In this document: positions 1 to 64,000 of the stretch, piece by piece
How the letters are laid out: each line of letters opens with the position of its first letter
Numbering within the stretch: position 1 is the stretch's first letter
Assembly: GCA_945900965.1 (NCBI GenBank)
Contig: CAMDKM010000003.1
Span: 7,639-71,638, forward strand
Source of the DNA: Bordetella parapertussis
GTDB taxonomy: Bacteria > Pseudomonadota > Gammaproteobacteria > Burkholderiales > JACQAP01
Direction: 5' to 3'
Length of the DNA: 64,000 nucleotides
Translations under genes and position numbers: made by a program
Notes under the pieces: generated by a model
Told to the model about the DNA's origin: nothing
The model's database searches: none
Seen by the model: only the letters and a program-made list of their open reading frames with translations

Positions 1-1
1 T

Positions 2-598
2 GCTGAACAACTCTGTTCCACCGTTGCTAGCGGTTCGACGCCATCTGCAGATCAGCTCTTCCAGCGGGACGGGGAAGTCCCCTTCATCAAAGTCTACAAC
101 CTTACATTTGGTGGCCCGTTGGATTTCTCCGTTAAGCCCACGTTTATCAGCAGAATCGTTCACGAAGGCCGTCTGGGTCGGTCGAAGGCATTCGCAGGTG
201 ATGTGCTTACAAATATTGTTGGTCCTCCGCTTGGGAAGGTCTCGATAGTCCCTGATCGTTTTCCTGAATGGAATATCAACCAAGCGATAGTCGTTTTTCG
301 GCCGACAGGAGCCATTTTCAACCGACTGTTGGCATTCTGGCTTCGCTCAGAAGCCGTGCTAGCGAGGCTGGATTGCACCGCGAAAGCAACGGCTGGCCAG
401 TTCAATATTCAGGTGACAACGTGCCGCAAGTTGGCGCTTCCCGTTCCGCCTCTGGCCGAGCAGGCGCGTATTGTGGCGGAAGTGGAGCGGCGGTTGAGCG
501 TGGTGGAGGAGTTGGAAGCGGTGGTGTTCGCCAACCTTCAGCGCGCCCTCCGACTTCGCCAGTCCATCCTCCAGAAAGCATTTTCCGGCAACTTCTGA
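2..598 (+). CDS. hsdS: Type I restriction-modification specificity subunit HsdS, C-terminal part (5' end lies left of the window)
   Basis: The frame is open from nt 2. The body looks like a target-recognition domain, and the C-terminal conserved helix LPVPPLAEQARIVAEVERRLSVVEELEAVVFANLQRALRLRQSILQKAFSG is typical of HsdS. Stop TGA at 596-598; hsdM lies in the same gene string. Confidence 0.85.
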   Translation, partial: AEQLCSTVASGSTPSADQLFQRDGEVPFIKVYNLTFGGPLDFSVKPTFISRIVHEGRLGRSKAFAGDVLTNIVGPPLGKVSIVPDRFPEWNINQAIVVFRPTGAIFNRLLAFWLRSEAVLARLDCTAKATAGQFNIQVTTCRKLALPVPPLAEQARIVAEVERRLSVVEELEAVVFANLQRALRLRQSILQKAFSGNF

Positions 599-611
599 AT
601 CCCGTGAACCT

Positions 612-2882
612 ATGCGCGAGCCAACACTAAACCAAAAAACGAGGTTCGTTCTCCTACTCGTCGACGTGGTGATTCTCTGTGCTGCGAGTTGGTTCGCGTT
701 TGGCAGAGTGTTTCCGGCTGGCGACGACAAAGGCTTCTGGTTCTACACTGCATTGTTGGGACTTCTTCTCGGAAGTCGGCTCGATACTCCCTTCTTCGCC
801 AAGCCCGCGGACGTCGTTCTCTACGCCGCACCCGCAGCTATTGCACTCGCATTGGGCAACTCCTGGACGCAGTGGAGTGAGGGTGTTCGTGTCGCCTATT
901 GTGTCGCAATGACATTTTGCATCGTTGCTGGTGTGCTTGGAGCGATTGCAATTCTCACCGTGGACAGCAAGACCGGTGGTACGCAAAGAGCATCGAACGC
1001 CGCTCGCGTCTTGGCGGAAACGCTCGGTGCGCCGCGCACGATCTATTCGGTCGTCATCGCCTTCGCGTTGTTCGCGTTCCACGGCTCGTCGCCGAAGGAA
1101 TTGGGCATCATCGTCGCAGCTTGGGTGTTGACCGGAGTGCTATCGCCCCTTGAAGGGTCTCTAAGAATCATACGGCGGTTGCGGCGAATCTTCAAACCCA
1201 ACACTATTTTCGACGCTGATGGAGAAGTCGTCGCTTACCAGACACCAGGATTAATCCTTGTTCGCCAATTCGGTTCAGGAAATGTCGAGACTGGCGACGT
1301 TGTCGCCGTGCATGACCCGCTCGGTAAGACCCGATTGGCACTTGCGCTTGACAATGTGGGTCGAGACGAAGGCGTGTTGCTTCGGACGATAGAGATTGCC
1401 GATGCCGAAGTCTCGGACGAACTCCGCGACCAGCTATCCGTACTTCTGCCGAATGCTGTCGTTCGTGTCCTCGCGCTTGACGAGGCGACCGTTCAAAATC
1501 GTCTGGTTAAAACAAAGGGGGCTCTTGTAGGACTGGTCGCGCCGGACACTTCGGTGGAAAGGCTCTTCTTCGAGGTTGTGAAGGAGGAAGGTCTTGAAGA
1601 AGGACGCTTGGTCGAAGTGCAGATTGGTAAACGCGTCGTCACGTATCAGCTGGTAAACGGGCTAACCAAAGAGGAAGTCGTCCAGCACAAGAACACACAC
1701 GGGTTTGCTCGCGCCCAAGCCCAGAAAATTGGCGAGTGGGATGCGGCAAGTAAGCGATTCACGTTCGTGAAGTGGCTGCCCGCTCCAAACGCTCCGGTCC
1801 TCCTGAAAACTACGGCAGAGTTCGTGACGAGCAGCAACGCCGTGGGGCATTTCCCGGGAACAGACTACCCAGTCTCAATCAAAAGTATCGACGATTTAGT
1901 AACGCACAACACTGCGATCCTCGGCATCCTCGGAGTGGGAAAGAGCATGCTGGCGATCGAACTCGTCGAGCGGATGATGGCGGCGGGCGTCAAAGTCATC
2001 TGCCTTGACTTGACCAATCAATATTCTCAGGAACTCTCGGCTTATTACGACCAAGTCCATGAAGAGGCTTGCCTGGCGAATATTCAGGAAGCAGGGCAGA
2101 AGGACCGCGAAGCGTGGGCGGATAATCCTGAGGACGGCGGAAGCATCCCTGCGTTAAGAGAGGCGTTTCACGCTGACCTGGTCGCTTATTTGGACGAGGA
2201 CAATCCTCGGCGGTTGAAAATCTATAATCCGTCTCAGGTGGTCGGAAGCAAACAACTAAGCGAGCCCAAATCTTACAATGATGGAGGGTGGAAACGCGGG
2301 GCGGCTCTTTGGGGTGTGACGCCAGTCGAAGTGACACGCATCGTTTCCGAAACCGTACTGACGCTCCTGCAAGACAAGATGTCCTCCAAGGCACGGGTGT
2401 GTTTGGTATATGAAGAAGCACACTCGCTCATTCCAGAATTTAGTGCTGTAGCCTCACCTTCCGACCGAGAAGCGAGCAATGGAACGGCGCGAGCAATTCT
2501 ACAGGGGCGAAAGTTCGGACTTGGCTGTCTGGTTGTGACCCAACGGACGGCCAACGTGACAAAGACGATCCTTAATCAGTGCAACACGGTATTCGCGATG
2601 AGGACCTTCGATGAAACCGGGAAGGAGTTCCTGGCAAACTATATTGGTAAAGATTATGCGGCTTCGCTGTCATCCATTTCCGAGCGCCACGCCGTGTTCT
2701 TTGGCAAAGCGTCGAGTTGTGAGAATCCGATCTTGATACGACTGAACGACCGAGAGGAGTTCCGTCAGGCATTCCGCGCTGAGAACCCGCCGCCTGCGCT
2801 TCCCTCGGAAGATAAGACTCCCGAGGTAACGCGACCGGCAGCCCTTCCGGGCAATCATCCGGACGACGATACTCCGTTTTGA
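612..2882 (+). CDS. Polytopic-membrane HerA/DUF87-type P-loop ATPase (FtsK/HerA clade), embedded in the type I R-M operon
   Basis: 756-aa ORF with ATG 612, 13 nt after the hsdS stop. aa ~10-190 contain about six hydrophobic helices (FVLLLVDVVILCAASWFAF, VAYCVAMTFCIVAGVLGAIAILTV, IYSVVIAFALFAF, LGIIVAAWVLTGVL and others). The middle region is beta-rich. The C-terminal core has Walker A GILGVGKS (nt 1923-1946), Walker B LVYEEAH (nt 2403-2423) and GRKFGLGCLVVTQRTANV, the HerA/DUF87 pattern. The tail is Pro/acidic and ends DDDTPF. Confidence 0.8.
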   Translation: MREPTLNQKTRFVLLLVDVVILCAASWFAFGRVFPAGDDKGFWFYTALLGLLLGSRLDTPFFAKPADVVLYAAPAAIALALGNSWTQWSEGVRVAYCVAMTFCIVAGVLGAIAILTVDSKTGGTQRASNAARVLAETLGAPRTIYSVVIAFALFAFHGSSPKELGIIVAAWVLTGVLSPLEGSLRIIRRLRRIFKPNTIFDADGEVVAYQTPGLILVRQFGSGNVETGDVVAVHDPLGKTRLALALDNVGRDEGVLLRTIEIADAEVSDELRDQLSVLLPNAVVRVLALDEATVQNRLVKTKGALVGLVAPDTSVERLFFEVVKEEGLEEGRLVEVQIGKRVVTYQLVNGLTKEEVVQHKNTHGFARAQAQKIGEWDAASKRFTFVKWLPAPNAPVLLKTTAEFVTSSNAVGHFPGTDYPVSIKSIDDLVTHNTAILGILGVGKSMLAIELVERMMAAGVKVICLDLTNQYSQELSAYYDQVHEEACLANIQEAGQKDREAWADNPEDGGSIPALREAFHADLVAYLDEDNPRRLKIYNPSQVVGSKQLSEPKSYNDGGWKRGAALWGVTPVEVTRIVSETVLTLLQDKMSSKARVCLVYEEAHSLIPEFSAVASPSDREASNGTARAILQGRKFGLGCLVVTQRTANVTKTILNQCNTVFAMRTFDETGKEFLANYIGKDYAASLSSISERHAVFFGKASSCENPILIRLNDREEFRQAFRAENPPPALPSEDKTPEVTRPAALPGNHPDDDTPF

Positions 2883-2886
2883 AATC

Positions 2887-4386
2887 ATGAGTAACCCGAA
2901 CGCCCTCGTCCAAAAACTCTGGAATTACTGCAACATCCTGCGGGATGACGGTCTGTCCTACGGCGATTACGTCGAGCAGTTGACGTTTCTGCTGTTCCTG
3001 AAAATGGCGGACGAGCAGGCGAAGCCGCCATTCAACAAGCCGTCGCCCATCCCCAAAGGCAAGGACTGGCCTGCTTTGCTGGCCAAAGATGGCGACGATC
3101 TCGAGATTCATTACCGCCATACGCTGGAGGAACTCGGAAAACGCTCGGGCATGCTCGGCGTCATTTTCCGCAAGGCGCAGAACAAGATCCAGGACCCGGC
3201 CAAGTTGCGCCGGCTCATCGTAGATTTGATCGACAAAGAGGAGTGGTCCAGCCTCTCCGCCGACGTGAAGGGCGATGCCTACGAGGGCTTGCTTCAGAAG
3301 AACGCCGAGGACGTGAAGGGCGGCGCGGGCCAGTACTTCACCCCGCGCCCGCTCATTGCCGCCATCGTGGACGTGGTCGCCCCGCAACCGGGGCAGGCAA
3401 TTTGTGATCCGGCTTGCGGCACAGGCGGTTTCCTGCTCGCTGCGCATGATTATCTGGCGAAGCACTACCAGCTCGACCGGGCAGAAAAGAAGAAGCTCAA
3501 GAGCGGCACGTTTTTCGGCATCGAACTGGTGGACAGCGTCACCCGTCTCTGCGCGATGAATCCATTGCTGCACGGCATCGGCGGAGAGTCCGAAGAGGAT
3601 TTGCCGGTCGTCACCAAGGACGCACTGGCCGGGAAGCACGGCGAGTACGAGATCGTCCTGGCCAATCCGCCGTTCGGCAAGAAGAGCAGCGTGACCATCG
3701 TCAATGAGGCTGGTGAGTCGTCCAAGGAATCGCTCATCATCAACCGCGACGACTTCTGGGCGAGCACGAGCAACAAGCAGCTCAATTTTCTCCAGCACAT
3801 TTTCACCATCCTAAAGCAGCACGGCCGTGCGGCGGTGGTGCTGCCGGACAACGTGCTGTTCGAAGGCGGCGCCGGTGAAACCATCAGGCGCGAATTACTC
3901 AAGCAGGCAGACGTTCACACCCTGCTGCGCCTGCCTACCGGCATCTTCTACGCGCAAGGCGTGAAGGCGAACGTCCTGTTCTTCGACCGCAAGCCCGCGC
4001 AGGAAAAACCGTGGACGCAGAAGCTGTGGATCTACGATCTGCGCACTAACCTGCATTTCACGCTCAAGGAGAACACCCTCAAGCGCAGCGACCTCGACGA
4101 CTTCGTCGCCTGCTACAACCAGAAGAACCGAAACGATCGCAAAGAGAGCGAACGCTTCAAGGGCTTCACTTACGAGGAACTGGCGAAGCGCGACAAAGTG
4201 AACCTGGACATCTTCTGGCTGAAGGATGAGGCGCTGGAGGAGTCCGCGAATCTACCGGCGCCTGAAGTCATCGCACAGGACATTACGGATGACCTGGAAG
4301 CGGCGTTGGAGCAGTTTCGATTGATTGCCGATGATCTCAATAGTGGAGAATCCGAAATTGAAGCCACGGAAGCGTCGAACACCTAA
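2887..4386 (+). CDS. hsdM: Type I R-M DNA methyltransferase subunit HsdM (N6-adenine)
   Basis: HsdM N-terminal domain LWNYCNILRDDGLSYGDYVEQLTFLLFLKMADE, SAM motif DPACGTGGFL, and catalytic NPPFG (nt 3664-3678). The ATG is 4 nt after the upstream stop. Confidence 0.93.
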   Translation: MSNPNALVQKLWNYCNILRDDGLSYGDYVEQLTFLLFLKMADEQAKPPFNKPSPIPKGKDWPALLAKDGDDLEIHYRHTLEELGKRSGMLGVIFRKAQNKIQDPAKLRRLIVDLIDKEEWSSLSADVKGDAYEGLLQKNAEDVKGGAGQYFTPRPLIAAIVDVVAPQPGQAICDPACGTGGFLLAAHDYLAKHYQLDRAEKKKLKSGTFFGIELVDSVTRLCAMNPLLHGIGGESEEDLPVVTKDALAGKHGEYEIVLANPPFGKKSSVTIVNEAGESSKESLIINRDDFWASTSNKQLNFLQHIFTILKQHGRAAVVLPDNVLFEGGAGETIRRELLKQADVHTLLRLPTGIFYAQGVKANVLFFDRKPAQEKPWTQKLWIYDLRTNLHFTLKENTLKRSDLDDFVACYNQKNRNDRKESERFKGFTYEELAKRDKVNLDIFWLKDEALEESANLPAPEVIAQDITDDLEAALEQFRLIADDLNSGESEIEATEASNT

Positions 4387-5083
4387 ACGGGTTGGCACAC
4401 GGGCGCTGGTAGTAAACCGCCTGGAGAACGTCTCGAAGGACGTTTTCAAACAGTACTACGCGCTCATTACTGAGTTAGTTGGGGACTCACCTGGCATCTA
4501 TGCTCTTTACGACGGCGGGGCCCTCTACTACGTTGGGAAGTCGACGGAACTTCGTAAACGGGTTCGACACCATCTTAAAGATCGTCATCTCGCGAGTTGG
4601 ACGCATTTCAGTCTCTATCTCGCCCGACGTGAAGAACACATCCACGAGATTGAATCGCTTCTGGTCAGAATCGCGAACCCCAAGGGAAATCGAGTGATCC
4701 CGCGTGGCAGATCCACAGGGGCAATGGTTAAGCAGCTCAAGAGTTTGATTAAGGAGCGGCAAAAGCAAGAGCTAGCGAATTTATTCACCAGTAAACAGGC
4801 GGCTGGCAACGTGCGGCGACGCTCAATCAAGAGCGTTGGAACACATTCCCTAGCAGGACTTGTGAGTCGGCCGACAAAGCTCTACCGGACTTACAAAGGC
4901 CGGGAATACTCCGCGACGCTGAGCCCAAAAGGCTATGTGACTCTTAAGGGACGGCGTTTCAATTCAGCCAGCGCAGCAGCCAGATCTTTGATCAAGGCGA
5001 AGGGCGCAGTCAATGGGCGGGCGTTTTGGTACATCCGAAGCGGTAGTGGGGATTGGGTGAGGCTCATGGAATACCGAGGCTAA
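4331..5083 (+). CDS. GIY-YIG nuclease-domain protein with C-terminal DUF4357/RAMA-like domain
   Basis: GIY-YIG motif GIYALYDGGALYYVGKSTELRKRVRHH with a downstream conserved E. The C-terminus FNSASAAARSLIKAKGAVNGRAFWYI resembles the R-M-associated DUF4357/RAMA module. The ORF opens at TTG 4325 and the first ATG is 4331. It overlaps the hsdM 3' end by ~56 nt. Confidence 0.75.
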   Translation: MISIVENPKLKPRKRRTPKRVGTRALVVNRLENVSKDVFKQYYALITELVGDSPGIYALYDGGALYYVGKSTELRKRVRHHLKDRHLASWTHFSLYLARREEHIHEIESLLVRIANPKGNRVIPRGRSTGAMVKQLKSLIKERQKQELANLFTSKQAAGNVRRRSIKSVGTHSLAGLVSRPTKLYRTYKGREYSATLSPKGYVTLKGRRFNSASAAARSLIKAKGAVNGRAFWYIRSGSGDWVRLMEYRG

Positions 5084-5089
5084 TCCAAC

Positions 5090-6073
5090 GTGCGCTACTG
5101 GTGGGTAAACCAGAATCAAACTTACCGACATGAAGTGTCGGGAGGATATCTTTGGTCCCCAAAACGAAAAGCAAACGGAGCAATCAATCCGTTTTACGAA
5201 TTCATGCGAGAGGTAGCCCCTGGGGATATGGTCCTATCCTTTAGGGACACCTTAATTTGTGCGATAGGTATCGCGCAGTCGCATTGCTACGAATGTCCTA
5301 AGCCGAACGAATTTGGCTCCGTGGGAATGAATTGGAGCATGATTGGATGGAAAGTAGACGTAAAGTACGTCGAACTTTCGAATCGTATCCGTCCATTCGA
5401 TCACATTAGCGCGCTCCGTCGTTACCTCCCTGACAAATACTCTCCCTTGTCGAATGCAGGGAGAGGTAGTCAGTCTGTATACCTGACGGAAATGCCGATA
5501 GGTCTATTCAATGCGCTGGCGAGTCTGATTGGAACGGAAGTTCAGCACGCGATTCAGATCGCAAAAAGTGTCGCTCGGATGCCCGGAGCGAATCGAGCGC
5601 CCGCAGAAGGTGTCGTGGTATGGGAAGAACACTTAAGGCAGGAACTTGAACGAGACATCTCAATAAATGAAACAGAGCGCGAGGCAATTGTTCTTGCTCG
5701 CCGTGGGCAGGGCCTCTTTCGGCGCCGCGTGTCTGAGCTTGAAGCGCGTTGTCGTGTTACGCGTGTTTCCGAGCCAGAGCATCTTCGCGCGAGCCATTGC
5801 AAGCCCTGGCGCGACAGCTCTAACGAAGAGCGCCTTGACGGAGAAAATGGATTGCTTCTAACGCCTAGCATCGATCATTTATTCGATCGGGGGTTCATCT
5901 CGTTTGAGGCCAATGGTCGTTTGCTAATTTCTCCGGTGTCTCACAAAGTCTCTCTTCAGAAAATGGGAGTTGAGACTGACGGGAAAGTGGTTGCAGGAGG
6001 CTTTAGCGAGGGACAACGGAAATACCTCGAGTACCATCGTGAGTCGGTGTTTCTGCAGGCAAAACGACGCTAA
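5090..6073 (+). CDS. HNH endonuclease with N-terminal PUA/EVE-like putative modified-DNA reader domain (type IV restriction-like)
   Basis: GTG start 6 nt after the upstream stop. HNH_2-type motif LRASHCKPWRDSSNEERLDGENGLLLTPSIDHLFDRGFISF. The N-terminus MRYWWVNQNQTY..GGYLWSPK..PGDMVLSF..ICAIGIA resembles PUA-superfamily readers; this fold assignment is by eye. Confidence 0.7.
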   Translation: MRYWWVNQNQTYRHEVSGGYLWSPKRKANGAINPFYEFMREVAPGDMVLSFRDTLICAIGIAQSHCYECPKPNEFGSVGMNWSMIGWKVDVKYVELSNRIRPFDHISALRRYLPDKYSPLSNAGRGSQSVYLTEMPIGLFNALASLIGTEVQHAIQIAKSVARMPGANRAPAEGVVVWEEHLRQELERDISINETEREAIVLARRGQGLFRRRVSELEARCRVTRVSEPEHLRASHCKPWRDSSNEERLDGENGLLLTPSIDHLFDRGFISFEANGRLLISPVSHKVSLQKMGVETDGKVVAGGFSEGQRKYLEYHRESVFLQAKRR

Positions 6074-6109
6074 ACGAAAGTTGAGGCCCATTGAGAATAA
6101 GGAAGAAGG

Positions 6110-6157
6110 GGTCAGACTCGATTTCTTCAGCCTTTATTCAGGAAATCGGGTCTGATC
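6110..6157. other. Long imperfect hairpin downstream of the HNH gene
   Basis: The arms GGTCAGACTCGATTTC (6110-6125) and GAAATCGGGTCTGATC (6142-6157) pair at 14 of 16 positions around a 16-nt loop. No T-tract follows. Confidence 0.3.
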
Positions 6158-6287
6158 CAAATGGCACGAACGTCCGCTGGGTCGATGGCTTATTCAAAGC
6201 GACCGATTAGCTCATATTGAACGGCTGGTGCAGCTCGTTCCTTTAAGCCCATAATCTCTGAATCGCAACTCCAATATTTCCTGAGAA

Positions 6288-6803
6288 TTGAAAACAGCGA
6301 TTTCCTGGTACGACAGCCACGCGAAAGATGTCGCTGTCCAGTACGAATCGCTTAACCCAGAAAGCCTGAACGGCTGGCTGTCAGACCTGCTTCCGTCGGG
6401 CAACGGTATCGTCCTGGATGTCGGCGCGGGCACAGGCCGCGACGCTGCCTGGCTTGCCAGTCGAGGTCTTGAAGTGGTGGCCGTCGAGCCCTCGACGGCG
6501 ATGCGTGAAGAAGCGCGCCGCCGACACGCGGACGCGAGGATTCAATGGATCAACGACTCGCTGCCCGACTTTCGGCAGGCTTCGCGTCTGGGCCTCACCT
6601 TTGACTTCATCCTTCTCAGCGCTGTCTGGATGCACATTCCGGAGAGTGATCGTGCCCGCGCATTTCGTAAGCTCGTCACGCTTCTGAAGCCCGGCGGCGT
6701 GATCGCAATGAGCCTGCGCCAGGGGCCAGCCGACTCCGATCGCGGCATGCACCCCGTGTCCGAGCCGGAAATCGAGCGGCTGGCCATAGAGCAGTGTGCA
6801 TAA
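6288..6803 (+). CDS. Class I SAM-dependent methyltransferase (small; possibly 3'-truncated)
   Basis: TTG start. SAM-binding motif VLDVGAGTGRDAAWLASRGLEVVAVEPS and LKPGGVIAMSL. The ORF ends shortly before the repeat cluster. Confidence 0.7.
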   Translation: MKTAISWYDSHAKDVAVQYESLNPESLNGWLSDLLPSGNGIVLDVGAGTGRDAAWLASRGLEVVAVEPSTAMREEARRRHADARIQWINDSLPDFRQASRLGLTFDFILLSAVWMHIPESDRARAFRKLVTLLKPGGVIAMSLRQGPADSDRGMHPVSEPEIERLAIEQCA

Positions 6804-6880
6804 CGACCACTCAGCAAAGACTTGGCCTACGATGAGCCTCACGCATATCCTGATCGATTTCGAGAGCACGTCGGAGTACC

Positions 6881-7056
6881 CTTTTAGGACACAGCAGCTT
6901 CGGCCGTAAGTGCTGCGCCTTTTAAGTTCACAGAGGAAAATCAAGAACGTATTTCATTTTCAAGTCTCACCCATCTGGTGAGCGCACCTCGCCGACTCAA
7001 CCCCTTGAATCTCTCTGTGTTCTCTGTGGCCAAGTGCTTTTTCTAGGATAAACCTT
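6881..7056. repeat. Foldback MITE-like element, copy A1 (CACAGAG-type arms)
   Basis: The left arm is reduced to ACACAG...TTCACAGAGG and interrupted by a 32-nt module. Central hairpin TCTCACCCATCTGGTGAGC. Right arm CTCTCTGTGTTCTCTGTGGC, followed by the terminal motif CAAGTGCTTTTTCTAGGATAAACC. Confidence 0.7.
6890..6921. repeat. 32-nt hairpin module CACAGCAGCTTCGGCCGTAAGTGCTGCGCCTT, copy 1
   Basis: An identical 32-mer recurs at 17659-17690. It contains a GCAGC/GCTGC stem. In both loci it sits inside the arm array of a foldback element. Confidence 0.8.
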
Positions 7057-7236
7057 AAAACAGCAACTCAGCCACAGAGTTCACAGAGAACACAGAGTAC
7101 ACAGAGGAAAACCAAGGACCTAGTGTGATCGAGCTTCTCACCTAATTGGTGAACGGGCATCGACAAATAACCCGTTGTTTCTCTCTGTGATCTCTGTGTC
7201 CTCAGTGGCTGAACTGCGGTTTTTAGGTTTATACCT
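7057..7236. repeat. Foldback MITE-like element, copy A2
   Basis: Left arm: CACAGAG x4 at exact 9-nt period (7073, 7082, 7091, 7100). Central hairpin CTCACCTAATTGGTGA. Right arm: CTCTGTG, CTCTGTG, CTCAGTG at 9-nt period (7183, 7192, 7201). The terminal motif GCGGTTTTTAGGTTTATACC ends at the neighbouring stop codon. Confidence 0.8.
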
Positions 7237-8220
7237 TTAAGCGACCGGCTGCCGCAAATGGCACGCCACCCATTGTCCCGGGTAAATCTCTTGTAATGGC
7301 GGCTCCTCGCGCTTGCAGCGCTCCTCGACATAAGGGCAGCGCGTATGAAAGCGACAACCTGATGGCGGATTGATCGGGCTCGGCACATCGCCCGCGAGCA
7401 GGCGTCGCTGCTTGCGCAGCGTCGGATCCGGCACAGGTACGGCTTCCAGGAGCGCCTCGGTATACGGATGCTGGGGACGCGTAAAAATCGCTCGCTTGGG
7501 TGCAATTTCCACGATCTTGCCGAGATACATCACCGCCACGCGATGGCTGATATGCTCGACCACCGCCAGATCATGTGCAATGAACAGGTACGAGAGGCCG
7601 AATTCCGCTTGCAGGTCCATAAGCAGATTGATCACCTGCGCCTGTACCGACACATCGAGTGCCGACACCGGTTCGTCGCACACGATCAGCCGGGGCTGCA
7701 CTGATAGCGCCCGTGCGATGCCGAGGCGCTGGCGCTGACCGCCCGAAAATTCGTACGGATATTTCTCCATCTGATCGGCCCGCAGGCCCACGCGCTCGAA
7801 TAAGCGCGCCGCGCGCAAATTCACCTCGGCTGAGGAGAGCGACTCGTAATTGCGGATCGGCTCGGCCACGATGTCTGCGGCGCGCATGCGCGGGTTGAGC
7901 GACGAGTAGGGGTCCTGGAATACCGCCTGCAGCTCGCGCCGCACTGGTCGCATAGCGGCGCGCTTGAGCCGATCGATGCGCCGCCCGCGCCACAGAACCT
8001 CACCCTCGGTCGGATCCTGCAGCCGCAAGATCAGCTTGCCAGTCGTGGACTTTCCACAGCCGGATTCGCCGACCAGACCCAGCGTTTCGCCGGCATTGAT
8101 CTGAAAACTCACGCCGTCGACGGCGTGAACTTTGGCGCCGCGTGCGAGCCATCCGGTCTTTGCCGGAAAAAACTTGCGCAGCTCCCGAACTTCGAGCAAA
8201 ACCTCGCCTGAGGCCGTCAT
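7237..8220 (-). CDS. Peptide/nickel-type ABC transporter ATP-binding protein (DppF/OppF-like)
   Basis: Walker [10 protein letters not shown], signature FSGGQRQR, Walker B LIVCDEP, and the C-terminal oligopeptide-type extension. The likely start [11 protein letters not shown] at 8220 forms an ATGA overlap with the upstream gene. Confidence 0.9.
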
Positions 8221-9200
8221 GGGACGGGGTTCCAGCAGGCCGCCCAATGGTCCGGACCGTGAGTCGTTAGCCGCGGCACTTCCTGCAAACAACGCTCAGT
8301 TGCATTCGGGCAGCGCGGGGCGAAAAGACAGCCTGGCGGCGCGTCCTTCAGCGACGGCACCATCCCGGTAATTTCAACTAGACGTTTGCCGCCCTCCGCG
8401 CGTACCGAATCGCCAAGTCGCGGCATGGACCCCAGCAGGCCGCGGGTGTAGGGGTGGCGCGGCCGCGCAAAAAGCGTTTCGACCGGCGCCTCCTCCACTT
8501 TGCGCCCCGCATACATCACCACAACGCGCTGCGCCATCTCGGCCACGACGCCGAGATCGTGCGTGATCAGAATGATCGCCGCGCCGGTCGCGCGCGCTAG
8601 CTCGCGCATCAGATCCAGGATCTGGGCCTGTATCGTGACATCGAGCGCCGTGGTAGGTTCGTCGGCAATCAGCAGACGCGGACCGCAGGCCAGAGCCATG
8701 GCGATCATTACGCGCTGTCGCATGCCGCCCGAGAGCTCGTGCGGATATTGGCGCACGCGCCGCTCGGGTTCGGGCATGTGTACCCTGCGCAGCATCTCGA
8801 CGGCTTTGGCCATGGCAACGCGTTGCGAGAGGCCGCGGTGCAGAACCAGACCTTCGGCGATCTGCCGGCCAACTGTCAGCGCGGGATTGAGCGAAGTCAT
8901 TGGCTCCTGAAAGATCATCGAGATGGCATCGCCACGCACCGCCCGCATTTCCTCTTCCGTCAGCGCCAGCAAATCGCGACCTTCGAAAAGCACGCGCCCG
9001 GCGACGATGCGGCCAGGCGGCGAGGCGATGAGCCGCAGGATGGAAAGCGAGGTGACGCTCTTGCCGCATCCCGACTCGCCCACCACCGCGAGCGTCTCGC
9101 CCGGCGCGACCGCGAACGACACGCCGTCCACCGCGCGCACGACGCCGTCGCGCGTTAAGAAGTGGGTCTGTAACCCCTCGATTTCGAGCAGCGCGGCCAC
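8217..9200 (-). CDS. Peptide/nickel-type ABC transporter ATP-binding protein (DppD/OppD-like)
   Basis: [29 protein letters not shown]. The likely start is GTG at 9200 ([10 protein letters not shown]), 4 nt after the permease stop. The ORF is open up to 9254. Confidence 0.88.
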
Positions 9201-9204
9201 GATG

Positions 9205-10083
9205 CTACATCCGCCGCGCGAGGCGCGGATCGAGCGCGTCGCGCAGGCCGTCACCGAGAAGATTCACCGCCAGCACGGTCAGTGACAGGAAAATGCCGGG
9301 GAACAGAATCAGGTAGCCGGCAATCTGGAAAAGACTTCTGGCCTCGGCCATGATGTTGCCCCAGCTCGGAATGTTCGGCGGAGTGCCGGCGCCGATAAAC
9401 GAGAGAATGGCTTCGGTGATCATTGCCGAAGCGCAGATATAAGTGCCCTGCACCAGTAGCGGTGCCACCGTGTTGGGCAGAATATGGCGTAACAAAATGA
9501 GCGGTAGATTCGTACCCGCGGCGATCGCGGCTTCCACGTACGGCTGCTCGCGCAAACTCAGCACCAGGCTGCGAACCAGCCGAACGACCCGTGGCACTTC
9601 CGCGAGCGTGATGGCAAAAATGACATTGCCGACACTGGCTTTCGTCAAGGCCATCAGCGCGATGGCAAGCAGCACCGAGGGGATCGACATCAGGCCGTCC
9701 ATCACGCGCATGACAATGGCGTCGAGCCAGCGAATAAACCCTGTGACCAATCCGATCGTCATTCCCACGATAATCGATAACACCGCGACGGTGATCCCAA
9801 TGGTCAGCGAGATGCGCGAACCGTAGATAACCCGGCTGTAGACGTCGCGCCCCAGCATGTCCGTGCCGAACCAGAATTCGCCCGAGGGTGATTTGAGACG
9901 ATTCACCGGCGCCAGTGCCTGCGGGTCCACCGTGCCCAGAAAAGGTGCCAGCAGCGCGCTCAGACACATGAGGGCCAGCACCACCCCGCCGACGATGGCG
10001 GTTGGATGCCGGCGGATCGCCTCACGCAACCAAAGCCAGGTTGGCGAGACGGACTTCGGCGCGACGAGAACGGCGCTGGCCAT
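9205..10083 (-). CDS. ABC transporter permease (DppC/OppC-like)
   Basis: Multi-TM protein with a BPD-transporter EAA-like loop (EAAIAAGTN), in an operon with the ATPases. Confidence 0.88.
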
Positions 10084-10084
10084 T

Positions 10085-11026
10085 TCAGTAGCGGATGCGC
10101 GGGTCGAACAGCCGGTAAGAAAGATCGACCAGCAGGTTGATCAACACGTACACCCCGGAAAACAGCAGGATGACGCCCTGAATGATGGGGTAGTCGCGCC
10201 GCAATATCGCATCGACTGTCAGTCTGCCGATGCCCGGAATCGCGAACACCGTCTCAGTGACGATCGCTCCGCTGATCAGCAAAGCGATGCCGATGCCGAT
10301 CACCGTCATGATGGGGACGCCGGCATTCTTGAGCGCGTGGCGCGTGAGTACCACACGCGGGGCGAGTCCTTTTGCGTTCGCAGTGCGGATGTAATCCTGC
10401 GCCAGCACGTCGAGCATGGCCGCGCGTGTGATTCTTGCGATGAACGCCATGTAAACCGTGCCCAGCGCAATGCTGGGCAGAATCAGATGCGATAGCCAGG
10501 GCCAGAGGCCTTCGCCGAGCGATCGATAACCCTGTACCGGCAGCCATTCGAGTTGGATCGAAAACAGGCCGATCAGCAAATAGGCCAGCACAAACACCGG
10601 CACTGAAAACGCAAGGACCGAGAAGCCCATGACCAGCCGATCGGCCCAGGTGCCGGCCTTCGCGGCGGCGACAACTCCTAACGGCACCGCGGTCAGCACC
10701 GCAAAAAGTAACGTCAACAGCGTTAGCGACACGGTCGGCTGCACCCGCTGGCCGATGAGCGTGGTGACTGGAAGATTGGTGAAGATCGAGGTGCCCAGAT
10801 CGCCGTGCAGCAGTCGGCCAACCCAGCCGCCGAACTGCACCAGAAACGGCTCGTCAAGACCCAGCTTGGCGCGGATGTGCCGGATGTCATCCGCGGTCGC
10901 CACGTCCCCGGCGATGACCGCGGCCGGATCACCCGGGGTCAGAAACAGCAGAGAAAAAACGAACAGCGCAACGACCCCCATCACGACCACGGTCGCACCG
11001 AGCCGGCGTACAACGTAGACAATCAT
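10085..11026 (-). CDS. ABC transporter permease (DppB/OppB-like)
   Basis: The N-terminus MIVYVVRRLGATVVVMGVVALFVFSLLFLTPGDPA is typical of DppB-family permeases. Confidence 0.88.
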   Translation of the reverse strand: MIVYVVRRLGATVVVMGVVALFVFSLLFLTPGDPAAVIAGDVATADDIRHIRAKLGLDEPFLVQFGGWVGRLLHGDLGTSIFTNLPVTTLIGQRVQPTVSLTLLTLLFAVLTAVPLGVVAAAKAGTWADRLVMGFSVLAFSVPVFVLAYLLIGLFSIQLEWLPVQGYRSLGEGLWPWLSHLILPSIALGTVYMAFIARITRAAMLDVLAQDYIRTANAKGLAPRVVLTRHALKNAGVPIMTVIGIGIALLISGAIVTETVFAIPGIGRLTVDAILRRDYPIIQGVILLFSGVYVLINLLVDLSYRLFDPRIRY

Positions 11027-11051
11027 GTGACGATCCTGGCGGGCGGCGCCC

Positions 11052-12626
11052 TCACTTCTTCTCGACGTTCCAGAGGAAGGTCACCGGTGCGATGATCATG
11101 CCGGATAGATTCGATCGGTAGGCCGTGGGCAGGATGAACTGCGCTGTGGTGATATACGGCACGAAGCGGAAGGCTTCGCGCTGAACGGCGTCGGCGGCTC
11201 TTTTGCCCGACGCGGAGTCGGTCGTGTTGAACCAGGCCTGGCGCAGCTCTTCAAGCTTCGGGTCGGCGGGCCAGCCGATCCAGGACTTCTCGCCCAGGGT
11301 GACCATCGCCATGCTGGCTGGCGAAATCATGTCGGGCCCGACCCACCAGGTGTGGAAGATGGACCACCCGCCTTTCTCGACCGGTTCCTTGGACGTGCGC
11401 CGGGTGATAAGCGTTCCCCAGTCGCCTGCCTGCAACTCCACGTTGAGACCCAATTTGCGCAACAGATCGGTCGTGATGAGCGACTGCGAATGCACGATGG
11501 GCTGGTCGGTTGCCGAAATAATGACGATCTTTTCGCCCTTGTAACCGGATTCCTGAATCAGCTTCTTGGCTTTGTCGACGTCGCGGCTACCCTTCAGCGG
11601 CTCGGCGCCGACTTCGGAAGACAATGGCGTCCCGCAGGTGAAAAACGAATAACAGGGGTGAGCACTTTTTTCGCTGCCCCCGATGCCTAATACATAATCC
11701 TGCTGATTGACGCCGTAGAGCAGCGCCTGGCGCAGTTTCTGGTTGTTGAACGGCGGCTGGAGGAAATTGAAGCGGATCATGCCGAGCGAGCCGAGCGGAT
11801 CGATGTTCTCGACGCGGATGTCTTTGTTCTTGCGCAGCAGCGGAATCAGATCGGGCGGCAACTGCTCCCACCAGTCGGCCTCGCCCGCACCGAGTGCCGC
11901 GGCAGCGGTGGCCGAATCCGGGATATACATCCATTCGACACGATTCACCTTGACCACTTTGCCGCCGGCCGCCCAGGACGGCGCCTCCTTGCGCGGTATG
12001 TAATCGGTGTTCTTGACATAAACGACTTTGTTGCCGGGTACCCATTCCTCTTTCACGAACTTGAATGGGCCCGAGCCGATGACTTCGGTGATGTTCTGGA
12101 ACGCGTCGGCCTTTGCAATCCGCTCGGGCATGATGAAGGGCACGTTCGACGAAAGCTTCCCGAGTGCGTCGAGCGTGAGCGGAAACGGTTTTTTGAGTTT
12201 GAGCTTGAATGTCTTGTCGTTCACCGCCGTCCATGTATCGGTTGCCTCGGCGAGCTTCTGGCCAAGTGCATCGCGCTTGCCCCAGCGCTCCAGCGACGCG
12301 ATGCAGTCGGCAGAGCGCACTGGCTGACCATCGTGGAACTTTAGCCCGTCGCGGAGTGTAAATGTGTAGCTGCGTTTGTCCTTCGAGATTTCCCACTTGT
12401 CGACCATCTGCGGCTGAACTTGAAACTTGGCGTCGGTGGCAAACAGGGTGTCGTACACCATGTAACCGTGGTTACGGGTGATATATGCCGTGGTCGTGAT
12501 CGGATCCAGAATACGCAGATCGGCCTGCGCGATGAATTTCAGGACTTTATCTTGCGCCGACGCCGTACCTGCCGCCAACGCAACAACCAGCATGAACGCC
12601 CGAACCGTATTTGAAACGACATTCAT
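11052..12626 (-). CDS. ABC transporter substrate-binding protein, family 5 (peptide/nickel type)
   Basis: 524 aa with a signal peptide (VVALAAGTASAQD). Length and motifs fit the SBP_bac_5 family. It is the first gene of the five-gene importer operon. Confidence 0.88.
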   Translation of the reverse strand: MNVVSNTVRAFMLVVALAAGTASAQDKVLKFIAQADLRILDPITTTAYITRNHGYMVYDTLFATDAKFQVQPQMVDKWEISKDKRSYTFTLRDGLKFHDGQPVRSADCIASLERWGKRDALGQKLAEATDTWTAVNDKTFKLKLKKPFPLTLDALGKLSSNVPFIMPERIAKADAFQNITEVIGSGPFKFVKEEWVPGNKVVYVKNTDYIPRKEAPSWAAGGKVVKVNRVEWMYIPDSATAAAALGAGEADWWEQLPPDLIPLLRKNKDIRVENIDPLGSLGMIRFNFLQPPFNNQKLRQALLYGVNQQDYVLGIGGSEKSAHPCYSFFTCGTPLSSEVGAEPLKGSRDVDKAKKLIQESGYKGEKIVIISATDQPIVHSQSLITTDLLRKLGLNVELQAGDWGTLITRRTSKEPVEKGGWSIFHTWWVGPDMISPASMAMVTLGEKSWIGWPADPKLEELRQAWFNTTDSASGKRAADAVQREAFRFVPYITTAQFILPTAYRSNLSGMIIAPVTFLWNVEKK

Positions 12627-12915
12627 GGTGAATTCCCTAATGTGAATTATCCAGCAAGTTGCGTGAGTTCCATCTTAAATCCTGACGCCATTGGATGTAT
12701 AGGCTGGAACGCAGAATCCGGGCGGACTAACTTGGTCATGTTCCCGCGGTTCTTAAGAGCGCCTGGTCCAGCTTGCGGGTACCATGTCGGGCGCGAACGG
12801 TGCGGCTTTCGTCCATGCGTTAACCGAAGGCTGTGCTGGGTTTGCCAATGGGGAAAGGGTAATCATGCGTCGGATGGTACGGCGTCTTTCGGCCAATGCA
12901 AAGGGGATAAACGAA

Positions 12916-14046
12916 ATGCTGGCGCAGCTAAACGCCATTGAACTGACCAAACAGCTTGTGCGCATGAATACCATCAATCCGCCGGGCCAGGAAGAATCCT
13001 GCGCGCGGCATCTTGGCGCAATGCTGGAAAATGCCGGGTTCAAAATCAACTATCACGCCTTCTCACCCCAGCGCGTGAGCCTGGTGGCGACGATCGGCGG
13101 TACCGCCGACAAAGCCCCGCTGTGTTTTACCGGTCATATCGATACGGTGCCGCTCGGCGCGGCGCGCTGGAAGATGGATCCGTTCGCGGCCGACACTGAT
13201 GCCGGAAAACTGTTCGGGCGCGGTACCAGCGACATGAAAAGCGGTGTGGCGGCTTTTGTAGTGGCGGCACTGGAATTGTCCGGCAAGTTGAGAAACTCTC
13301 CCGGCCTCGAACTGGTGATCACCGCAGGCGAGGAAACCGGTTGCCAGGGCGCTTTCCACTTGTTGAAAAAAGGCAGCGCATTGGGCCGCGCGGGTGCGGT
13401 AGTGGTGGCCGAACCCACGGGAAACTACCCCTTTGTCGGCCATAAGGGCGCCTTCTGGTTGAATGCCCGGACCCGTGGTGTCACGGCGCATGGTTCGATG
13501 CCGGAAAAAGGCGTAAACGCCGTATTCAAGGCGGCACATGCACTGGGTGTGCTGGAGAAATTCCGCTTTTCCAATCCGCCGCATGCGTTGATGGGCCAGG
13601 CAACGCTGAATCTGGGCACCATCCGCGGTGGACTCAACATCAACTCGGTGCCCGATGAGGCCGTGATGGGCATCGACATTCGCACGGTGCCCACGGTCAA
13701 TCATGCCCTATTGCGCGCAGAGTTACAGAAGCAGCTTGGCGGCGAAGTGGAACTGGAAACCTTGCTCGATATCGAAGCGGTTTTCACCGAGCCCGGGCAT
13801 GCCTGGGTGCAGGAAATTTATGACGTCTTGCAGCCTGTCCTGGGCGAGCGGCCGCAACCGCGGGTGGCTACGTACTTCACCGACGCCGCAGCGCTGAAGG
13901 AAGCCTACAACAGCCCACCCACCGTCATACTTGGTCCGGGCGAGGCGCATATGGCGCATCAGACCGACGAGTATTGCGTCGTCTCGCGAATCGAGGAAGC
14001 CGTCGTCGTTTATCAAAGCCTGATCCGTCGCTGGTGTGACGTGTGA
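12916..14046 (+). CDS. M20-family metallopeptidase (ArgE/DapE/ACY1/CPG2 family)
   Basis: MLAQLNAIELTKQLVRMNTINPPGQEE, GHIDTVP, GRGTSDMKSG, AGEETG. ATG 12916 is preceded by AAGGGGA. The ORF is open from 12784. Confidence 0.85.
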   Translation: MLAQLNAIELTKQLVRMNTINPPGQEESCARHLGAMLENAGFKINYHAFSPQRVSLVATIGGTADKAPLCFTGHIDTVPLGAARWKMDPFAADTDAGKLFGRGTSDMKSGVAAFVVAALELSGKLRNSPGLELVITAGEETGCQGAFHLLKKGSALGRAGAVVVAEPTGNYPFVGHKGAFWLNARTRGVTAHGSMPEKGVNAVFKAAHALGVLEKFRFSNPPHALMGQATLNLGTIRGGLNINSVPDEAVMGIDIRTVPTVNHALLRAELQKQLGGEVELETLLDIEAVFTEPGHAWVQEIYDVLQPVLGERPQPRVATYFTDAAALKEAYNSPPTVILGPGEAHMAHQTDEYCVVSRIEEAVVVYQSLIRRWCDV

Positions 14047-15307
14047 GCAAGGGATGCATCCGGTGATGGCTTTTTCAGATTGCAGCGCCATACAACGCAT
14101 AGCCGAATTGCTCGACGCCGGCCATTCGGCGTCGAGCCTCAGCATCGGCAGTGCAGTGCTGGCCGTGGGCACCATCGGCGGCCATGCGGTATCGATCGCC
14201 GCGACCAATAGAGAAATTGCCGGGGGATCGATCGGCGTGAACGAATCCCGGGCATTGCTGGATTTTCTGGCGGAGAGTCGCGCCGCACGGCGACCGGTCA
14301 TTTTGTGCCTTGACTCCGCCGGGGCAAAGCTAAGCGAAGGTCTGCCGGCATTGGGAGGATTTCGGCAACTGTATCGGCATTTTCTCGATCTGCGTCTGGC
14401 CGGGAATCCGGTGCTGGCGCTGATCGGCCGCGATTGTTTTGGTGGTGCCTCCATGCTGGCATCGGCTTGCAGCCGGCGAATCTACAATGCAAATTCGCGT
14501 TCTGCCATGTCAGGACCGGCCGTGATGCACGCCCTGGGGGTGGATGGCGAACTCGGCGTCGAGGCGGTTCAATCGCTGATGGGCGGGCAAACACGTGCCG
14601 GCGTGAATAAGGGCGATGCCATGTGTATCGATACGCTGGAAGACTATCGGCAGGCCGCACGCAACTGGCTGGAAACCTGGCCGCCGCAGGATTTCCCCGA
14701 TATTCGGCAACGGCACAACGAGTTGGGCATGCGGCTTCTTGCCCATGGGCAAACACCGGGCGCGGCCGCCGAGCCGCCGCGTGAACTTTCTTCCATCCTG
14801 GCGGAAATCATCCCGTCGACTTTGCAGATTCGGAATCTGGACGGCGTATTCGTGGCCCGCCCGGAAAAAACCGCTCCGGGAATTTATCTGGGCTTTCTCC
14901 ACGGCAATGCGGTCGGTGCGACGGCTGCGTGGACCATGGCAGGCGAATGCCTGGCGTTTGCCTCTTCGCATCCCTCGGACGCGGTAACGGTATTCCTGGA
15001 TTCTCCGGGGCATTCGACAGCCGTCGCCGACGAGCGTGTCGGTCTCTCCGACTATATTGCCCATCTGGCGCTGGTGCTATCGCAGCTTCGCCAACGAGGG
15101 CAAAGAGTCTCTCTCCAGGTGGCAGGGGAGGCGGCTGGTGGTATCTATGTCGCATTGGCCGCGCCTGCACAAAGGGTCGTGGCCTTGCCCGGGTGTAATG
15201 TACAAATGTTGCCGCCGGCGGCCATGGCTCGCATCATCGGCCGATCAGGCGCCAAGGCGGACGTGGAGGATTTTCTTCGTGCAGGTGTGGTCGACACATT
15301 GATTTGA
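14036..15307 (+). CDS. Fused MdcD-like (beta) and MdcE-like (gamma) carboxyltransferase, of the kind found in biotin-independent malonate decarboxylase
   Basis: The N-terminal half has GGSIG, LDSAGAKLSEGLPALG, CFGGASMLASACS and SGPAVM, the MdcD pattern. The C-terminal half has a VFLDSPGH..ADERVGLS..AGEAAGGIYVALA pattern like MdcE. Start is GTG 14036 (overlapping the upstream stop) or ATG 14054. Confidence 0.6.
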   Translation: MTCEQGMHPVMAFSDCSAIQRIAELLDAGHSASSLSIGSAVLAVGTIGGHAVSIAATNREIAGGSIGVNESRALLDFLAESRAARRPVILCLDSAGAKLSEGLPALGGFRQLYRHFLDLRLAGNPVLALIGRDCFGGASMLASACSRRIYNANSRSAMSGPAVMHALGVDGELGVEAVQSLMGGQTRAGVNKGDAMCIDTLEDYRQAARNWLETWPPQDFPDIRQRHNELGMRLLAHGQTPGAAAEPPRELSSILAEIIPSTLQIRNLDGVFVARPEKTAPGIYLGFLHGNAVGATAAWTMAGECLAFASSHPSDAVTVFLDSPGHSTAVADERVGLSDYIAHLALVLSQLRQRGQRVSLQVAGEAAGGIYVALAAPAQRVVALPGCNVQMLPPAAMARIIGRSGAKADVEDFLRAGVVDTLI

Positions 15308-15316
15308 GAATTTATC

Positions 15317-16813
15317 TTGAACGCCAATTTTTACGCAGCCGTCGAAGCGGCAAATCGTGATCGAAGTGACAAAGCCTGCCTGGAAACCGACCAAGGGAGA
15401 GTTTATTGCTTCGCGGAGGTATTTCGAGAAGCAGGACGATTCGCGCGATTTTTGACCGACCTGGGTCTGGTCCGTGGCGATCGGGTGGCCGTTCAGGTCG
15501 ATAAATCCCCGGTGGGGTTTTTCCTTTATCTCGGATGTTTGCGTGCGGGCTTGGTCTATCTGCCGCTTAATACGGCTTACCAACGCGCCGAGATCGGGTA
15601 TTTTCTGGAGGACGCGGAACCGGCCGTCATCGTGTGCCGGCCATCGACGCAGGAAATGATTTCCGAACTTGCCGCGGGCCGGGCAAAGGTGTTTACGCTT
15701 GATGGGCAAGGTGCCGGCACCTTGGCCGAGGCGTCATCCAACGCCGGGACGGATTACGCAACGATCGAATCCGCACCTGACGATCTGGCGGTCATTATCT
15801 ACACCTCCGGCACCACGGGCCGCTCCAAAGGTGCGATGGTTACCCATCGTAATCTGCTGACCAATGCCCGCGCGCTCATCGAAACGTGGCAATTTTCCGA
15901 GCGTGATGTATTGCTGCATGCGCTGCCGGTTTTTCATGTGCACGGCCTGTTTGTCGCCAATCACTGCGCGCTGCTGTCGGGGGCCAGGATGCTGTGGCAG
16001 CCCAAATTCGAACCGGCGGCCGTGCTGCGAGCCTTGCCGCGCACAAGTGTCATGATGGGTGTCCCCACTTTTTATAGCCGGCTGCTGACCGAGCCGAGCT
16101 TCGATCAGGCCGCATGCTCCGCAATACGTTTGTTTATTTCCGGTTCCGCGCCTCTCCAGCCGGAAACGTTCAGGGAATTTGCCGAGCGTTGCGGACATAT
16201 CATCCTGGAGCGTTACGGGATGTCCGAAGCCGGCATGATTACTTCCAATCCCCTGAATGGCGAGCGGCGTAGCGGATCGGTTGGCTTTCCGCTGGCTGGG
16301 GTTGCAGTACGAGTGGCGGATGAAACCGACCGCGCGTTGCCCCCGGGCGCGACGGGAGGAATCCAGGTCAAAGGCGATAACGTTTTTGCAGGTTATTGGC
16401 ATAAACCGGAAAAAACCCGCGAAGAATTTAGCGCCGACGGCTGGTTTCGAACTGGAGACATGGGTGTGGTGGACAAAGATGGTTACCTGGCGATTGTCGG
16501 TCGCGCCAAGGACCTTGTGATCAGCGGCGGTTATAACGTGTATCCCCGGGAAATCGAGCTGGCCCTGGATGCCATGCCCGGGGTGATTGAATCCGCGGTG
16601 ATCGGCCTACCGGACCCGGACTTCGGCGAAGCGGTTACCGCGATCGTGGTGATGAGCAGCACTGCCACCTTCGATCCCCAGACAATGATCCGTGAACTGA
16701 AGAACAACATAGCCAACTACAAAATCCCGAAACACATTCATCGGGTGGAAGAGTTGCCCCGCAATGCCATGGGCAAAGTGCAGAAGGCCGCATTACGCGA
16801 ACGTTTTCGCTAG
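15317..16813 (+). CDS. matB: Malonyl-CoA synthetase (malonate--CoA ligase), adenylate-forming enzyme
   Basis: TTG start. VAVQVDKSPVGFFLYLGCLRAGLVYLPLNTAYQRAEIGYFLEDAEP closely parallels rhizobial MatB. AMP-binding motif IIYTSGTTGRSKG. Confidence 0.8.
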   Translation: MNANFYAAVEAANRDRSDKACLETDQGRVYCFAEVFREAGRFARFLTDLGLVRGDRVAVQVDKSPVGFFLYLGCLRAGLVYLPLNTAYQRAEIGYFLEDAEPAVIVCRPSTQEMISELAAGRAKVFTLDGQGAGTLAEASSNAGTDYATIESAPDDLAVIIYTSGTTGRSKGAMVTHRNLLTNARALIETWQFSERDVLLHALPVFHVHGLFVANHCALLSGARMLWQPKFEPAAVLRALPRTSVMMGVPTFYSRLLTEPSFDQAACSAIRLFISGSAPLQPETFREFAERCGHIILERYGMSEAGMITSNPLNGERRSGSVGFPLAGVAVRVADETDRALPPGATGGIQVKGDNVFAGYWHKPEKTREEFSADGWFRTGDMGVVDKDGYLAIVGRAKDLVISGGYNVYPREIELALDAMPGVIESAVIGLPDPDFGEAVTAIVVMSSTATFDPQTMIRELKNNIANYKIPKHIHRVEELPRNAMGKVQKAALRERFR

Positions 16814-16825
16814 CGGGGCGCCGGC

Positions 16826-17431
16826 TTGGACTTCCTTGACCGGGTCGTTGCCGAAATCGATGAACACGGGAGGGCAGTCATACCTGCGTTTATCGCCGGT
16901 TCTTTGCTAGAGGCATTGAAATCAGATGTCAGATTACTGGTGCGAAGTGGAGAAATGCGCCCGGCCGCCATCGGCGGTGGCGCAAATCGACAAGTCCACA
17001 GTCATATTCGTGCCGATGAAATTTTTTGGTGGGATCCCGCCGACACAAGCCCGGCGCGCCGGGAATGCCTCGACCGATTCGAGCAACTGCGCCTGGCACT
17101 GAATCTCCATCTGCAACTGGGATTGTGGGATTTCGAGTGCCATTACTCGAGTTATGCGCCGGGCACCTTTTATCGGCGGCACCTCGATCAGATTGCAGGC
17201 GAAACCGCCCGGCGTGTTTCCTGCGTGTTGTACCTCAACAACGCCTGGCAGCCGGCAGACGGCGGCGCGCTGAGGATATTTCTCGCCAAAACGATGGATG
17301 CCCCCTACGAGGACATTTTCCCGGAAGGCGGCAAATTGGTGCTGTTTTCGAGCGATCGGTTTCCCCACGAAGTGCTGTCCTGCGGTCGCGAACGATACAG
17401 CCTTGCAGGCTGGTTCCGTGTTCGCCTTTGA
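16826..17431 (+). CDS. 2OG-Fe(II) oxygenase superfamily protein (prolyl 4-hydroxylase-like)
   Basis: YRRHLDQ (HxD), the VSCVLYLN..W motif, GGALRIF, FPHEV and RYSLAGWF. TTG start. Confidence 0.75.
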   Translation: MDFLDRVVAEIDEHGRAVIPAFIAGSLLEALKSDVRLLVRSGEMRPAAIGGGANRQVHSHIRADEIFWWDPADTSPARRECLDRFEQLRLALNLHLQLGLWDFECHYSSYAPGTFYRRHLDQIAGETARRVSCVLYLNNAWQPADGGALRIFLAKTMDAPYEDIFPEGGKLVLFSSDRFPHEVLSCGRERYSLAGWFRVRL

Positions 17432-17439
17432 ACGAAACA

Positions 17440-17611
17440 GGTTATCGTAAAAACAGCACCACAGAGAGACATCGAGGCACAGAGAAAAACAGATTCTTGC
17501 GTCTATCGGTGCACACACCAAAAAGGTGAGCACTGCTGGCACGACAACCGATTGATATTTTGATCTTCTCCGTGTCTCTGTACCTCTGTGGTGCGATTTT
17601 CAGGATAAACC
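17440..17611. repeat. Foldback MITE-like element, copy B1
   Basis: Terminal motif GGTTATCGTAAAAACAGCA. Arms CCACAGAG..GCACAGAG and CTCCGTGTCTCTGTACCTCTGTGG. Central CACCAAAAAGGTGAG. Right terminus GATTTTCAGGATAAACC. It begins 9 nt after the oxygenase stop. Confidence 0.75.
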
Positions 17612-17619
17612 AGCGTCCA

Positions 17620-17830
17620 TTCCATTAAACCTAAAAACCGCAATTCAGCCACAGAGGTCACAGCAGCTTCGGCCGTAAGTGCTGCGCCTTAATAACACAG
17701 AGAGATTCAAGGGTTTGAGTCCGCCTGCCACACTCACCAAATGGGTGAGCATAAGAAACAACATACGTTCTTGATTTTCCTCTGTGCCCTCTGAGCCCTC
17801 TGTGGCAAATTGCTTTTTCCAGGTTAAATC
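17620..17830. repeat. Foldback MITE-like element, copy B2
   Basis: Left terminus TTAAACCTAAAAACCGCAATTCAGCCACAGAGG. The 32-nt module is inserted in the left arm. The core 17701-17779 is the reverse complement (~80% identical by eye) of the A1 core 6938-7016. Right arm CCTCTGTGCCCTCTGAGCCCTCTGTGGC plus TTGCTTTTTCCAGGTTAAATC, which contains the EVE stop codon. Confidence 0.8.
17659..17690. repeat. 32-nt hairpin module, copy 2
   Basis: Identical to 6890-6921. Confidence 0.8.
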
Positions 17831-18279
17831 AGACCCATGACGAAATCCCATTCGCGGGATTCCACGGGGGTGATCGACAGGCGATTGCCTCGCTGGAGGA
17901 CGCGCATGGCCGCAAGCTCTTTATGCACGCGCAATTCCGGCAGTCCCACCAGGCGGGTCTTTTTCGCCAGCGTCACATCGACGTTGAACCAACGTGGCGT
18001 GTTTTGATCAGCTTTTGGGTCGAAATAAGGGCTCTTTCGATCGAACTGGGTTTCGTCCGGGTAAGCCAGGCGAGATACCCGAACGATGCCCACGATGCCC
18101 GGTTCCGGGCAACTCGAGTGGTAGAAAAATGCCTGATCTCCCAAGGCCATTCCATCGCGCATGAAATTTCGCGCCTGATAATTGCGCACACCCCACCAGG
18201 CCGCGGTCTTGCGGGGAGCGGCGGCCAGATGCTCGATGCCGAAGACATTCGGCTCGGATTTCATCAACCAATAATTCAT
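17824..18279 (-). CDS. EVE domain-containing protein (PUA-like)
   Basis: MNYWLMKSEPNVFGIEHL..WWGVRNYQARNFMRDGMALGDQAFFYHSS is the canonical EVE signature. The likely ATG is at 18279. Confidence 0.88.
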   Translation of the reverse strand: MNYWLMKSEPNVFGIEHLAAAPRKTAAWWGVRNYQARNFMRDGMALGDQAFFYHSSCPEPGIVGIVRVSRLAYPDETQFDRKSPYFDPKADQNTPRWFNVDVTLAKKTRLVGLPELRVHKELAAMRVLQRGNRLSITPVESREWDFVMGLI

Positions 18280-18364
18280 GCGCAAAGGCGGCAAAAAAAT
18301 AGAGTTCCGAGATGGAACCCTATTCTTGATGTTTTCACACTTTTCTGCACGAGCAATATTTCTC

Positions 18365-18580
18365 GTGCCTGGTATTGGGCGCCCCCCGCGACTCCCGTCA
18401 GGCCTGCATCTTGAACCCAGGGTTCAAGGTGGTCGCTTTCCGAGCACATCAGGCGCTTCCCGGTGGGACGCGCACAACAGCGCTACATTGGGCCGCAACC
18501 TAGGTAAAGATCATAGGTTCAAAGAATATAGACCTGCCGAGCGCCGAGGGGGACATTAAAACAATTCATCCTGGCCATCC
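18365..18580 (-). ncRNA. ssrS: 6S RNA (ends approximate)
   Basis: It lies immediately downstream of zapA, the conserved synteny. The minus-strand motifs GCUCGG..GCGACCACCUUGAACCCUGGGUUCAAG..CAGGCCUG parallel E. coli 6S. A 19-nt closing stem forms between 18533-18551 and 18384-18402, with 16 of 19 positions paired including G-U. Confidence 0.6.
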
Positions 18581-18867
18581 ATTGCCTGCTCGATGACCGT
18601 CTGCATGCCGCCGATTCTACGCTTGAACTCACCGGCATCAAATCCACTATCCGTACGTAAAGCGAGAAACTCGTGTGTGATATTGAGTGCCGCCATGATT
18701 GCAATACGTTCGGCGCCTACTACTTTCCCGGACTCCTTGATCTCGCGCATCCGGGTATTGAGATGATCCACTGCTTTAAGAAGGCTGCTACGTTCGTCCT
18801 CCGGGCAGGCGATACAAAATTCGCGTCCCATGATATTGACGTCCAGCCCTTTGGCTCCCTTGCTCAA
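18556..18867 (-). CDS. zapA: Cell division protein ZapA
   Basis: LDVNIMGREFCIACPEDERSSLLKAVDHLNTRMREIKESGKVVGAERIAIMAALNITHEF. TTG start overlapping the upstream stop. Confidence 0.88.
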   Translation of the reverse strand: MSKGAKGLDVNIMGREFCIACPEDERSSLLKAVDHLNTRMREIKESGKVVGAERIAIMAALNITHEFLALRTDSGFDAGEFKRRIGGMQTVIEQAMDGQDELF

Positions 18868-19064
18868 TCGGCACTTTCGGGAATTTGCTCGATCAGGGCT
18901 TCCACCCGCGACCGTGCGGCACTGACTTTTTCTGCCAGGCGCTTGTTTTCGCTTTCCGCGGCGGCCAGTTGCTGACGAAGCTGGGAATTATCTTTCCTCA
19001 GCTTCTTAGTAAGCACGACGAGCTGCTGAAGTTTCTCGTCCAAGACTTTGAAGTCACTTTCCAT
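18864..19064 (-). CDS. Small coiled-coil protein (ZapB-like / TIGR02449-type) upstream of zapA
   Basis: MESDFKVLDEKLQQLVVLTKKLRKDNSQLRQQLAAAESENKRLAEKV has a heptad coiled-coil character, and the gene occupies the conserved position before zapA. Confidence 0.65.
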   Translation of the reverse strand: MESDFKVLDEKLQQLVVLTKKLRKDNSQLRQQLAAAESENKRLAEKVSAARSRVEALIEQIPESAD

Positions 19065-19204
19065 GCAGACACTATAATTTTTAAAACCCTGAAAAGTCAA
19101 CTGCTAACGCATTTTTGTGAATGTAAATTAGCAAATATCACGGTTCACCGCAAAACGGGCGCCAGTCCCCGGCTGGCGACCTTGCCCACAGGGGAATCGG
19201 CCTA

Positions 19205-19234
19205 TTGGCCCAATCACCGGGAAATCGTTAGAAT
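19205..19234 (+). promoter_or_regulatory. Putative sigma70 promoter for the riboswitch-receptor transcript
   Basis: TTGGCC (19205-19210), an 18-nt spacer, then TAGAAT (19229-19234), just upstream of the riboswitch. Confidence 0.4.
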
Positions 19235-19242
19235 TTGTCCAT

Positions 19243-19510
19243 GCTCTCGGGTGCTCCGGTCGAATTCTTCGTCGGAGTCAAACGGGAAACAGGTGCGGAA
19301 TTCGTCTTTTGCTGCCATTCGTCCACTGGGTACTTCCGTGGGCGTCCGTGTGGCGTTGGCGACCCAATTCCTGTGCTGCCCCCGCAACGGTAAGCGACTA
19401 AAGGGGCGTGTCTCTCAGCCACTGCGAAGGTTTTCGGCCAGCGATTTCTGCCGGCTGCTTCATGGGAAGGCGACACGCCCGATTCGCAAGCCCGGATACC
19501 GGCCCGACGA
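19243..19510 (+). promoter_or_regulatory. Cobalamin (B12) riboswitch
   Basis: Conserved blocks are AAACGGGAAACAGGUGCGGAAUUC, GCUGCCCCCGCAACGGUAAGCG, AGCCACUG, GGGAAGGCG and the B12-box-like AAGCCCGGAUACCGGCC. It lies in the 5' leader of a TonB-dependent receptor. Confidence 0.85.
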
Positions 19511-19637
19511 GCGCAAACGGAGTTTCCGCGCGGGGCGGGCATCCGGCGGCAGCCTCTGGCTTTCCTCCTGGTTTTTCCCTGGCGGGCTCCTTTTTTCGAG
19601 CCATGCATGCGGTGGGCATGCCATTCAGGGAGAAAAC

Positions 19638-21626
19638 ATGAAGCAGTGCTATTTGTTAACAATCCTCGCGGCGGGTCTTGTTGCGACGCATCTTTCCTTT
19701 GCCGAAGAAGCCAATGAAAGCCTTACAACCGAGGACGTGATTATCACGGCAACGCGTTTCGAAGAAAAAACAGGCGAGCGCGCAACTGGGTTAACGGTCA
19801 TTAACCGACGCCAGATCGAATCGAGCAATGCCAAAACCGTAGTGGATGTCCTAACTTCGATCGGCGGAGTGCATGCTCGGGATAATAGCGGACAGGCCAA
19901 CCCTCAGTTGGATTTGCGCGGATTCGGAATCGGCGGCGACCAAAACACTTTGGTTTTGGTTAATGGCCAGCGGATAAGCGAGAATGAATTACTGCCCGCC
20001 AATATTGCCGCAATTCCGCTTACCTCGATCGAGCGGATAGAAATTCTGCGTAGCGGCGGTGCGGTACTTTACGGCGGTGGTGCCACGGGTGGAACAATTA
20101 ACATCATTACCCGAAGTCACGCTTCTGGTGCCCGGTCCGGCCAGGTGCTTCTTGGTGCCGGTAGCTACGATGGCGAAGTTGCAGAAGCGATGTTGGGACT
20201 GGCGGGGGAAACGCTGAGTCTTGACCTGGCGGTGCGCAGAACGGAAACCGTTAATTACCGTCGCAATAATGCTCTACGCCAGGACACTGTGAACTCAATG
20301 GCGCGTTATGCCGCCGGCCGAGACCAAGTGTCCCTGAGTGTCGGCACGGATTCACAAAATATGCGCTTGCCTGGCGCGTTGTCGGCGGCACAAATCGCCG
20401 CTGATCGGCGCGCCACCCAATTTCCCGACGATCATGCTTCGCTGGATTCCGGATTCGCGTCTCTGGCCTGGTCCCGCTCTTTGGAGGGCTTGGAACTGTC
20501 GGCCGATGCCGGGTACCGGGAAAAGGACGCAGCCGGGCAGCTCTCGGGTGGACGAAATACGGTAAGCGGACGCACCCTGCTTTTTTCCCCTAGGGCAAAA
20601 ATAACCGGTAGTCTTTTCGGAGCAAGAAACTCGCTTGTCATCGGAAGCGAATGGGAAGAATGGGACTATGCGTCTACGGTGAATTTCCCCGGGTTCGACG
20701 CCGACGCGACCTCCCTTCAGGACAATTCGGCTTTGTTTGCCCAGGATACGATTCAGTTCAGCGAACGCACTGTCATCACACTTGGCGCGCGCAAGCAACG
20801 CAGCCGCACCGAAATTCGCGAACGGGACACCTTTACCCCGGCTACGACCATCACCGCGACGGCGCATCCCGAAGCTTACGAGGCTCTATTGCGGCAATCA
20901 TTAGTCGCCGGACTTGAGCTGTTCCTCAAGGCGGGAAGGAGTTTCCGTCTGGCAACTGTTGACGAGAATCGGGGCAAGACGACCCCGCTGGAGCCCCAGA
21001 CTTCCGACGATAGCGAGGTGGCATTGGAGTACCGCCATGCCGATGGAGATTTTCGGATAGCGGCCTATCGTCTCGACCTGACCAACGAAATTCATTACAT
21101 GTTCATCCCCGGCGGGTCGTTCGGACTGTTCGGCTCTAATGTGAACCTGCCCCCGACCCGGCGCCAGGGCATCGAGCTGAATGGAGGTCTGCGTATCTCC
21201 GAGACCCTCCGAGTGCAGGCCCGTTATGAACACCTGAGTGCGCGTTTTCGTCGAGGGACGTTTGGCGGGGCCGATGTCGGTGGCAATGAGATTCCGCTGG
21301 TGCCGGGAAAACTGGTTTCCCTGCATTTGGTCTGGCAGCCCGCCGAGCGCTGGAATTTGACCGGGACCGCACGTCACGTTGGCGAACAACGATTCGACAA
21401 CGATCAAAGTAATTCCTTCTCGGAAAAAATGTCGGCCTACACCGTGGTGGATATTAAAGCCACGCATGCGCTGGGCAACTGGTTCTTAAGCGTGCAGATC
21501 GACAATTTGTTTGCCAAGGAGTACTTCAGTTACGCAATTCGCAACAATGCAGGGGACTCGTTCAATGCTTATCCTGCGGCAGAGCGCAGCTTCTTCCTGA
21601 CAGCGCAGTATCGTTTCGGCGGATAA
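19638..21626 (+). CDS. btuB: TonB-dependent outer-membrane receptor, cobalamin-regulated (BtuB-like)
   Basis: Signal peptide MKQCYLLTILAAGLVATHLSFA. TonB box/plug DVIITATRFEE...GLTVINRRQIE. The C-terminus ends in aromatic residues (FLTAQYRFGG). A B12 riboswitch lies upstream. Confidence 0.75.
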   Translation: MKQCYLLTILAAGLVATHLSFAEEANESLTTEDVIITATRFEEKTGERATGLTVINRRQIESSNAKTVVDVLTSIGGVHARDNSGQANPQLDLRGFGIGGDQNTLVLVNGQRISENELLPANIAAIPLTSIERIEILRSGGAVLYGGGATGGTINIITRSHASGARSGQVLLGAGSYDGEVAEAMLGLAGETLSLDLAVRRTETVNYRRNNALRQDTVNSMARYAAGRDQVSLSVGTDSQNMRLPGALSAAQIAADRRATQFPDDHASLDSGFASLAWSRSLEGLELSADAGYREKDAAGQLSGGRNTVSGRTLLFSPRAKITGSLFGARNSLVIGSEWEEWDYASTVNFPGFDADATSLQDNSALFAQDTIQFSERTVITLGARKQRSRTEIRERDTFTPATTITATAHPEAYEALLRQSLVAGLELFLKAGRSFRLATVDENRGKTTPLEPQTSDDSEVALEYRHADGDFRIAAYRLDLTNEIHYMFIPGGSFGLFGSNVNLPPTRRQGIELNGGLRISETLRVQARYEHLSARFRRGTFGGADVGGNEIPLVPGKLVSLHLVWQPAERWNLTGTARHVGEQRFDNDQSNSFSEKMSAYTVVDIKATHALGNWFLSVQIDNLFAKEYFSYAIRNNAGDSFNAYPAAERSFFLTAQYRFGG

Positions 21627-21813
21627 GCGTCAAAGTTCTGTGGTCCCTATACTGGGATGCTTGACCTTTGCCGGGGGAAAGTGTCCCGTCGAAGCTGCTG
21701 CGCTGCCACAAGCCATTATGTCCAGGCGCTTGCCGCTTCTTTATCCTAGGCGTAGGCTAGCAGCCAAAATCACCGGTCGCAGGGACCGGAATTTCAACGA
21801 GGGGGAGAACGTC

Positions 21814-22980
21814 ATGTCGTATCGAAACATCGGTCGTATGAGTATCTATCTGTCGGCAGTGATCGTTGCGGTGTTGAGTGTGGCACCGGTGTCGGCGAGG
21901 CAGGAGAAACTGGGTAAGGGCGAGGGCGCGGTGGATATCGTGGCCTGGCCCGGTTATATCGAGCGTGGCGAAACCGACAAGGGCTTCGACTGGGTGACCG
22001 GTTTCGAAAAGGCCACCGGCTGCAAGGTGCGCGTCAAGACTGCCGGCACCTCGGACGAAATGGTGGCATTGATGAATGAAGGCGGGTTTGATCTGGTGAC
22101 CGCCTCCGGGGACGCCAGCATGCGTCTGATCTCGGGCAAGCGGGTCCAAGAGGTCAATATCGGGCTAGTGCCAAGTTTCAAGAACGTCGATCCCCGCCTG
22201 CAGAAAGCGCCATGGCATTACGTTGGTAGCAAACACTACGGTGTCCCCTACCAGTGGGGCTACAACGTGCTGGCCTATAACACCAAGGCCTTCAAGACTC
22301 CGCCACAGAGTTGGGAAGTTGTCTTTAAGGAAATGAAGCTCGACGACGGCAAGTCGAACAAAGGGCGCGTGCAAGCGTTCGACGGCCCGATCTACATCGC
22401 CGATGCCGCGCTGTACCTGATGAGCACCAAACCCGAGCTGGGCATCAAGAATCCTTACGAACTCGACGAGAATCAATACAAGGCTGCGCTGACGCTGCTG
22501 CGGGAACAGAGAAAACTGGTCTCGCGCTACTGGCACGATGCTTTTGTGCAGATCGACGACTTCACCAATGAGGGCGTGGTCGCTTCTTCATCGTGGGGGT
22601 TCCAGGTCAACCTGCTGCAGGGCAAGAAGGCGCCGATCGCCAGCATCGTGCCGAAGGAAGGCGCCACGGGCTGGGCGGATACCACCATGCTGCATGCCGA
22701 GGCGCCGCATCCGAATTGCGCTTACATGTGGATGGAACACTCCATTAACAAAAAACTCCAGGGTGATTTATCGGCATGGTTCGGATCGGTACCGTCAGTG
22801 CCCGAGGCTTGCAAAGGCAATACATTGTTGGGCGAAAAGGGTTGTGAGACCAACGGCATCAAGGAATTCGACCGCATCTGGTTCTGGCGCACGCCGGTTG
22901 CGGATTGCGGCGGCGGGCGCACCTGCGTTCCATACTATCGCTGGGTGACCGACTACATCGCAGTGCTCGGCGGGCGCTAA
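21814..22980 (+). CDS. ydcS: Polyamine-type ABC transporter substrate-binding protein YdcS
   Basis: [47 protein letters not shown]...[17 protein letters not shown]...YIAVLGGR is collinear with E. coli YdcS. ATG 21814 is preceded by GGGGGAG. Confidence 0.88.
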
Positions 22981-23007
22981 TTCATCCATAGATCCGGCAA
23001 TCAGACG

Positions 23008-23036
23008 ACGGGCCGCGTTCTGCGGCCCGTTTTTTG
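23008..23036 (+). terminator. Intra-operon Rho-independent terminator/attenuator after ydcS
   Basis: Stem ACGGGCCGC / GCGGCCCGT with a 5-nt loop, followed by TTTTT. Confidence 0.6.
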
Positions 23037-23053
23037 TCCGAGCCGAGACTCTC

Positions 23054-24091
23054 ATGTCGCAACGATCCGGCATCGCTGTCAGTTTCACCAATGTTACCCG
23101 CGCCTTCGGCAACGTCCGGGCCGTAGACGACGTTAGCTTCGAAGTTCGCGATGGCGAATTTTTCTCGATGCTCGGACCATCCGGCTCCGGCAAGACCACC
23201 TGCCTGCGGCTGATCGCGGGCTTCGAGCGCCCGGACGTCGGGCACATCTCCGTGCATGGCGTGAATGTCGAATCGGTCCCGCCCTACGAGCGCGACGTCA
23301 ATACGGTGTTTCAGGACTACGCGCTGTTTCCGCACATGAGCGTGACCGAAAATGTCGAATACGGGCTGATGATCCGCAAGGTGCCCGAAGCGGAGCGGCG
23401 CCAGCGCTCGCAAGAAATGCTGGCACTGGTCAAACTGGAATCCCTGGGCGCGCGCAAGCCTTCCCAGCTTTCAGGTGGCCAGCGTCAGCGCGTGGCCCTT
23501 GCCCGAGCCTTGATCAACCGTCCCAGTGTGTTGTTGCTGGACGAACCCCTGGGAGCGCTCGATCTCAAATTGCGCGAGCAGATGCAGGAAGAACTCAAGG
23601 CTCTGCAACGTCAGGTGGGCATCACATTTGTCTACGTCACCCATGATCAGGGCGAGGCGCTGGCCATGAGCGATCGGCTCGCGGTGTTCAAGCGCGGGCG
23701 TATCGAACAAATCGGTTCCCCGGCGCAGATCTACGAACATCCGCTCACGCCCTTCGTCGCGGATTTTGTCGGTGTCTCCAACGTCTGCACCGGCGAGTTG
23801 GCGCTGCGATTGAGCGGTTTGCCCCAGCCCTTCGCAATTCGCCCGGAAAAAATTCTCATGGACCCGATTGCCGATCCGGTTCCGGAGGGCTGGGTGACGA
23901 CCACCGGGCGGGTACGAAGCATTACTTACCACGGCGCGACCACACGATACTCGGTGGCATTGGATGAGGGAGGGGAACTCGCCGTGATGCGCCAGAACGG
24001 CACGGAGTCGCCACGCGCCGTAAAGATGGGCGAATTGGTGCGTCTGAAGTGGCCGCGGCAATTGAATCAAGGCCTGACCGAAGACCCATGA
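23054..24091 (+). CDS. ydcT: ABC transporter ATP-binding protein YdcT (PotA-like)
   Basis: [35 protein letters not shown], and a C-terminal TOBE-like domain. Confidence 0.88.
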
Positions 24092-25020
24092 GCACGGCGG
24101 CGCTCCAGCCTTCGGTCCTTTCGCGGCTTTCGTCGGCCCTTTACCTTCATCCGCGACTGCTGCTGGCGTTGCTGCTCGCGCCGCCGCTGATCTGGTTCGG
24201 CATCATTTACCTCGGCTCGCTGTTGTCGTTGCTGTTGCAGAGTTTTTTCTATATCGACGACTTTTCCGGCAATGTGGTGCGGGAATTTTCGCTTTCCACC
24301 TATGGCCAGTTGTTCACGCTGGCCAATGCCGATGTTTTTCTGCGAACCACGCTGGTGGCCGCGGCCGTCACGGTGGCGGCGGCCTTGATTGCCTTTCCTA
24401 TCGCCTATTACATGGTGCGATATGCGAGCCTGAAGATGAAGGCGGCCCTGTATCTCGCAGTGATGCTGCCGCTATGGTCGAGTTATCTGGTGCGGGTCTA
24501 TGCCTGGAAACTGATCCTGGCGAAGGAAGGAATCGTGAACTGGTTTGCCACCCAATTACATCTGACCTGGATGATTGATGCCCTGCTGTCGATCCCCGTC
24601 ATCGGCGGGCCTTCACTGTCGATTTCCTACCTCGGTAGTTTCCTGGTGTTCCTGTATATCTGGTTGCCGTTCATGATTTTGCCCATCGTTGCAGCGCTGG
24701 AGCGGGTACCGGCTTCGCTGACCGAGGCTTCTGCCGACCTGGGGGCCACGCCGAATCAAACCTTCCGCAAGGTCATTCTTCCGTTGGCGGTACCCGGTGT
24801 GGTCGCCGGTTCGATTTTTACGTTTTCCCTCACGCTGGGCGATTACATCATTCCCGGCATCATAGGAAATTCCCGGCCCTTTATCGGCCAGGCCGTGTAT
24901 CAATTGCAGGGCACGGCGGGCAACATTCCGCTGGCGGCGGCGTTTACCATCGTGCCGATTGTCATCATGGGAATTTATCTGATGGTCGCGCGCCGTCTCG
25001 GGGCCTTTGATGCACTCTGA
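24088..25020 (+). CDS. ydcU: ABC transporter permease YdcU (PotB-like)
   Basis: Multi-TM protein with EAA loop [26 protein letters not shown] overlap with the ydcT stop. Confidence 0.85.
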
Positions 25021-25828
25021 ACGACAGGGCGTCCGCGCCGCATGGCCGCTGAAAATCGGCGCGCTAGCCGGTGTTGCCTTCTTGCACGTGCCGCTGTTGA
25101 TTATTGTTCTTTATGCCTTCAGCGCGGAGGACAAGAGCTACGTTTTCCCGCCTCCTGCCCTAACGTTGAAATGGTTTGCCGTCGCGTGGTCGCGAGAGGA
25201 CGTGCGCGCTGCGCTGTGGTTGTCGATCCAGGCGGCTACAGTGTCGACTCTGGTCGCCATGATCCTCGGTACCCTTGCCGCGGCGGCCGTATGGCGCTCG
25301 CGCTTTTTCGGCCGCGAAGCGATCTCCTTGTTGTTAATCCTGCCGATTGCCCTGCCCGGCATCATCACCGGCATCAGCCTGCGCTCGGCGCTTAATTTGG
25401 CGGGTATCCCTTTCAGTTTCTGGACATTGGTAATCGGTCACGCGACCTTTTGTATTGTGGTGGTCTATAACAACGTGTTGGCCCGGTTTCGGAGGTCCTC
25501 CCCGGCGTTGATCGAAGCCTCGATGGACTTGGGCGCCAATGGCTTTCAAACCTTTCGTTACGTGGTGCTGCCCAATATCGCCACCGCGCTGCTGGCGGGC
25601 GGCATGTTGTCGTTTGCCCTGTCCTTCGACGAAGTGATCGTTACGACTTTCACCGCTGGACAGCAATCCACTCTGCCGATCTGGATGTTGTCGGAACTTA
25701 TGCGCCCACGGCAGCGGCCGGTGACCAATGTCGTCGCGGTATTCGTGATTGCCGTAACCTTTATTCCCATTCTGCTGGCGTTTTATCTCACCCGCGATAC
25801 CCAGGACGCGGCCGGCGGCGGAAAATAA
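25010..25828 (+). CDS. ydcV: ABC transporter permease YdcV (PotC-like)
   Basis: Multi-TM protein with [22 protein letters not shown]. The start overlaps the ydcU 3' end. Confidence 0.85.
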
Positions 25829-25851
25829 CCCCTGTTTCGAGGAGCATCGCC

Positions 25852-27279
25852 ATGCAGACAAAACTTTTGATCAACGGCCAATTAGTCGCCGGGGCCGGCG
25901 CCGAGATCGACGTCATCAACCCCGCCACCGGCATGTCGATCGCGAAAATCCGCGAAGCCTCGAACGAGCAGATCAATCAGGCCGTCGAGTCGGCACGCAA
26001 GGCGTTTCGTACCTGGGGCCACACCACGCCGCAGGAACGTTCGCTGCTGCTGCTCAAACTGGCCGACCGCATCGAACAAAAGGCCAAGGAGTTTGCCGCG
26101 CTCGAATCGCTCAATTGCGGCAAGCCCAAAGCGCGGGCGTTGAACGACGAAATGCCAGCGATCGTGGATTGTTTCCGCTACTTCGCCGGTGCCGCGCGTT
26201 GCCTCCATGGAAGCGCCACCGATGAGTACCTGGCTGGCCATACCAGCATGATCCGGCGCGATCCGATCGGTGTCATTGCCCAGATCACGCCCTGGAATTA
26301 TCCTCTGATGATGGCCGCCTGGAAATTGGCGCCTGCCTTGGCCGCTGGCAATACCGTGGTGATCAAACCCTCCGAAATGACGCCGCTGACCACACTGATG
26401 CTGGGGGAAGTGCTGGCGGATATTTATCCAGCGGGGGTGGTCAACGTCGTCAACGGCCGCGGCGATTCCGTGGGCTCGCCGCTGATCAACCATGCCGGGG
26501 TGCGCATGATTTCGGTGACCGGTAGTGTTGCCACCGGCCAGAAAGTCATCCAGGCAGCACAGAGCAGCGTCAAGCGCACTCACCTGGAACTCGGTGGCAA
26601 GGCGCCGGTCATTGTATTTGACGATGCCGATCTGGAAGCCGTGGTCAGCGGCCTGCGCACATTCGGCTTCTACAATGCCGGCCAGGATTGCACTGCCGCC
26701 TGCCGAATTTACGCTGGCGCGAAAATCTACGACAAGCTGGTTGCCGATCTGGGCTCGGCGGTCAAGACGATCAATTACGGCCAGCCGGACAACGAAGCTT
26801 CCGAAATCGGTCCGCTGATCAGCGCCGCGCAACAGAAGCGTGTTGCCGGTTTCGTCGAGCGCGCCTTGGCATCCAAACACATGGAAGCCGCGGCAGGCGG
26901 TGCGGTCGCGTCGGGAAAGGGATTCTTCTTCCAGCCCACGGTGGTGGCCGGCGCACTGCAAAGCGACGAAATTGTACGCAAGGAAGTGTTCGGCCCGGTC
27001 GTCTCGGTCACCCGCTTCAAGGACACCGATGAAGCCATCGATTGGGCCAACGATTCGGACTACGGGCTCGCCTCGTCAGTTTGGACCAAGGATGTCAGCC
27101 GCGCCATGAAAGTGGCGAGCCGGCTGGAATATGGCTGCACCTGGATCAATACCCACTTCATGCTGGTGAACGAAATGCCGCATGGCGGGGTCAAGATGTC
27201 CGGCTATGGTAAAGATATGTCCATGTATGGCCTGGAGGATTACACCGTGGTCCGGCATGTCATGGTGAATCTCGGGTGA
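25852..27279 (+). CDS. patD: Gamma-aminobutyraldehyde dehydrogenase (NAD-dependent aldehyde dehydrogenase, PatD/YdcW)
   Basis: [27 protein letters not shown] parallels E. coli YdcW. Catalytic motifs ELGGKAP and NAGQDCTA. Synteny with ydcSTUV. Confidence 0.88.
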
Positions 27280-27282
27280 TTA

Positions 27283-27570
27283 GTTCCTAAAGAAAAGCTC
27301 GACGCAAAGGCGCAAAGTTCGCAAAGGACGCGAAGAAAATCAGATCACGGAAAAACCTGGATAGCTCCCAACATGTCATTCCCGTGGAAACGGGAATCTA
27401 GGGTTTTCAATAGAAACCCATTGCCCGCTCCTGGAAAAAACGATTCGGGGGCAAGCTTCGCAGGAAGACAATTTGTCTGGAGGTCGGTGCCGATCCTTTG
27501 CCGCCGCTATGAACGTCTAATAACTCCGTATTGGGGTTTCTTTGCGTCATCTTTGCGCCTTTGCGTCAAG
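27283..27570. repeat. Foldback element, copy C (CGCAAAG-type arms), composite
   Basis: Left: TTCCTAAAGAAAAGCTC plus GACGCAAAGGCGCAAAGTTCGCAAAGGACGCGAAG. Right: TTTGCGTCATCTTTGCGCCTTTGCGTC, the reverse complement. The ~200-nt interior carries a REP-like palindrome. It starts 4 nt after the patD stop. Confidence 0.7.
27375..27398. repeat. REP-like palindrome GTCATTCCCGTGGAAACGGGAATC, copy 1
   Basis: Stem ATTCCCGT / ACGGGAAT. A reverse-complement copy lies at 34528-34547. Confidence 0.7.
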
Positions 27571-27609
27571 AAATTCTGCTCTCCCTCCAATGAATGATAT
27601 CTTTCGCCC

Positions 27610-29355
27610 ATGCAACCCATGACCAGTGTCCAGCTTTACTTCCGCCTGCTCGGTTTCGTCAAACCGTACTGGGCGGTTTTCGCGCTCTCCATTCTCGGCA
27701 TGCTGATGTTGGCGGGCAGCGAAGTGGCCTTGCCCATGGCGGTAAAGCCCTTCCTCGACGGAACTTTTATCCAGAAAGACCCTGTCCTCATCAAGTGGGT
27801 GCCGCTGCTGCTGATATTGATCTTTGCTTTTCGCGGACTGGGCGGATTCATCGGCGCTTATGCCAGCGCCTGGGTGGCGAACAAAGTGGTGATGGATTTG
27901 CGCGACCGGATGTTCCGCAAGATGCTGGCGCTGCCCCTGGGGTATTTTCATAACAACGCCAGCGGCGCTCTGATGTCCCGTTTTATCTACGATGTGACCC
28001 AGGTCACCGTTGCCGCCACCAACGTGGTGACCGTGCTGATCAAGGATTCGGTGACGGTGATCGGACTTTTGGGCTATCTGCTCTACGTCAACTGGAAACT
28101 CACGGCGATCTCGCTCGTAGTCATGCCGCCGATTGCCATGGCAGTACGTTATTTCAACGTGCGTCTTCGCAATACCAGCCGCTCCACGCAACGCTCGATG
28201 GGAGAAATTACCCAGGTCTTGCAGGAGACCATTGACTGCAACAAAGTGGTCAAAATTTTCGGCGGGCAGGAGTATGAAACCCGCCGCTTCGAGGAGACCA
28301 GCAACCGGCTGCGCGGTTTCACCATGAAGCAGACGGCGGCAGCGGCGGGCAATGTACCGATCGTGCAAATGCTGGCGGCCTTGGCCGTGGCGGTAGTGGT
28401 TTATTACGCCACGATTCAGGCTCAGGCGGACGCTACCACGGTTGGCACTTTTGTTTCCTTTATTGCCGCCATGCTGATGATTACCACACCGGTCAAACGC
28501 CTGACCGGGGTATCGGAACACCTTCAGCGCGGACTGGCCGCCGCGGAAAGTGTGTTTGCGCTGATCGACGAAAGTCCGGAAACCGATCGGGGACGTACGG
28601 AATTGCCGCGCGCGCGAGGCGAATTGCATTTTGAGAACGTTACGTTTTCGTATGCCGCGGACGGACCGCCTGCGCTGAAAAATGTCTCGCTTGCGATTCG
28701 TGCCGGGGAGACGATTGCGCTGGTGGGTTCCAGTGGCGGGGGCAAGACAACTCTTGCCAACATGGTGCCGCGTTTTTATCATCCCCAATCCGGCCGCATC
28801 ACCCTCGATGGCCACGACCTGGAGTCCCTTTCGCTGGCTAGCCTGCGGCGAAACATCGCGTTGGTCAGCCAGGAAGTTGCCCTGTTCAACGACACGGTCG
28901 CCGCCAATATCGCCTATGGACAATCCGCCGGTGCCAGCCGCGAAGCGATCGAGCGCGCCGTGGAAGCCGCCCATGCGACGGATTTTGTCCGAGCGATGCC
29001 CAAGGGCTTGGAAACGCTGATCGGCGAAAACGGCGTGCGGCTTTCCGGCGGCCAGCGCCAGCGTCTCGCGATAGCACGTACCGTGCTGAAGAATGCACCG
29101 ATCCTGGTTCTCGATGAAGCCACTTCGGCGCTGGATTCGGAATCGGAGAAACACGTACAGGCCGCGCTGGAAGAATTGATGCGCGGTCGAACCACGCTGG
29201 TCATCGCGCACCGACTCTCCACCATCGAAAACGCCGACCGGATTGTAGTACTCGATCAAGGCGAAATCGCAGAAGTCGGCACCCACGCGGAATTGCTGGC
29301 CAAGCGCGGTATCTACGCACGGCTGCACTCTATTCAGTATTCACAAGGCAACTGA
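27610..29355 (+). CDS. msbA: Lipid A export ABC transporter (permease/ATPase) MsbA
   Basis: 581 aa with an N-terminal 6-TM ABC exporter domain, [33 protein letters not shown]. Confidence 0.9.
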   Translation: MQPMTSVQLYFRLLGFVKPYWAVFALSILGMLMLAGSEVALPMAVKPFLDGTFIQKDPVLIKWVPLLLILIFAFRGLGGFIGAYASAWVANKVVMDLRDRMFRKMLALPLGYFHNNASGALMSRFIYDVTQVTVAATNVVTVLIKDSVTVIGLLGYLLYVNWKLTAISLVVMPPIAMAVRYFNVRLRNTSRSTQRSMGEITQVLQETIDCNKVVKIFGGQEYETRRFEETSNRLRGFTMKQTAAAAGNVPIVQMLAALAVAVVVYYATIQAQADATTVGTFVSFIAAMLMITTPVKRLTGVSEHLQRGLAAAESVFALIDESPETDRGRTELPRARGELHFENVTFSYAADGPPALKNVSLAIRAGETIALVGSSGGGKTTLANMVPRFYHPQSGRITLDGHDLESLSLASLRRNIALVSQEVALFNDTVAANIAYGQSAGASREAIERAVEAAHATDFVRAMPKGLETLIGENGVRLSGGQRQRLAIARTVLKNAPILVLDEATSALDSESEKHVQAALEELMRGRTTLVIAHRLSTIENADRIVVLDQGEIAEVGTHAELLAKRGIYARLHSIQYSQGN

Positions 29356-29360
29356 CGGCT

Positions 29361-30143
29361 GTGTTCTGGAAACTGTCGGCATTGGCGTTACGCTGTATCG
29401 GATGTCTGGCGGCGTTATGGATCCCGGGCGGAGTCTCCGCGCAAGGCACGCTGGAAACTTTCGAGCGGGAAGTCTTAGCGCCGAGAGCCTCCGTCCCCGC
29501 CCCCGCTGCGGAAACACATTTCGTTCACTCTGGCCGACTTAACGGCTTCGACCTTTTCCTGAACATGGTCTTCGGGATTTACGCTGACTCCGAGTCTCCA
29601 GGATTTTCAAACGATACTGACCTGACTCATCTCAACGCTGCTCCCCGGGAACCTGGCGATCCGCAGATGAGTTATATCCGACTCGACGCCGGCTACCAGA
29701 ACTTGCGCTCCGATGTACTCGCGGTCGATGGTGGCCTCGAAATCGGCTTCCGAAACTATGCGTTGCATCACCGATCGACGCGCTTCAAGGAGAGCCGGCC
29801 TGATGACATTCTGAGAATGCAGCAGACACATTTTTTGTGGCGCGCCACGACCCAGCCTGGCGTCGAGGCCGATTTCGGACTCGGATATATTTCGCTTGAA
29901 GGCAATCAGCGGAGCTCAGGACTTTCGGCGACAGTGCCGATCCGATGGAAAGTCCAGGAATGGGTGCATGTGGAACTGAGAGCCGCCTGGGCGGAAGTTA
30001 ACGGGCACGGACTATCGGACTATGATCTCGCAATAGGATTGCTCGGTCGCTTCGCCGGTGTCCGGCTCGGCTATCGCGACATCGATGCCCACAATGTCCC
30101 GGCCTTGCAGGGGCCGTACGTCGGGTTGTCTTTTTATTACTGA
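29361..30143 (+). CDS. Hypothetical secreted protein, possible outer-membrane beta-barrel
   Basis: GTG start 6 nt after msbA. Signal peptide LAALWIPGGVSA/QG. Alternating-polarity strands and a C-terminal GLSFYY. No family recognised. Confidence 0.5.
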   Translation: MFWKLSALALRCIGCLAALWIPGGVSAQGTLETFEREVLAPRASVPAPAAETHFVHSGRLNGFDLFLNMVFGIYADSESPGFSNDTDLTHLNAAPREPGDPQMSYIRLDAGYQNLRSDVLAVDGGLEIGFRNYALHHRSTRFKESRPDDILRMQQTHFLWRATTQPGVEADFGLGYISLEGNQRSSGLSATVPIRWKVQEWVHVELRAAWAEVNGHGLSDYDLAIGLLGRFAGVRLGYRDIDAHNVPALQGPYVGLSFYY

Positions 30144-30223
30144 TTGCGAAACCTGTACAGCTCTTTCAACACGGTGAATGTGTTTTCCCGAACTTTCCCC
30201 ATACCTGCCGACCCATTTCAGTA

Positions 30224-30889
30224 ATGACAGCTTTTCCGCCCTGCACGATTGACCATCTCGTCGTCACCGCGTTCAGTCTCGAAGTCGGCGTTAAGTGGGT
30301 GGAAAAGCAGCTCGGCGTCGAGCTGCATCCAGGCGGCGAACACCCGAGCATGGGCACCCACAACTATCTGCTCAGGTTGGGGGAAATCACCTATCTCGAA
30401 GTCATCGCAATCAATCCCGCTGCGCCAAGGCCGCCCCGACCCCGCTGGTTCGAATTGGATCGCTTGACACCGCATTCCGCGCCGCGCCTTGCCTCCTGGG
30501 TGGCGCGTACTGCCGATATTCAGGCGACCTACTCGGCAAGCAGTTTAAACTTGGGGGCCATCCTGACCATGCACCGTGGCGATCTGGAGTGGCGCATCAC
30601 CGTTCCCGATGACGGCGATTTCGTTCTCGGCGGCATTGTTCCGATGTTGATTGAATGGAATACGCCGGCTCATCCAGCCTCGCGCCTACCGGATTCGGGA
30701 TGCAAGCTGCTTCGTCTCGACGGGACTGCCCAGGATGAAAAATATGCAGCCGCGACATTGGGCTCGATTCACGCAGAGAACTTGCTCACTCTGCAATCGG
30801 CGAAGGCCAATGCGTTACCCGCCCTGACTGCACATATTCTTACGCCGGATGGACCGAAGAAGCTGAATCAACCCAAAAAAAGCAGTTGA
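30224..30889 (+). CDS. VOC/glyoxalase-like domain protein
   Basis: [57 protein letters not shown] is typical of glyoxalase-like (PF13468-type) proteins. Confidence 0.7.
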
Positions 30890-31044
30890 ATCACGGAGAA
30901 TACGGAGATCACGGGGAAAAACAATGAGATACTTCTCTTTGTACGTTCACCTTCTGGGTGAGAGGCTGGGGCAGTATAAGTTCTTGGATTTTCTCCGTGT
31001 ACACCGTGTCCTCCGTGATTCAATCGCCGTTTCTAGGATCAAGC
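30888..31044. repeat. Foldback MITE-like element, copy D (CACGGAG-type arms)
   Basis: Left units TCACGGAGA, ATACGGAGA, TCACGGGGA (30891-30917). Central TTCACCTTCTGGGTGAG. Right units TCTCCGTGT, ACACCGTGT, CCTCCGTGA (30992-31018). Terminal motif CGCCGTTTCTAGGATCAAGC. It overlaps the upstream TGA. Confidence 0.8.
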
Positions 31045-31290
31045 GTAAGTGCGCCCCGACCGTGGCGGGCGTTTTAGCCTGGAGGCGAAATTACTCAATG
31101 TGATTTTGGCCCCCAGGCAAAAACGCTGACACCCTCCCTGAATAACTTCACCCCCGCGATCCGCTGGTGCAGATGCGTTATGACCGGCAGGCGTCAAAGT
31201 GGAATGGGTTGGGCAAATCGAGTCCAAACGTTCCAGGCGTGACTTCTACTTGTCCCGTATACGATGGTCGCCAATTTGCACCGACGTGGT

Positions 31291-32397
31291 TCAGATCTTG
31301 GCGATAACTTTCCGGTACGCCATCTCCACGTTCAGCCCGATGCGGTCGCGATAGCGGCCCTGTTGATGTTTCGACATGCCTTGCTCGTAACGCGGGGCAA
31401 GCAGATCGGGGAGGACTTTCTTCATCTCCTCCAGGCTCGCTCCTTCGGCAGTGGCTTTCTTCACTTCATCGACGAGGTCGGCGAGATAACTTCGGAAAAA
31501 AGACAGGCCCGACTTGGGCAACACCCCGCCGTGGCCGGGAATGATGTGATCGAAGTCGAACTTTTCCAGCGCCGTCAGGGTGCTGACCCACTCTTCCGGA
31601 AAGCCGTCATTCATGAACGGCATCCAATCGATCAGCGCATCGCCGGTGGCCACCACTTTTTCCTTCGGAAGGTGGATAAAGATATCGCCATCGGTATGGC
31701 CGCGCCCCAGCAGCAAAATCTGTACTTCCCGCCCGCCTTCGTTCAGCGTCACCGAATTCGAAAACGTGCGGGTGGGAATCGGCGGCTCCATGTGCCGTAA
31801 TTCCTCCAGATAGGCTTCAGCCTGCCTGAGATTCGATTCCAGCCGAGCCTTCTGTGCCGGGTCATCCGAGCGCATCACCTCGTCCTTGAGCTTCGCGATC
31901 TCCTTCGGAACGGAGGCAAGTTGCTTCTCTATATAGGCAATACCGCCGTTGTTGGCGTCCGGGTTGGTGAGGTGTTCCTTGGTGCGTTGAGAGGCGACAA
32001 TTTCCAGATCCGGGTTGGCTTCCTTGTAAACCTGATTGCCCTGCCAATGGTCCCAGTGGAAATGCGTGTTGATAATCTTCTTGATCGGCAGCTTCGTGAC
32101 CGACTGGATTTCCCGGTACAGCGCCCGCGCCGCCGAAGGCTTGGAATGCGAATCCACCACAATCACGCCATCGTTGGTCAGAATCACCGCGGCATTGCAG
32201 TTGACCTTGTAGCGCGGTGCGGCGATCGCCGCATAAACGCCATCCGCCACCGGCCTAAGCTCGAACAACTCCTTGTCCGAAGTCTCCGCATCCGCCGCAT
32301 AGGCGCAGCAGGGGTCCAGATGGTCCAGCGTCTGAATGGCGGCCACTGCCGCGGTGGAACGAATCAGAAAATCACGGCGCGTCCAGGGTGGGGTCAT
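31291..32397 (-). CDS. MBL-fold metallo-hydrolase with Tat signal
   Basis: MTPPWTRRDFLIRSTAAVAA (twin-arginine) and the HxHxDH motif THFHWDHWQG. ATG 32397 is preceded by AAGGAGGA. Confidence 0.85.
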   Translation of the reverse strand: MTPPWTRRDFLIRSTAAVAAIQTLDHLDPCCAYAADAETSDKELFELRPVADGVYAAIAAPRYKVNCNAAVILTNDGVIVVDSHSKPSAARALYREIQSVTKLPIKKIINTHFHWDHWQGNQVYKEANPDLEIVASQRTKEHLTNPDANNGGIAYIEKQLASVPKEIAKLKDEVMRSDDPAQKARLESNLRQAEAYLEELRHMEPPIPTRTFSNSVTLNEGGREVQILLLGRGHTDGDIFIHLPKEKVVATGDALIDWMPFMNDGFPEEWVSTLTALEKFDFDHIIPGHGGVLPKSGLSFFRSYLADLVDEVKKATAEGASLEEMKKVLPDLLAPRYEQGMSKHQQGRYRDRIGLNVEMAYRKVIAKI

Positions 32398-32618
32398 TGT
32401 TATCCTCCTTGGTGAAGGAATTATTGTGCGCTCGAATTCGCGGCGCCGCGACATTTACTTGTCACCCGAACTTTCTTTCTTAACACATCTCTGACTTAGT
32501 GTCAACTTGCCTGCTCGAGGAAAGATTTTCGGCAGCGCAATATGACACAAGAATTTGCGTGATTCTTAAAACGCCGACAATTTCCTTCGAAATTTTTTTT
32601 ATTCAACAGGAGGAAATA

Positions 32619-32972
32619 ATGACCAAAAATAATCGCTTCATTCCCCGAGCCGCCCGTAGAAGTCTGCTCGCGTTTGTTCTGTCCTTGTCAGCCATGGGGG
32701 TCGCCTCTGCCGCACAGGAAAGCACGATTTTCCGTTATGACGGTCAGGACTTCATCAGAGACAAAACCACTCTTATGACGGAGGATGGCAAGTCCGCAGC
32801 CAACTCAAAGCTGGACCGCAACTCGCCAGCTTTCAAGCAGCTAGTCCAGAAGCACTCCTATGCGGGACAAGGTACCATCTTTGGCCAGAAATGCGATGCC
32901 AACTATGCTCCGCTGACCGATGCGGGCGGCAAACTGACAGGGGCACTCTTCGTGGCAATCTGCAATAAGTAG
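32619..32972 (+). CDS. Small secreted protein resembling a stand-alone Cache (sCache_3_2-like) ligand-binding domain
   Basis: AGGAGGA RBS, signal peptide LSLSAMGVASA/AQ, then TIFRYDGQDFIRDKTTLMTEDGKSAANSKLDRNSPAFKQLVQKHSYAGQGTIFGQKCDANYAPLTDAGGKLTGALFV. This follows the Cache_3-Cache_2 sensor pattern (by eye). Confidence 0.6.
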   Translation: MTKNNRFIPRAARRSLLAFVLSLSAMGVASAAQESTIFRYDGQDFIRDKTTLMTEDGKSAANSKLDRNSPAFKQLVQKHSYAGQGTIFGQKCDANYAPLTDAGGKLTGALFVAICNK

Positions 32973-33033
32973 GTGCAGGGATAGGAGTAAGTGACATCCA
33001 ACATCGCGCTGAACCGGCGCGCAAGCAGCGGTA

Positions 33034-33231
33034 CTACGCTTGCTGTTTGCGCGACCGGTCAGCGCGGTCGTTGAAGCTGTAGAAAAACCATTTTTCTGCC
33101 CAGTTATCCTCATCCACCGGCGCCAGCGAGCGTTGTAGCGTAGTTGATATTATTCGTTGTTCGATTTGAGTCGGGCGCAAGTTTTGTTTTTCTGCTTCGA
33201 ATGCCGCTTGGCGCTCCTTGCTTCTTGCCAT
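33034..33231 (-). CDS. Hypothetical small protein (weak call)
   Basis: 65-aa ORF with no recognisable SD and no family recognised. It lies in an otherwise empty 470-bp gap. Confidence 0.25.
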   Translation of the reverse strand: MARSKERQAAFEAEKQNLRPTQIEQRIISTTLQRSLAPVDEDNWAEKWFFYSFNDRADRSRKQQA

Positions 33232-33442
33232 CAATCAGCTACGCAGCGCCAGCATCGGAAAATTGCGATTCAAGGCAGGGAATCCGCGAAGTCGGGTTAA
33301 AACCGCAAGGATTTCGGCTCCAAAATCACTGACCGCCAGGTCACCCGGGTAGACTTGGAAATTCAAGTGAATGCTTGAATCCGACTAGCTCCAGGGACGT
33401 TACAATCAAGCCTGAGCTCTCTTTCGCAAGGAATGCCGGCCA

Positions 33443-33916
33443 ATGATCACGCGCTTGTTCTACCTTGCCATCGCCATTGCAAGCGGGTGGCTTCTGGGCA
33501 TGGGAATGTATATCCAGTATGCCCGCGGAATTACGGATTGCGGGCCGGTAGTATTAATCCGCTACGGATTGGTTGTCGCGGCCATACTGGCCATTTTCGC
33601 CATTGTGCTCAATGCCGGCAAAACCGTTCGGTGGACGGTAAGCACGCTGTTAGGCCTGGTCTCGCTCGGCGGGGCATGGGTGGCGGCCCATGAGGCGTGG
33701 TCAAGTCATATTCCGTCGCCAGCCAAACTCGGCATACGCGCGGACTCCCTGGTTTCTTCCCTGCCTCTGGAAAATGTATTGCCGCGCTTTTTCAGCGGGG
33801 CAGGCGAATGCGCATCGGGACGCTGGAATATGATTGGCCTGCCGTTCGCGCAATGGTGCACGTTATTCTTCGTCCTCTTCGTTATTCTCGCTATCGCCGC
33901 CGCCCGGCGTGACTAG
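33443..33916 (+). CDS. DsbB-like membrane protein (atypical cysteine pattern)
   Basis: Four hydrophobic helices. AGECASGRWNMIGLPFAQW aligns with E. coli DsbB SGDCAERQWDFLGLEMPQW. The first loop has DCGPV instead of a CxxC motif. Confidence 0.55.
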   Translation: MITRLFYLAIAIASGWLLGMGMYIQYARGITDCGPVVLIRYGLVVAAILAIFAIVLNAGKTVRWTVSTLLGLVSLGGAWVAAHEAWSSHIPSPAKLGIRADSLVSSLPLENVLPRFFSGAGECASGRWNMIGLPFAQWCTLFFVLFVILAIAAARRD

Positions 33917-34022
33917 ATTTTGGTGACGGGCAGCGCATGGAGCGTGTTCGAGCCGAAGATATTGCGACGCCCGCCGGTTAACCCGATTACCGCCAATTTT
34001 TACCTATCTGGAGCACTCCAGA

Positions 34023-34469
34023 ATGCATATAAATGGCATCGCCCATATTGTTCTTACGGTCAGCGATTTTGAACGCGCGGTACTTTTTTACGAAAAACTG
34101 CTTTCCTTTCTCGGGCTGAAGCAGGTATTCAAGGGCGAGACGTTTATGTATTACGTCGGGGGCAGAACTGCCATCGGCATATCGAAGTGCGAAGACCGGT
34201 TCGAGACCGAGCGCTTTGTGCAGCGGCGGGTGGGCCTGCACCACGCCAGCTTCCGTGCCCGGGAGCGCAAGGACGTGGATGATTTTCATGAGTTCCTCAG
34301 GGAACTCGGCGCGAAAATTATTCATCCACCCGAAGAGGGAGGTTGGGCCCCGGGGTACTACTCGGTGTTATTCGAAGACCCGGACGGGATTCGGCTGGAA
34401 ATGAATTATGTGCCGGGGCAGGGACTGCTGGAAGAAGGGGTGTCGATGATTCCCGACGGGTATCGCTGA
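34023..34469 (+). CDS. VOC family protein (glyoxalase/bleomycin-resistance/dioxygenase fold)
   Basis: MHINGIAHIVLTVSDFERAVLFYEKLL..GLHHASFRA..FEDPDGIRLE. Confidence 0.8.
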   Translation: MHINGIAHIVLTVSDFERAVLFYEKLLSFLGLKQVFKGETFMYYVGGRTAIGISKCEDRFETERFVQRRVGLHHASFRARERKDVDDFHEFLRELGAKIIHPPEEGGWAPGYYSVLFEDPDGIRLEMNYVPGQGLLEEGVSMIPDGYR

Positions 34470-34527
34470 TGGCGCCCGTGAAACAAGCCGGTCAATCGGG
34501 AACGCCGCTGTCATATATTCATGGGTA

Positions 34528-34547
34528 CCCGTTTCCACGGGAATGAC
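34528..34547. repeat. REP-like palindrome, copy 2 (reverse orientation)
   Basis: CCCGTTTCCACGGGAATGAC is the reverse complement of 27375-27394. It lies between the convergent VOC and polA genes and may act as a bidirectional terminator. Confidence 0.6.
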
Positions 34548-34566
34548 ATATGCGCGGAGGGCATGC

Positions 34567-37299
34567 TCAATGCGCCTTTTCCCAGTTGGGGCCGATACCG
34601 ACGTCCACCACCAGCGGTACCGCCAGTTTTGCCACCCCGTTCATCAGTTTCGGCAACTCGGCCTTCACCAGATCCAATTCGGGTTGCGGCACCTCCAGCA
34701 CTAACTCGTCATGCACTTGCATGATGAGGCGGCTGTGAAGTTTTGCTTCCGTGATCCAATTTTGCACCACGATCATGGCCATCTTGATCAGATCGGCGGC
34801 GGTGCCTTGCATGGGCGCGTTGATCGCCGCACGCTCCGCGCCTTGGCGGCGTGGGCCATTGCCGCCCTTGATTTCCGGGAGATATAACCTGCGTCCGAAA
34901 ACGGTTTCCACATAACCCAGCGAGCGGGCCGACTCCCGGGTGCGCGCCATATAACCGGCCACGCCAGGGTAGCGCATGAAATAACGTTCCATATATTGCT
35001 GGGCGGCCGAACGCTCGATACCCAGTTGTGAAGCCAGGCCAAAAGCAGACATGCCGTAAATTAATCCGAAGTTGATCACCTTGGCATAACGGCGCTGCTC
35101 GCTGCTGACCGCGGCAGTTCCCAGGCCGAAAATTTCAGCCGCGGTGTGACGATGCACGTCTTCCTCCGCGGCAAAAGCCTTGAGCAGCCCGGGATCCTCG
35201 GACAGGTGCGCCATGATGCGCAGTTCAATCTGAGAATAATCGGCCGATACGATGACCGAACCGGGGGGCGCGATGAAGGCCTCGCGAATCCGCCGGCCTT
35301 CGGCGGTGCGCACTGGAATGTTCTGCAAATTGGGATCGTTGCTCGACAAGCGGCCGGTTACCGCCACGGCCTGACCATAATTGGTGTGCACGCGGCCAGT
35401 CTTGGCGTTCACCATGCGCGGCAGCTTGTCGGTGTAGGTGGATTTGAGTTTGGTGAGCCCGCGATATTCGAGAATCAGTTTGGGCAGCGGGTGATCGAGG
35501 GCCAGTTCCTGCAAGACGTCCTCATCGGTCGATGGTTGGCCTCCAGGCGTTTTTTTCTTGACCGGCAGGCCCTGGCGCTCGAAAAGGATTTCCTGCAATT
35601 GTTTGGGGGAATTGAGATTGAAGGGCTGACCGGCCTGCTGATAGACCGCCTGTTCGAGTTCCATCATCTTGGCGCCCAGTTCGCGGCTCTGCACTTCCAG
35701 CAAGCCGATGTCGAGCAATACGCCCGTGCGTTCCATGGTAAACAACACCCGACTGACCGGTATTTCGATGTCGCGATAGATTCGCGACAGCTTTTCATCT
35801 CCTTCAATCTGCGGGAACAGCACTTGATGCAACTGCAGCGTGATGTCTGCATCTTCGGCGGAATATTCGGTGGCGCGGCCCAACTCCACTTGTTCAAATC
35901 CGATCCGATTGGCCCCCTTGCCGGTCACCTCGTCGTAACTGATGGTGCTTGCACCCAGATGGCGACTGGCCAGATCGTCCATATCGTGGGGGCGGTGACT
36001 TTCCAGCACATAGGATTGCAGCAGAGTGTCGTGCTCGATGCCGTGCATCTCGGCGCCATGGTTGGCCAGAATATGCCGGTCATACTTCAGGTTCTGACCG
36101 ACTTTCCGATGCTGCGAATCGCGCAGCCAGGGATCGAGTCTGCGCAACACTTCATCGCGCGAAAGTTGTTGGGGAACGCCTGCATAGTGATGGGCGACCG
36201 GAATATAAGCGGCCTTGCCGGGCTCCACCGACAGAGATATCCCCACCAATTGCGCAGTCAGCGGATCGAGCCCGGTGGTCTCGGTGTCGATCGCGGTCAG
36301 GCGGGCACCGGAGATTTTTTCCAGCCAGTCCGAAAGCTGTGCATCGGTGAGGACTGTCTCGTAGCTGCGCTCCGAGGAGGGGCGAGGGGCGAGGGGCGAG
36401 GGGTGAGGGGTGGCTGGGCTCGTTTCAAATTCTCGTCCCTCGTCCCTCGTCCCTCGTCCCTGTAATTCTTTCAGCCAGGTCTTGAATTCCAGCCGGTCGA
36501 AGAGCTCCACAAGGGCTTCGTTGTCCTCGGCCTTGGGCGTCAATTCCTCGATCTTCAGAGGTAATTCGACGTCACACTTGATGGTGAGCAGTTTGCGCGC
36601 GGTGGGCAGCCAGGGCAGCGCCTTGCGCAGGTTCTCTCCTACCACGCCCGGGATATCCGCCGCGTGGGCCACCACGTTGTCGATTGTCTGGAATTGCGCC
36701 AGCCACTTCACCGCCGTTTTCGGGCCGACTTTTTCCACGCCCGGCACGTTGTCAACGGAATCCCCGATCAGGGTCAGGTAATCGACCATCTGCGCTGGCG
36801 CCACGCCGAACTTGCCGACCACCCCCTTCTCGTCGAGGTTTTCGTTGGACATGGTGTTGACCAGGCGCACCATCGGGTTCACCAGCTGGGTGATGTCCTT
36901 GTCGCCGGTCGAGATGACAGTCTGAATGCCTGCTTGGGTGGCCTGAGTGGCCAGCGTTCCGATGACATCGTCGGCTTCGACACCCTCGATCATCAGCAAG
37001 GGCCAGCCCATCGCACGAATACTGTCGTGCAAGGGCTCGATCTGGCGCACCAGTTCCTCGGGCATGGAGGGCCGGTTGGCCTTGTATTGCGGATACCAGT
37101 CGTCGCGAAAAGTCTTTCCTTTTGCGTCGAATACGCAAGCGATATAATCCGCCGCGGTTTCCTTTCGCAGTCGTTGCAGCATATTGAGCACGCCGTAAAC
37201 GGCGCCGGTTGGCTCGCCTTTCTTGTTGCGCAAATCCGGCAGCGCGTGAAACGCCCGATACAGGTAGGAAGAGCCGTCGACCAGCAAAAGTGTTTTCAT
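34567..37299 (-). CDS. polA: DNA polymerase I
   Basis: 910 aa. 5'-nuclease domain N-terminus MKTLLLVDGSSYLYRAFHALP, 3'-5' exonuclease motif AIDTETTGL, and polymerase motifs DYSQIELR and QVHDELV. Confidence 0.95.
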   Translation of the reverse strand: MKTLLLVDGSSYLYRAFHALPDLRNKKGEPTGAVYGVLNMLQRLRKETAADYIACVFDAKGKTFRDDWYPQYKANRPSMPEELVRQIEPLHDSIRAMGWPLLMIEGVEADDVIGTLATQATQAGIQTVISTGDKDITQLVNPMVRLVNTMSNENLDEKGVVGKFGVAPAQMVDYLTLIGDSVDNVPGVEKVGPKTAVKWLAQFQTIDNVVAHAADIPGVVGENLRKALPWLPTARKLLTIKCDVELPLKIEELTPKAEDNEALVELFDRLEFKTWLKELQGRGTRDEGREFETSPATPHPSPLAPRPSSERSYETVLTDAQLSDWLEKISGARLTAIDTETTGLDPLTAQLVGISLSVEPGKAAYIPVAHHYAGVPQQLSRDEVLRRLDPWLRDSQHRKVGQNLKYDRHILANHGAEMHGIEHDTLLQSYVLESHRPHDMDDLASRHLGASTISYDEVTGKGANRIGFEQVELGRATEYSAEDADITLQLHQVLFPQIEGDEKLSRIYRDIEIPVSRVLFTMERTGVLLDIGLLEVQSRELGAKMMELEQAVYQQAGQPFNLNSPKQLQEILFERQGLPVKKKTPGGQPSTDEDVLQELALDHPLPKLILEYRGLTKLKSTYTDKLPRMVNAKTGRVHTNYGQAVAVTGRLSSNDPNLQNIPVRTAEGRRIREAFIAPPGSVIVSADYSQIELRIMAHLSEDPGLLKAFAAEEDVHRHTAAEIFGLGTAAVSSEQRRYAKVINFGLIYGMSAFGLASQLGIERSAAQQYMERYFMRYPGVAGYMARTRESARSLGYVETVFGRRLYLPEIKGGNGPRRQGAERAAINAPMQGTAADLIKMAMIVVQNWITEAKLHSRLIMQVHDELVLEVPQPELDLVKAELPKLMNGVAKLAVPLVVDVGIGPNWEKAH
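36374..36462. repeat. Palindromic heptamer-array element inside polA
   Basis: The plus strand carries a (GAGGGGC)-type array of ~5 units (36374-36413), a 19-nt spacer, then (TCGTCCC)x4 (36433-36462). The arms are reverse complements except for one position per unit. It is translated in frame as GTRDEGREFETSPATPHPSPLAPRPSSE. Confidence 0.85.
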
Positions 37300-37324
37300 C
37301 GAAGATCAGCGCAGAAATTTCAGC

Positions 37325-38053
37325 ATGAACGAAAAAAAGAAGATTCCAGATCCGCTTGTCCCGGAGCTGGTCGACAAGGCCTGGACGTCGCGTGAATCCT
37401 GGCGAGTGCTCAAGATTATGTCAGAATTCGTGCAGGCGACCGAACGTCTTGCGCATGTTCGTCCCGCGGTCAGTATCTTCGGCAGCGCGCGCACGCCGAG
37501 CGATCATCCCTACTACAAGCTGAGCGAAAACATCGCGCGGCAATTGTCCGACGCCGGCTTCAGCGTCATATCCGGAGGCGGACCGGGCGTCATGGAAGCG
37601 GTGAACAAGGGTGCGTATGCGGGACGTTCGCTGTCGGTCGGGTTGAATATCCAGTTGCCGCACGAACAGGTGACCAACCGTTATCAGGACGTCAGCCAGA
37701 CATTCCGGCATTTTTTTACCCGCAAGGTCATGTTCGTCAAGTTCGCCTGCGCCTACGTGGTGATGCCGGGCGGGTTTGGGACCATGGATGAACTCATGGA
37801 AGCGCTGACCCTGGTACAAACCGGCAAGATCGCCCGCTTCCCGATCATCATGGTGCAGTCCTCCTATTGGCGCGGCCTCATCGACTGGATCAAGGATCGG
37901 ATGGTCAGCGAACGCATGATCAGCCCGGAGGACATGGATCTCATCCAGTTGATTGACGAGCCCCACGAGGTGGTCGAAGCCATATTTGATCACTATGAGA
38001 AGCGCGGCTTCGAACCCACCGCCGCCGAGCGCGAAGCGCAATTGAACCTCTGA
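37325..38053 (+). CDS. LOG-family / TIGR00730 Rossmann-fold nucleotide-binding protein
   Basis: AVSIFGSARTPSDHPYY, SGGGPGVMEA, PGGFGTMDEL. Confidence 0.85.
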   Translation: MNEKKKIPDPLVPELVDKAWTSRESWRVLKIMSEFVQATERLAHVRPAVSIFGSARTPSDHPYYKLSENIARQLSDAGFSVISGGGPGVMEAVNKGAYAGRSLSVGLNIQLPHEQVTNRYQDVSQTFRHFFTRKVMFVKFACAYVVMPGGFGTMDELMEALTLVQTGKIARFPIIMVQSSYWRGLIDWIKDRMVSERMISPEDMDLIQLIDEPHEVVEAIFDHYEKRGFEPTAAEREAQLNL

Positions 38054-38216
38054 ACCCCCAAAAACTTATTTGCCACAGAGGACACAGAGTGCCCAGAGAA
38101 AATCAAAACAACCGCCTTGGCTGGTGCGGTGTCCCTCGGGGATACATCCATGGAAATGTAGATTCGAATTTCTCTGTGTCCGCCGTGGCAGATTTTTCGC
38201 TCTTGAACTAAATCCT
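38053..38216. repeat. Foldback MITE-like element, copy E
   Basis: AACCCCCAAAAACTTATTTGCCACAGAGGACACAGAGTGCCCAGAG ... CTCTGTGTCCGCCGTGGCAGATTTTTCGCTCTTGAACTAAATCC. It fills the whole LOG-thrB spacer. Confidence 0.75.
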
Positions 38217-38220
38217 TCCG

Positions 38221-39171
38221 ATGTCGGTCTTCACTACAGTCACTCCCGAGCAGTTATCCGTCTGGCTCAGGAACTATTCCATTGGTGTGCTGATCGATTT
38301 ACAGGGCATCGCGTCCGGCATCGAGAACACCAATTATTTTGTCACCACCAGTCATGGGCGATATGTTCTGACTTTGTTCGAGAAACTCACTCGCCGGGAA
38401 TTACCGTTTTATTTGAACCTGATGGCGCATTTGTCCAGTCACGGCTTGCCTTGTCCGAAACCTATCGCCAATCTTCAGAACGCCTTGTTGGGGGAACTGA
38501 ACGGCAAGCCGGCGGCGGTGGCGAGCTGCCTGCCCGGCAGCCCGGTGTTGGAGCCCGCACCCACGCATTGCGCCCGGGTCGGCGAAGTACTGGCGGAAAT
38601 GCATCTGGCCGGTAAGACCTATGGTGGAAAACTGGAGAACCTGCGCGGCGCTTCGTGGTGGACGGCGTGTGCACCCGAAATCTATCCGTTCCTGAATACC
38701 GAGGATGCGCAGTTACTGGAATCAGAAATCGGCTATCAGGCTCAGCAGGTCCGTAATGGCTTGCCGCGTGGCGTGGTGCATGCGGATCTGTTCCGCGACA
38801 ACGTATTGTTCGACGGCGATCGGGTGGGCGGTTTCATCGATTTTTATTTTGCCTGCATCGATTGTTTCGTCTACGACGTGGCCATCACTGTCAACGATTG
38901 GTGTGTGGATGCCGATACCCGTCTCAGTCCGGAAAAAGCCGAGGCCTTGCTGAAGGCCTATTTCTCGGTGCGAGCGTTTAGCGAGCAGGAGCGCTCCGCC
39001 TGGCCCTGGATGTTGCGGGCCGGGGCACTGCGATTCTGGGTTTCTCGACTCTATGACTTCCATTTGCCGCGCCCGGGGGAATTGACCCACAAACACGATC
39101 CGGAACGCTTTCGACGCATCTTGCTTAACTATCGGGGCGCGTTGACCGCTGCGCCGGCCCTGCCGAAGTGA
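38221..39171 (+). CDS. thrB: Homoserine kinase (APH-fold, ThrB type II)
   Basis: MSVFTTVTPEQLSVWLRNYSIGVLIDLQGIASGIENTNYFVTTSHGRYVLTLFE and HADLFRDNVLF. Confidence 0.88.
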   Translation: MSVFTTVTPEQLSVWLRNYSIGVLIDLQGIASGIENTNYFVTTSHGRYVLTLFEKLTRRELPFYLNLMAHLSSHGLPCPKPIANLQNALLGELNGKPAAVASCLPGSPVLEPAPTHCARVGEVLAEMHLAGKTYGGKLENLRGASWWTACAPEIYPFLNTEDAQLLESEIGYQAQQVRNGLPRGVVHADLFRDNVLFDGDRVGGFIDFYFACIDCFVYDVAITVNDWCVDADTRLSPEKAEALLKAYFSVRAFSEQERSAWPWMLRAGALRFWVSRLYDFHLPRPGELTHKHDPERFRRILLNYRGALTAAPALPK

Positions 39172-39178
39172 TTCGACA

Positions 39179-39904
39179 ATGAATGCCCGAAGTGTGGCGC
39201 CGTCGGCGGGCTGGCAATGGATTGTCCGAGCCTTCGCGCTGATACGCAGGAAACCCCTCAGTTGGCTGGTGCTGAATCTGGTTTTCGTGATGATGGGTAT
39301 CGTGCTGAGCCAACTTCCCGCTGGCGGGTATGCGTTGTATCTGCTGACGCCGGTTTTTCTCGGCGGTCTGGTGACAGCGGCAGCGGATATCGAGGCCGGG
39401 CGGAATGTCGAGTTGGGTTCCCTCCTGCGCGGCTTTCGCTACAACACTTTGCACCTGGTGACGGTGGGCGGAATTTATCTGGTCGGCCAGGTGCTGATTT
39501 CCGGTGTCATGCTGGCACTGGGCGGCCCGGAATTTCAACTCATTGCACAGGCTGGTGTGGAAGGTATGGACCCGACCCGTGTCACGCCGGAAGTGGCGAG
39601 CCGGGTCCTGATGGCAGTGCTGGTGGGAATGTCCTTGTTTCTTCCGCTGGCGATGGCGATATGGTTCGCCCCGGCGCTCATCATGTTCGACAACCAATCC
39701 GGATGGCGCGCCATGTGGCTGAGTTTGCGCGCCAGCCTGGCCAATATGCTGCCTTTCCTGGTCTACAGCATTGCCAGTTCCACCCTGCTGCTGCTGGCCC
39801 TTATCCCCTTCGGCATAGGGTTGGTGTTATGGACGCCATTGATGATGCTGACGCTGTTTACCAGTTACATCGATATTTTCCCGCCTGCCGAAGCAAAGGC
39901 CTAA
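39179..39904 (+). CDS. Conserved inner-membrane protein of unknown function
   Basis: 241 aa with five to six hydrophobic helices. It sits after thrB, as in many beta-proteobacteria. Family not confidently named. Confidence 0.6.
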   Translation: MNARSVAPSAGWQWIVRAFALIRRKPLSWLVLNLVFVMMGIVLSQLPAGGYALYLLTPVFLGGLVTAAADIEAGRNVELGSLLRGFRYNTLHLVTVGGIYLVGQVLISGVMLALGGPEFQLIAQAGVEGMDPTRVTPEVASRVLMAVLVGMSLFLPLAMAIWFAPALIMFDNQSGWRAMWLSLRASLANMLPFLVYSIASSTLLLLALIPFGIGLVLWTPLMMLTLFTSYIDIFPPAEAKA

Positions 39905-39919
39905 GCGGCGTCGGCGCGA

Positions 39920-42094
39920 TCAGGCCGCCACCAGTTTTGCGTACTCCAGCGCCAGCCACTTCATTCCTGAGCTGCGAAAATTCACGTGCACCCGGGCATC
40001 TGCACCGCGGCCCTCGGCGCCCACGATAACGCCGGCGCCGAATTTGGCATGCATGACGTTTTGCCCCACCCGCCAACCCGCCACCCCGGATTCGATTTTT
40101 GCCGGTGCCGGGGCGAATTCCGGCGCGGAGACAAAGCCGGAATATTTGGTGGTGCTGACGCTGCGGATCAGATTTTCCGGTATTTCGTCCAGAAAACGGG
40201 AGGCGACGTTGTAACGCGTCTGACCGTGCAACATGCGGGTTTGCGCATGGGTGAGGTACAGCCGCCGGCGGGCGCGGGTGATCGCCACATACATCAGCCG
40301 CCGCTCCTCCTCCAGGCCGTCCTCCTCGTTGCGGCTGTTGTCGTGCGGGAACAAACCTTCTTCCAGGCCGCTAACAAACACCGCATGAAATTCCAGGCCC
40401 TTGGCCGAGTGCACCGTCATCAACTGCAAAGCGGCAGCGCCCGCAGCAGCCTGATTGTCTCCCGCCTCCAGGGAAGCGTGTGCGAGGAACGTGGTTAGTG
40501 CGCCGAATCCCTCGGAACCGATTTCCCCGTCTTCGCTCACCAGCGTGATCGGGCCGTCGGCCGCCACAAAGGCGGTGGCAGCGTTGGTCAGTTCCTTGAG
40601 GTTCTCGATCCGATCCGCTCCCTCGCGTTCGCTCTTGTAGTGTGCAATCAGTCCGCTGTGTTCGACCGCGTGTTCAACAATCTCGGGCAACGGAAGGTGC
40701 TCGCAGGCTTGGTGCAGCGACTCGATCAGCCGCACAAAACCCGCGATGCTGAAGCCGGCGCGTCCGCCGGGCGGATTGGCGCAGGCGGCTTGCCAGAGGG
40801 AAATGCCCCGGGCCGCAGCGGTTTCCTGAATTGTTTCGACGGTCCGGTTGCCGATTCCGCGAGTGGGGAAATTCACCACCCGCAGAAAAGCCCCATCGTC
40901 GTCGGGATTGGCCGTCAGACGCAGATAGGCCAGGGCATGTTTGATTTCCTGGCGCTCGAAAAAGCGCAGCCCGCCGTAGACCCGGTAGGCCAACCCGGCA
41001 TTAAACAACGCATGTTCCAGCACGCGCGATTGCGCGTTGGAGCGATAGAGCAGCGCCATATCCGACAGCGCCACACCTTCGTTTTTCAGTTGTTTGATTT
41101 CGTCGAGGATATACGCCGCTTCTTCGAAGTCGGTGGCTGCTTCGTAGCGGCGCAGCTGCTCCCCGCTGCCTTCCGACGTCCATAGGTTTTTGCCAAGCCG
41201 CGTCCGATTATTCTGGATCAAGGCGTTGGCGGCATCCAGGATGTTGCCCTGGCTTCGGTAGTTTTGCTCCAGCTTGATGACCTTTTCGATGCGGAAATCC
41301 CGTTCGAAATCGAGCATGTTTCCCGCGCGTGCGCCGCGGAAGGCATAGATGGACTGGTCGTCGTCGCCCACCGCGAAGATGCTATTGTCGGGGCCCGCCA
41401 GCAACTTCAACCACAGATATTGCAGACGGTTGGTGTCCTGAAATTCATCCACCAGTATCTGGCGAAATCGTCCGCGGTAATGGTTGCGTAGCGGCTCGTT
41501 GCGGGACAGCAACTCGAAGCAGCGCAGCAGCAATTCGGCGAAATCGACCACGCCTTCGCGCTGGCATTGGCCGTCGTAGGCCTGGTAGACCGTGAGCAGC
41601 CGCGCCGAGAAGTCGTCATGGGCTTCGACTTGCGGCGGGCGCAAGCCCTGGTCCTTGGCGGCATTGATGAAATATTGCGTTTGTTTGGGCGGATACTTCT
41701 CGTCGTCGATGTTCATCGACTTCATGACCCGCTTGATCATCGCCAACTGGTCGGCCGAATCCAGAATTTGAAACGTTTGCGGCAGCCCGGCTTCCCGGTA
41801 ATGGGCACGCAGCATCCGGTTGCACAGGCCGTGGAAAGTTCCGACCCACATGCCCCGGGTGTTAATGGGCAGCATGGCCGAGATGCGGGTGAGCATTTCG
41901 CGCGCCGCCTTGTTGGTGAAGGTCACCGCCAGCAGGGCATGCGGTCCGCTCAGTCCGGACTGGATCAGCCACGCAATACGTGAGGTAAGTACCCGGGTCT
42001 TGCCGGAACCGGCGCCGGCCAGGATCAGGGCCGATTGATGCGGGAGGGTGACGGCTTCGAGTTGTTGCGGATTCAGGCCTTCAAGGGGCGACAT
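39920..42094 (-). CDS. uvrD: DNA helicase II (UvrD)
   Basis: LNPQQLEAVTLPHQSALILAGAGSGKTRVL, VDEFQDTN, and the C-terminal GWRVGQNVMHAKFGAGVIVG motif. Confidence 0.92.
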   Translation of the reverse strand: MSPLEGLNPQQLEAVTLPHQSALILAGAGSGKTRVLTSRIAWLIQSGLSGPHALLAVTFTNKAAREMLTRISAMLPINTRGMWVGTFHGLCNRMLRAHYREAGLPQTFQILDSADQLAMIKRVMKSMNIDDEKYPPKQTQYFINAAKDQGLRPPQVEAHDDFSARLLTVYQAYDGQCQREGVVDFAELLLRCFELLSRNEPLRNHYRGRFRQILVDEFQDTNRLQYLWLKLLAGPDNSIFAVGDDDQSIYAFRGARAGNMLDFERDFRIEKVIKLEQNYRSQGNILDAANALIQNNRTRLGKNLWTSEGSGEQLRRYEAATDFEEAAYILDEIKQLKNEGVALSDMALLYRSNAQSRVLEHALFNAGLAYRVYGGLRFFERQEIKHALAYLRLTANPDDDGAFLRVVNFPTRGIGNRTVETIQETAAARGISLWQAACANPPGGRAGFSIAGFVRLIESLHQACEHLPLPEIVEHAVEHSGLIAHYKSEREGADRIENLKELTNAATAFVAADGPITLVSEDGEIGSEGFGALTTFLAHASLEAGDNQAAAGAAALQLMTVHSAKGLEFHAVFVSGLEEGLFPHDNSRNEEDGLEEERRLMYVAITRARRRLYLTHAQTRMLHGQTRYNVASRFLDEIPENLIRSVSTTKYSGFVSAPEFAPAPAKIESGVAGWRVGQNVMHAKFGAGVIVGAEGRGADARVHVNFRSSGMKWLALEYAKLVAA

Positions 42095-42178
42095 GCGGAA
42101 AGCGGGAAATAATGCAATGAGGATGCCGAATTATACGGGCTCATCGCTAGCCAGCTCACAAATTCGGGAGCCTGTTGA

Positions 42179-43048
42179 TTACCGCAAAGGTGCAACTTTT
42201 GGCTCAAGATCGGAGTGGGCCGTCTTAATCCTGGCCGCCAGCGATTGAGCCTCTTTCTCGCTCGGTAATCCGGACAGTAAGACCCGGAACCGCTGCCCGC
42301 TCCCTACAGGAATGACCTTGACCGGGTAGCCGTCGACGCGCAAGCGGTCATGGATCGCGAGTGCGGCCGACTGACTGTCTACTTCGGCAAGATTAATTTT
42401 CCAGCGGCCGCCGCGGACAATAAAGCCATGTCCCGGGGAAATCTCGGTTTCCGCAGCCCACTGCCCAAGCTGCTGGGCCGGTACTGCCTGCACCGAAGCT
42501 GCCCCCTTGCGCGGCGCCTGCAAGTACGTCAAGGGCTCTTTCATTTCCACCGGGGCATCGCCTGCGCGGCTGATAGTGATGGCCCCTTCGATCAGCACGA
42601 CCACTTCGCTGTCTCCGAGATTCTTGCCCCAGATATCCGTGCCACGGATGCCGACCGTAACGGTGGGAAACTGGACGCTGACATTTCTCCTGCCCCGTGC
42701 GCTCAGCGCGGCACTGGTGGTGAATCGAAACGCGCCTTCGATAACTTTCAGAGTCGCGGTCAGCAAGTTTTCTTCCCGGCGTTGCGCGATTGCGGAAACT
42801 TTCAGCCGGGCGTTTTCCCCGAGTTTCACCTGGCTGCCATCCCCCAGGCGGAGCAAGACTCGGGAGTTGGTCCCGGTGGAAATTTCGTCCTGCGCCCTGA
42901 GGATCGCGCCGGCTGCAAGAGGCTGGCGTTTGGTGTCACGGGTAAGCCAGGCCGGAAGCTGGACGCCTTCGACAACTGCATCGGAAGCGGCTAGCGAATT
43001 CAGACTTGTCGTCAAGAGCAACGACGCCAATAGCAGGCGAGAGATCAT
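42179..43048 (-). CDS. Secreted FecR-domain protein with C-terminal SPOR domain
   Basis: Signal peptide, a FecR-like beta region (SRVLLRLGDGSQVKLGENARL), and a C-terminal SPOR-like region WKINLAEVDSQSAALAIHDRLRVDGYPVKVIP..FRVLLSGLPSEKEAQSLAARI. Confidence 0.7.
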   Translation of the reverse strand: MISRLLLASLLLTTSLNSLAASDAVVEGVQLPAWLTRDTKRQPLAAGAILRAQDEISTGTNSRVLLRLGDGSQVKLGENARLKVSAIAQRREENLLTATLKVIEGAFRFTTSAALSARGRRNVSVQFPTVTVGIRGTDIWGKNLGDSEVVVLIEGAITISRAGDAPVEMKEPLTYLQAPRKGAASVQAVPAQQLGQWAAETEISPGHGFIVRGGRWKINLAEVDSQSAALAIHDRLRVDGYPVKVIPVGSGQRFRVLLSGLPSEKEAQSLAARIKTAHSDLEPKVAPLR

Positions 43049-43081
43049 GGCAGGGCTCCAGTTGAAACCTAGATGGCATGA

Positions 43082-45739
<2,658 letters not shown>

Positions 45740-45785
45740 GAGCGGGGAAGTGTCGCCGGAGAGGATTTTCATTGTCGCAAAAGCG

Positions 45786-46328
45786 ATGAAATACGTCGCG
45801 CTGTTCGCGGGTTTATGCCCCTCGTCCCTCGCCCCTCGTCCCTCGCCCCTGATCATCGCGACCTTGGGCGCGATGATCCTCTGCGCCTGTGGATTTCAAT
45901 TGCGCGGGCCGGCCGTCATTCCTTTCAATACGATAAGAGTGGAAGCAGAAGGCCACTCTGAAATTGGTCAGGAACTGGAACGCGCGATTCGCGCCAGTAA
46001 GAAAACCGAGATCGTGGTGCCGCCGAAGGTTGCCGAAGCCGTGTTGAAAATCATTGGCGAGGGGCAGGAGAAGTACATTCTGGCTTTGTCGTCGGGTGGG
46101 CGCGTTCGGGAATTCGAGCTGCGCTATCGCGTCTTTTATCGACTGACGAATGCCGATGGAGCGGATTTGACACCGGCCGGCGAAATTTTGCTGCGGCGAG
46201 ACATGAGTTTCGACGATACCCAGGTGCTGGCCAAGGAAGCCGAGGAAGCGCTGCTGTTCAGGGACATGAAATCCGACGCGGTGCGGCAGATCATGCGGCG
46301 CCTGTCCGCCATCAAAAGAGCATCATGA
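45786..46328 (+). CDS. lptE: LPS-assembly lipoprotein LptE
   Basis: It follows leuS, the conserved synteny. Lipobox ILCAC then GFQLRG, typical of LptE. Confidence 0.8.
45817..45851. repeat. Heptamer array (CCCTCGY)n inside the lptE signal-peptide coding region
   Basis: GCCCCTCGTCCCTCGCCCCTCGTCCCTCGCCCCTG, translated as [12 protein letters not shown]. Confidence 0.85.
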
Positions 46329-47452
46329 GCGTCGGAACTTCCGTCGGGGTGGTCGAGCCAAAAAAGGCGCGCTTTGAAGAGCCACTGATGCTAAAGAGCG
46401 GCGCCCGGCTCGACGCTTACGAGCTGGCGTACGAAACCTACGGAACGCTGAACGCTGAGCGCAGCAACGCGGTGCTGGTATGCCACGCGCTCAACGCTTC
46501 CCACCATGTGGCCGGTGTGTACGCCGCAGACGCCGACAACGTCGGCTGGTGGGACAATCTGGTGGGGCCAGGCAAGCCGGTGGACACCGAGCGCTTCTTC
46601 GTGGTGGGCGTGAACAATATTGGCGGTTGTCATGGATCAACCGGTCCATCCAGCCTGAACCCGGATACGGGGCAGCCCTGGGGCGCCGATTTTCCGGTGG
46701 TGACGGTCGAGGATTGGGTGGAAGCTCAGGCCCGGTTGGCCACTCGACTGGGTATCGAGCGCTTTTGCGCGGTGATGGGCGGCAGCCTGGGCGCGATGCA
46801 GGCATTGCAATGGGCGATCAGCCAGCCGGAGCGCGTGCGCCATTCGATAGTGATCGCAGCGGCCCCCAAACTGTCGGCGCAAAACATCGCGTTCAACGAA
46901 GTGGCGCGTCAGGCGATCACTACGGACCCGGATTTTCACGGCGGCAATTATTATCGGCACGGCGTGGTGCCGACACGGGGGCTGCGGATTGCGCGGATGA
47001 TCGGGCACATCACCTATCTTTCCGACGACGCGATGGCGGAAAAATTCGGCCGCGAGCTGCGCGCCGACGCCTTGAAATTCAACTTCGAGGTCGATTTCCA
47101 GATCGAGTCCTACCTGAGATACCAGGCCGACAAGTTCGCCGGCTATTTCGACGCCAATACCTATTTGCGCATCACCAAGGCCTTGGACTATTTCGACCCG
47201 GCGGCGAATACCGGCGGCAACCTGTCGCTTGCCTTGCGCCCGGCCCAGGCGGGTTTCCTGGTGGTGTCGTTTACCTCGGACTGGCGATTCTCGCCAGCGC
47301 GCTCGCGGGAAATCGTCAAGGCACTGGTGGACAATCGACTGCAGGTCAGTTACGCGGAAATCGACGCGCCACATGGTCACGATGCCTTCCTCATGGAAGA
47401 CGCCCGTTACCATCGCCTGATCAACGCCTATTTCGAGAACATTGGCCTATGA
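46325..47452 (+). CDS. metX: Homoserine O-acyltransferase MetX (acetyl/succinyl specificity not determinable)
   Basis: Alpha/beta hydrolase with [12 protein letters not shown] and the C-terminal [10 protein letters not shown] motif. ATGA overlap with lptE. Confidence 0.9.
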
Positions 47453-48077
47453 GGTTTACATCGTGACCGGATCGGAAACGCCGGCATCTTTGGTGGCGCG
47501 GGCGGAATTTGTCGCCATTGCCAAGTGGGTGAAACCCGGCGCCCAAGTCCTCGACCTGGGTTGCGGCGATGGCGCCCTGCTGCGTTACCTGAATCAGACC
47601 CGCGGGGCCAAGGGTTACGGAATGGAAATCGATGACGCAAGGGTGCTGGCTTGCGTGAAAAACGGCGTCAATGTCCTGCAACGCGACCTGGAGACCGGCT
47701 TGGCGGGTTTCGAGGATGGATCGTTTGACTGCGTGATTCTTTCGCAGACATTGCAGGCGATCCGGCGCACCGAGCGAATCATCCGCGAAATGCTCAGGGT
47801 CGGACGCGAAGGCATCGTGAGCTTTCCGAATTTCGGCAACTGGCATATGCGTCTGCAAGTGCTCGGTGGGCACATGCCGGTCTCGAAGGAACTGCCTTAC
47901 CAGTGGTACGACACGCCGAACATCCATTTGTCGACCATCGCGGATTTCGAAAACTTCTGCACCGGACAGGGTGTGCGAATCCTCGAGCGTCTAGTCATGC
48001 ACGAGGGACAGCGGGTCAACTGGCTGCTGAATTTGCGGGGTTCGCTGGCGGTGTATCGTCTGGGCGCAGGGCAGTAG
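47442..48077 (+). CDS. metW: Methionine biosynthesis protein MetW
   Basis: [27 protein letters not shown], and a position after metX. The start is uncertain (TTG 47442 or GTG 47463). Confidence 0.85.
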
Positions 48078-48122
48078 ACGCTGTGGTTTTTCGGGGTAAA
48101 TTCGGGGGGGCAAGGACGCCGG

Positions 48123-49445
48123 TCAATGGTCCTTCGCGCCATTGCCCGCCGAGCCGATCGACAGGTCGGCGAGTCCGGAGCGCATCATGAGCCAGAACAG
48201 AATGACGCCCGGAAAGGCGATCACGCTGGTCAGCAGGTAGAAGTTTACGTATCCGATCGAATCGATCAGTGTCCCGACAGTTGTTCCGGTCAAGAAGCGG
48301 CCGACGATACTCGCCAGGGCTGAGAGCAGTGCATACTGAGTTGCCGTGAAGCGCAGGTTGCACAAAGCCGACATGTAGGCAACCACCGTCACGCCGCCGA
48401 TCCCGCTGGCGAAATTCTCGAAACCGATCGCCGCGGCCATGCCGATATTGCTATGGCCGGCGGCGGCCAGCGCGGCAAAGCTGAAGTTCGACACCGCCAT
48501 CAGGATGAGGCTGATCAGTACCGAACGTTTCATTCCCAGCCGCGAGTAAAGCATTCCGCCAACGAAAATCCCGAGCAGCAGTGCGATGAAGCCAACACCT
48601 ACGTCGTAGAAGGCAACTTCGTCGTTGGTGAAACCCAGATCCTGGAATAACAAGCGCAGCGTCAGATTGGCGAGTGTGTCGCCAATTTTGTGAATCACCA
48701 CAAACAGTAAAACGGTGAGTGCTCCCTGGCGTTGCAAAAATTCGATCAGCGGGCTGAAATAAGCGCCAATCGCGGCGATGACCCCGAGCGCCCTTGCCGG
48801 CTCGCGATGGCGCCTGGGTTCGCCCATCACCACGCCCACCAACATCGCCGGGAGCGCGAAGCTGGCGCAGGCGATATAGGCCGTGGCCCAGCCGTACCGA
48901 TGGGCGAGAACCAGGGCGAGAGCGCCGGCCGAGGCGGCGCCGATCCGCCAGCCGTACTGGGACATGCCGGAACCGACACCCAGTTGGCGTGGCTCCAGCA
49001 ACTCGATGCGGTAGGCGTCGATGATAATGTCGAAGGTGGCTCCGGCGACGGCGACTGTGATTGCGGCGATCGCAACCATGGGCAGCGCTTCGCCCGGATC
49101 CGCGATGCCGAGAAAGGTGACCGCCACCATGACCACTGCGCCAACCAGCCACAGCCAACTGCGCCGTTGCCCCCATCGGCCGATCATCGGCAGCCGGACA
49201 GTGTCGATGATGGGCGCCCATAAAAACTTGAAGTTGTAGGCCAGAATCGTCAGCACAAAGGCGGTCACCGAGCTTTTGGTGATGCCGTGCTGGGCAAGCC
49301 GAGTCGTGAGCGTAGCGCCGATCATCGCGAAGGCGAAACCCGAGGAAATCCCCAGGAACAGTACTGCCAGAGGCGCCGATTCGAAATAAGGGCGGATACC
49401 TTCCGGCAGCTTCCCCCGCAGACCGCTAAGCCAGCGGGTACTCAT
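48123..49445 (-). CDS. ampG: AmpG-family muropeptide MFS transporter
   Basis: LGISSGFAFAMIGATL..AYNFKFLWAPIIDTVRLPMIGRWGQRRSWL parallels E. coli AmpG. 12-TM MFS protein. Confidence 0.85.
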   Translation of the reverse strand: MSTRWLSGLRGKLPEGIRPYFESAPLAVLFLGISSGFAFAMIGATLTTRLAQHGITKSSVTAFVLTILAYNFKFLWAPIIDTVRLPMIGRWGQRRSWLWLVGAVVMVAVTFLGIADPGEALPMVAIAAITVAVAGATFDIIIDAYRIELLEPRQLGVGSGMSQYGWRIGAASAGALALVLAHRYGWATAYIACASFALPAMLVGVVMGEPRRHREPARALGVIAAIGAYFSPLIEFLQRQGALTVLLFVVIHKIGDTLANLTLRLLFQDLGFTNDEVAFYDVGVGFIALLLGIFVGGMLYSRLGMKRSVLISLILMAVSNFSFAALAAAGHSNIGMAAAIGFENFASGIGGVTVVAYMSALCNLRFTATQYALLSALASIVGRFLTGTTVGTLIDSIGYVNFYLLTSVIAFPGVILFWLMMRSGLADLSIGSAGNGAKDH

Positions 49446-50202
49446 AGTCGATGGTCAGTGGTGCGTGGTCGCTGAAGCGACGCTCCTTGAAAATCGATGC
49501 TGATCTGGCTGTCTGCGCAATGCCCGGCGTGGCAAGCTGGTAATCGAGACGCCACCCGACATTCTTGGCCCAAGCTTGGCCGCGGTTCGACCACCAGGTG
49601 TATTGCTCGGGACGCGGATCCAGCTTGCGAAACACGTCCACGTAGCCTAGTTTGTCGAGCACACCGCTGAACCACTCGCGTTCCTCGGGCAGAAAACCGG
49701 AATTTTTCTGATTCGATTTCCAGTTCTTGAGGTCGATTTGGCGGTGGGCGACATTCCAGTCGCCGCACAGGATAACGTCGCGGCCGCTTTGCGCGAGCCG
49801 GTGCAGGGGGGCGATAAAACGCTCCATGAAACTGAATTTGATGGCGAGTCTTTCTTCGGAACTCGATCCCGATGGCACGTAGACCGAAATCACGCTCAGA
49901 TTGCCGAACTGGGCTTCCAGATACCTTCCTTCGAAGTCGATGTCGGCGATGCCCAAGCCTTCGATGAGTCGATCCGGTTTGCGGCGAGAATAAATGCCCA
50001 CCCCGCTGTAGCCCGGGCGTTGCGCGCTGTGGAAGAACCCTTGCAAACCGGCCGGGACGCGAATCGCGTCGGTCAAATCCTTGTCCTGAGCTTTGATTTC
50101 CTGCACACAGACGATGTCGGCCGCGATGCTGGGCAGCCAGTCGAGAAAACCCTTGTTGACGGCCGAACGAACGCCGTTTAGATTGGCCGAGACTATGCGC
50201 AC
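49426..50202 (-). CDS. xth: Exodeoxyribonuclease III
   Basis: (V)[76 protein letters not shown]. The GTG start at 50202 is inferred from N-terminal homology. Confidence 0.88.
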
Positions 50203-50845
50203 TACGGATTTCAGACAGGAGTTTATCGAGTTTGCTTTGGCGCGAGGCGTCTTGTTGTTTGGCGAATTCAAAACCAAGGCCGGCCGGCTGTCGCCGTATT
50301 TTTTTAATGCCGGATTGTTCAACGACGGCGAAGCACTGCGAAAGCTGGGGCAATTCTACGCCAAAGCCATTGCCGCGGCAGACCTGAAAATCGATCTGTT
50401 GTTTGGCCCTGCCTATAAGGGCATTCCGCTGGTATCGGCCACCGCGGTGGCGCTAGCCGAAATTGGGCGAAATCTGCCCTTCTGTTTCAACCGCAAGGAA
50501 ATCAAGGACCATGGCGAAGGCGGCAACACGATAGGCGCTGCGCTGGCCGGGCGGGTATTGATTGTCGATGATGTGATCTCCGCGGGGACCTCGGTGCGGG
50601 AATCCGTGGAGATCATTCGTGCCGCGGGCGCGCAGCCATGCGGGGTGCTGATCGCGCTGGATCGCATGGAGCGCGGCACGGGAACCTTGTCGGCGACCCA
50701 GGAGGTTACCCAACAGTTTGGACTGCCTGTGATGAGCATCGCCACTCTCGACGATCTGGTTGCTTACTTGCGACCGAGGGAAAACATGGCACGGCAGTTG
50801 CAGCAGGTGGAGCGTTATCGACAGGAGTATGGGGTGCCGGTATGA
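50195..50845 (+). CDS. pyrE: Orotate phosphoribosyltransferase
   Basis: [45 protein letters not shown] and the PRPP loop [13 protein letters not shown]. Confidence 0.92.
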
Positions 50846-51471
50846 AAACCATTACGTTACTGGCCGTCTGGGTTGGCGCTTTCTTGTGTCTGGGTCCGGC
50901 GACAGCGCAAGTGGCCAGACCGTCGAAGCCGGTCATGTTCAAGTGCGTCGATACGCGTGGCAAGACGTATTACTCGGACAAAATGCTGTTCGACTGTGCC
51001 AAAGGCACCGAGTTAAGCAAGACCGGCCGAGTGATCGAGAAGCCTCCGGTCAAAGTCGCGGCGGTTGATCCTAAGGCGGCGGAGCTCAAGCCGGTCCTGA
51101 GTGCCGATCAGGAACGCCGGGACCGCGCGTTGATGGCTACCTATACCTCCGAAGTCGAAATTGAAGCCGCACGCGACCGCACGCTTTCGCTTCCGATGCA
51201 GGGCATCAAAACCGCCGAAGCCAGACTGGCACGGGCAAATTCGAATCTAAGCGAGTTGAAGAAAGAAGCTGAAGCGCTGACTGCCAGGAATAAGCCCCTG
51301 CCGGCTCAATTGTCCGAGGACTTGGCCATGCGGGAACGCGAGGTGGCTCTGCTGGAACCCGAATTGGCGCAACGCCGGACCAATGCCGACGAAATTCGGG
51401 CGCGGTACGAGGCAGATAAGGTGCGCTTTAACGAATTGAAAGAAGGTCCCAAGAAGGAGGCTTCCCGTTGA
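50842..51471 (+). CDS. DUF4124 domain-containing secreted protein
   Basis: Signal peptide, then [20 protein letters not shown] (DUF4124 motif) and a coiled-coil tail. ATGA overlap with pyrE. Confidence 0.7.
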
Positions 51472-51477
51472 AAGGGA

Positions 51478-52905
<1,428 letters not shown>

Positions 52906-52918
52906 GTGCGAAAGCAGT

Positions 52919-52953
52919 GGTGAGGGGCGAGGGGCGAAGGGCGAAGGGCGAAG
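52919..52953. repeat. Heptamer array (GAGGGGC/GAAGGGC)n at the gatA-gatB junction
   Basis: GGTGAGGGGCGAGGGGCGAAGGGCGAAGGGCGAAG. In the gatB sense it would encode [12 protein letters not shown]. Confidence 0.85.
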
Positions 52954-52969
52954 AATAGCGGACATCATC

Positions 52970-54421
52970 TTAGAAACCTGCTGGCATACGTGTATGCCAG
53001 TCGGTGGCTAATTGATACTGGTGAGCGACGCCGAGCAATTTCGCTTCCTCGAAGTAGTTGGCCATCAGTTGCAGGCCGACCGGGCGGTTTTTTTCGCCGA
53101 AGCCGCAAGGGATGCTCATGCCGGGGATACCGGCCAGGCTGCCTGGTATGGTGTAGAGGTCGGAAAGATACATGGCGACTGGATCGGCGGCTTTTTCCCC
53201 GAAGCCAAATGCCACGCTGGTGGTCACCGGGCCGGCAATCACGTCGCACTGGCGAAAGGCAGTCTGAAATTCGTTGGCGATCAGGCGGCGGACTTTCTGT
53301 GCCTTCAAGTAATAGGCGTCATAGTAGCCGTGGGACAGAACATAGGTACCTATCAGAATCCGGCGTTTGGGTTCCGGACCGAAGCCTTCCGCGCGGGACC
53401 TGCTGATCATTTCTTCCAGATCCCCGTAACGCGTGGTGCGGTGGCCGTATCGCACACCGTCGAAGCGACTCAGGTTCGAGGAACATTCGGCCGGCGCAAT
53501 CACGTAATAGACCGGGATGCCCAGCGCTGCGTTCGGAAGTGATATGTCCACCAGTTTCGCGCCCAGACGGGTGTATTCCGCCAGCGCCTCGCGCACTGCT
53601 TTTTCCACATCGGCGTGCAGGCCTTCGCCGAAATATTCTTTTGGCACGCCGATGCGCAGGCCTTTGATGCCGCGAGCAAGTTCTCGGGCGTAGTCCTCAG
53701 GTTCGCGGTCGATGCTGGTGGAGTCTTTCGGATCGAATCCGAGCATGCCATTAAATAACAGCGCCGCATCCTCGGCGCTGCCGGTCATGATGCCCGCCTG
53801 GTCCAGGCTGGAGGCAAATGCGATCATCCCCCAGCGCGAGGCCCGCCCATAGGTTGGTTTGATGCCGGTAATACCGGAAAAGGCCGCCGGCTCGCGAATC
53901 GACCCGCCGGTATCGGTGGCGGTGGCGGCTGGTGCGATGCGGGCGGCCACGGCGGCTGCCGATCCGCCAGAACTTCCTCCGGGCACGGCGCTTTTATCCC
54001 ACGGGTTGAGAACGTTGCCGTAATGACTGTTTTCGTTGGACGAACCCATCGCAAATTCATCGCAATTGAGCTTGCCCAGCGTAACCATCCCTGCTCGTGC
54101 GAGATTTTCCACGATAGTGGCGTCGAAAGGGCTCAGATAGCCTTTGAGCATTTTGGACGAGGCAGTGGAAAAAAAGTCCCGGGTCACAAAAATGTCCTTG
54201 TGGGCAACCGGCACGCCGGTGAGCGGCGTGTGCTCACCCCTGGCGATGCGCCGATCGGCGGCGTTGGCCTGCGCGAGCGTCACCTCCGGACGAACGTCCA
54301 GAAATGCATTCAGGTCGGCATGACGCTCGATTCGACTCAGGTACATTTGCGCCAGTTCAAGGGCGGACACCTGCTTTGTCGCGAGGGCCCGGCCCAATTC
54401 GGCGACCGATTTGCGGAACAT
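52970..54421 (-). CDS. gatA: Glutamyl-tRNA(Gln) amidotransferase subunit A
   Basis: Amidase signature [13 protein letters not shown]. Confidence 0.93.
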
Positions 54422-54433
54422 GTAGTAAGAACC

Positions 54434-54721
54434 TTATTCGATGACGCGGGGAACGAGGAACAAGCCGTCTTGCCGGGCAGGCGCATTTTGCATGTTGGCC
54501 TCCCGGCAGTCGGGCTCGCTGACCTGGTCATCGCGCAGGCGCTGGGTAGTGCCAAGCGGGTGCGACATGGGATCGATATTGGCGGTATCCACCGATTGCA
54601 GTTGTTCGATCAGCCGGAAGATATTGTTCATCTGCACCAGAGTCTCCTGTGCCTCGGTGTCGGTGATTTCCAGTCGCGCCAGATGGGCAATTCGGCGAAC
54701 GTCGCTCAGATTTAGGGCCAT
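54434..54721 (-). CDS. gatC: Asp/Glu-tRNA amidotransferase subunit C
   Basis: MALNLSDVRRIAHLARLEITDTEAQETLVQMNNIFRLIEQL. 95 aa. Confidence 0.9.
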   Translation of the reverse strand: MALNLSDVRRIAHLARLEITDTEAQETLVQMNNIFRLIEQLQSVDTANIDPMSHPLGTTQRLRDDQVSEPDCREANMQNAPARQDGLFLVPRVIE

Positions 54722-54850
54722 TTCAGGGTTTGGTGAGTGAATCGGTCGTCCCGCGGCCGGCATTTTCCGCTGTCGCCGCGCAGCAACGCGACGGCGGGCC
54801 GGCATCGTTCAGAACATGATTGCTTTTTGTTAACCGTGGCAGTGCTATAG

Positions 54851-55951
<1,101 letters not shown>

Positions 55952-56093
55952 GATCCCAACCGCATCTGGACTTGTCTACGGCCGAATCAAACTCCGACGC
56001 AATCCGGGAAAGGCGCGTGACGTGATGCCGGTCCCGGTGTTTGGCAGCACTGGAGCGTGGGGTGCCCATCGTGTATCTGCGGTCCGAGCCTAG

Positions 56094-56996
56094 ATGGAAC
56101 ATACCGCCCCACCATTTTTCCGACGCGGGCCCGGCCTGCTCGCCCGCCTTGGCTTCTTTACCCTGCTCTCCGTCATCCTGTTGTATGCCGACGCCCGGTT
56201 TCACTATATGGAAGGGATGCGCCGGGTAGTGGCCGTGGTGATTTATCCACTTCATCTACTTGCCGATCTGCCCGGTGCGGCGGCGACGCGCATCGGCAAT
56301 TTTTTCGTATCGCAGGCGTTCCTGGAACGAGAAAACAAACGGCTGGCGCGGGAAAATTTTATCAGCGCCGGCCAGGTTCACACACAACTTTCGCTTCTCG
56401 CTGAAAACCGACAACTGCGTGAGCTGCTGGACATGCGCGCCCGATTCGAAGGCCTGTCCATGGTGGCGGAGATTCTTTTCTTGAGCCGGGATCCCTTTTC
56501 CCGCAAGGTGGTTATCGATAAGGGTTCGTCCCAGAACGTCGAAGAGGGGGCCGCGGTGGTCGATGAAATGGGACTGATCGGTCAGGTAAGCCGGGCTTAC
56601 CCATGGACTGCCGAAGTCGCCCTGATCACCGACCGCGAGCAGATCGTTCCGGTGCAGGTAGTTCGAAACGGTCTGCGTGCCGCTCTTTTCGGGGTAGGAC
56701 GTGACAACGTGCTGGACCTGCGGTTTCTGCCCGTCAACGTCGATATCGAGAGCGGAGATGTTTTGGTCACCTCTGGAATCGACAGTGTCTACCCACCAGG
56801 CTTGCCGGTTGCCGTGGTATCGGACATCGAACGCAATGCGGCGTTTTCCTTTGCACGTATTAACTGCACGCCCTCGGCGGGTCCGGGCAGCAATCGCCAG
56901 GTGCTGGTTTTGGCCAGACTCTCTCCCTTGCCGGATTACCCGGAACCGGACGCCCCTGCCCGAGGCAAGGGCCGCAAGGCGAAAAAGGGCGGGTGA
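56094..56996 (+). CDS. mreC: Rod shape-determining protein MreC
   Basis: N-terminal TM, coiled coil (ENKRLARENF..ENRQLRELL), a beta-barrel domain, and a position after mreB. Confidence 0.88.
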   Translation: MEHTAPPFFRRGPGLLARLGFFTLLSVILLYADARFHYMEGMRRVVAVVIYPLHLLADLPGAAATRIGNFFVSQAFLERENKRLARENFISAGQVHTQLSLLAENRQLRELLDMRARFEGLSMVAEILFLSRDPFSRKVVIDKGSSQNVEEGAAVVDEMGLIGQVSRAYPWTAEVALITDREQIVPVQVVRNGLRAALFGVGRDNVLDLRFLPVNVDIESGDVLVTSGIDSVYPPGLPVAVVSDIERNAAFSFARINCTPSAGPGSNRQVLVLARLSPLPDYPEPDAPARGKGRKAKKGG

Positions 56997-57523
56997 TGAG
57001 AATCTATTTTAGCCGCGGCCCTTCGGAGGAAATTCTGCTGCCGGCCCGACCGGTTTATATCAGTGCGACGCTGTTTGGGGCACTGATACTGAATTTTCTG
57101 CCGCTTTCAGGTTGGGGGCTGGCGTTGCGTCCCGATTTCGTCGCATTGATCCTGCTTTACTGGGGAATACATCAACCGCGCAAGTTGGGATTCCTGCCGG
57201 CATGGCTGCTTGGGCTGGCGATGGACGTCTCGGCAGGCAGCTTGTTCGGCCAACATGCGCTGGCCTATACGGCGATGATGTTTACCGCGATCGGGCTGCA
57301 CCGGCGAATCACGATGTTCGATTTGAGGCATCAGATACTGCATGTCCTGGCGATCCTTCTTGCCATGCAGGGCATCGTGCTCGCGGTGCGTTTGGCGAGT
57401 GGTGGAGAAGCGTTGGGCGCCTGGTACTTTCTGCCCAGCCTCACCGGGACGGTGATCTGGCCGCTGGTCGATAAGCTGGTGAAAATACCGCTGCGGCCCC
57501 GGCCCGATCCGGACCGGGTGTGA
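56993..57523 (+). CDS. mreD: Rod shape-determining protein MreD
   Basis: Five-TM small protein overlapping the mreC stop. Confidence 0.85.
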   Translation: MMRIYFSRGPSEEILLPARPVYISATLFGALILNFLPLSGWGLALRPDFVALILLYWGIHQPRKLGFLPAWLLGLAMDVSAGSLFGQHALAYTAMMFTAIGLHRRITMFDLRHQILHVLAILLAMQGIVLAVRLASGGEALGAWYFLPSLTGTVIWPLVDKLVKIPLRPRPDPDRV

Positions 57524-57546
57524 AACCCGGCGTAATCGTCTAGATC

Positions 57547-59445
57547 ATGAATCGCACGGTCGAGCTGCGCGACCATCAGCGCGAACTTTATTATTTCCAG
57601 CTGCGCCTGGCGCTGGTTGGCGGCGCTGTCGTGACGGCGTTCGCCATCCTGTTTTTGCGGTTCTTTTACGTTCAGGTCATTCAGTACGAGCACTTCCACA
57701 CGCTCGCCGAACAAAACCGAATCGTCGTGGTGCCGGTGGTCCCCAATCGGGGGCTGATCCTGGATCGCAATGGGGCGGTGCTGGCGCACGATTTTGCGGC
57801 CTATACGCTGGAAATCACACCCAAGCTGGTGGACAACGTAGAGCGGGTGATCAACGACCTTTCGGTTTTGGTGGAAATTACTCCAAAGGATCGCAAGCGT
57901 TTCCAGAAACTGATCGATGAGGGCCATGACTTCACCAGCGTGCCGATCCGCACCCGCCTCAACGACCTGGAGGTCGCGCGATTCGCGGTCAATCGTTTTC
58001 GCTTCCCCGGGGTCAATATCAACGCACGCCTGTTTCGGCACTACCCCAACGGCGCAGTCGGCTCGCACGTAGTTGGCTACATCGGCCGGATCAGCGATGC
58101 GGATGTGGAGGTATTGCGCAAACAGGGGGTGGCGTCGAATTACAGCGCCTCCGATTACATCGGAAAGGTTGGCCTCGAGCAATACTACGAAAACGAATTG
58201 CGCGGTGTCACCGGGTATGAACAAGTCGAGACCGATGCCAACGGCAAATCGGTTAGAACCTTGCGTAGCGTATTACCCGTGTCCGGCAACAATCTGCGTC
58301 TGGCGCTGGACGCCCGCCTGCAGCAGATAGCCGAGCAGGTATTCGGCGATCGACGCGGCTCGCTGGTGGCGATAGAACCTTCCACCGGCGGTGTGCTGGC
58401 GCTGGTTTCCAAGCCCGGCTTCGATCCCAATCAATTCGTCGAAGGAATCGATCCGCAACACTGGGAAGCGCTGAATAATTCCGAAGACCATCCGCTGAAT
58501 AACCGGGCGCTGCAAGGAGTGTATCCGCCCGGGTCCACCTTCAAGCCATTCATGGCGCTGGCGGCATTGGAGCTTGGCAAACGCAAGCCGTCTTTTACCA
58601 TTCGAGACCCGGGGTACTTTGTATTGGGCGGCGGCGGACATGTGTATCGGGACTGGAAGGCCGGCGGCCACGGGACGGTGGATCTGCACCTGGCGGTGGT
58701 GCAGTCGTGCGATACCTATTTTTACGGGTTGGCGCAGGACCTGGGCATCGATGCAATCCACCAGTTTGCGCGGCAGTTCGGAATGGGCAAAGTCACTGGT
58801 ATCGATATCGAGGGAGAAGTGGGAGGTTTGTTACCTTCGCAAGAGTGGAAACAGCGGCGTTTCGGACAAAAATGGTTCGTGGGTGACACGATTTCGGTCG
58901 GCATCGGTCAGGGCTACACTCTGACAACGCCATTGCAACTGGCGTTTGCAACCGCGATCCTGGCCAACGAAGGAAGGGTGTTCCGTCCGCATCTGGTCAA
59001 GCAGATTCAACAAAGTCAGACGAATGCGATTACCGTCATCGAACCGGAACCCATCGCCGAAGTCCCATTAAAGAAAGAGTTCATTAAGCTGGTACGCGAT
59101 GCCATGGTTGATGTGACACGGCCCGGCGGCACGGCCGCGTGGGCGGGCATGGGGGCAAAGTACCTGTTTGCCGGCAAAACCGGCACCGCCCAGGTGATTG
59201 GAATGAAAGGCCAGAAATACGATGAAAAAAATATCCCGGAGCGCCATCGAGATCATGCCTTGTTCATTTCGTTTGCGCCGGCCGATAAACCCCAGATTGC
59301 CATTGCAGTCCTGGTGGAAAATGGCGGTCATGGCAGCAGTACCGCAGCGCCCATTGCTCGAAAAGTCATCGATTATTATCTTCTGGGGAAGGAGCCCGAA
59401 GTAGTGCCCAGTCAGCCGAAGGAACCGGAGGTCGATAATGATTAA
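57547..59445 (+). CDS. mrdA: Penicillin-binding protein 2 (peptidoglycan D,D-transpeptidase MrdA)
   Basis: Active-site motifs STFKP, SCD and KTGTAQ. Confidence 0.93.
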   Translation: MNRTVELRDHQRELYYFQLRLALVGGAVVTAFAILFLRFFYVQVIQYEHFHTLAEQNRIVVVPVVPNRGLILDRNGAVLAHDFAAYTLEITPKLVDNVERVINDLSVLVEITPKDRKRFQKLIDEGHDFTSVPIRTRLNDLEVARFAVNRFRFPGVNINARLFRHYPNGAVGSHVVGYIGRISDADVEVLRKQGVASNYSASDYIGKVGLEQYYENELRGVTGYEQVETDANGKSVRTLRSVLPVSGNNLRLALDARLQQIAEQVFGDRRGSLVAIEPSTGGVLALVSKPGFDPNQFVEGIDPQHWEALNNSEDHPLNNRALQGVYPPGSTFKPFMALAALELGKRKPSFTIRDPGYFVLGGGGHVYRDWKAGGHGTVDLHLAVVQSCDTYFYGLAQDLGIDAIHQFARQFGMGKVTGIDIEGEVGGLLPSQEWKQRRFGQKWFVGDTISVGIGQGYTLTTPLQLAFATAILANEGRVFRPHLVKQIQQSQTNAITVIEPEPIAEVPLKKEFIKLVRDAMVDVTRPGGTAAWAGMGAKYLFAGKTGTAQVIGMKGQKYDEKNIPERHRDHALFISFAPADKPQIAIAVLVENGGHGSSTAAPIARKVIDYYLLGKEPEVVPSQPKEPEVDND

Positions 59446-60532
59446 TCGCTGGCTGATCTATCTAACCAGGCACATCGATCGCTATTTGCTGAGCCTGGTG
59501 GCGATATTGCTGCTGATCGGATTGATTACGCTTTACAGCGCCTCGGGCGGCAGTCTGGAACGCGTCGGCGCACAAATGCTCAATATTCTGGTTGCGCTCA
59601 CGGCCATGTGGATTGCGGCAAGTGTCCCCTTGCACTATCTGTCGCGGATCGCACTGCCCCTGTACGTGATTGGCGTCTTGTTATTGCTGGGGGTGACTCT
59701 GGGGGGGGAAGTTGTGAATGGCGCCCGGCGCTGGTTAAATCTGGGTATTACGCGAATCCAGCCCTCCGAGATGATGAAAATCGCCGTGCCGCTGATGCTT
59801 GCATGGTATTTCGATCGCTATGAGGCCATTCTGAAGTTCCGCGATTTCGTCATTGGTGGCGCGCTCTTGCTGGTGCCGGTGGGACTGATAGCGAGCCAGC
59901 CGGATTTGGGTACTGCCCTGCTGGTCTCCGCAGCGGGCTTCTATGTACTGTTCCTCGCCGGGCTGTCCTGGAGAATCCTGACCGGAATGATTGTTATCGG
60001 CGCCGCGAGTCTGCCCTTTGCCTGGTCGATGTTGCACGGCTACCAGAAGCAGCGGATTCTGACCCTGCTTGACCCGTCACAAGACCCACTGGGCGCGGGG
60101 TATCACACGATTCAGTCCACCATCGCGCTGGGCTCCGGCGGCATCGTCGGCAAAGGTTGGTTGAACGGCACGCAGGGTCAACTCGATTTCCTCCCCGAGC
60201 GCACCACAGATTTTATTTTTGCGGTGTACGCCGAGGAATTCGGTCTGATTGGAAACGCGCTGTTGCTGTTCCTGTTTCTGCTGGTGATTGGCCGCGGTCT
60301 GGTGATATCCGCCAACGCACCGACTCTATTTACGCGCCTGCTCGCCGGCGCCGTGACGTTGACGTTTTTCACCTATGCTTTTGTCAACATGGGAATGGTC
60401 TGCGGCATATTGCCGGTGGTGGGTGTCCCCCTGCCGCTGATCAGTTATGGCGGCACGTCTTTGGTGACGCTGCTGTTTGGCGTCGGCTTGTTGATGAGCA
60501 TTCATACCCATCGAAGATTGGTGCAGTCATGA
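59438..60532 (+). CDS. rodA: Peptidoglycan glycosyltransferase RodA (SEDS family)
   Basis: Ten-TM SEDS protein. QPSEMMKIAVPL, PERTTDFIFAV, PLISYGGTS. Confidence 0.93.
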   Translation: MINRWLIYLTRHIDRYLLSLVAILLLIGLITLYSASGGSLERVGAQMLNILVALTAMWIAASVPLHYLSRIALPLYVIGVLLLLGVTLGGEVVNGARRWLNLGITRIQPSEMMKIAVPLMLAWYFDRYEAILKFRDFVIGGALLLVPVGLIASQPDLGTALLVSAAGFYVLFLAGLSWRILTGMIVIGAASLPFAWSMLHGYQKQRILTLLDPSQDPLGAGYHTIQSTIALGSGGIVGKGWLNGTQGQLDFLPERTTDFIFAVYAEEFGLIGNALLLFLFLLVIGRGLVISANAPTLFTRLLAGAVTLTFFTYAFVNMGMVCGILPVVGVPLPLISYGGTSLVTLLFGVGLLMSIHTHRRLVQS

Positions 60533-61395
60533 TGGCGGGACGAGGGGTGAGGGACGAGGGGCGAGGAATCAAGCGGGTATCTGTTCTGGCATTGATCATC
60601 GTCGCGCTGTTGGCGCTTGCGGGGTGCGGCGGTGCGCCGTCAAAGCCGGGGGGCTATTATCTGGATGATGGGCCCGGGCCAAATCCGCCGACTGATCTGG
60701 ATGCCATTCCCGAACCGGTGCCGACGAGCGAGCCCATCAATCCCAACACCAGTCGCCCTTACACTGTTCTCGGGCGTCGATATATACCACTCCCACAGGC
60801 GCATCCCTACAAGCAGCGTGGCGTGGCAAGCTGGTACGGAAAGCGCTACCACGGCCAGAAAACTTCCACGGGAGAAATCTACGACATGTATGCGATGAGT
60901 GCCGCCCACACGGTGTTGCCATTGCCGAGTTACGCCCGAGTTACCAATGTGGCCACCGGCAAGTCGGTGGTGGTTCGGATCAACGACCGCGGCCCGTTTC
61001 ACGACGAGCGTCTGATCGATCTGTCATACGCCGCCGCTCATAGAATAGGAATCATCGGCACCGGCAGCGCGCTCGTGGAAGTCGAAACCCTTTTGCCGGG
61101 CGCTGCCGGTGCCGCTCCGCAATCTTCACCCGCCACCTCGCTTGATGTGGCGGAACCTGTCCCGCAAGGCGGTGTTTTCGTGCAGCTCGGCGCGTTCACG
61201 ATCACCGATAATGCCGAGGCCTTCGTCGAGCGCCTGCGCCGCGAGCAGACATGGCTGGCGGCATCGCTGCGTGTGGTCCACGGCGAAAACGTCCACAAGG
61301 TGCAATCCGGACCTTATGCCACGCGCCAGGAAGCCATGGCGATCATCGAACGCGCCAGACAGGCTGGCATGGAAGCCTTCACCATCGATCCCTGA
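60529..61395 (+). CDS. rlpA: Septal-ring lytic transglycosylase RlpA (lipoprotein with DPBB and SPOR domains)
   Basis: Lipobox LALAGC. DPBB motif GVASWYGKRYHGQKTSTGEIYDMYAMSAAH..VRINDRGPF. C-terminal SPOR region VFVQLGAF..HKVQSGPY. ATGA overlap with rodA. Confidence 0.9.
   Translation: MMAGRGVRDEGRGIKRVSVLALIIVALLALAGCGGAPSKPGGYYLDDGPGPNPPTDLDAIPEPVPTSEPINPNTSRPYTVLGRRYIPLPQAHPYKQRGVASWYGKRYHGQKTSTGEIYDMYAMSAAHTVLPLPSYARVTNVATGKSVVVRINDRGPFHDERLIDLSYAAAHRIGIIGTGSALVEVETLLPGAAGAAPQSSPATSLDVAEPVPQGGVFVQLGAFTITDNAEAFVERLRREQTWLAASLRVVHGENVHKVQSGPYATRQEAMAIIERARQAGMEAFTIDP
60537..60566. repeat. Heptamer array (GGGACGA/GGGGTGA)n at the 5' end of rlpA
   Basis: GGGACGAGGGGTGAGGGACGAGGGGCGAGG, translated as GRGVRDEGRG directly after the start codon. 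Confidence 0.85.
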
Positions 61396-61412
61396 GAGCA
61401 CTCGACAGCCCC

Positions 61413-62345
61413 ATGCGTACCCTGATCTGCGGTTCAATCGCCTACGACACCATCATGGTGTTTCGCGATCGCTTCAAGAATCATATTCTGGCCGACCAAC
61501 TGCATATATTAAACGTTGCCTTTCTGGTGCCTGACATGCGCCGCGAATTCGGCGGCTGCGCTGGCAATATTGCGTATAGCTTGAAAATGCTGGGAGGCGA
61601 TCCGCTGATCATGGCAGCGGTGGGAGAGGACTGGCAGCCCTATGCCTACCGCATGGATAAATTGCGGCTATCGCAGGCGCATGTCAGGACAATTCCCGAT
61701 GCTTTTACCGCTCAGGCCTTTATTACCACCGACCTGGATGACAACCAGATCACCGCATTCCATCCGGGGGCGATGAATTTTTCCCATCAAAATCACGTCA
61801 CCGATGCCAAGGATGTGGGCCTGGGCATCGTGGCGCCGGATGGCCGGGAGGGCATGTTGCAGCATGCCCGGGAATTCGATGAGGCGGGCATTGCCTTCGT
61901 GTTCGATCCCGGACAAGGCCTGCCCATGTTCAACGGCGAAGAACTGCGCGGCTTTATTGATCGGGCAAGTTATGTGGCGGTCAATGACTACGAAGCGAAA
62001 CTGCTGCAGGAGCGCTGTGGCATGACGGTCGAAGAAATTTCCAAACAGGTGAAAGCCGTCGTTGTGACTCAAGGCGCACAAGGCTCGCTTATCGTGGTGA
62101 ACGGGAAAAGCGAAGTTATTCCCAGTGTCAAACCGGCGCAGGTGCTGGACCCAACCGGGTGTGGAGACGCCTACCGGGCCGGGTTGCTCTACGGCATCGC
62201 CAACAATCTGGACTGGGCGACCACCGGCCGCCTGGCCTCGTTGCTGGGCTCGCTGAAAATCGCCCAGCGGGGGGCGCAAAATCATCTATTCACTCGCGAC
62301 GAACTCGAAACCCGGTTTAAGGACGCATTTGACCGGGAAATGTGA
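61413..62345 (+). CDS. PfkB-family carbohydrate/nucleoside kinase (adenosine kinase-like)
   Basis: MRTLICGSIAYDTIM..EFGGCAGNIAY and the C-terminal DPTGCGDAYRAG motif. Confidence 0.85.
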   Translation: MRTLICGSIAYDTIMVFRDRFKNHILADQLHILNVAFLVPDMRREFGGCAGNIAYSLKMLGGDPLIMAAVGEDWQPYAYRMDKLRLSQAHVRTIPDAFTAQAFITTDLDDNQITAFHPGAMNFSHQNHVTDAKDVGLGIVAPDGREGMLQHAREFDEAGIAFVFDPGQGLPMFNGEELRGFIDRASYVAVNDYEAKLLQERCGMTVEEISKQVKAVVVTQGAQGSLIVVNGKSEVIPSVKPAQVLDPTGCGDAYRAGLLYGIANNLDWATTGRLASLLGSLKIAQRGAQNHLFTRDELETRFKDAFDREM

Positions 62346-63120
62346 ACGGGCAGCGCGGTATCCGAACGACCGAACTCCCGCTGTTATTCGGCTGTATCGC
62401 ACCTTCCGCCTGCTTCTGACTTTGGTGTCCGGTGTCGCGTTAGTGGCGATGCTTTTTCCCTTGCATAGCCCTGCGCGGCGCAAGCTTGCGATTGGCCGGT
62501 GGTCGGCGCGTGTGCTGGCCGCGCTCAATATCGAGACCCGCATCCGGGGGGCGCTACCAGATGTCAGGCGGCCCGCGGTATTGATTGCCAACCATGTTTC
62601 CTGGCTGGACATTCAGCTCATCCATGCTGTCTGGCAAGTGCGGTTTGTCGCCAAGTCCGAAGTGCGCCGCTGGCCGGTGATCGGATGGCTCGCGGCCCGC
62701 AGCGGAACCCTGTTCATCCAACGCGGCCGCAGCCGGCATGCGGCGCGAATCAATCGCGCAATCCATGTGGTCTTCGAGGCAGGTGACGCGATCGGGATTT
62801 TCCCGGAGGGCACCACGTCCGACGGCACCCAGGTCAATCGATTTCATGCCTCGCTGCTGCAACCGGCGATTGATGAAAAGGCGCTCATTTTTCCTGTGGC
62901 GGTGCGTTATCTGGATCGGCACAAGCGGATCAACATCAATGCCAGTTACGTCGGTGACACCTCCTTGCTGGACTCGATGCGCACCATACTTGCCGAACCC
63001 AAGATCGTCGCGGAGCTGATTTTTCTGCCGGCGATTGATACCGAGGGCAAAAGTCGCCGCGACCTGGCGGCGGAGACGCGCGCCGCTATTGTCGCAGCGC
63101 TGGACTTTCCGGCACCCTGA
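62329..63120 (+). CDS. Lysophospholipid (1-acyl-sn-glycerol-3-phosphate) acyltransferase family protein
   Basis: HX4D motif NHVSWLDI and the FPEGTTSDG motif. The start codon is uncertain (TTG 62329). Confidence 0.8.
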   Translation: MTGKCERAARYPNDRTPAVIRLYRTFRLLLTLVSGVALVAMLFPLHSPARRKLAIGRWSARVLAALNIETRIRGALPDVRRPAVLIANHVSWLDIQLIHAVWQVRFVAKSEVRRWPVIGWLAARSGTLFIQRGRSRHAARINRAIHVVFEAGDAIGIFPEGTTSDGTQVNRFHASLLQPAIDEKALIFPVAVRYLDRHKRININASYVGDTSLLDSMRTILAEPKIVAELIFLPAIDTEGKSRRDLAAETRAAIVAALDFPAP

Positions 63121-63135
63121 GATGGACGGGATGGC

Positions 63136-63939
63136 TCAGGTCGTGCAGGCAACCTGAAAAATCCTTCGGTCCTCCAGGCGCACTGCCGACAATTCTCTTC
63201 CCCAGAAGCAGCCGGAATCGAGCGCCAGCAGGTTTTCTTCGGCTCGTAGCCCCAGTGCCGACCAATGACCACAGACGATAGTGACGTTGCTGCTGCGGCG
63301 ACCAGGAATCGCAAACCAGGGCAGGTAACTTTCCGGGATATCGCTCAGTTCGCCCTTGTGGCTGAATTCCATTTGACCATCGGCGGTGCAGATGCGCAGC
63401 CGAGTCATGGCGTTGACGATTACCCTGAGGCGATTATTCCCGGTCAGCTCATCGCTCCAGCGATCGGGTTGATTGCCGTACAGATTTTCCATCAAAGCCG
63501 GGTAACGCGGGCCACGCAAGGCTTGTTCGACTTCCCCGGCCAATTCCAGCGCTCGTTCCACGTCCCACGCCGGCAATAAACCGGCATGCACCATTACATA
63601 ATCATCGTCCAAGTGTATCAACGGCCGTTGCCGCAGCCATTCCAGCAGGGGTTCGCGATCGGGTGCGGAAAGTATCTCATCCAGGGTGTCGCCCTTGTGT
63701 TGCTGCGAAAACCGCAGGGCAACTTTCAGCAAATGCAGGTCGTGATTACCGAGCACACAGACGGCCCGGTCTCCCAGCGATTTCACGAAACGCAAAACGG
63801 CCAGCGAGTGAGGGCCACGGTTAACCAGATCCCCTACAAACCACAGGCGATCTCGCGCTGGGTTAAAAGCAATTTGGTTCAGCAGGCGTTCAAGAGCGGA
63901 AAAACAGCCTTGCAAATCGCCGATCGCATAGGTTGCCAT
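63136..63939 (-). CDS. apaH: Bis(5'-nucleosyl)-tetraphosphatase, symmetrical (ApaH)
   Basis: MATYAIGDLQGCFSALERLL, GDLVNRGP, GNHD. Confidence 0.92.
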   Translation of the reverse strand: MATYAIGDLQGCFSALERLLNQIAFNPARDRLWFVGDLVNRGPHSLAVLRFVKSLGDRAVCVLGNHDLHLLKVALRFSQQHKGDTLDEILSAPDREPLLEWLRQRPLIHLDDDYVMVHAGLLPAWDVERALELAGEVEQALRGPRYPALMENLYGNQPDRWSDELTGNNRLRVIVNAMTRLRICTADGQMEFSHKGELSDIPESYLPWFAIPGRRSSNVTIVCGHWSALGLRAEENLLALDSGCFWGRELSAVRLEDRRIFQVACTT

Positions 63940-63978
63940 GATTCGGAAGAATTATCCGGCGCAGGATCGACCGCCAAT

Positions 63979-64000
63979 AAAAAAGGCGCAGTCGCCCGCG
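63979..64000 (-). terminator. Possible Rho-independent terminator of a gene to the right (cut by the window edge)
   Basis: On the minus strand, a GC-rich segment (GGCGACTGCGCC) is followed by TTTTTT (plus-strand A-run 63979-63984). The stem is incomplete at the window end. Confidence 0.25.

Follow-up and report, generated by a model that had tools for sequence, protein, structure and literature searches.

A membrane-anchored HerA-family ATPase encoded within a type I restriction-modification operon

The operon analyzed here encodes a type I restriction-modification (R-M) system in the order hsdR-hsdS-X-hsdM, in which X is an extra, non-canonical gene. Its product falls within the HerA clade of FtsK-HerA P-loop ATPases (DUF87 / COG0433). 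The family around it is widespread, has no name and is repeatedly found inside restriction systems, and X is a credible candidate for a new anti-phage component. In the reading that we prefer, with a probability of roughly 40%, X forms a hexameric dsDNA translocase anchored in the membrane and serves as a restriction-linked anti-invader module, and the family travels as cargo of R-M operons and defence islands.

Gene X and its operon

The window, that is, the whole stretch of 64,000 nt that was analyzed, begins within hsdS and continues with the following genes:

1..598, + strand: 3' part of hsdS, type I specificity subunit (Methylase_S 4.7e-7 in Pfam, Specificity_I 8.6e-57 in PADLOC)
612..2882, + strand: gene X, 756-aa membrane-anchored HerA-family ATPase (ATG ORF, DUF87, AlphaFold, Foldseek)
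2887..4386, + strand: hsdM, type I methyltransferase subunit (N6_Mtase 2.4e-67, HsdM_N, PADLOC MTase_I 2e-195)
4358..5083, + strand: GIY-YIG / RAMA (DUF2924-like) protein, related to PDC-S14 (RAMA 4.3e-8, GIY-YIG 1.5e-3, PADLOC PDC-S14 2e-16)
5090..6073, + strand: HNH_2 endonuclease (HNH_2 6.6e-10, PADLOC HNH 3e-23)

The initial annotation had placed a 756-aa ORF between hsdS and hsdM, and the spacings read from the sequence agree with it: 13 nt separate the hsdS stop codon (TGA, 596-598) from the start codon of X (ATG, 612), and a gap of 4 nt lies between the stop codon of X (TGA, 2880-2882) and the hsdM start codon (ATG, 2887). On an extended contig, L001, which reaches upstream of the window, the whole operon has the order given above, and the type I R-M system is complete, with an HsdR of 930 aa (domains ResIII, SWI2_SNF2 and EcoEI_R_C), an HsdS of 465 aa (hsdS at 6831-8228 of L001) and an HsdM of 499 aa. 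As had been proposed before the operon was seen in full, X is almost certainly co-transcribed with the three hsd genes; a promoter and terminator scan inside X yielded nothing exceeding chance. The GIY-YIG/RAMA gene (L001 11988-12713), the start of which overlaps the end of hsdM, is an island neighbour of X. In the window, a search for tRNA genes found none, and the sole Rfam match is a cobalamin riboswitch at 19233-19521.

Full-length homologues of X, with identities from 32% to 91%, occur in many phyla, and thus X is a real gene and not a chance ORF. The family comprises about 446 clusters at 50% identity from at least 246 species and more than 12 phyla. It is absent from phages, and 72,556 plasmid records contain two real homologues. 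A literature search retrieved no published description of this family, and PADLOC v2, NCBIfam and Pfam hold no full-length model for it. The initial annotation knew of no system with a polytopic-membrane HerA inside an hsdS-hsdM pair, and none was found in the literature or in these three collections.

Domain architecture of the X protein

The protein consists of three domains, the last of which carries the motifs listed below it:

612..1196, + strand: N-terminal membrane domain, aa 1-195 (hydropathy, DSSP on the model, conservation, alignment)
1197..1886, + strand: beta-rich, HAS-barrel-like domain, aa 196-425 (secondary structure of the model, Foldseek, invariant residues)
1887..2786, + strand: RecA-like HerA ATPase domain, aa 426-725 (invariant motifs, PADLOC, profile search)
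1923..1946, + strand: Walker A motif GILGVGKS, aa 438-445 (translation)
2400..2423, + strand: Walker B motif (C)LVYEEAH, aa 597-604 (translation)
aa 631-649, + strand: QGRK / QRTANV, within the ATPase domain of X
aa 632-649, + strand: GRKFGLGCLVVTQRTANV (translation)

That X is a polytopic-membrane HerA/DUF87 ATPase had been proposed from the sequence, and on this point Pfam, AlphaFold, Foldseek and a family profile agree. The Pfam model DUF87 (PF01935, HerA central domain) matches X with 35.2 bits, at a gathering cut-off of 23.2, and is present in every listed homologue; the PADLOC profiles HerA (1.3e-22) and mad8 (2.2e-11) match as well. An AlphaFold monomer built from an alignment of 130 sequences (pLDDT 93.2, pTM 0.80) superseded an earlier model from 35 close homologues (pLDDT 69). 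The best 50 Foldseek matches in the PDB are all HerA (E from 7e-18 to 9e-13, 447-614 aligned columns), and the first model had also matched F1-ATPase subunits, the HerA and F1 alignments extending over 490-600 columns. When the family profile was run against the PDB, HerA chains alone were matched, and no FtsK, TrwB or VirB4. Designer pentatricopeptide-repeat proteins, the top PDB matches with phmmer, were an artefact in which a short Walker A stretch (aa 426-466) was summed across ten identical repeats; they vanish with the family profile. X thus combines three features of the HerA clade, namely a DUF87 match over the threshold, a HAS-barrel before the RecA core, and Walker A, Walker B and Q-R motifs.

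The motifs quoted in the initial annotation, GILGVGKS, LVYEEAH and GRKFGLGCLVVTQRTANV, were all found in the translation. Among 130 relatives, down to 28% identity, the residues G438, G441, G443, K444, E602 and H604 are invariant, and so are Q631, R633, K634, Q644 and R645. The catalytic motifs of X are therefore intact, and ATPase activity is predicted from them. The beta-rich region that had been expected at the place of the HAS-barrel is present in the model (aa 204-423) and is followed there by the alpha/beta ATPase; it includes a long conserved beta-hairpin (aa 341-377) and the invariant residues G307, Q346, G374 and G412.

About six TM helices had been predicted at aa ~10-190, and the finer view is similar. 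Hydropathy and the AlphaFold model delineate eight helices within aa 8-194, six of which are membrane-spanning by hydrophobicity (~8-30, 39-58, 65-81, 90-116, 141-156 and 161-176); of the other two, one is amphipathic and cytoplasmic and one is a basic linker. The distribution of lysines and arginines fits an N-in/C-in topology, which places the ATPase in the cytoplasm. The signature of the domain is W43, P60-F-F-x-K-P65-x-D67, G139, W171 and P179-x-E181; P65 and G139 are invariant in the family, and the PFFxKPxD loop is also kept. The membrane domain is conserved to the same degree as the beta domain: averaged over the alignment columns, the most frequent residue has a share of 0.37 in each. 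The membrane domain resembles no family in Pfam or the PDB: aa 1-200 and aa 191-429 of X gave no match in Pfam at E values up to 10, 17 diverse membrane domains of the family gave scattered sub-threshold matches only (the SLATT_5 match, in one of the 17, had E = 0.15), and a search of the PDB with a membrane-domain profile returned a de novo coiled coil as its sole match. One homologue with a soluble N-terminus, P0216, looked like a clue to a domain swap, and a search with it against Pfam gave no match.

In SIR2-HerA, DUF4297-HerA and HerA-NurA, the effector is placed on the HAS-barrel face, and this is where the membrane domain of X sits. X could accordingly be an abortive-infection effector, its HerA ring sensing invader DNA, or being switched either by such DNA or by inhibition of the adjacent R-M complex, which is how PrrC is triggered in EcoprrI, whereupon the six-helix domains (36 helices per hexamer) would open or disrupt the inner membrane and the cell would be killed or arrested. 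The conserved polar and aromatic residues of the membrane domain, which exceed the needs of a simple anchor, point in the same direction. However, toxic effector modules of defence systems are usually swapped, whereas 111 of the 112 full-length representatives of the family retain a multi-TM N-terminus that is never exchanged for another effector, so that a mechanical role fits better than an exchangeable toxin. Furthermore, the membrane domain is unlike known pore-forming or SLATT-type effectors. We consider an abortive-infection effector rather unlikely.

Gene neighbourhoods and possible function

The neighbourhoods of X were surveyed at 48 loci with enough flanking sequence, with crude ORF calling and home-made HMMs. 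By this measure, X lies in a type I R-M operon at 12 of the 48 loci (25%) and next to an R-M-like component of any kind (type I, Gao_RL/MANTIS, type IIG or type III-like) at 21 (44%). X is strongly enriched next to R-M genes. At the same time, about half of the loci are without an R-M component, and thus X is not strictly dependent on an R-M partner. The suggestion of a conserved hsdS-X-hsdM association holds for the closest subfamily, to which this placement is limited (six loci: L001, L008, L014, L016, L095 and L096), and not for the family as a whole, where X lies elsewhere in type I operons, within other R-M classes, or alone. Between loci of the hsdR-hsdS-X-hsdM type, the identities are 55-81% for HsdR, 73-92% for HsdM, 65-71% for X and 38-44% for HsdS; hsdR, hsdM and X are co-inherited in the closest lineage, whereas HsdS diverges. 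Among the other R-M classes, X is inserted within SNF2/NOV_C - X - DUF1156 - DUF499 loci, which are of the Gao_RL/MANTIS type (bioRxiv 10.64898/2026.09.23.753747), and it adjoins a type IIG enzyme in L037 and a type III-like res/mod pair in L093.

The remaining neighbours include AbiE, defence-type reverse transcriptases, PDC candidates and Abi_2, and serine recombinases are frequent in X loci. A rough count of PADLOC families near and far from X gave 116 and 21, respectively, the near count being inflated by redundant PDC-S05 models. When a conserved partner was sought among the three genes on either side of X, by BLAST clustering and all-versus-all phmmer, R-M subunits and recombinases were the only ones to emerge. 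The R-M operons with X also carry Abi_2, RhuM-Fic, SLATT and Schlafen/AlbA_2, a company that would suit an abortive-infection effector; so would the frequent occurrence of X alone, in which case it must sense and act in one polypeptide. Against this reading, the nuclease links of X suggest DNA as the target.

These links also bear on the proposal that X is a scaffold for GIY-YIG/HNH nucleases, for which the support is thin. The HNH_2 endonuclease of the window is 53% identical to the product of L012 12287-13273, and in L012 and L094 a homologue follows X immediately, as part of a cassette X-HNH_2-Hypoth_Ymh (n = 2). One fusion can be added, a metagenomic family member, P0122, with a C-terminal extension that gave weak DUF559 and PDDEXK_1 matches, below the Pfam thresholds. 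In Geotalea daltonii, Metallophos, PDDEXK_3 and SMC_N genes lie beside X. On the other side, the neighbour clustering of X loci revealed no nuclease partner that is conserved family-wide, and NurA is not among the top 25 neighbour families per set.

R-M operons might also be mere permissive insertion hotspots, with X as a selfish or unrelated passenger that moves as a single gene and does something at the membrane other than DNA restriction. In the X tree, the R-M-linked members are scattered, which hitch-hiking fits as well as functional coupling does; moreover, the position of X inside operons varies, some copies are flanked by housekeeping genes, and the copies in L014, L054 and L074 are frameshifted. 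Nevertheless, X is co-inherited with hsdR and hsdM over the long term and across phyla, with tight or overlapping junctions, and its ATPase motifs are under strong purifying conservation. To our knowledge, every HerA-clade ATPase studied so far is a DNA motor. In MADS, moreover, a related ATPase is essential (bioRxiv 10.1101/2023.03.30.534895), and all in all a passenger seems improbable to us.

Another alternative that involves DNA movement, and no immunity, is a DNA-export or donation pump like TdtA of Thermus thermophilus, for which the restriction enzyme would supply nicks or ends. The logic of the neighbourhood is alike, in that a mobile island unites a HerA-like ATPase with restriction and methylase genes (PMC5365140), the serine recombinases at X loci would fit, and a ring with 36 TM helices could in principle be a conduit. 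However, TdtA itself is devoid of TM segments (PMC5365140), NurA, conjugation and competence genes are not recurrent near X, X is nearly missing from plasmids, and its neighbours are classical defence genes, so that we regard export as very unlikely. A conjugation or type IV secretion (T4SS) context had been named beforehand among those that would speak against a defence role, and X is not found there: T4SS, conjugation or competence genes do not recur near X in the surveyed loci, X is R-M-enriched, and with two homologues in 72,556 plasmid records and none in phages the conjugation/T4SS reading was rejected.

For the membrane-anchored translocase that we prefer, the following sequence of events can be envisaged. 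X would form a hexameric ring, with the ATPase ring in the cytoplasm and the HAS-barrel face, and hence the fused six-helix domain, directed towards the inner membrane. The ring would spend ATP on threading or capturing dsDNA ends near the membrane, either those of phage or plasmid DNA on its way in or those made by the co-expressed restriction complex, and would hold, unwind or feed this DNA to nucleases. X would thus be an add-on "capture motor" for restriction and no canonical Hsd subunit. What we infer for X is that it forms hexamers, translocates DNA, cooperates with nucleases and takes part in defence. In a bolder version, to which we give a low probability, the six-helix domains would line a passage that continues the channel of the motor, such that invading dsDNA would be seized at entry and either driven back through the inner membrane or stalled there for the co-encoded restriction enzymes; if so, this would be a new principle of defence, and one polypeptide would couple restriction physically to the entry site.

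HerA ATPases are by now well established as scaffolds and motors in the defence against phages, and R-M operons carry accessory "backup" genes. The X family joins both themes, with a HerA motor and a conserved, unclassified membrane domain built into several R-M classes; the anti-phage HerA ATPases that we know of are solely soluble partners of separate effectors. If functional, X would be a widespread new defence gene or, in one type I R-M lineage, a fourth component; it would offer a way to study how restriction is tied to the arrival of DNA at the membrane, and as a single compact gene it would serve as a model for DNA translocases anchored there. With only four genes in the operon, X is readily deleted or mutated, so that the family lends itself to testing.

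Comparison with known systems

FtsK/SpoIIIE and TrwB/VirD4 are hexameric P-loop ATPases that pump DNA and are held in the membrane by an N-terminal anchor, a build that X would share. X differs from these clades in that it belongs to the HerA clade and that its membrane domain resembles no known family. An identity as type IV coupling protein or FtsK was rejected, with TrwB_AAD_bind at 17.8 against a cut-off of 20.5 and no match to FtsK_SpoIIIE; by fold, FtsK ranked 37th with the first model.

With SIR2-HerA (Nezha, Gao19) and DUF4297-HerA, X has in common the HAS-barrel, the RecA-like ATPase and the occurrence in defence islands, and they are among its best PDB matches by fold and by profile. 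Those proteins are soluble and always go with a separate effector gene (SIR2 or DUF4297), whereas in X the six TM helices are part of the protein itself and neither effector gene adjoins it in the window or the surveyed loci. X is 10-17% identical to these defence proteins, and it was rejected as an NCBIfam HerA_antiphage protein (NF042943, 51.6 bits with a cut-off of 800; NF042944, 45.7 bits with a cut-off of 850). HerA-NurA, which acts with Mre11-Rad50 in end resection, shares the ATPase clade with X, and its structure 4d2i is the top fold match; the Metallophos (Mre11/SbcD-like) and SMC_N (Rad50/SbcC-like) neighbours in Geotalea recall this setting. Unlike HerA-NurA, X has no recurring NurA, is membrane-embedded, and is mobile and patchy rather than housekeeping.

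The PADLOC profile of MADS mad8 aligns with X across its entire ATPase domain (aa 431-701, E = 2.2e-11), and the HsdM and HsdS of the window also match mad2 and mad5. The mad8 model, of about 314 positions, is without HAS-barrel or membrane domain, unlike X, and a MADS identity of the operon was rejected, with a canonical HsdR present and mad1, mad3, mad4, mad6 and mad7 absent. MADS recognizes a type-I-like bipartite site, and its defence needs the HerA-like mad8 (bioRxiv 10.1101/2023.03.30.534895). Its operon has eight genes, among which mad2 encodes a methylase, mad3 a kinase-like protein, mad5 a specificity subunit and mad8 an ATPase. TdtA, a membrane-bound HerA/FtsK hexamer, has its gene on an ICE-like element, in company with genes for an N4/N6 methylase, a NurA nuclease and a type IIG restriction enzyme (PMC5365140). 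Like X it occurs with restriction and methylase genes, a likeness drawn from published gene context alone. "HerA/FtsK capture systems" have been proposed earlier (PMC10853773, PMC12839542).

The niche of X in hsd operons is shared by PrrC/RloC and other "rlo" genes, Abi_2, RhuM-Fic, Schlafen/AlbA_2 and SLATT. X often lies beside such R-M accessory genes, none of which is a membrane HerA motor, and it represents a separate protein family with, likely, a separate activity.

Gene X and its operon

The reading frame between hsdS and hsdM described in the initial annotation, here denoted X, was confirmed from the sequence. It starts 13 nt after the stop codon of the upstream gene and ends 4 nt before the ATG of the downstream gene, and Pfam and PADLOC matches identify these neighbors as components of a type I restriction-modification (R-M) system:

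stop codon at 596-598, upstream of X: 3' part of hsdS, type I specificity subunit (Methylase_S; PADLOC Specificity_I, 8.6e-57)
612-2882, + strand: X, ATG-started ORF, 756 aa
from 2887, downstream of X: hsdM, type I methyltransferase (N6_Mtase, 2.4e-67; HsdM_N; PADLOC MTase_I, 2e-195)
4358-5083, + strand: GIY-YIG/RAMA (DUF2924-like) protein, matching the PADLOC candidate PDC-S14
5090-6073, + strand: HNH_2 endonuclease (PADLOC HNH, 3e-23); its N-terminal domain (about 170 aa) is unassigned

In the contig extended upstream (locus L001), the gene order is hsdR (930 aa, EcoEI_R_C domain)-hsdS (465 aa)-X-hsdM, followed by the GIY-YIG/RAMA protein, the HNH_2 endonuclease and a small SAM methyltransferase. 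The HNH_2 endonuclease may be modification-dependent (type IV-like). The region 5' of hsdR (L001 1-4000) carries an AbiEi_4 antitoxin-like gene, HTH genes and a transposase HTH fragment. The G+C content of the R-M island is 51-58%, compared to 61-65% in the flanks, which fits horizontal acquisition. A promoter and terminator scan within and around X found no site above chance; given this result and the gene layout, X is very likely co-transcribed with its R-M operon. The short gaps suggest that X may also be translationally coupled with its neighbors. Downstream of the island lies an ordinary Opp/Dpp-type peptide ABC transporter operon (7237-12626, - strand). The only Rfam match in the window above the gathering score is a cobalamin riboswitch (RF00174, 19233-19521, + strand, 82.8 bits, E = 6.7e-19), and no tRNA gene was found in the whole 64 kb.

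Fold and topology of the X protein

The proposed assignment of X to the HerA/DUF87-type ATPases was borne out by profile searches and structure prediction. DUF87, the HerA central domain, is the sole Pfam match above threshold and lies around the Walker A region; the ATPase domain is also matched by the PADLOC HerA models and by the mad8 model of the methylation-associated defense system MADS, and the NCBIfam HerA equivalogs score far under their cut-offs. A search of the PDB with the family profile returned only HerA chains. Designer PPR proteins, the top PDB sequence matches, were discarded as an artifact, one short match being summed over ten identical repeats. A first AlphaFold model, built from 35 close homologs, was mediocre (pLDDT 69), and its lower-ranking Foldseek matches included F1-ATPase subunits, FtsK and a viral packaging ATPase. 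The model obtained from an alignment of 130 family members, down to 28% identity, reached a pLDDT of 93.2 and a pTM of 0.80, and its best 50 Foldseek matches in the PDB are all HerA (E from 7e-18, 447-614 aligned columns), among them Sulfolobus HerA, SIR2-HerA, DUF4297-HerA and HerA-NurA. It comprises three parts:

aa 8-194: membrane part, eight helices, six with sufficient hydrophobicity for a transmembrane position
aa 204-423: beta-rich region with a long hairpin (aa 341-377)
aa 426-724: ATPase part, alpha/beta with a helical insert

All three motifs quoted in the initial annotation are found in the translation. The Walker A K444, Walker B E602 and H604, QGRK (aa 631-634) and Q644-R645 are invariant in 130 of the 130 sequences, and X is accordingly predicted to be an active ATPase. 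By the above-threshold model match, the fold and the catalytic motifs, X belongs to the HerA clade.

Hydropathy and the AlphaFold model agree on about six transmembrane helices, and the model shows a HAS-barrel-like, beta-rich region after them, as had been suggested. Across the family, loop 117-142 holds on average 4.7 lysines and arginines and the stretch behind the last helix 4.1; loops 31-40, 82-91 and 157-162 hold no more than 0.8. This positive-inside pattern predicts an N-in, six-helix, C-in topology, with both the HAS-barrel and the ATPase on the cytoplasmic side. Conservation of the membrane domain equals that of the beta domain (in both, the commonest residue of an alignment column has a mean frequency of 0.37). 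The membrane domain carries the signature W43, P60-F-F-x-K-P65-x-D67, G139, W171 and P179-x-E181, of which the P60-D67 motif sits in the second, cytoplasmic loop; a diverged Arcobacter copy keeps the equivalent EPYYTKPVD. A multi-helix N-terminus is present in 111 of the 112 full-length representatives, and relatives of this domain were found neither in Pfam nor in the PDB. In one member (P0216, 715 aa), the membrane domain is replaced by about 285 aa of soluble, unassigned N-terminal sequence, which could be an assembly artifact.

Distribution and genomic neighborhoods

When 1.84 billion representatives were searched exhaustively with HMMER, 446 clusters at 50% identity were recovered (E <= 1e-30), most members being 700-760 aa long and aligned over their full length. 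Relatives were detected in 246 species by a pattern-seeded scan that took one genome from each species; 80 loci were retained, which stem from Planctomycetota, Omnitrophota, Nitrospirota, Alpha-, Gamma- and Deltaproteobacteria, Bacteroidota, Firmicutes, Chloroflexota, Cyanobacteria, Acidobacteriota, Saccharibacteria and others. Therefore, the family is rare in any one lineage but has a very wide distribution, the pattern expected of cargo that moves horizontally. The relatives are annotated only as "DUF87 domain-containing", "ATP-binding" or "hypothetical". The conjugation or T4SS setting that the initial annotation had considered as counter-evidence was not encountered: no T4SS genes were seen near X, only two genuine homologs were found among 72,556 plasmids and none in 50,697 phage records. 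In three loci (L014, L054 and L074), X is split into two adjacent ORFs (e.g., 380 + 320 aa), suggesting frameshifts or sequencing errors and occasional gene decay.

ORFs were called and clustered in 83 non-redundant loci. The conserved hsdS-X-hsdM association envisaged from the sequence was recovered in part: nine loci share the R-S-X-M order, whereas no universal partner of X was found among the surveyed loci, and its position within type I operons varies:

R-S-X-M: L001, L008, L014, L026, L029, L035, L045, L095, L096
M-S-X-R: L018
M-S-R-X: L032, L065, L069, L072

An all-against-all phmmer comparison of three genes on each side of X grouped methylase/specificity genes (19 loci), R-type helicases (14 loci) and recombinase-related genes (8 loci), with no further recurrent group. 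The immediate upstream neighbors match Methylase_S (8 of 65), ResIII (5), Eco57I (4), N6_Mtase (3) and NOV_C (3), the immediate downstream neighbors N6_Mtase (4 of 64), N6_N4_Mtase (2), DUF1156 (2) and resolvase (2). Iterated home-made HMMs, applied to stop-to-stop ORFs of the 48 loci with at least 3 kb on each side, detected type I R-M at 12 and any R-M-like component at 21. As a type I system occupies only a few kb in a genome of several Mb, the 12 loci correspond, as a rough estimate, to an enrichment of about two orders of magnitude.

Other R-M contexts recur. X is inserted between the gene for an SNF2/NOV_C helicase-nuclease and that for a DUF1156 methylase, with a DUF499 ATPase next in line, in three loci (L053, L057 and L064) and in part in two others (L084 and L045). 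This gene order matches the Gao_RL/MANTIS, or BR type 2, architecture (bioRxiv 10.64898/2026.09.23.753747; PMC12839542). The system was characterized only recently, and the preprint (bioRxiv 10.64898/2026.09.23.753747) does not discuss a fifth gene in these operons. X adjoins a type IIG enzyme in L037 and ends a ResIII-SLFN-ParA-N6_N4_Mtase cluster in L093. Further cargo in the same R-M operons comprises RhuM-Fic, ORF6N, Schlafen/AlbA_2, Abi_2 and SLATT.

X might be an unrelated passenger gene of such operons. In the X tree, R-M-linked members are scattered, which indicates that the association was gained or lost many times, and some copies are flanked by housekeeping genes. In the closest subfamily, the entire hsdR-hsdS-X-hsdM module has been passed on as one unit: in L008 (from a different phylum), L095 and L096, respectively, the identities to L001 are 81, 55 and 71% for HsdR, 90, 73 and 92% for HsdM, 71, 65 and 69% for X, and only 44, 38 and 39% for HsdS. 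This long-term linkage and the tight gene junctions argue for a functional integration of X with the hsd operon in this subfamily. X cannot strictly require an R-M partner, because many copies stand alone.

Two loci without R-M (L012, 9968-14092; L094, 7001-11092) contain an X-HNH_2-Hypoth_Ymh cassette with a serine recombinase alongside; its HNH protein is 53% identical to that of the window. The cassette looks like a small mobile defense element without a methylase. It is followed by a DUF4379 zinc-ribbon protein, with the serine recombinase divergent and a DUF2924 gene beside it; the L094 copy is inserted beside rpsB-tsf-pyrH-frr. An Aminobacter plasmid island combines X with AbiEi/AbiEii and two reverse transcriptases. 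In Geotalea daltonii FRC-32, a cultivated, sequenced strain that would lend itself to experiments (L006, CP001390.1, 3497549-3515708), X (Geob_3184, 64% identical) has an HSDR_N-domain protein and an unassigned 213-aa protein on one side and a Metallophos-PDDEXK_3-SMC_N (992 aa) trio on the other, an arrangement that recalls HerA-Mre11-Rad50 or SbcCD. At loci without detected R-M, near neighbors matched 116 PADLOC families (E <= 1e-10) versus 21 for genes more than 6.5 kb away, a rough comparison, as redundant PDC-S05 models inflate the 116. One member (P0122, 1273 aa) is extended at its C-terminus by about 540 aa, a stretch with weak matches to DUF559 and PDDEXK_1 and a D...DxK-like motif; this member, too, could be an assembly artifact.

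Possible mode of action and comparison with known systems

The best-supported reading is that X is a membrane-anchored HerA-type motor that supplements restriction by acting on invading DNA. X would form a hexameric ring that moves the dsDNA of invaders. Solved structures of HerA complexes show the partner (NurA, SIR2 or DUF4297) on the HAS-barrel face; as the membrane domain is N-terminal to the HAS-barrel, the motor channel should point at the membrane, the site of phage and plasmid DNA entry. For X itself, we infer hexamer formation, DNA translocation, partner contacts and any phenotype. The nuclease links near X and the weak nuclease-type extension of P0122 support a DNA motor. In MADS, which recognizes a type-I-like bipartite site, the HerA-like MAD8 is needed for defense (bioRxiv 10.1101/2023.03.30.534895), a precedent for such an ATPase in type-I-like defense, and the published concept of HerA/FtsK "capture" systems (PMC10853773, PMC12839542) points the same way.

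X could instead be an abortive-infection pore gated by the HerA ring. However, no other effector takes the place of the membrane domain, which favors a mechanical role over an exchangeable toxin. A DNA exporter would have a model in TdtA, a membrane-bound HerA/FtsK hexamer that is needed for DNA donation and is encoded with a type IIG enzyme, NurA and a methylase (PMC5365140).

Taken together, comparative genomics and structure prediction support the proposal that X is a candidate new defense component, and the family is real, widespread, uncharacterized and readily tested. PADLOC v2 (2023), NCBIfam and Pfam contain no full-length model for X, and no account of a polytopic-membrane HerA within R-M operons turned up in full-text searches of open-access papers and preprints. 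X is a member neither of SIR2-HerA/DUF4297-HerA, HerA-NurA or MADS nor of the FtsK and T4CP groups, as it lacks a defining feature of each of them. HerA proteins in defense, membrane domains in defense and cargo in hsd operons all have precedents; what we rate as new in X, within HerA-based R-M-associated defense cargo, is the unclassified membrane domain together with the four-gene type I R-M lineage.

Follow-up and report, generated by a model that had tools for sequence, protein, structure and literature searches.

REPs mobilised by HUH/RAYT enzymes make no target duplication, depend on the RAYT enzyme and have a conserved 5' motif of the GTAG type. Correia elements have 26-bp inverted repeats (TATAGTGGATTAA...) and a TA duplication, and they carry promoters and an IHF site. 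Pneumococcal BOX elements are small intergenic mobile repeats with tandem subunits in variable number, and eukaryotic Foldback elements have inverted repeats of hundreds to thousands of bp, made up almost wholly of tandem repeats, with a 9-bp duplication. Subterminal repeats are transposase-binding sites in hAT, CACTA, P, Tn7 and Mu. The IS1380 family, to which ISEcp1 belongs, is listed with CC ends and 4-5-bp duplications; a distant relative is piggyBac, which ends in CCCTAGAAAGATA. Correia/NEMIS, a betaproteobacterial MITE of Neisseria, is 100-160 nt long and abundant, forms long transcribed hairpins, is often nested or paired, and has no known cognate transposase (PMC10969869). BrickBuilt of Porphyromonas gingivalis is likewise a MITE, a small intergenic mobile repeat with variable-number tandem subunits (PMC4596501). 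ISEcp1 has the left inverted repeat CCTAGATTCTACGT and is flanked by 5-bp AT-rich direct repeats such as ACTCA, TAATA and TAAGA (PMC6061673).

Our analysis supports the presence of a family of small non-autonomous mobile elements in the window, the 64,000-nt stretch of DNA studied here. In all likelihood this family is a ~160-nt non-coding MITE of Betaproteobacteria that is moved by a DDE transposase encoded elsewhere in the genome, through what would be a cut-or-copy-and-paste reaction. An earlier note on this DNA had read seven stretches as copies of one foldback family, and all seven are present at about the positions it gave (Table 1). A search with a 22-copy profile upholds a single family for six of them (A, B, C, D, F and G); because the profile leaves element E unmatched, we set E apart as a separate but related family with the same general plan. 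Family copies are ~155-194 nt long, with about 155-167 nt typical, which is under the MITE size of ~300 bp. They have no coding capacity, and the ORFs that overlap them are those of flanking genes or antisense artefacts. At the sequence level the element shows every MITE characteristic except a known autonomous partner.

The true termini are CCTAGAAAAAGCAGTTAGCC...GGCTAACTGCTTTTTCTAGG. They form imperfect terminal inverted repeats, with CCTAGAAAAAGCAGTTAGCC at one end and CCTAAAAACCGCAGTTCAAGCC at the other. In an alignment of 22 copies from several genomes the left end CCTAAAAACCGCAGTTCAAGCC and the right end GGCTAACTGCTTTTTCTAGG are both kept, and since the two ends differ consistently, the element has an orientation. 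Each inverted terminus is a unique stretch of ~20 nt. Inside it lies a short subterminal block of 2-4 tandem heptamers (18-36 nt) at a 9-nt period that is mirrored in the other arm, much as the earlier note had described. Three heptamers per arm are usual in the alignment, the core TCACC-N4-6-GGTGA is conserved, and a conserved cTTGaTTTTC precedes the 3' array. The heptamer is CACAGAG in most copies, CACGGAG in F and GCGCAAAG in E. Allowing at most one mismatch, CACRGAGNNCACRGAG has 14 matches in the window against 0.06 expected from shuffles, all of them in A, B, D, F and G, while TCACC-N5-GGTGA has six matches against 0.01 expected, four of which are element cores. The CTCACC...GGTGAG hairpin that had been ascribed to the core of most copies is indeed found in A, B, C, D and F and is absent from G and E. 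Arms and array repeats were recovered by repeat finders as well, with an arm (I1) in copy B of 50 nt and 84% complementarity.

Table 1. Elements and the nested insert in the window, with the intergenic sites that hold them
Feature	Position	Strand	Site and flanking genes	Description
Copy A	6886..7047	-	Site 1: methyltransferase (+) and ABC ATPase (-), convergent	Left end disrupted; right end intact (..GCTTTTTCTAGG, last base 7047)
28-nt insert CAGCAGCTTCGGCCGTAAGTGCTGCGCC	6892..6919	+		Nested after CACAG in an array of copy A
Copy B	7053..7227	-	Site 1	Complete; core TCACCTAATTGGTGA at 7138-7152
Copy C	17446..17604	+	Site 2: 2OG oxygenase (+) and EVE-domain gene (-), convergent	Complete, diverged; terminus CGTAAAAAC; units CACAGAG, CATCGAG, CACAGAG
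Copy D	17630..17823	+	Site 2	Complete; carries a 28-nt insert at 17661-17688
Element E	27283..27570	.	Site 3: aldehyde dehydrogenase, then ABC exporter	Terminus CCTAAAGAAAAGC, inverted arrays; GCGCAAAG/CTTTGCG units, 8-9-nt period
Copy F	30872..31037	+	Site 4: Glyoxalase_3 (+) and metallo-beta-lactamase-fold gene (-), convergent	Complete; CACGGAG-unit subfamily
Copy G	38056..38203	-	Site 5: LOG-family gene, then APH	Degenerate, without TCACC..GGTGA core

Copies A and B are separated by exactly 5 nt (ATAAA, 7048-7052). The profile strand of A is ambiguous (56.4 versus 55.2 bits), and in B four CACAGAG units (7073-7106) face two CTCTGTG units and one CTCAGTG unit (7183-7207). The 28-nt inserts of A and D are identical and lie after CACAG in opposite arms relative to the asymmetric core. 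These two host copies are otherwise diverged, and the insert is absent from all other loci searched. The core of element E is longer and of a different kind, and its right terminus could not be recognised. Three further assemblies of the same species carry E with an identical sequence, and one same-species contig breaks off within it.

Target-site duplications, which the earlier note had put forward as a check, are present. We extracted 21 elements with both termini, two of which (L194 and L203, 111 nt) look like one element seen on both strands. Perfect 5-bp direct repeats lie directly outside CCT...AGG in 11 of these 21 complete copies; a twelfth (L216) has a perfect 5-bp duplication once the boundary is shifted by 1 nt, and three more have one mismatch. 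The duplications (TTCAT, TTGAA, GTAAT, TTTAT, ATTAA, ATAAA twice, ATCAA twice, TTTAA, TTAAA and GTTAT) are ~90% A+T, as counted from this list. In the window, perfect duplications flank copy D (TTAAA, 17625-17629 and 17824-17828) and copy F (ATCAA, 30867-30871 and 31038-31042), and copy G has a candidate duplication, TGAAC (38051-38055 and 38204-38208). Because the direct repeats abut CCT...AGG, the real termini have the general form CCTrrAAAAnGC...GCnTTTTyyAGG, and the outer GGTTTAn is target DNA. The outer terminus first proposed, GGTTTAnCCTrrAAAAnGC, is thus real in its CCTrrAAAAnGC part, while its outer 5 bp are flanking target, the boundary having been drawn 5-7 nt too far out. Copies B and C are exceptions to direct duplication, with flanking pentamers ATAAA/TTTAT, which are inverted, and GTTAT/ATAAA. 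We considered a 10-kb inversion between B (-) and C (+), which would make their flanking pentamers direct repeats; the gene order in L126, however, suggests that the present B-C order is ancestral.

The presence/absence polymorphism that was also suggested as a check is seen at MetW|MFS and at site G. One contig, L125, matches the window at ~89% identity between 34.0 and 48.8 kb, flanking genes included. At its MetW|MFS junction it has a copy 89.5% identical to window copy F, where the window has a short spacer and no element. The L125 junction reads ...GG GTAAT (CCTAGAAAC...TTTTTATAGG) GTAAT AGACGC, and the window at the same place reads ...GG GCAGT AGACGC, with one pentamer against two. Together the two junctions give a clean filled/empty pair, with a 5-bp duplication around the insertion. 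The length of site G is 167 nt in the window; in L125, where the site is filled, it is 154 nt, and in L126, L127 and L128, relatives with 82-83% amino-acid identity in which the site is empty, it is 8-12 nt. No inverted tandem-repeat arrays were found in 20.7 and 13.9 kb of these site-G-empty relatives. Between the orthologous G copies of the window and L125, the core has diverged far more than the flanking genes, and unit number differs.

Two collections were scanned, genomes for three CACRGAG units and metagenomes for AAAANGC-N6-10-two units. Among all retrieved loci the profile identifies 35 full-length copies, as counted from the matches listed. The named genomes with full-length members are Sulfuricella, Rhodocyclaceae UBA2271 (which includes two copies in tandem), Sideroxydans, Gallionella and a Burkholderiales MAG, all of them Betaproteobacteria. 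We also observed nesting: in L018 a CACAGAG copy lies within a CGCAAAG-array element, and in L161 one copy abuts the array of another element. The window itself matches MAG GCA_040081635.1 and a 144-kb ENA contig, and the closest relatives of the neighbouring proteins come from MAGs named Burkholderiales or Betaproteobacteria. A metagenome search with a 260-aa neighbour protein found no relatives, and blastn of A+B against PLSDB plasmids gave no match. In keeping with the earlier note, no named bacterial repeat family was matched in Rfam or the searchable literature. Rfam has no family at the gathering threshold for the elements, and its E-value mode gave weak miRNA-hairpin matches of 17-26 bits against thresholds of 79-171. 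In the searchable literature the terminus and array strings are absent and there is no description of the element; a paper on intrastrand triplexes proved unrelated. The only Rfam match in the window at the gathering threshold is a cobalamin riboswitch, which lies elsewhere than the elements.

All five sites border directly on a gene 3' end, most of them between convergent genes, and each window copy either adjoins a gene 3' end or shares its intergenic site with such a copy. In two cases the element has altered the end of the gene itself: the right TTAAA duplicate of copy D provides the stop for the EVE-domain gene (17824-18294, minus strand), and the Glyoxalase_3 ORF (30224-30889) runs into the left terminus of copy F, with its TGA stop within the element. 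The window genome has a G+C content of 58%, and AT-rich pentamer targets in such a genome would concentrate at gene ends. Insertions in genes or promoters would be purged by selection, leaving survivors at stop codons. The position at stop codons may thus follow from AT-rich target pentamers together with selection against disruptive insertions.

No transposase, RAYT-type included, is found among the 30 window ORFs scanned, as the earlier note had also reported. The search that it proposed for an autonomous partner with shared termini came up empty in the window and in ~1.5 Mb of retrieved loci, and the retrieved loci hold no paired termini 0.4-5 kb apart with matching duplications. Several candidate partners were rejected. 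L243 and L168, which came from a generic scan for CC...GG inverted repeats with a duplication, encode a sigma factor and a membrane protein; the L063 arrays 1.7 kb apart are not a long element but two separate small elements around housekeeping genes; and the solo terminus of L218 is followed by ychF/pth-like genes.

The ends of the element (CCTAG/CCTAA/CCCAA...CTAGG) begin with CC, as in IS1380, and its duplications are 5 bp long and AT-rich, which agrees with the 4-5 bp of that family. As ISEcp1 shares with the element both the CCTAG end and a 5-bp AT-rich duplication, we infer that the transposase of the element may be an IS1380-type DDE enzyme. This is a lead drawn from two features: 5-6 terminal bases, and a duplication alike in length and composition. 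Similarity to ISEcp1 ends after 5-6 nt, the element is without a transposase gene, and we know of no tandem heptamer arrays in IS1380-family ends. The likeness to Foldback transposons that had been drawn for this family becomes an analogy only, as the element has short subterminal arrays, and its 5-bp duplication and CCTAG...CTAGG ends would indicate a bacterial IS1380/ISEcp1-type DDE transposase instead.

The CACAGAG heptamers, about three just inside each terminus, most likely represent iterated transposase-binding sites, since the arrays are subterminal in both arms and oriented to the ends, as in other transposons. The heptamers of paired arms match, but the 2-nt spacers that part them are complementary at only 40% of positions, little above the 33% of permuted pairs, so the heptamer is conserved as sequence and not as a mere pairing partner. 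Unit number differs among copies by exact 9-nt steps, from two to four units, and changes by such whole units probably come about through replication slippage. The same heptamer arrays are also present in other phyla, where no duplications were detected, and transposase binding alone would not explain these.

This wider occurrence raises an alternative in which the inverted heptamer arrays are themselves the functional unit. An A-rich stretch, TTAGCC and three CACRGAG NN units would be a widespread cis-element that is bound by a conserved host or phage factor or acts as RNA, and the MITE would spread because it delivers this array module. We regard this as improbable. The genome scan for three CACRGAG units matched, among the matches listed, Acidobacteria, Planctomycetes, Chloroflexi, Verrucomicrobia, Bacteroidetes, Spirochaetes, delta- and gammaproteobacteria, cyanobacteria and others, and viral contigs were matched too. 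We rejected this breadth as proof of a pan-bacterial element, as two control heptamers were likewise abundant in viral contigs. Arrays with a 9-nt period are common as such, in general probably as coding repeats, and some of the solo arrays could be coding, which weakens the case for a functional unit. With the controls abundant too, CACRGAG is set apart only by its inverted arrangement, its unit number and its flank, and these three do favour a functional array. Taking arrays with at least three units, an inverted partner array in the 9-nt register within 450 nt accompanies 54% of GTDB genome and 16% of viral CACRGAG arrays among the matches listed, against 0% and 1% for the two control heptamers. 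Unit number is sharply three (125/136 genome and 157/159 viral arrays among the matches listed), against 3-16 in the controls, and among the same matches the outer flank a.aaa.atTTaAC recurs in both sets, genome and viral. In some phage contigs there are six copies beside further tandem arrays, with several of the copies a few nt upstream of start codons. The elements of other phyla have no surrounding duplications, in that direct repeats of 4-9 bp around their inverted arrays show no excess over control. Purine spacers make the units similar to repeated Shine-Dalgarno motifs (GAGGA, GGAGGA), with an anti-SD-like sequence in the other arm; the spacer dinucleotides that give GGA are, however, only some of those present, and the subterminal placement of the arrays in both MITE arms has the look of transposase sites.

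Some elements have the opposite topology, with a CTCTGTG array, then AAAAAGC-TTGAAC, then a CACAGAG array, and some of them lie just before start codons. Tentatively, and with more doubt than confidence, we suggest that an A-rich stretch followed by TT(A/C)A(G/A)C and three CACRGAG NN units, usually with an inverted copy, is an undescribed cis-element of many phyla and phages. It might serve to bind a conserved protein in arrays, or form an RNA hairpin in which SD-like and anti-SD-like repeats pair, and the MITE of Betaproteobacteria would be one of its means of spread. The cross-phylum arrays may be one ancient module, several decayed MITE families or a case of convergence.

As RNA, the element forms a long hairpin of 7-bp helices parted by small internal loops. 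The RNA fold of copy B has an energy of -70.4 kcal/mol (z = -6.6), and the DNA fold of copy D has z = -3.3. U5 comes after the basal helix GCAGUUAGCC/GGCUAACUGC whichever way the element is read, and when transcribed the element may plausibly act as a terminator in both directions or protect transcript 3' ends, which would explain why it is tolerated at gene ends; a simple scan of the element found no canonical terminator and no sigma-70 promoter. Strong hairpin folding is also what recommends a comparison with REP/BIME- or REPIN-like hairpins of RNA or DNA, which would be selected at gene ends as mRNA stabilisers, terminators, or gyrase or IHF sites, with a RAYT-type HUH enzyme or recombination, in place of a DDE transposase, as the means of spread. 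The copies at gene 3' ends, often between convergent genes, the head-to-tail pairs with shared junctions, as in BIMEs, and the lack of a transposase nearby would all fit such an origin. We nevertheless think it very unlikely: perfect 5-bp duplications in more than half of the complete copies and a clean filled/empty pair are signatures of a staggered-cut DDE reaction, and the heptamer spacers do not covary, so pairing alone is not the conserved thing. Local growth of the arrays by slippage and arm-to-arm template switching, with the foldback as a by-product without function or mobility, would agree with the whole 9-nt steps in unit number among orthologous and paralogous copies and with the other inverted tandem arrays of different units in the same genomes, but it is scarcely credible and largely refuted by the target duplications and the dispersed homologous copies, as unrelated loci share the ~20-nt unique termini and the core at up to 89.5% identity, unit number clusters at three instead of drifting, and spacers are not copied from arm to arm.

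Understood as a MITE mobilised by a DDE transposase, the element is of an ordinary kind, one more such family from uncultured iron- and sulfur-cycling Betaproteobacteria. It has practical uses as a strain marker and as an account of assembly breaks, such as the contig that ends inside element E, and it is a source of altered gene 3' ends, with the stops of two window genes lying in an element or its duplicate. If the binding-site reading of the arrays is true, the family would be a clear bacterial case of iterated transposase sites in a MITE. The inverted CACRGAG triplets with the same flank across distant phyla and phages, where no signs of transposition are seen, hint at a widespread and seemingly unnamed motif. 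If its protein or RNA function came to light, what is now a repeat oddity would become a regulatory element.

Among known systems, REP/BIME/REPIN and ERIC resemble the element in being intergenic, palindromic, present in many copies and located at gene 3' ends. Their sequences are unrelated to it, and the duplications that flank the element set it apart from REP/BIME/REPIN. Foldback, hAT, CACTA and P elements all carry, as it does, short tandem or iterated motifs in their inverted ends; the difference from Foldback is that the element has ~25 nt of repeats inside a unique 20-nt terminus, with a 5-bp duplication. Correia repeats are unrelated in sequence and without tandem heptamer arrays, with TA as the duplication in place of 5 bp. 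Tandem-repeat MITEs are known, BrickBuilt being one, and to our knowledge none has mirrored heptamer arrays. In BrickBuilt and BOX the repeats are 23-nt or 45-nt units that form one direct block in the body, whereas the heptamers of the betaproteobacterial element are mirrored in its arms.

Elements with inverted CGCAAAG/CTTTGCG arrays are a separate family that follows the same plan as the CACAGAG MITE, with an array period of 8-9 nt. In the window, this family is represented by element E, which the MITE profile does not match. CGCAAAG/CTTTGCG elements are also present beyond the window, in Sulfuricella and Acidobacteriota MAGs, and one Sulfuricella element has a CACAGAG copy nested inside it. 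A Logan contig from the same species as the window (L003) ends 57 nt into element E (L003 4419-4475), showing that repeats of this kind break short-read assemblies.

Coordinates of CGCAAAG/CTTTGCG elements and of arrays with 7-nt units
Feature	Sequence	Positions
CGCAAAG/CTTTGCG element (element E)	window	27283-27570
CGCAAAG/CTTTGCG element	L018	4690-4960
CGCAAAG/CTTTGCG element	L029	2798-2876
CGCAAAG/CTTTGCG element	L112	1617-1642
7-nt-unit repeats (GAGGGGC/GAGGGAC)	window	36377-36461; 45817-45850; 52925-52953; 60537-60566

Tandem repeats of a second kind are also present in the window; they consist of the 7-nt units GAGGGGC/GAGGGAC and the complementary sequence. An inverted pair falls inside the coding region of polA, within the part for the variable linker that connects the 5'-3' exonuclease domain to the 3'-5' exonuclease domain (..GRGTRDEGR...PSPLAPRPS..). 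Further repeats of this kind stand at the starts of two ORFs, one LptE-like and the other lipoprotein-like, and the gatA-gatB junction has them as well. The polA array is also found in L125, a contig 89% identical to the window, and more distant relatives have polA linkers of similar composition but different length.

Two phage-like viral contigs, L298 (9500-13400) and L322 (1400-10800), carry mosaics of varied short tandem arrays that fill most of their intergenic regions. These mosaics include three-unit CACAGAG arrays a few nucleotides upstream of start codons, an arrangement suggestive of a repeated promoter or 5'-UTR cassette.

Other window loci were also noted. Just upstream of MITE copies A and B is a gene cluster of lower G+C content (0.53; 612-6073), probably an island for restriction-modification or defence. 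Its products are a HerA-like DUF87 protein, an HsdM-like N6 DNA methylase, a RAMA-domain protein and an HNH endonuclease. A cobalamin riboswitch (19233-19521, 82.8 bits) precedes a 913-aa ORF; the matching stretch of the more distant relative L126 is annotated with a TonB-dependent receptor. Between uvrD and leuS is a segment of ~950 nt (42142-43091), at which no element termini were seen; L125 has 12 nt in its place, and L126 has FecR/SPOR and PRK genes.

Complete copies B and C are oppositely oriented, with a 10-kb segment between them. The pentamers beside B (7048-7052, 7228-7232) and C (17441-17445, 17605-17609) are inverted, not direct, and inversion of the intervening segment would give direct duplications, ATAAA/ATAAC and ATAAA/ATAAA. 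This pattern hints at past recombination between the two copies.

Copies A and D share an identical 28-nt sequence, CAGCAGCTTCGGCCGTAAGTGCTGCGCC (6892-6919 and 17661-17688), and have diverged in their remaining sequence. The insert, a small hairpin with no occurrence in any other fetched locus, follows CACAG within an array in both copies; with respect to the core, the arm that carries it in A is the opposite of the one in D. Similar 'very small mobile repeats' have been reported in cyanobacteria.
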